Shown in pieces: positions 1 through 17,793 of a DNA stretch of 17,793 nucleotides. The number at the start of each line of letters is the position of its first letter. Position 1 is the stretch's first letter. Position numbers and translations under genes: made by a program. The notes beneath the pieces are model-generated. The model was not told where the DNA came from, ran no database searches, and saw nothing but the letters and a program-made list of their open reading frames with translations. Origin of the DNA: Candidatus Micrarchaeota archaeon (GTDB taxonomy: Archaea; Micrarchaeota; Micrarchaeia; Norongarragalinales; SBBD01); NCBI GenBank assembly GCA_038046605.1, contig JBBSVW010000053.1, positions 1-17,793 of the forward strand, written 5' to 3'.

Positions 1-256
1 CATGCACGCGGTCATGGCGGATGCAAAGCCGCCGATAGTTTACCTGAATGATGTCAGCAGAAAAATCATAGCGGGAGTGGAAGCCATCAATAAACAAGAT
101 ATTGTTGCAGGCTACACCTTTGATGCGGGCCCAAATGCGCATATTTACACCCTTGATGAAAATGTTTCGGGGGTCAAAAAGATGCTCGCGGGAATTTCCG
201 GCATTCGCAAAACAATCGTGTGCAGGGTGGGGAGCGGGCCCAGGATTTTAGGTTAG
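1..256 (+). CDS. mvaD: Diphosphomevalonate decarboxylase, C-terminal fragment (5' truncated by window)
   Basis: Motifs MHAVMAD..PPIVYLNDVS..II, YTFDAGPNAH and terminal VGSGP match the C-terminus of MVD1/MvaD-type GHMP decarboxylases; next to PMK and IDI-2. Confidence 0.9.
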   Translation, partial: MHAVMADAKPPIVYLNDVSRKIIAGVEAINKQDIVAGYTFDAGPNAHIYTLDENVSGVKKMLAGISGIRKTIVCRVGSGPRILG

Positions 257-259
257 GAG

Positions 260-267
260 TTTTTTTT
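260..267 (+). terminator. Possible oligo-T terminator after mvaD
   Basis: T8 run starting 4 nt after the TAG stop. Confidence 0.35.
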
Positions 268-362
268 AAAAATGGCGTTTTGGAATAATATTTGTGTGTT
301 GCTATGGGTTGTGCCCAGTTGAAAATGAATTTTCAGATTCCTTTTTTCATATCGTGAACCAA

Positions 363-1499
363 ATGAAATCATTTTGCGCATCCGCGCCAGGAAAAGTCAT
401 GTGGCTTGGGGGCTATAGCGTGCTCGAGAAGGGGAATGCATCGCTTGTAACTCCAATGGCTGCCCGGGCAAGGGCCTTTTGCGCATTATTGCCAAGGGAA
501 AAAGGCGGCGCAAGGGCAGTTTTAAAATCTCCCCAATTTGGGATAAATTTGGATGGGAAAATAGGGGCAAATGGAAAAATTAACTTTGCCAGGGCTTCGG
601 TTTCTTCATTGCATTCCGCAAGGTTCATCCTTTCCGCATCTGAAATATGCCTGAAATATTTCATTGCAAAAGGCCTGCCAATTTCCGGCTTCGAACTTTG
701 CGTTGAAAACGATGCCGCATTCGGGAAAAAGGGTGCAAAAACAGGGCTTGGAAGTTCTGCCGCCGCAACAGCCGCATCAGTTGGCGCAATATTGGGATTA
801 TTCGGAATTAACATAGCCTCGGGCTTTGGAATGCAAATTGCCCACAACCTCTCCCAAATGGCCCACTCCAAGGCGCAGGGAAAGATTGGAAGCGGATTTG
901 ACATTGCCTCCGCGGTTTACGGCCCAATAACGTATTCGCGTTACTCTTCGGATTTAGTGGAAAAAGGGTTGAAATTGAAGTGGAAAAAATTTGCTGATTT
1001 GGTGGAAAAAAGCTGGGATTGCCAAATTGCGCCAATTGCGCTTCCAAATAATTTTATTCCCCTTCTTGCTTATGCCGGAAAAAGCGCCTCCACATCGGAA
1101 ATGATTGGGAAAATTGTGAAAATGAAGGCGAAAGGCAAGCAGGACTATGCGGCATTGATCCATGAAATTGATTCCGCAAATGCGCAGGCCATTTCGGATT
1201 TGGGCAGGGGGGATATGGCAAGCTTCAAGCATCATTTCAAGGACGGAAGGCTTCCCACTAAAAAGCTGGGCGAACTTGCTGGCGCAGAAATTGAAAGCAG
1301 CGCAATGACCCGCCTAATTGAGGAATCAATGGGGCATGGCGCATTCGTTTGCAAACTGCCCGGCGCCGGCGGGGGGGATATCATTGCCGCAATTTGCCTT
1401 TCAAAAAAGGATGCGATTAGGCTTCGCGAATTCTGGAGATCAAGAAAACTAAAAGTGCTAAACGTTGGTTTTGGAAAGGAAGGATTGCTTAGGTGTTAG
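363..1499 (+). CDS. Phosphomevalonate kinase (ERG8-like GHMP kinase), 378 aa
   Basis: SAPGKVMWLGGYSVLE, KTGLGSSAAAT, AHSKAQGKIGSGFDIASAVYG and PGAGGGD motifs resemble ERG8-type PMK. ATG at 363 chosen over GTG at 294 because the GHMP motif begins right after it and GTGA lies upstream. Confidence 0.88.
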   Translation: MKSFCASAPGKVMWLGGYSVLEKGNASLVTPMAARARAFCALLPREKGGARAVLKSPQFGINLDGKIGANGKINFARASVSSLHSARFILSASEICLKYFIAKGLPISGFELCVENDAAFGKKGAKTGLGSSAAATAASVGAILGLFGINIASGFGMQIAHNLSQMAHSKAQGKIGSGFDIASAVYGPITYSRYSSDLVEKGLKLKWKKFADLVEKSWDCQIAPIALPNNFIPLLAYAGKSASTSEMIGKIVKMKAKGKQDYAALIHEIDSANAQAISDLGRGDMASFKHHFKDGRLPTKKLGELAGAEIESSAMTRLIEESMGHGAFVCKLPGAGGGDIIAAICLSKKDAIRLREFWRSRKLKVLNVGFGKEGLLRC

Positions 1500-1580
1500 G
1501 GTTTTTGATATGCCTTGAAAGCGGGTCAGCCAAAACTGTTTATATGGGGCTGAATAGCCTTTTTCCATAAAAAAAGAACC

Positions 1581-1588
1581 CTTAATAA
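1581..1588 (+). promoter_or_regulatory. Putative TATA box for fni
   Basis: CTTAATAA preceded by an A-rich BRE-like run, about 33 nt upstream of ATG 1622. Confidence 0.4.
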
Positions 1589-1621
1589 TGGCAAAAAATA
1601 GATACTATTCGTGAGCCAAAT

Positions 1622-2767
1622 ATGGGCATAGAAACCCGGAAAATGCAGCACGTTGAAATTGCGCTTAAGGAAAAGATCGAAACAACAAGGAAGGGCGGCT
1701 TTGAGGATGTGGAGTTTGCCCATTACTCCTTGCCTGAAATCAATTTCAGCGATGTGGATGCGTCCGTTTCCTTCCTCAAGCGGAAATTTTCTGCGCCCCT
1801 TATGGTGGTTTCCATGACCGGCGGCTTTGCGGAGGCGGAAAAAATCAACAAGCATTTTGCAATTGCCGCGGAAAAGGAAAACATCCCCCTGGGCCTGGGT
1901 TCCCAGCGCGTCATGCTCGAAAAGCCGGGGATGAAAAAAACATTCATGGTTCGGGATGTTGCGCCAAAGGTGTTTTTAGCGGGTAACATTGGCGCCGTGC
2001 AACTCCAGAATTATTCCAAAAAGCAAATAGAATCGCTAGTTTCTTCCATTGAGGCAAATGCGCTTTGCATCCACTTAAACCCACTTCAGGAGGCGGTGCA
2101 GCATGAGGGTGACAAGAATTGGGGGGGCGCCCTTAAGCAGATCGAAAAGGTTTGTGATTACCTGGATGTTCCCGTAATTGCCAAGGAAACCGGCGCGGGC
2201 ATTAACGGCGAAGTGGCTAAGCAATTGGAGGATGCGGGGGTTGCCGCAATTGATGTTTCCGGAGTTGGCGGGACTTCCTGGAGCGCAATTGAGCTTTACC
2301 GGAAAGATGCAAAGGCTGGCGCGGCGTTTTGGAATTGGGGGAATGCCACTGTTGATTGCTTATTGGAATGCTCGGAAATGGTTAAAGTTCCATTGATTGC
2401 AAGCGGAGGGATCCGTTCAGGCCTCGACGTAGCAAAATCAATCCGGCTTGGTGCAACGATGGCTGGCGCAGGGCTTCCATTCATAAAGGCGCAAAATTCC
2501 GGCGGAGTGGAAGGGATCCGGAAAGAAATCCAATTGTGGAAAGAAGAGCTGCAAATTGCAATGTTCCTTACGAGAAGCAAAACTCTTTTTGATTTGAAAA
2601 AGGCGAAACTGCAGGATGATTGCTGCTGCGATGAGGGGGAATGCTGCAGCGGAAAAGAATGCAATGATGATGAGGAATGTTGCGGAGGGAATGGATGCAA
2701 AGATAATGAGGACTGCTGCAAGGGCGGGAAATGCTGCGATGATGACTGCAAGGATGGCAAGTGCTGA
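1622..2767 (+). CDS. fni: Type 2 isopentenyl-diphosphate delta-isomerase (FMN-dependent IDI-2) with Cys/Asp-rich C-terminal extension
   Basis: RKxxHV, SMTGG, GLGSQR, NIGAVQL, HLNPLQEAVQ.EGD, KETGAG, GGTSW and ASGGIRSGLD motifs. Confidence 0.95.
   Translation: MGIETRKMQHVEIALKEKIETTRKGGFEDVEFAHYSLPEINFSDVDASVSFLKRKFSAPLMVVSMTGGFAEAEKINKHFAIAAEKENIPLGLGSQRVMLEKPGMKKTFMVRDVAPKVFLAGNIGAVQLQNYSKKQIESLVSSIEANALCIHLNPLQEAVQHEGDKNWGGALKQIEKVCDYLDVPVIAKETGAGINGEVAKQLEDAGVAAIDVSGVGGTSWSAIELYRKDAKAGAAFWNWGNATVDCLLECSEMVKVPLIASGGIRSGLDVAKSIRLGATMAGAGLPFIKAQNSGGVEGIRKEIQLWKEELQIAMFLTRSKTLFDLKKAKLQDDCCCDEGECCSGKECNDDEECCGGNGCKDNEDCCKGGKCCDDDCKDGKC
2630..2767 (+). repeat. Degenerate 36-nt tandem repeat (3 units plus a partial) encoding the Cys-rich tail of IDI-2
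   Basis: Units start at 2630, 2666, 2702 and 2738: DEGECCSGKECN / DDEECCGGNGCK / DNEDCCKGGKCC / DDDCKDGKC. Confidence 0.8.
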
Positions 2768-2815
2768 TTAATATTTTTTCAGACCTAATTTGGCGCAATT
2801 TCTTAACTCTAATTT

Positions 2816-2932
2816 ATTCGCAGAGGTAAATAAGGGGGAGGCGGCGATGTTGGAATTGCCAAACAATTCCTACATGAGTAGACGCAAAGTCTACGTGACA
2901 CGTGGTGGGGGCTTAGCCCCCATGGGGTGTCA
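2816..2932 (+). repeat. Dispersed structured intergenic repeat, copy 1 (long form, three hairpins)
   Basis: ATTCGCAGAGGTAAATAAGGGGGAGGCGGCGA matches copy 2 at 26/32 ungapped, then a 51-nt insert, ending in TGACAC-GTG-GTGGGGGC-TTA-GCCCCCAT-GGG-GTGTCA. Confidence 0.85.
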
Positions 2933-3655
2933 GGCGTACGCGGGGTTCTCCCCCATCTCATTGTACTTCGCGTGCATGTCCTTGATCTTGTCCATGCTCG
3001 CCTTGATTTTCTCCTCAATGACGGCGCCCTCTGCAATCAGGGGCTTGACATCAACCGGGACCTTGATTATTTCGGAGAGCTTTGCAAGCAGTTTCGCGGA
3101 GCCTTTTGGCTCCATTGGCTGGGATGTCTGGATGAGGATGTTTGCAGCCGGGAACTTTTCAGCGGCGCACTCGGCAATCAATAGGCCCGAAACTCCCTGC
3201 GTTGCGCCCTCCTTGATTACCTCAATGCCCGCCTTCTTGAGCTTTTCAACCATTTCCTTGGTCGAGCCGATGCCGTAAATCTTATCCTGCGGGGTTTCCG
3301 AGGCGATGCCCGCAAGCGAGTAGATTTCCTTCACCCCTTTTTCCCTTGCGTATTTTAGGATTTTCTGGGAGAGTGCGAAGGCAACTTCTGAAGGTATCAC
3401 GAACTCGGAGAAAAGTATGATGAGGTTGTGTTTTTCAGACGCGTATATCCTTGCGGGCGAAAGCGGCACGTAATCATGGATTGGGGCAATGGGCGGGAAA
3501 TGCGAGCTTGATATGTAGCCAATTACCCGAAGGCCAAGCTTATCCGCCAGGTAGGATGCGGAAATTGTCCCAATCATCCCAATCCCGGGAAAGCCCTCGA
3601 TCATTATTGCATTTTTCAGCTTTACCTTTTCCACTTCGCGGATTTCAACTATCAT
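2930..3655 (-). CDS. PAC2 family proteasome assembly chaperone (PbaA/PbaB-like)
   Basis: IEGFPGIGMIGTISASYL, SSHFPP, PARIY, GVSGLLI and P.PKGSA motifs; C-terminal penultimate Tyr; SD AGGTGA upstream. Confidence 0.9.
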   Translation of the reverse strand: MIVEIREVEKVKLKNAIMIEGFPGIGMIGTISASYLADKLGLRVIGYISSSHFPPIAPIHDYVPLSPARIYASEKHNLIILFSEFVIPSEVAFALSQKILKYAREKGVKEIYSLAGIASETPQDKIYGIGSTKEMVEKLKKAGIEVIKEGATQGVSGLLIAECAAEKFPAANILIQTSQPMEPKGSAKLLAKLSEIIKVPVDVKPLIAEGAVIEEKIKASMDKIKDMHAKYNEMGENPAYA

Positions 3656-3669
3656 GGGCCTTCACCTGA

Positions 3670-4554
3670 TCAAAATATTGCCGCGCCCTTCAAAAGGTTG
3701 AATAGCAATATGCTTGATGGCGCCAGCATACAAAAATAAACGGGCGCCTTTTTAAGCTTCCCTTCCTGCATCGCAATGAAGGCGCTTGCTAAAATCGAGA
3801 GGAGGAATAGGTAGATTTGGATGGAAATTGCAATTGTGGGCAGCAAATAAGCGCTGCTTTGCGGCTTTCCAAAAATGCCAAAATCAAAATCAAGGTTCAT
3901 GCCGGCAATTGCGCCAAGCAAAAGGCCCAAAATTGCGGGCACCAGTATTCCTGCCGCTCCAAGGACGGTGTATTTTTGCAATGACAGCGCCGAGGCCAAT
4001 TCCCGTTGCAATGCGTGCATTTCGAGGATGTCACTGGCAATCCCCCCAAGTGGCTGCATCAACTCCTCGCCGGATTCATAGGCTTCAAGGAGCATGGAAA
4101 TTGCGCGTTTTAGCAGGGGCGAATTATTGTCATTTGAAATTTCCAAAAGCGCCTGGTCCGCACCATAGCCCGCGGAAATCATATTGTGCGCTTTTTTGAA
4201 TTCCCTTCCAAGCGGGGAATCCCTCCTTGCGGATTCCTCGATTATTTTTTCCATCGGGGTATTTTGTGGATAGGATGAGATTTGGAAAAGCGCCCCTGGA
4301 AGGTCGCTATCGATATCTTTTTGCTTTTTGTCCTTGAGGTAGCCGAGGAGCGAGTAGAGCAAGGATGGGGGGAGGATGAACACGGATATGGGGATTAGGA
4401 ATTCGAGCGGGAAGGGAAATGCTAGAAGGAAATGGATGGCAATTCCAATAGCCCCGGAAATGCCCCCTAAAAGTAAAATTAGCTCCTTGAAATCCTTCCT
4501 AATGCCAATGCTTTCCAGCTCCTCAAAAAACAGTTTTTCCCGCATAGCTTCCAA
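3670..4554 (-). CDS. Type II secretion system F family (TadC/FlaJ-like) membrane platform protein
   Basis: Two N-terminal TM segments, then DIDSDLPGALFQIS...LGREFKKA...G...AL...LLKRAISMLLEAYESG, then three C-terminal TM segments. Start is either TTG 4554 or ATG 4545. Confidence 0.82.
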   Translation of the reverse strand: MEAMREKLFFEELESIGIRKDFKELILLLGGISGAIGIAIHFLLAFPFPLEFLIPISVFILPPSLLYSLLGYLKDKKQKDIDSDLPGALFQISSYPQNTPMEKIIEESARRDSPLGREFKKAHNMISAGYGADQALLEISNDNNSPLLKRAISMLLEAYESGEELMQPLGGIASDILEMHALQRELASALSLQKYTVLGAAGILVPAILGLLLGAIAGMNLDFDFGIFGKPQSSAYLLPTIAISIQIYLFLLSILASAFIAMQEGKLKKAPVYFCMLAPSSILLFNLLKGAAIF

Positions 4555-4679
4555 CTATTGAAAGCCTCCGGAATGTTGCTGAATGGAAAAAAATATAATT
4601 GCGATGGTTTTGGGAAACTATTGGCGGGTAAATCAAGTGTAAAAATCGGGACAATACGTTGCCGTTCTAGGCATGATTC

Positions 4680-5981
4680 CTATGGGTGGGAGCGGTTCAT
4701 CACTCTTGGGAATGGGATTGCATCGCGGATATGCTCAAGCTTGCAAACCCACCTGACAAGGCGCTCCATTCCTAATCCGAAGCCGGAGTGCGGCACGCTT
4801 CCGTACCTTCGCAAATCGAGGTACCATTCGTAGGCGGAAACATCCGCGCCATCCTCCTTCAATCTGGCAATCAATTTATCCACATCCTCCTCGCGCTGGG
4901 AGCCGCCGATGATTTCCCCATAGCCTTCCGGAGCCAGGCAATCGTTGTTTTTCACAAGCTTTGGGTTGTCCGGATCTTCCTTCATGTAAAATGCCTTGAT
5001 GGCTTTTGGGTAATGGGTGATGAAAATTGGGACCGTCCTTTCGGCCGTCAGTACCCTTTCGTCCTCCGTCCCCAAATCATCCCCCCATTTGATTTCGCTT
5101 TTCTTTTTCTGGAGTATGCCGATTGCCTCATCGTATTTCAGGCGCTCGAAGGGCGGCACTATTTTTATCATTTCAGCAGGATCCCGCCCCAGGAATTTTA
5201 GCTCCTTTGCACGATCGGTTGCCGCCTTGTGGCATACGTGCGAAATCAGCCCCTCCTCGAGTGATAGCATATCGGCCAAATCCGCATGCGCAGCCTCCGC
5301 TTCCACATGCCAATATTCCGCCAAATGGCGAAGGGTCCGGCTTTTTTCGGCGCGGAATGAGGGCGTAATGGAGTAGACTTTTCCAAGGGAGAATATGAGC
5401 GCTTCCAAATAAAGCTGGGCCGATTGGGAAAGGAATGCCTTCTTGCCAAAATAGTTCATTTCAAAAAGCGTGCTTCCTCCTTCGACCGCGCCGCTCACAA
5501 TTATCGGGGGGGTTGTTTCGTAGTATCCCTCCTGCTTGAAATATTCGCGGACTCCTTCAAGCATTGTGCCCTTGATTTTCATTGTAGCCGTTATTTCCCT
5601 GCTTCGGACCCAAAGGTGGCGGATATCCAGGAGGAATTCGGGGGAGTTATCCTTTGCGATTGGGAACGCATGCGCGGAGTGCGTCACCTTGATTTCGGAT
5701 GCAACCATTTCGAAGCCATTAGGCGCCCTTGCATCCTTTTTTACCGTGCCCTTGATTTCAACGGCGCTTTCAATCAGCGCTTTTTCCGCCGCGGAAAAAT
5801 CACTTTCGGAAACCTTGTCCTTTTTCACGGCAACTTGCATTATGTCCGTTGAATCGCGGATCACCATGAAGCACATGCCTCCGGATGTGCGCTTGCGGTA
5901 CACCCATCCGCGGATATGCGCCTCCTTCCCTTCCATGGATTCCATTTGGAGTGATTCGATTGGTGCAAAGTGCTGTTTCAT
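4680..5981 (-). CDS. asnS: Asparagine--tRNA ligase, 433 aa
   Basis: N-terminal OB fold (IRGWVYRKR), SQSAQLYLE, FRAEKSRTLRHLAEYWHVEAE, GEIIGGSQRE, YEWYLDLRRYGSVPHSGFGLGMER. ATG 5981 preferred to TTG 6011. Confidence 0.95.
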   Translation of the reverse strand: MKQHFAPIESLQMESMEGKEAHIRGWVYRKRTSGGMCFMVIRDSTDIMQVAVKKDKVSESDFSAAEKALIESAVEIKGTVKKDARAPNGFEMVASEIKVTHSAHAFPIAKDNSPEFLLDIRHLWVRSREITATMKIKGTMLEGVREYFKQEGYYETTPPIIVSGAVEGGSTLFEMNYFGKKAFLSQSAQLYLEALIFSLGKVYSITPSFRAEKSRTLRHLAEYWHVEAEAAHADLADMLSLEEGLISHVCHKAATDRAKELKFLGRDPAEMIKIVPPFERLKYDEAIGILQKKKSEIKWGDDLGTEDERVLTAERTVPIFITHYPKAIKAFYMKEDPDNPKLVKNNDCLAPEGYGEIIGGSQREEDVDKLIARLKEDGADVSAYEWYLDLRRYGSVPHSGFGLGMERLVRWVCKLEHIRDAIPFPRVMNRSHP

Positions 5982-6029
5982 TGTCAATTCCTTAAAATTT
6001 TCAGAGCCCAAAATAGCCAGATTTATTTA

Positions 6030-6095
6030 ATTCGCAAAAGTAAATAAAGGGGTAGAGGCGACACGCGTAGGGGATTTAATCCCCTAGAGGTGTCA
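6030..6095 (+). repeat. Dispersed structured intergenic repeat, copy 2 (short form)
   Basis: ATTCGCAAAAGTAAATAAAGGGGTAGAGGC-GACAC-GCG-TAGGGGAT-TTA-ATCCCCTA-GAG-GTGTC-A. Confidence 0.85.
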
Positions 6096-6098
6096 GAA

Positions 6099-6106
6099 AT
6101 ATAAAC
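6099..6106 (+). promoter_or_regulatory. Putative TATA box, probably leaderless transcript for 6128..8245
   Basis: ATATAAAC ends 21 nt before ATG 6128; no SD motif. Confidence 0.45.
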
Positions 6107-6127
6107 TTCCTTCGTTTTGCTATTAGC

Positions 6128-8245
6128 ATGAGTCTGCTTTCATATATCTATTATGCCTTCTTCGTAGTCGGTTCAGTCACACTTGGCTATTTGCTCCTCC
6201 GGCTGGCATTCCCCGAAGTTCGCACCATGGATAAGAATGCAAAACTTGGCGCTGCAGGGATAAGCGGGGCGCTCCTTGCAGTTGCCGCATTTGCAATAGA
6301 TTATGCGTATGATGGCAGCCTTGAGGTGCTTTCCGGAAATGGCATTTATGCAATGATCCTATTCGTGCTCTTTTTGCTCTCGTTTGTTGCCCTCAAGCTC
6401 TATTTCATGTTCTCAAGGCCCGACTTCCTAACTGTTGGGGTACCTTCGGCGGCCCAGCCGGTCATCACCCTTAAAATCGAGCGCATCGAGCGGAAAATCG
6501 AGCCGGAGGTCAAGGAAACAATCATTCAAAAGCCCCAATCGGATATGCGCGAATCGGGCGGATCTGGCAACCTTGAAATCATGCAGATAATGGGCAAAGA
6601 TGAGCCGATTGTGGTTGCGCAGGAGCATGTGGAGCTTCATAGGAAGCAGGGCGTTTTTTCCAGCCTGCTTTCCATGTTTGGAGGCAAAAAGGATCCCTCA
6701 AAAGTTTTGCTTGATGAGAATTCGTTGGCAAGGATTGTCCCTATAGGGGCAAGCGCAGGAAGGGAAAATGAGCAAAAATCTGGCGGTAGCGGCAAAATCG
6801 CAGGGGGTTTGCCAACAAATTCCCAAACAATATCCGCCCCCCCCTATGTTGCGCGGGGGAATATGGCGGATTATGAGCAGCCCTCTAAGCCTAAAATAAT
6901 GGATAAGCAAGCCCAAATAGAATTGCCTCCTGGAATGGTTGAGGATAGGATAAAAGGAAAATCGGAAATTCAAGGAGCCGATCCATCTGCAAATGTGCCT
7001 CAAGGAGCCATAGAGCCAAAAAGTGATTCAAGTCCAAAAGATGTTTCGAAGGATCAGCAATTCATAGCATCCATCCCCGAATCGAGCTTTTCAAAAGAAC
7101 CAAGGAAGGGCTATATGTCGATGGTTTCGGATATTGTTGGCGATGAAGCAGGCAATGCCGAAAAGAGGAGGGGCGAAGGGGTTGAATTAGGCAAGCCTTC
7201 CGAAAAGCCGCCCCTGGAGGGCAAAAAGCCCCTTGATGCCTCCGGCCATGAGCGATTGTATGTTGCCGCAAAGGCCGGGCAGGATGAAAAAGCGGGCGCG
7301 CCATCTGGTTTTATCAAGGAAAAATTCCAAACGGATCCCAAACTAAAAAGCGAGCAGCTATTGAAGGCGCAGGACGCCCAGGCTGAGGCTGTGCTATCTG
7401 ATATTTTGCCAAGGGAGGTAATGGTGCAGGAGGTTTCCCAACCAATTGCAGAAGGGCGCAGGCGGCTATACGAGGTTGCGCGGTCGCAAAGCCAAAAGCA
7501 GATGGCTCGGGACATTTCAAGGCTGCCGCCAGGGGCGATGGTGCACCGAAGGTATATGATGAAGGGGGATGATTCGGCGCAGGGGGTAAGTGTTGTTGCA
7601 AACGCATCCGTAATGCAAAATGAGAATTTTGATGCCATGGTTGGGGATGTTTACTCCCAGCTGAAAAACACCAAAACAAATGGGATTGCCAAGGATTTGA
7701 AGGTTGCCCCCCCGAAAGGCAGCTCTTCCAAGGAAGCGCCAAAATTCGACCTCACTTTTGAGGATTTGATTGGTGAAAAACCAAAAGAAGGAGGAGGGGA
7801 ATTGGGCGGCCAATCCGATGCTTTAGGGGGCGGCTCATCCAGCATAATGAGCCAATTGGCGGGGCTAACTAGTCAATCAAGCTCAAAACCTGCTGATTTG
7901 GCTCAAACTGGCTCCAAACCAAATAACTTATTTTCAAAAGAAGATGTTAAATCGAAGTCCGCAGAGCCCCAATCAACTCCGACCCAAAAATCATCCATTG
8001 ATTTTGTCAAAATACAAGGAGAAAAAGGCATGGGCTGCCCCACCTGCCATTCCAAGAACACGAAAATCATCTTCTGCCCGTATTGCGGCTCAGGCATGTG
8101 CGCGAATTGCTCTCCTAGCATCAAAATCAAGGACGGCGGTTTCATTTACACATGCCCCAAGTGCAAGGAGGATGTGGATATTAGGAAGAAAACGCCGGAT
8201 GCGGCAGCCGGAAAGGGATTGATGGGGATGGGGAGTCCGAATTAA
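6128..8245 (+). CDS. Hypothetical membrane-anchored protein: 3 N-terminal TM helices, long low-complexity middle, C-terminal Cys8 zinc finger
   Basis: 705-aa ORF with hydrophobic segments in aa 1-95, a P/S/G/K/E-rich middle and four CxxC pairs near the C-terminus. Confidence 0.85.
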   Translation: MSLLSYIYYAFFVVGSVTLGYLLLRLAFPEVRTMDKNAKLGAAGISGALLAVAAFAIDYAYDGSLEVLSGNGIYAMILFVLFLLSFVALKLYFMFSRPDFLTVGVPSAAQPVITLKIERIERKIEPEVKETIIQKPQSDMRESGGSGNLEIMQIMGKDEPIVVAQEHVELHRKQGVFSSLLSMFGGKKDPSKVLLDENSLARIVPIGASAGRENEQKSGGSGKIAGGLPTNSQTISAPPYVARGNMADYEQPSKPKIMDKQAQIELPPGMVEDRIKGKSEIQGADPSANVPQGAIEPKSDSSPKDVSKDQQFIASIPESSFSKEPRKGYMSMVSDIVGDEAGNAEKRRGEGVELGKPSEKPPLEGKKPLDASGHERLYVAAKAGQDEKAGAPSGFIKEKFQTDPKLKSEQLLKAQDAQAEAVLSDILPREVMVQEVSQPIAEGRRRLYEVARSQSQKQMARDISRLPPGAMVHRRYMMKGDDSAQGVSVVANASVMQNENFDAMVGDVYSQLKNTKTNGIAKDLKVAPPKGSSSKEAPKFDLTFEDLIGEKPKEGGGELGGQSDALGGGSSSIMSQLAGLTSQSSSKPADLAQTGSKPNNLFSKEDVKSKSAEPQSTPTQKSSIDFVKIQGEKGMGCPTCHSKNTKIIFCPYCGSGMCANCSPSIKIKDGGFIYTCPKCKEDVDIRKKTPDAAAGKGLMGMGSPN

Positions 8246-8289
8246 GCCGACTTGTGTGATTCCGTTAAATTTGATTAAATTGGGATATT

Positions 8290-8772
8290 ATGGGAGTTCG
8301 CAGGAAAATCGCCCTTGGGATGGTTGCGGCGGCAATAGGCATATCCACAATCATTGTAATGAAGGCCCCATCAAAAATCTCCGAAACAGAATTCCAAGAA
8401 AGATTTGGCAAGGTGGCCGCCTCAGTTAGGGCAAAATGGCCGGATATTGAAGTTGAGGGCATGGTAAAGGGCGGCAAGGCACATTTCAACTATATGCTTC
8501 CAGATATCCGCGGCATAAAGCCTAATATTTCAATGCAAAGGTTGCGCCTTTTAGTTCCACAATTGAAAGCTGAAAATTCTCCTAAATTGGATAGCATCAA
8601 TGGAGAAATTGCTAGGGCAGCCGATCCCTGGCAGTTTGAAAAAGCCACAATGGGGATTTATGAGGTTGAAGGAGCAAACGGAGAGAAAGGGTTGGCTGCC
8701 GCATCTGAATTGGATTTCAAAGGCACGCCTCGTTTTAGGAAATTATGGGATAAGGTTAGGGGAAGAGATTGA
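8290..8772 (+). CDS. Hypothetical protein with N-terminal signal/TM anchor
   Basis: 160-aa ORF starting MGVRRK plus a hydrophobic stretch; co-oriented and fills the gap between neighbours. Confidence 0.65.
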   Translation: MGVRRKIALGMVAAAIGISTIIVMKAPSKISETEFQERFGKVAASVRAKWPDIEVEGMVKGGKAHFNYMLPDIRGIKPNISMQRLRLLVPQLKAENSPKLDSINGEIARAADPWQFEKATMGIYEVEGANGEKGLAAASELDFKGTPRFRKLWDKVRGRD

Positions 8773-8812
8773 GTACTACAATCGCCATATTCAAAATCCC
8801 TTAATTCTTCTC

Positions 8813-8860
8813 GTGCAAACATTTATAATAAGGTTTTACACATATATCCACTGGGTGAGG
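8813..8860 (+). promoter_or_regulatory. Promoter and SD of the antitoxin-toxin operon
   Basis: TTTATAAT at 8822-8829 inside an imperfect inverted repeat; GGTGAGG at 8854-8860 before ATG 8864. Confidence 0.6.
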
Positions 8861-8863
8861 CTT

Positions 8864-9091
8864 ATGACGAATGTGACTATTGCGGTTCCGAATGATTTGA
8901 AGAGCAGGCTGGATGGATATCCCGAAATTAACTGGTCGGAAGAGGCTAGGAAGGCTTGGAGGGAAAAGCTGCGGCTATTGGCGATCCTTGATTTACTCAC
9001 AGCCAAGAGCACTGCGACGGATAAGGATATTGAAGAGCTTTCCAAGAAAATCAAGAAGGGCATCGCTGATTCATATGAAAAAAAGGCGTAA
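8864..9091 (+). CDS. Ribbon-helix-helix (VapB-type) antitoxin, 75 aa
   Basis: MTNVTIAVPNDLKSRLDGYPEINWSEEARKAWREKL has an RHH pattern typical of archaeal antitoxins; strong SD; directly upstream of a PIN gene. Confidence 0.82.
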   Translation: MTNVTIAVPNDLKSRLDGYPEINWSEEARKAWREKLRLLAILDLLTAKSTATDKDIEELSKKIKKGIADSYEKKA

Positions 9092-9093
9092 GC

Positions 9094-9516
9094 ATGGAAT
9101 TGATTGTCGATGCGAACATAGTCGTAGCAGCCATTTTGAAGGATGGCCTTACGCGCAACTTGCTTTTCAATAGTAATTTGTATCTCTATGGCCCAGAAAA
9201 CCTATCTTTGGAAATAATGGAACATGAAACTGAATTCATAAGCAAATTGGGAGTCGGAAAGGCAGAGTTTGATAATCTCACTTCGGCGCTTTTGAATAAC
9301 CTGGAAATACTGCCACTTGCATATTTTGAAAAAAAGAAGAAAGAAGCACTGGAGTTTGTTCCCGATAGGAATGACTGGCCCTATTTTGCAGTTGCGCTGT
9401 TAAAAGGGTGCGCTGTTTGGAGCAACGATAAGCGGCTCAAGGAACAAAAGAAAATCAAGGTCATTTCTACCGAGGAGCTGTATAGTCAATTAAGCAAGAG
9501 GGAGTGGTTGCAATGA
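9094..9516 (+). CDS. PIN domain (VapC-type) ribonuclease toxin
   Basis: LIVDANIVVAA, conserved E, D.NDWPYFAVAL and VWSNDKRL acidic PIN motifs. Confidence 0.9.
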   Translation: MELIVDANIVVAAILKDGLTRNLLFNSNLYLYGPENLSLEIMEHETEFISKLGVGKAEFDNLTSALLNNLEILPLAYFEKKKKEALEFVPDRNDWPYFAVALLKGCAVWSNDKRLKEQKKIKVISTEELYSQLSKREWLQ

Positions 9517-9764
9517 GAGCAGTGTTCGATATTGAGTTCAAGGACCAAAAGGAAGCTGAAAATTCTCTTAGGATCATTTTGCCCCAAAAGTCCAAAAATG
9601 CAGTGCTTCACGTATTGCATAAGAAAGGTTCGTCAAACGTCCAATATATAATAGAGGCTCCCAGCTTTTCCCCCCTTCGGGCAAGGTCCACTTCCCTCCT
9701 TAGGGATATCAAGATTATGCTTACTGTATTTGAGAGAGCAAGATTTGGCAAACCAAAATCATAG
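9513..9764 (+). CDS. pcc1: KEOPS complex subunit Pcc1 (putative), 83 aa
   Basis: Size, N-terminal IEF.D.KEA, and C-terminal IEA....LRA..TSLLR.I pattern of the Pcc1 family; ATGA overlap with the PIN stop. Confidence 0.7.
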   Translation: MRAVFDIEFKDQKEAENSLRIILPQKSKNAVLHVLHKKGSSNVQYIIEAPSFSPLRARSTSLLRDIKIMLTVFERARFGKPKS

Positions 9765-10029
9765 ATTTCCGGTTATCCGACTTTATTTTGCATCACGTGT
9801 TGCACAAAGTTAAAATAAGCTCTAAAACCGCATCATTTTAAATTACGATCCCCTAACCAAACATGTGGTGTTTTTGGGCCTTCCCAACCACTAGATTCGT
9901 TACCTGTCTAAATTTGTGGCAAAAAGTGATTTTAGCTCGTAAAAACGCCTCAAAAAAAGACCAAAAAAGGGCTAAAATACGTCTTTTCGTAAAGGCGGCA
10001 TCGTCAAATGCCTTGCAAGGAATGATAGC

Positions 10030-10037
10030 TTTAAATA
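10030..10037 (+). promoter_or_regulatory. TATA box of the S-layer gene
   Basis: Consensus TTTAAATA; implies a TSS near 10060 if standard archaeal spacing holds. Confidence 0.65.
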
Positions 10038-10060
10038 CCCTCTAAAGATGAACAATAGGA

Positions 10061-10315
10061 GTTTAGCAGAATAGCATATTGCCACCTGCATCTTTCTTTT
10101 TTTAAAAGATGCAAATCCGGCTTGAGGGCCTTTGAGCGCGATTATTATTATCTTCGCGACATGGTCTTGATGCGTAAATGAGAAGGCAAGAAGCCCTATT
10201 GGGGGCATAGGTTTTCTGCTAACGGCGCGGCTGCTTCCTGCAGTTGCGTTAAATTCGGCAAGTTAGGAGGATGCGCTTGTTTTGTTAAAGCATCCGTAAA
10301 AAATAGGTGAAATAA
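10061..10315 (+). promoter_or_regulatory. Long structured 5' UTR of the S-layer mRNA (putative), with SD AGGTGA at 10305-10310
   Basis: Several nested and serial stems between the inferred TSS and ATG 10316. Confidence 0.6.
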
Positions 10316-12790
10316 ATGAAAAGTATGAATGTGAAGAGAATTGCGGCTATTGCAAGCGGAGCGGCCATGCTTGGCGCAGCGTTTGTGGGAGCGGCAGTAA
10401 ACGTCGACACTACCGGCGTCCAGTCTTTCCCGTTCTTTTCCGCTGGGGAACCGAACGTGAAGGTCGTAATTGGAAGCAGGGCGCAGCCTGTTGATGTCGT
10501 GGTTGGAGCAAATATCGCGGCAGTCCTAGGCAACCTTGCGTACAAGACAACGGCAGTTGAAGTATTGAACACCGACAAGCTCGGAACTTCCGCAACCGGA
10601 GGCGCTCTGGAAGATAAGGAAGTGGGCTTGACCATCACAACTCCCGGCGTAAACCCGGCATCCGCATACGAGATGAAGGCGTATGTTCAAGATGACTTGG
10701 ACTCTGGCTCTGAAATCGTAAGGTTCACCACATCCGGTTCAAGGTTCCCAGCAGGTGTTGCGAACTTCAGTGCGAACAGCGGCCCAAAGCAGATAACTAA
10801 GGACGTGACTTCCATTTTGGCTCCAGTAGCTGGAATGCCATCCGATGGAAAGATTACCTATCCAAAGGGCAGCACCAACACAAAAGAAGAGCAAAAGGTA
10901 TATGCATTCGCATTCGTAACTTATGATACGACTGCAAAGGCTGTACAGGCTCAGTACGTGAAGACCGGCTACGAAGTCGTTTTCACTGACCCAATCCCAA
11001 CCTGCTTGGATACATCCAAGAACTGGGGTAACTGCACAACCGACTCTGACAAGCTAAGCAAGGCAAACGTCGAGATTTCGTTCCTTGGAGACAAGTGGAC
11101 AATCTTTGACTATACGGTAGGCTCAAACCAGAATTCGCTTGCCTTGGGAGTAATCTCTTCCGTAACACTCGGAAAGCAGATTACCCGAAAGGAGTCTTTC
11201 AACATCGACGAACAGGTCACAACCCTGGATGGCTATACAATCACCCTGAAGGATTTGTCAGCATTCTCCCCACAAAGGGCGCAGCTTGACATCTCCGATA
11301 AGGATGGAAACCTCGTAAAGAGGCTCTATCTAGGTGAGGGAGACTCTTCAACTGTTACCGAAGCCAACAACATCGTTGTCAAGGTTAACAAGGTCTTCCC
11401 AGGCGCATTCGCAAAGCAAGGAATCGCAGACGTTTCGCTGTACTCCAGCCAACTTGTCCTGACCAATGCCGCAGAAATTACCGGCGGAGACTCGCACAAG
11501 AACTGGAAGGCACAGATTGTAAATGCAACTATCGGATCCAACGAAGGAATCTCGAAGCTGCAGCTCTACAACGACAATGACCAGACTTACAAAACACCGG
11601 TTTCTCAGACCTTGCTACCTGGAGAGTCCATCAACATAATTCGAGGAATGCCAGGCTACAAACTGAATTACCTTGGAGTTGAGGCTGTCGATCTTGACAC
11701 CTTGCAGTTCTCAATCCAAAAAACACAGACTTTCACCAACAGCTCGTCTGGAACTGTCTCAGGAAACTTCCTGTACATCCTCTCCGGCAAGAGCAATGCC
11801 TTCCAATACAATGGCAGGTCAGTTTCTGATGTCTATGTTGCATTGGAATCGATTCAGGCATGGAATGCAAACAACACAGTCTGGTACCTAGACAGCAATG
11901 GCTACATAACCAACACCGGCACAACTGCGGGGCAGGTCTTGTATAACTACAAGTCCGATGAGTCTGCGATAATTTTTGTGAACACATCGCAAAACATCAG
12001 CACCTCGTTCCCAGGATGGTCGAGCATCATTGCTATCCCCGAAATTACCGAGGAAAACAATGGCACCCAAGCAACCGTATCTCGCGACTACCACCTAAAC
12101 CTCATCTACGACTCTGCGCTTGACCAGTTCGTGAACTCGGCAGGTTCAACGACCGTAGACAAGATTGGCTATGGGATAGGCACATCGCTTTCAAGCGGCT
12201 TTATTGGCTGGAACGTTGCATCCCAAGAGAAAGGCTACACGACCTACAGAGGAAACGTCTTCAACAGCATTTCCTCAACGTCTGCAAGCATCTCTTATGC
12301 AACAAAGATCGCCAAGGCAAGATTTACCCTAACGGGCGGATCAGCCGGCAGTTCTGCAGGCAATGACGCAACAGTTACCTTGAAGGAAGGCGACCCCTAC
12401 ACAGTAGGAGGCGGCTACTCCCTTTTGGTTGACTCCATCACGGCATCGATATCAGGCGGAGATTCTGGTGACATCACCGGCATCGATCTGCTCGAGCCTT
12501 CCGTGAAGGATGCGGCAGTTGTCACAGCCCTCAACACCGACACGAACCCGCTTGTGGTATTGGACTCTGAAGCATCCGACACCGCAAACCTGGTCGTCAT
12601 TGGTGGCCAAATCGTTAACACCGTTGCGAAGGCAGCAGGAGTTGACCTCAAGAGCGGCGATCAGCCAATCGTACAGGTATTTGGCTCGACCAAATTGGTA
12701 GTTGCAGGATACTCTGCAGCCGACACCAAGGAGGCCGGGAATGCCTTGATTGGATGGCTAAACGACAACAGGGACAGCGTGAGGGGTTAA
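10316..12790 (+). CDS. S-layer protein (Methanococcales/Thermococcales-type S_layer_N and S_layer_C architecture)
   Basis: Signal peptide MKSMNVKRIAAIASGAAMLGAA; VVIGSRAQPVDVVVGANIA; C-terminal NLVVIGGQIVN and LVVAGYSAADT; T/S/N/G-rich with many N-x-S/T sequons; C-ending codon bias. Confidence 0.9.
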   Translation: MKSMNVKRIAAIASGAAMLGAAFVGAAVNVDTTGVQSFPFFSAGEPNVKVVIGSRAQPVDVVVGANIAAVLGNLAYKTTAVEVLNTDKLGTSATGGALEDKEVGLTITTPGVNPASAYEMKAYVQDDLDSGSEIVRFTTSGSRFPAGVANFSANSGPKQITKDVTSILAPVAGMPSDGKITYPKGSTNTKEEQKVYAFAFVTYDTTAKAVQAQYVKTGYEVVFTDPIPTCLDTSKNWGNCTTDSDKLSKANVEISFLGDKWTIFDYTVGSNQNSLALGVISSVTLGKQITRKESFNIDEQVTTLDGYTITLKDLSAFSPQRAQLDISDKDGNLVKRLYLGEGDSSTVTEANNIVVKVNKVFPGAFAKQGIADVSLYSSQLVLTNAAEITGGDSHKNWKAQIVNATIGSNEGISKLQLYNDNDQTYKTPVSQTLLPGESINIIRGMPGYKLNYLGVEAVDLDTLQFSIQKTQTFTNSSSGTVSGNFLYILSGKSNAFQYNGRSVSDVYVALESIQAWNANNTVWYLDSNGYITNTGTTAGQVLYNYKSDESAIIFVNTSQNISTSFPGWSSIIAIPEITEENNGTQATVSRDYHLNLIYDSALDQFVNSAGSTTVDKIGYGIGTSLSSGFIGWNVASQEKGYTTYRGNVFNSISSTSASISYATKIAKARFTLTGGSAGSSAGNDATVTLKEGDPYTVGGGYSLLVDSITASISGGDSGDITGIDLLEPSVKDAAVVTALNTDTNPLVVLDSEASDTANLVVIGGQIVNTVAKAAGVDLKSGDQPIVQVFGSTKLVVAGYSAADTKEAGNALIGWLNDNRDSVRG

Positions 12791-12850
12791 TCCCTCCCTT
12801 TTTTTCTTTTCTTTTTTATTTTTCTTTTTCGTTTTGATTTTACCTTTTCT
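12781..12850 (+). terminator. Terminator of the S-layer gene
   Basis: Small hairpin GAGGGG-TTAA-TCCCTC spanning the stop, followed by about 50 nt of T-rich sequence. Confidence 0.7.
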
Positions 12851-13016
12851 GATTCTATTGGTTTCATTCCCATATTTCCAATTCAATATGCCAATTCCCA
12901 ACCAAATGCAGGAAAACCAGATTTTGGATTTTACGGTATTGCGCCCAAAAAGCACCTTGCTACCCGGTTTCATTATAATTGCAAATTTTGCCTCCCCTAA
13001 CAAAAAATTCGTTACC

Positions 13017-13061
13017 TTTAAATTCACTACCGCCTAAGGTATTACATAACTATTTGGGGTG
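13017..13061 (+). promoter_or_regulatory. Putative TATA (TTTAAAT, 13017-13023) and SD (GGGGTG, 13056-13061) for the lipoprotein gene
   Basis: Motif sequence and spacing to ATG 13069. Confidence 0.45.
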
Positions 13062-13068
13062 CGTTTGA

Positions 13069-14118
13069 ATGAAACATGGCTTTATCCTATTTGGCTTATT
13101 CGCAGTTCTGCTGCTTTTTGGATGCACGCAGCCCGGGGGCCCAAGCGCATCGGTTCCAGCAGGGACGCCAACCCCTTCAACAGTTGTCCAAGCAACATCT
13201 ACGCCTACACCCGTGCCAACCCAAGGCGGGGAGTGCGTAAAGCCCGATCTGAAGTTTTCCGATGCGAAAGTGCCGGACATGATTATTTATGGCGCAAAAT
13301 ACGCTTTCGAGGCAAACCTTCTCTTCGACAAGGGTTCTTGCCAGGGCGCTCCCACTTCGGCAACTATTGGGCTATATGATGGCAAAAGGAAGCTTGCCGA
13401 AATGCAAGTTCCCGCTTTGCTTGCCTCAAACCCAATAAAACTCGATTATGCGCCGGCTGAAACGCGCGATTTCAACCTCAAATTCACCGTTTCAAGCTCA
13501 GCCGAAGAGGAGGCTGATATGGCAAATAATGAGTATCCGTTCACCATAACCGCCAAGCAATACGGCTACTATTCGGATGTTACCGGAACCGATTATTTCG
13601 AGGTAACATCCGGCGCCATCCGTGCGCAGGCATTCGAGATAACCGATCCGCTGCCGGTAAAGGCAATCGAACTCTACGTCAAGAAGCTCAATTCGGACTA
13701 TCAGAGCTTTGATGTGTATGTCGACATAAGGCCAGATGCGGTAGGCAAGCCATCCGGAGTAAACTCAATAACCCTTTCATCTGGATACTCCACCATGCCA
13801 AGGGAATTCGAATGGGTAAAATTCTCAACACCCCAGAAAACAACCATGGTTCCCGGCAAATACTGGCTGATTGTCAGGACCCTTAGCATGAATCCGCCCC
13901 TTGCTGTCCATATGATTAAAGGCGGTGTATTTGGAAAAGTCGAAAATTCCATGAAAAGCGATAACCTTGGCCCCTTCCAGGAAAATTGGGTAAAGCACAC
14001 GGAAGGCATCTTAAACTTCCGGCTCTCCAACGACGAGCCCGTGCCGCAGGCGGATTATTCGGATTCGTCCCCAAAACCAAAGCCCTCGACGGATTTCGAT
14101 CCCTATTCGGCTGTTTAG
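13069..14118 (+). CDS. Putative surface lipoprotein with P/T-rich linker and beta-rich (CARDB/Ig-like) domains
   Basis: Lipobox-like signal ...VLLLFGC, P/T-rich linker, EADMANN Ig-type ending, second beta-rich domain (AQAF...GKPSG...WVKF...GKYWLIV). Confidence 0.75.
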   Translation: MKHGFILFGLFAVLLLFGCTQPGGPSASVPAGTPTPSTVVQATSTPTPVPTQGGECVKPDLKFSDAKVPDMIIYGAKYAFEANLLFDKGSCQGAPTSATIGLYDGKRKLAEMQVPALLASNPIKLDYAPAETRDFNLKFTVSSSAEEEADMANNEYPFTITAKQYGYYSDVTGTDYFEVTSGAIRAQAFEITDPLPVKAIELYVKKLNSDYQSFDVYVDIRPDAVGKPSGVNSITLSSGYSTMPREFEWVKFSTPQKTTMVPGKYWLIVRTLSMNPPLAVHMIKGGVFGKVENSMKSDNLGPFQENWVKHTEGILNFRLSNDEPVPQADYSDSSPKPKPSTDFDPYSAV

Positions 14119-14120
14119 GG

Positions 14121-14142
14121 TTTTGCTTTTTTCTTATTTTTT
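14121..14142 (+). terminator. Oligo-T terminator after the lipoprotein gene
   Basis: TTTTGCTTTTTTCTTATTTTTT immediately after TAG-GG. Confidence 0.55.
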
Positions 14143-14263
14143 CTAGGCTAGTGCAAACTATGCGCATACCAAATGAGGATGGCAAATTTGCTTAATTAAA
14201 CAAATTGGCAGTTTATTTTAGAACTAGTTTATTTTACCGCTTTGAGGGTATTTAATGCATCCT

Positions 14264-14328
14264 TGACACCAAGGGAAACGTAGTTTCCCTACCGTGTCGC
14301 CCTACCCTTCCTATTTTGATTTGAGAAT
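14264..14328 (-). repeat. Dispersed structured intergenic repeat, copy 3 (inverted relative to copies 1 and 2)
   Basis: Minus strand reads ATTCTCAAATCAAAATAGGAAGGGTAGGGC-GACAC-GGT-AGGGAAAC-TAC-GTTTCCCT-TG-GTGTC-A, with the same motif spacing as copy 2. Confidence 0.82.
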
Positions 14329-14335
14329 CAATCAA

Positions 14336-15265
14336 TTATTTCACAGCCTTTAGCGTCAGTAATGCATCCTTCTCGCTCTTCGGGTTCACAATAATGCCGG
14401 TCCCAAGTTCCACCCCCGCCCAATAGCCGCTCCTTGGATAAATCTCGATATGGAAGTGCGATTTCATCCCCCTTGGCGCGTTATGGTATATCACATTGTA
14501 ATCCTTCACGATGAAATGCACCCGCCTGATGCACTCCCTAAGCAGTTTCATCATGGCAAGGCCCTGTTCATCCCCCAGCTCCGCTATGCTTGAAATGTGC
14601 GCTTTTGGGATGATCCAGATTTCATTTGCAAACCTCGAAAAGCTGGGGCATATCGCGCTGAAATGATCGTTGTCGAGAAGGAGGTTTTCGGATTCCTTGG
14701 AAAGAAGATCGCATATGAGGCATTTTCCCTTTTTCCCCGACTCTTCGATGCTGCTAATTTCCCTCATGATCAGCTCTGGCACAAATGGGAAGGTCAATAT
14801 CTGCGAATGCTCGTGCTCGATGCTTGCGCCCGCATTCCTGCCATGGTTCTTGAATAGATGGACATACTTTGCACCCTCCTCCAATTCAAGCTCCACGAAT
14901 CTGTTCTTGTAGACGTTGAAAACAAACTTCAGCTGCAGCTCCCCAAGCTCGTGAAACAGCTCCTCATGGACATCGCTTTCCACAATCACTTCGTGCCGTC
15001 CAAATGCGTAGGAGGCCGGATTGAACGAATTCACATCCACATACTTCCCTTCGGTCCCGACAAGTGCAAACACATTGTCAAATGCGCGAACGCGCCAATC
15101 CTTCTGGGTTGGAAGGGCAAACCTTGTTGGCGGGGTTGTGCTTTCCGACCCCCTGCAAAAGGGGCACGATGGCTGGCTGCCATATATGACCGGGCGCTTG
15201 CCCCTATCACTTGCAATAAGCACAATTGAATCCTTCGATTCGTCCCTTCGGAATTCCAGCACCAT
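14336..15265 (-). CDS. galT: Galactose-1-phosphate uridylyltransferase family (GalT-type HIT nucleotidyltransferase)
   Basis: RGKRP, CPFC.G.E..TPP, WRVR...N, GRHEVIVES, FKNHG..AGASIEHEHSQ, CLIC, EIWIIPK.H, HFHIEIYPR, WAGVELGTG. Confidence 0.85.
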   Translation of the reverse strand: MVLEFRRDESKDSIVLIASDRGKRPVIYGSQPSCPFCRGSESTTPPTRFALPTQKDWRVRAFDNVFALVGTEGKYVDVNSFNPASYAFGRHEVIVESDVHEELFHELGELQLKFVFNVYKNRFVELELEEGAKYVHLFKNHGRNAGASIEHEHSQILTFPFVPELIMREISSIEESGKKGKCLICDLLSKESENLLLDNDHFSAICPSFSRFANEIWIIPKAHISSIAELGDEQGLAMMKLLRECIRRVHFIVKDYNVIYHNAPRGMKSHFHIEIYPRSGYWAGVELGTGIIVNPKSEKDALLTLKAVK

Positions 15266-15285
15266 GCTGACATTAGCATTCCTTG

Positions 15286-15293
15286 CTTAAAAA
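15286..15293 (-). promoter_or_regulatory. Putative TATA box for a leaderless galT transcript
   Basis: TTTTTAAG on the minus strand ending 20 nt before ATG 15265. Confidence 0.5.
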
Positions 15294-15413
15294 CATATTT
15301 CATTTGGGTTATTTGCAAATGGGGCTTGGATATGGGTGTTTGCTGCTGCGCCTAAGTTCCCGCCATAATGCTATTGCTTCCTCCTGCATCCGGGAACAAG
15401 GACCCGCTTCCTT

Positions 15414-16706
15414 TCAATTCCCAACAATTTTTACATCCCTGCCGAGGAATTTTCCAGCCTTTTGGGAAAGCATCAAAATTTCCCCAACCCCCAACGCATC
15501 CGCATCATTAATTTCCATTTGGATTTTTTGCAATTCCACTTCCAATGCCGATGCCTCCCCCTTTTTGGCCAAAAGCGCATCGAGTTTTGCTTGCTCCCCT
15601 TTGATTTTGCCCCCGATTTCTTCGGCCATCATTTCCGCTTGCCTTAACCCGTTTAGCCAGCCCCCAATGGCGCCTCCCTTGATTTTCAAAATTGCCTCCA
15701 AATGCTTTGCCAAATCCTTTTCATCCTCAATAATTGCGCCATCCCGCAGCATTTTTTCAAGGGCGTCCATAATGGGCATCAGATCTGGAAGTTGCGGCTT
15801 TTCCTCCTTTAGGGCAATGAGGTGATCCCGCAGGTATTTGCGTGCAATCAAGGATGCCTTTTTATCCTTCGAAATTTTCTCGAATTTCCTAAGGGGGCGC
15901 TCAAGCGGCAGGATTAGGGAACCAATGCGGTTTTTAAAATGAGTAATTTCCTCCCCATTCCTTGCGCTTTCGGATTTAAGCAAACCCAATTTTTCTTCAA
16001 TTTCCCCATCCTGGCCATCATTTACGCGATTTTTTTTATCCCCCAATTCGGCGCCTATTTTTGCAATTTTTATCCGCAATTCCGCAATTTTTCCATTCAA
16101 TTCCGCAATTTTTGCCCCATGAATGCCAATCCCTGATGCCATCCCATATATTGCCTGCGCCTCCTGGTATTTTTGCGCATTTTCTGAAATTTCCCCTCCC
16201 AGCAAATCCGCTTTTTCGGAAAGCTCCTTGATTGGCCCCCCCATCCGCCCGAATTCCTCCTTGTAGAAAAATATCAGGTACCGATTGTCGGAGGTGATTT
16301 TCGTGATCTGGAGCATCGCGGAAAGCGTTTCCGAGTGGAAATCCGATATCGCAATAAAATCAATTTTTTCGGGTTTTTTTATGGTCCCAAGGATTTTAGG
16401 GATCCTAACAAAATAATTTTCCCGCATCTGGCTTGCGATCTTCTCATGCTGCGGATCCTTCACTGTAAGGGGCTTTTTCGAAAATTCGCCCGCCATCCCC
16501 TCGATTTCCCTGAATAGGGCGGTGATTTCACCAATTGTTTTTTGCGAATTTTTTACAAACGGCGCAAGTTTCAAATCAAGCCCGCGCTCGATTAGGTTAT
16601 TTACTTCCCCTATTTGGATTTCCAAGGGTGCTGCGCCCTTTGCGGGTCCTTCCCCCCTTTCCAACCCCTTTCCGCCACCAAACAATTTTTTTAATAAATC
16701 AATCAT
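15414..16706 (-). CDS. Hypothetical coiled-coil protein, about 430 aa
   Basis: K/E/I/L-rich helical ORF with heptads (IAELNGKIAELRIKIAKIGAEL). ATG 16706 (MIDLLKKLFG) avoids overlap with the upstream gene. Confidence 0.75.
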   Translation of the reverse strand: MIDLLKKLFGGGKGLERGEGPAKGAAPLEIQIGEVNNLIERGLDLKLAPFVKNSQKTIGEITALFREIEGMAGEFSKKPLTVKDPQHEKIASQMRENYFVRIPKILGTIKKPEKIDFIAISDFHSETLSAMLQITKITSDNRYLIFFYKEEFGRMGGPIKELSEKADLLGGEISENAQKYQEAQAIYGMASGIGIHGAKIAELNGKIAELRIKIAKIGAELGDKKNRVNDGQDGEIEEKLGLLKSESARNGEEITHFKNRIGSLILPLERPLRKFEKISKDKKASLIARKYLRDHLIALKEEKPQLPDLMPIMDALEKMLRDGAIIEDEKDLAKHLEAILKIKGGAIGGWLNGLRQAEMMAEEIGGKIKGEQAKLDALLAKKGEASALEVELQKIQMEINDADALGVGEILMLSQKAGKFLGRDVKIVGN

Positions 16707-16725
16707 CGTAAAAAAGAAAAAAACA

Positions 16726-17793
16726 TCAGCGCTTGCTCTTGACGTACATTTCCCTAAGCTCAAAAAGGACCTCGGAAACCGCCATCCCCAAATCCCAATT
16801 TTCGCGGTGCCCCTTCATTTCGGTGCTAGCGCAAACAAACGTTTTGCCCCCAATTTCAAGCCTCCCGTGCACATCGTATAGTTTCTTTTCCTTGCCCTTG
16901 CGCGCGCTTTTTATGCGAAGATGGATTTCGCCGCCCTTCCCGAATTTTGAAAGCAATGCGGCGCACTCGCCATATAAGGATTCCTTGAACATCTCCTCCT
17001 CCCTGCCAAGGCCGGATATCTCAACTTTTGCGGGCTCCTTGATTTCAAATCCCTTCAATATTTTGTAATATGATACCCTGCCAAGCATTTTCTGGCCCTC
17101 AAACACATATGCCTCCTCGAAATTGCTTGTCCTAAGCGCGTCCCCAAGGCTTTGGGAGCTAAGCACCTTCCTTATTTCGAATTCCGGCGTCATTACGCTT
17201 TTAATGGATTCCTTTTCGACATCCATCCTTTGGCTTTGCTTTACGTTATGCATCTTCTTGTGCAGATAAGGCTTTACCTTGATTGCCAAATCCTTGACAT
17301 GCAGCATCCCTAAAAGTTTGCCCTTTTCGAGCACCGCAAGCTCGCTGACCCCGTTCCTGGCCATCATCTCCTCGGCCTTGTCAGAAGGTGTTGAGGCATC
17401 CGCGCTGATAACCTTTTCCATGAATTCAGTTGCCTTTTCAGATGAGAGCGAATCCGTAAGGTGCCTTAGCACATCGCTTGCCCGTATGATCCCAAGCGGC
17501 TTATCGTTCCTATCCAGGACAACCAGCCTGCTCATCCCCGAATTAGAGAATTTATCGAAGACATTTGCAAACTTTGATGCATCCTTTTCGGAAATTACCT
17601 GCCCCTTCCGTGCGATCCGCTTCACTTTTTCAATATCCGCATCCCCCTTGAACCTAAGGAGCATATCGGGCCTAAGTTCTCCGGCATACTTGCCATTCTT
17701 TGTCGCGACCAAAATCTCGCTATCCTCAAGCCTCCTAAGGGCCTTCGAGAGGGTTTCGCCCTCGTCCATGGTATCTACTGGAGAAATCATATC
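16726..17793 (-). CDS. CBS-domain protein with C-terminal HPF/RaiA-like domain (putative ribosome hibernation factor); probably 5' truncated by window
   Basis: Tandem CBS repeats (LVVLDRNDKPLGIIRASDVL; LAVLEKGKLLGMLHVKDL); last ~100 aa have a beta-alpha-beta-beta-beta-alpha pattern ending WDLGMAVSEVLFEL; frame open to the window edge. Confidence 0.75.
   Translation of the reverse strand, partial: DMISPVDTMDEGETLSKALRRLEDSEILVATKNGKYAGELRPDMLLRFKGDADIEKVKRIARKGQVISEKDASKFANVFDKFSNSGMSRLVVLDRNDKPLGIIRASDVLRHLTDSLSSEKATEFMEKVISADASTPSDKAEEMMARNGVSELAVLEKGKLLGMLHVKDLAIKVKPYLHKKMHNVKQSQRMDVEKESIKSVMTPEFEIRKVLSSQSLGDALRTSNFEEAYVFEGQKMLGRVSYYKILKGFEIKEPAKVEISGLGREEEMFKESLYGECAALLSKFGKGGEIHLRIKSARKGKEKKLYDVHGRLEIGGKTFVCASTEMKGHRENWDLGMAVSEVLFELREMYVKSKR

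Follow-up and report, generated by a model that had tools for sequence, protein, structure and literature searches.

What kind of sequence recurs, with a preserved fold, beside unrelated genes? The question is raised by three intergenic loci in a contig of a Candidatus Micrarchaeota archaeon (JBBSVW010000053.1; the whole stretch of 17,793 nucleotides that was analysed is termed the window). The three copies are members of a small mobile DNA repeat of one Micrarchaeota family. Their parts are as follows.

2816..2931, + strand: copy 1, composite (head, lead, 51-nt insert, terminal hairpin), with its fixed end at 2931
2832..2843, + strand: purine lead of copy 1, the proposed third strand, mirroring 2902-2912
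2846..2896, + strand: internal module of copy 1, two extra hairpins, also present in other composite copies
2897..2931, + strand: terminal hairpin of copy 1 (outer stem, 3x3 loop, 8-bp inner stem)
2930..2932, - strand: PAC2 stop codon TGA, overlapping the fixed end of copy 1
6030..6094, + strand: copy 2, simple form, between the divergent asnS and a hypothetical gene
6046..6057, + strand: purine lead of copy 2, mirroring 6065-6075
14265..14328, - strand: copy 3, simple form, with lead GGAAGGG as the mirror of arm GGGAA
14336..14371, - strand: working galT end (KDALLTLKAVK-stop), adjoining the variable head of copy 3
14229..14264, - strand: stranded spare galT end (KDALNTLKAVK-stop), beginning exactly at the fixed end of copy 3

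Extent and fold of the repeat family

The initial annotation placed the three loci, their parts and their neighbour genes correctly, the motif being recovered with the given spacing together with the internal loops (3x3, 3x3 and 3x2), the 8-bp inner stems and the 3-nt loops; we agree with it that a shared regulon is unlikely. The exact pattern ATTCnCA-N5-AAATA-N10-GGCGA has 7 matches in the 1.64-Mb genome, 3 of them within the window. A profile made from 28 copies detects 75 loci at E<0.01 in this genome and none at E<=2 in its reverse; the host genome holds about 75-85 G-rich copies, and the family is present in 11/11 genomes of the archaeal family, so that the further copies expected of a dispersed repeat exist here and in relatives. 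A metagenome scan returned 17 loci, 12 of them identical to the host genome. No Rfam covariance model matches the repeat (one chance match lies elsewhere in the window, E 0.22), in line with the initial annotation, which did not recognise it as a named family, and a search of the literature together with a word search of PMC12892359, with subscription papers and supplements outside its scope, found no description of it. Relaxed ARAGORN output was noise and was left out of the results. Four sequencing contig sets contain no joint that skips a window copy, a result uninformative on absence; contigs skipping the 51-nt module of copy 1, a two-hairpin insert that the initial annotation did not mention, do exist.

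The minimal unit of ~45 nt consists of a purine lead, a linker of ~12 nt that includes the outer stem, and a hairpin; the end at the hairpin foot is fixed and the head is variable. Composite copies are 43-61 nt longer, and a T-rich sister branch exists beside the G-rich branch. At least eight doublets were seen by eye; in head-to-head doublets the fixed ends point outward, and the three window copies are singlets. Across the family, two parts thought to be constant are not: the head ATTC..AAATA is often truncated, and the outer stem varies. Of 56 aligned copies, 44 have G-C as closing pair and 12 have A-U. The pairing of the inner stem is kept despite sequence change, as proposed, with 87 double changes in the 56 copies compared with 27 after shuffling; paired cells amount to 96.1% vs 85.8% shuffled, a percentage inflated by the collection of copies with hairpin-shaped patterns. 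The fold z-scores of copies 1, 2 and 3 are -4.5, -3.9 and -2.3 for the G-rich strand and -4.4, -3.8 and -3.4 for the other strand.

Proposed three-strand layout

The view that structure rather than sequence is selected was correct and incomplete, as the selected structure would comprise three strands. The G-rich lead, which the initial annotation had not remarked upon, is a mirror of the purine arm of the hairpin and covaries with it; a purine arm, a pyrimidine arm and a mirror third strand thus appear to lie on one strand, judging from the sequence. Among 104 simple copies, 901/1248 triads obey the triplex rule vs 743±9.7 in permutations, in one register only, and the mirror z is 10.5 vs at most 4.3 for a direct repeat, permutation z-scores being overstated because the copies are related by descent. 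Mutual information between lead and arm reaches 0.19 on the diagonal, compared with -0.02±0.06 elsewhere; at positions 9 and 10, the presence of A in the lead goes with that of A in the arm (p 9e-8 and 2e-8, 79 unique haplotypes). In a held-out test on 14 composite copies, including copy 1, 120/168 triads obey the rule (104.8±3.1 permuted), and in the T-rich branch the mirror beats the direct repeat in 26/36 cases and loses in 1. Two results are less favourable: the G tract is short (4-7 triads with an imperfect extension), which counts against a triplex, and in a crude genome-wide 6-mer count mirrors (97) are not above direct repeats (114). The lead was also considered as a promoter and rejected, since spacing and variation, as deduced from the copy consensus, do not match.

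Lead and hairpin together suggest the intrastrand-triplex layout of E. coli BoxC/PIT, which would point to single-stranded DNA. Like the BoxC/PIT/TM_ECO repeats of E. coli and other bacteria (Holder et al. 2015, PMC4666352), the Micrarchaeota repeat is intergenic and multi-copy, combines a hairpin with a mirror third strand in a G/C-rich purine motif, shows no strand bias, forms inverted pairs of two types and has variable flanks and no known enzyme. It differs from TM_ECO, as presented in the same paper, in its class I order on the G-rich strand (third strand 5' of the hairpin; TM_ECO is class II), in its consensus, and in a ~12-nt linker with an extra outer stem in place of the 1-6 nt loops of the ITxF search definition. 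Its sequence varies while the mirror rule holds, it has a T-rich sister branch, and it displays a fixed end with long duplications, leaves gene ends stranded and is associated with tRNA introns; PMC4666352 does not contain the word 'duplication'. In vivo footprinting of TM_ECO gave no sign of a stable triplex (PMC4666352), which counts against the proposed fold. Purine-motif (G-rich) triplexes are reported to be unable to form in RNA (PMC4666352); the proposal of a multi-copy small RNA is therefore less likely.

Insertion ends and stranded gene ends

Sites recur at gene ends and at tRNA T-loops, and orthologous sites without the element exist. In many cases a second copy of the 14-102 nt that adjoin the fixed end precedes the head. 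The duplication is clear in 27 and probable in 2 of 38 parsed loci of relatives; it occurs at 68/167 ends, vs 1.1% of random positions, and a purine directly follows the fixed end at 145/167. Twelve of 65 duplications are perfect, and the target starts with GA in 17/65. In the host genome alone, 19/76 ends have a duplication and most copies have none, which counts against the model proposed below; within the window, a flanking duplication was looked for at copies 1 and 2 and none was found. Copy 3 carries a 36-nt duplication of the galT end, overlooked initially, in which spare and working ends differ at 8 of 33 nt (5 silent differences and 3 in one codon).

Spare and working copies were compared as 37 coding pairs (472 codons). 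Most of their differences are silent (pN/pS 0.17), which disfavours a neutrally decaying spare (p about 1e-13) and suggests alleles imported from relatives. Transitions between the two copies are symmetric, and at one C-terminus five recoded copies are found with four elements between them. Each spare at the recurrent C-terminal and archease sites resembles its own species. Outgroups side about equally with the spare or the working copy (~44 to 46, a hand sum from which 4/17 rows, off-register or past the duplicate, were dropped; with them, 83.5 to 67.0), and the even split leaves the spare as a frozen older snapshot of the gene end unsupported. DprA, a marker of DNA uptake, is present in 1/11 genomes, which counts against import of donor DNA.

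The same positions are occupied repeatedly. An element lies at the PAC2 stop in 6/7 genomes of the genus, with at least four subtypes, and sites recur in 4/24 ortholog pairs at five C-termini and in 2/10 at the archease start. Among stranded gene ends, 27 are C-terminal sense and 6 N-terminal antisense; since both strands are used relative to genes, DNA fits better than a transcript. Strand runs along long contigs are lacking (same/different strand 4/8, 11/6 and 13/8), so that a lagging-strand route is unsupported. The ends of 15/76 copies lie within -1..+4 of a stop codon, where ~1 is expected, and copy 1 supplies the stop codon of PAC2.

The same element appears to form T-loop tRNA introns. 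For eleven G-branch ends the start coincides with a tRNA T-loop in the sense orientation (of 12 rows, one being protein-coding), 22/28 T-branch ends abut T-loop-like strings (7.9% at random), and doublets at tRNA 3' ends show a duplication of 23-27 nt that begins at the T-loop. A number of copies reside within tRNA genes, and both orientations to tRNAs are seen. By eye, the bulge-helix-bulge reads as strict in the copy at tRNA-Gly on C31 and as relaxed in other copies, the window copies not being concerned. The host genome encodes a two-domain EndA. Fujishima et al. 2010, as summarised in PMC4033280 and PMC3239211, described introns that resemble each other but occupy different tRNAs, with T-loop position 59/60 among the sites, and the present case appears to resemble these transposed archaeal introns in both respects; it differs in that the apparent intron body is also a repeat at protein-gene ends.

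Possible routes of movement

We lean slightly towards a non-autonomous mobile DNA element that works as one strand, with the lead preceding the hairpin; its triplex fold and joining route are deduced from the patterns above. The strand would fold into a hairpin clamped by the lead as third strand (a class I purine-motif triplex, class IV pyrimidine-motif in the T-rich branch), so protecting and presenting the 3' end, which would be joined precisely to a target break or flap, preferably before a purine. The other end might be settled by annealing in one of two ways. Pairing with a few matching bases would give a duplication that is perfect and variable in length; if the strand brings along a donor's flanking gene end, annealing to long homology would install the donor allele and leave the resident gene end stranded behind the inserted element. 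Arrays could arise through repetition of the process, which might also seed identical gene ends anew in different species, and an insertion may persist only if the gene is rescued by the duplication, by a supplied stop codon or by tRNA splicing. End-joining and annealing alone do not explain the exact stop-codon placement. The joining enzymes may be host repair and ligation enzymes, or a trans-acting nuclease outside the binned genome.

No cognate enzyme was found among those sought, which counts against this model. TnpB, RVT_1, a tyrosine integrase (PF00589) and Cas1 were not found in the 90.7%-complete host genome, and motif searches for RT and HUH returned only the known tnpA. DUF559 occurs in 8/11 genomes, with none in the host genome at the cut-off, and none of the nine DUF559 loci contains a G-branch copy (E<0.05). 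Five genes with copies on both sides proved ordinary or short. A search for an autonomous version revealed no long-range duplicate of G-end flanks and, for T-end flanks, none within 8 kb.

A fixed 3' end, a variable 5' end and a variable duplication are the signature of non-LTR elements, and the repeat has these non-LTR/SINE-like ends. A transcript or excised tRNA intron could thus have been inserted by target-primed reverse transcription, or by EndA/RtcB reverse splicing followed by DNA copying, a route also suggested by the sense T-loop ends and by EndA, as the related enzyme of ARMAN-2 cuts relaxed motifs (PMC3239211). We consider it improbable, as RVT_1 is found in 0/11 family genomes (68-97% complete), both orientations to genes and tRNAs occur, the purine-motif triplex is reported not to form in RNA, and RNA of the same cell could not supply a diverged allele.

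A host-kept terminator or RNA-end stabiliser, formed by the hairpin and pyrimidine tail of the other strand and spread passively via polymerase stalls, with repair making the duplications, is likewise rather unlikely. It would account for the ends at stop codons with a pyrimidine tail downstream and for the occupied PAC2 site, and PIT elements block DNA polymerase in vitro (PMC4666352); they have, however, no terminator activity in the same source. Furthermore, the commonest duplicated class is oppositely oriented (27/37), copies also lie in promoters and inside tRNAs, duplications start exactly at one end, and a C-rich third strand requires acid pH.

The initial reading of a REP-like or non-autonomous element processed as single-stranded DNA is supported by copy number, element-free orthologous sites, target duplications and a fold suited to DNA; the Y1/HUH partner suggested with it is not supported. 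Movement of a REP/REPIN-like or IS200/IS605-derived repeat by a Y1 (HUH) transposase is quite unlikely in our view, even though hairpins of a single strand are present, the other strand has a pyrimidine just ahead of the junction, the fixed ends of head-to-head doublets point outward, and two genomes have a Y1 gene at 1.2-1.3 kb from a copy. Y1_Tnp occurs in 5/11 family genomes at unrelated loci, and the three Y1_Tnp copies inspected with flanks have IS200-type end hairpins of their own; no cluster of the repeat adjoins a Y1/RAYT-like gene in the family genomes. IS200/IS605 elements are not known to make target duplications, long variable ones included, and use a fixed target of 4-5 bases, whereas here the duplications are long and only a GA/purine bias, with no four- or five-base target, is found. 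Classical MITEs have terminal inverted repeats and a duplication of fixed length; the singlets of the present family have one fixed end and variable lengths. With REP/REPIN and RAYT (Bertels and Rainey 2011, PMC3116915) the repeat shares short extragenic hairpins in subtypes, doublets, a non-autonomous nature and tandem clusters with repeated flanks, but it appears to occur mostly as singlets, with no RAYT-like gene at an adjoining cluster, and it has a third strand and long recoded duplications.

It is very improbable that the copies are leftover attachment sites from integrative elements (tyrosine recombinase, gene-end replacement): the tRNA 3'-end doublets resemble attL/attR pairs and T-branch ends favour T-loop-like strings, but no PF00589 integrase was found in the host genome, dozens of unrelated protein genes are targets, searches of viral contigs gave 0, 0, 1 and 3 matches, none with the lead of the element, and no long cargo was seen between duplicates.

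The proposed single-strand element recalls the sequential displacement of V. cholerae T6SS arrays and Rhs orphan ends by homology-facilitated illegitimate recombination, in which a homology-anchored allele strands the resident end downstream and arrays are built (PMC5361080). The Micrarchaeota family departs from this scheme in that a 45-nt element sets the position of the non-homologous junction, insertion affects tRNAs and the ends of housekeeping genes, and the displaced fragments span only 14-102 nt.

It is conceivable, though doubtful, that these repeats represent a new kind of mobile element with triplex-clamped single-strand ends and no need for an enzyme of its own, which homes to the same gene ends across lineages, swaps in foreign alleles of core genes and archives the old ends, with T-loop head-to-head doublets as the vehicle of tRNA intron gain and BoxC/PIT as ends of the same class. 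To our knowledge, BoxC/PIT-type triplex repeats have had no known role since the 1990s; here natural variation allows the triad code to be tested at each base, and links the fold with an insertion end that is precise. Stranded ends would document how alleles were replaced in core genes of uncultured archaea (rpoB, galT, archease, Hsp20 and an FKBP-type isomerase). The intron body shared with the repeat at protein-gene ends would offer a vehicle for intron gain, and make the spread of archaeal tRNA introns directly testable.

Copies of the repeat family and its extent

The three copies described in the initial annotation have both the positions and the parts reported there; in the terms used below, they comprise an ATTC..AAATA head, a purine-rich lead, a linker and a hairpin. 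Their flanking genes are as the annotation named them:
2816-2932, + strand: copy 1, composite form (extra hairpin module between lead and terminal hairpin), between fni and PAC2
6030-6095, + strand: copy 2, between asnS and a gene without Pfam match
14264-14328, - strand: copy 3, between a lipoprotein-like gene and galT

All six strands of these copies fold more stably than shuffles (z -2.3 to -4.5), and no Rfam family matches them, a check that the annotation had proposed together with a covariance-model scan. The scan revealed further copies in this genome and in relatives: a model of 56 copies, applied to no more than 150 candidates per genome, matched 85 times in this genome and 5-78 times in every one of the 10 remaining genomes of the family, while 12 of 134 genomes outside the family (from a sample of 141 of the class) had 1-8 weaker matches. 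A profile from 28 simple copies, which lack the extra module, found 75 loci in this genome at E<0.01 and 0 in its reverse. The exact pattern ATTCnCA-N5-AAATA-N10-GGCGA occurs 7 times in this genome, 3 of these in the window. Across 185,579 species genomes an exact pattern was present at 39 loci, 34 of them in records whose titles name Micrarchaeota or Norongarragalinales and 5 in one unclassified archaeon. The head is frequently shortened, and the minimal unit is ~45 nt (shortest insert 44). Literature searches of main texts yielded no description of the family, and the accessible portions of PMC12558985, PMC7002104 and PMC12892359 held nothing informative on it.

Other features of the window were noted. 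The fni protein ends in a low-complexity tail rich in cysteine and aspartate (2620-2767); relatives have comparable tails that differ in length. Concerning 2845-2897, another study's contig matches 2897-3392, preceded by 179 different letters; the head of copy 1 may be different in a related strain. An antitoxin-like small ORF and the PIN_2 gene after it (8913-9516) are likely a toxin-antitoxin pair, and a purine/pyrimidine-biased low-complexity tract 3' of the S-layer gene (12791-12847), conserved in relatives, is probably a terminator.

The purine lead as a putative third strand

The purine lead is a reverse-order repeat of the hairpin 5' arm. Of 104 simple copies chosen for their purine-rich lead and 6-bp stem, 33 come from this genome; in this set the triad rules of the purine motif are obeyed at 901 of 1248 positions versus 743±9.7 with leads and arms permuted. 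Other lead-arm registers reach z 5.6 at most; relatedness among copies inflates the z-scores given here and below. Among 79 unique haplotypes, the highest lead-arm mutual information falls on the diagonal for 9 of 11 rows, and at positions 9 and 10 an A in the lead goes with an A in the arm; the mirror z is 10.5 versus 4.3 for a direct repeat. A crude 6-mer mirror count did not discriminate. Fourteen held-out composite copies, copy 1 included, give 120/168 triads versus 104.8±3.1, with the register unchanged despite a 43-61 nt insert between lead and arm. The T-rich sister type (T branch) of the G-rich main type (G branch) has an upstream copy of the arm at 36 of 68 hairpins; here mirror beats direct repeat in 26, loses in 1 and ties in 9, and 13 of the 36 have a head-like motif. 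Copying errors yield direct and inverted repeats rather than mirrors, and for this reason we infer selection on a triplex, a fold that is rather probable.

By the classification of PMC4666352, as far as its available text goes, lead-first strands of the G branch belong to class I and those of the T branch to class IV. G-G-C and T-A-T triads drive these forms, and according to that paper RNA is unable to adopt purine-motif helices. The lead-first DNA strand would therefore be the sole molecule suiting both branches.

Fixed ends, stranded gene ends and recurrent sites

At the hairpin foot the element has a fixed end, and what follows this end frequently occurs again ahead of the head: of 38 parsed loci in relatives, 27 have a clear and 2 a probable duplication. 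Duplications accompany 19/76 ends in this genome and 49/91 in relatives versus 1.1% of random positions, in end lists that contain some false ends and omit some true ones, copy 3 among them. They span 14-102 nt, and 12 of 65 are perfect. A purine directly follows 145 of 167 fixed ends, GA starts 17/65 targets versus 8% background, and mismatches are most frequent within the first five bases, which hints at an error-prone junction. Fifteen of the 76 ends fall at a stop codon (-1..+4; ~1 expected). In the window, copy 1 provides the PAC2 stop codon, and copy 3 has left a 36-nt galT end stranded; this spare (the stranded duplicate beside the fixed end) has N at a variable residue, as does one working ortholog. 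None of the six orthologs listed carries an element at the galT end, and no duplicate was found beside copies 1 and 2.

The reading frame could be set in 37 of 68 duplications, the remaining 31 being RNA genes, non-coding or unassigned. Across 472 codons, working and spare copies differ by 110 silent and 80 replacing changes, a pN/pS of 0.17, where neutral decay of the spare from a perfect duplication predicts at least 0.5 (p about 1e-13, pairs not all independent); the spares are not decaying. Changes are symmetric and outgroups show no preference for the spare; the two copies therefore behave as alleles from two lineages. The working copy adjoins the head and the spare the fixed end in 33/37. 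In one gene the final 11-17 codons are present in five recoded versions, separated by four different elements.

The PAC2 stop is occupied in 6/7 genomes of the genus and 0/3 outside it, by at least four subtypes, one interrupted by a contig end. At five C-termini, picked because this genome has a duplication at each, 4 of 24 ortholog pairs show an own element and spare, with a different junction in three. The archease start is struck in 2/10 family genomes and one further organism; from the copy numbers we estimate that a given gene end has a background occupancy of a few per cent. Since each spare is closest to its own species, recurrent sites reflect repeated events or re-seeding rather than a single inherited insertion. 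The archease-start spares (L166, L194, L230) diverge from their working copies no more than 9 nt from the junction, in two cases by an identical Asp-to-Glu codon change. In this genome an element also adjoins the 3' end of the splicing endonuclease gene (L170, C20:292-1527), whose end is duplicated and recoded in a relative (L137, G002); with archease, whose start is a hot spot too, two RNA-splicing genes are thus targets.

Eleven G-branch ends start at tRNA T-loops. By a loose pattern, 22/28 T-branch ends adjoin a T-loop-like string, compared with 7.9% at random. Among T-loop introns and tRNA-end insertions, several consist of two elements head to head (130-190 nt) whose fixed ends both face outward; some of these doublets have a 23-27 nt duplication. 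This genome encodes a two-domain splicing endonuclease; according to PMC3239211 (in part), relaxed motifs at 59/60 are substrates of the ARMAN-2 enzyme, and the portion of PMC4033280 available describes transposition of introns among tRNAs without a vehicle. Stand-alone LAGLIDADG-like genes (L001:472-1305 and contigs C1, C13 and C43 of this genome; one Pfam-confirmed, three by motif) include two that adjoin tRNA genes; the tRNA-Ile next to the L001 gene has an abnormal-looking 5' end that overlaps the gene's stop. A different motif, 16 nt long (CACCCGAA-CCACCCC-like) and probably a regulator site, is present at 24 non-coding sites of this genome, spread over 20 contigs (e.g. C9:24163, C13:17964, C43:989). 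It lies ~10 nt upstream of a TATA-like box and ~40 nt ahead of the point where LAGLIDADG, antitoxin-like or repair genes start; in relatives it also precedes DUF559 genes.

Probable mobility of the family and competing explanations

We propose, on balance, a single-strand DNA element: a triplex would protect its 3' end, which would be joined precisely to the target, while the other end would anneal through short or long homology. This scheme alone does not account for the exact placement at stop codons. The family is alike in fold to BoxC/PIT and in outcome to homology-facilitated sequential displacement, as described in the available part of PMC5361080. It departs from TM_ECO and REP/RAYT (PMC3116915, in part) in at least one tested membership feature each, and from IS200/IS605 derivatives, MITEs and retroelements in at least one tested feature.

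Passage through an RNA intermediate, a molecule in which the purine-motif helix would not form, is unlikely. A host-kept terminator is equally unlikely. Movement of a REP-like element by Y1 seems more doubtful still; an IS200-type tnpA (L001:1420-2090), GC-rich in its coding region and bounded by end hairpins of its own, is apparently a recent arrival without relation to the repeat. That the copies are attachment-site remnants is very improbable.

A joining enzyme and a DNA uptake route were sought in this and the other family genomes, and none was found. DUF559 nuclease failed as a partner here. Five family genomes (L210-L213, L217) have a conserved HTH and DUF559/Vsr-like nuclease gene, flanked by an ahcY-like gene and a small basic ORF; this genome lacks DUF559 at the cut-off. 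The family is very probably mobile in nature, and its mobility and the triplex are firmer than the joining step. The single-strand scheme would account for the perfect duplications, the recoded spares, the arrays, the hot spots and the occurrence in both orientations.
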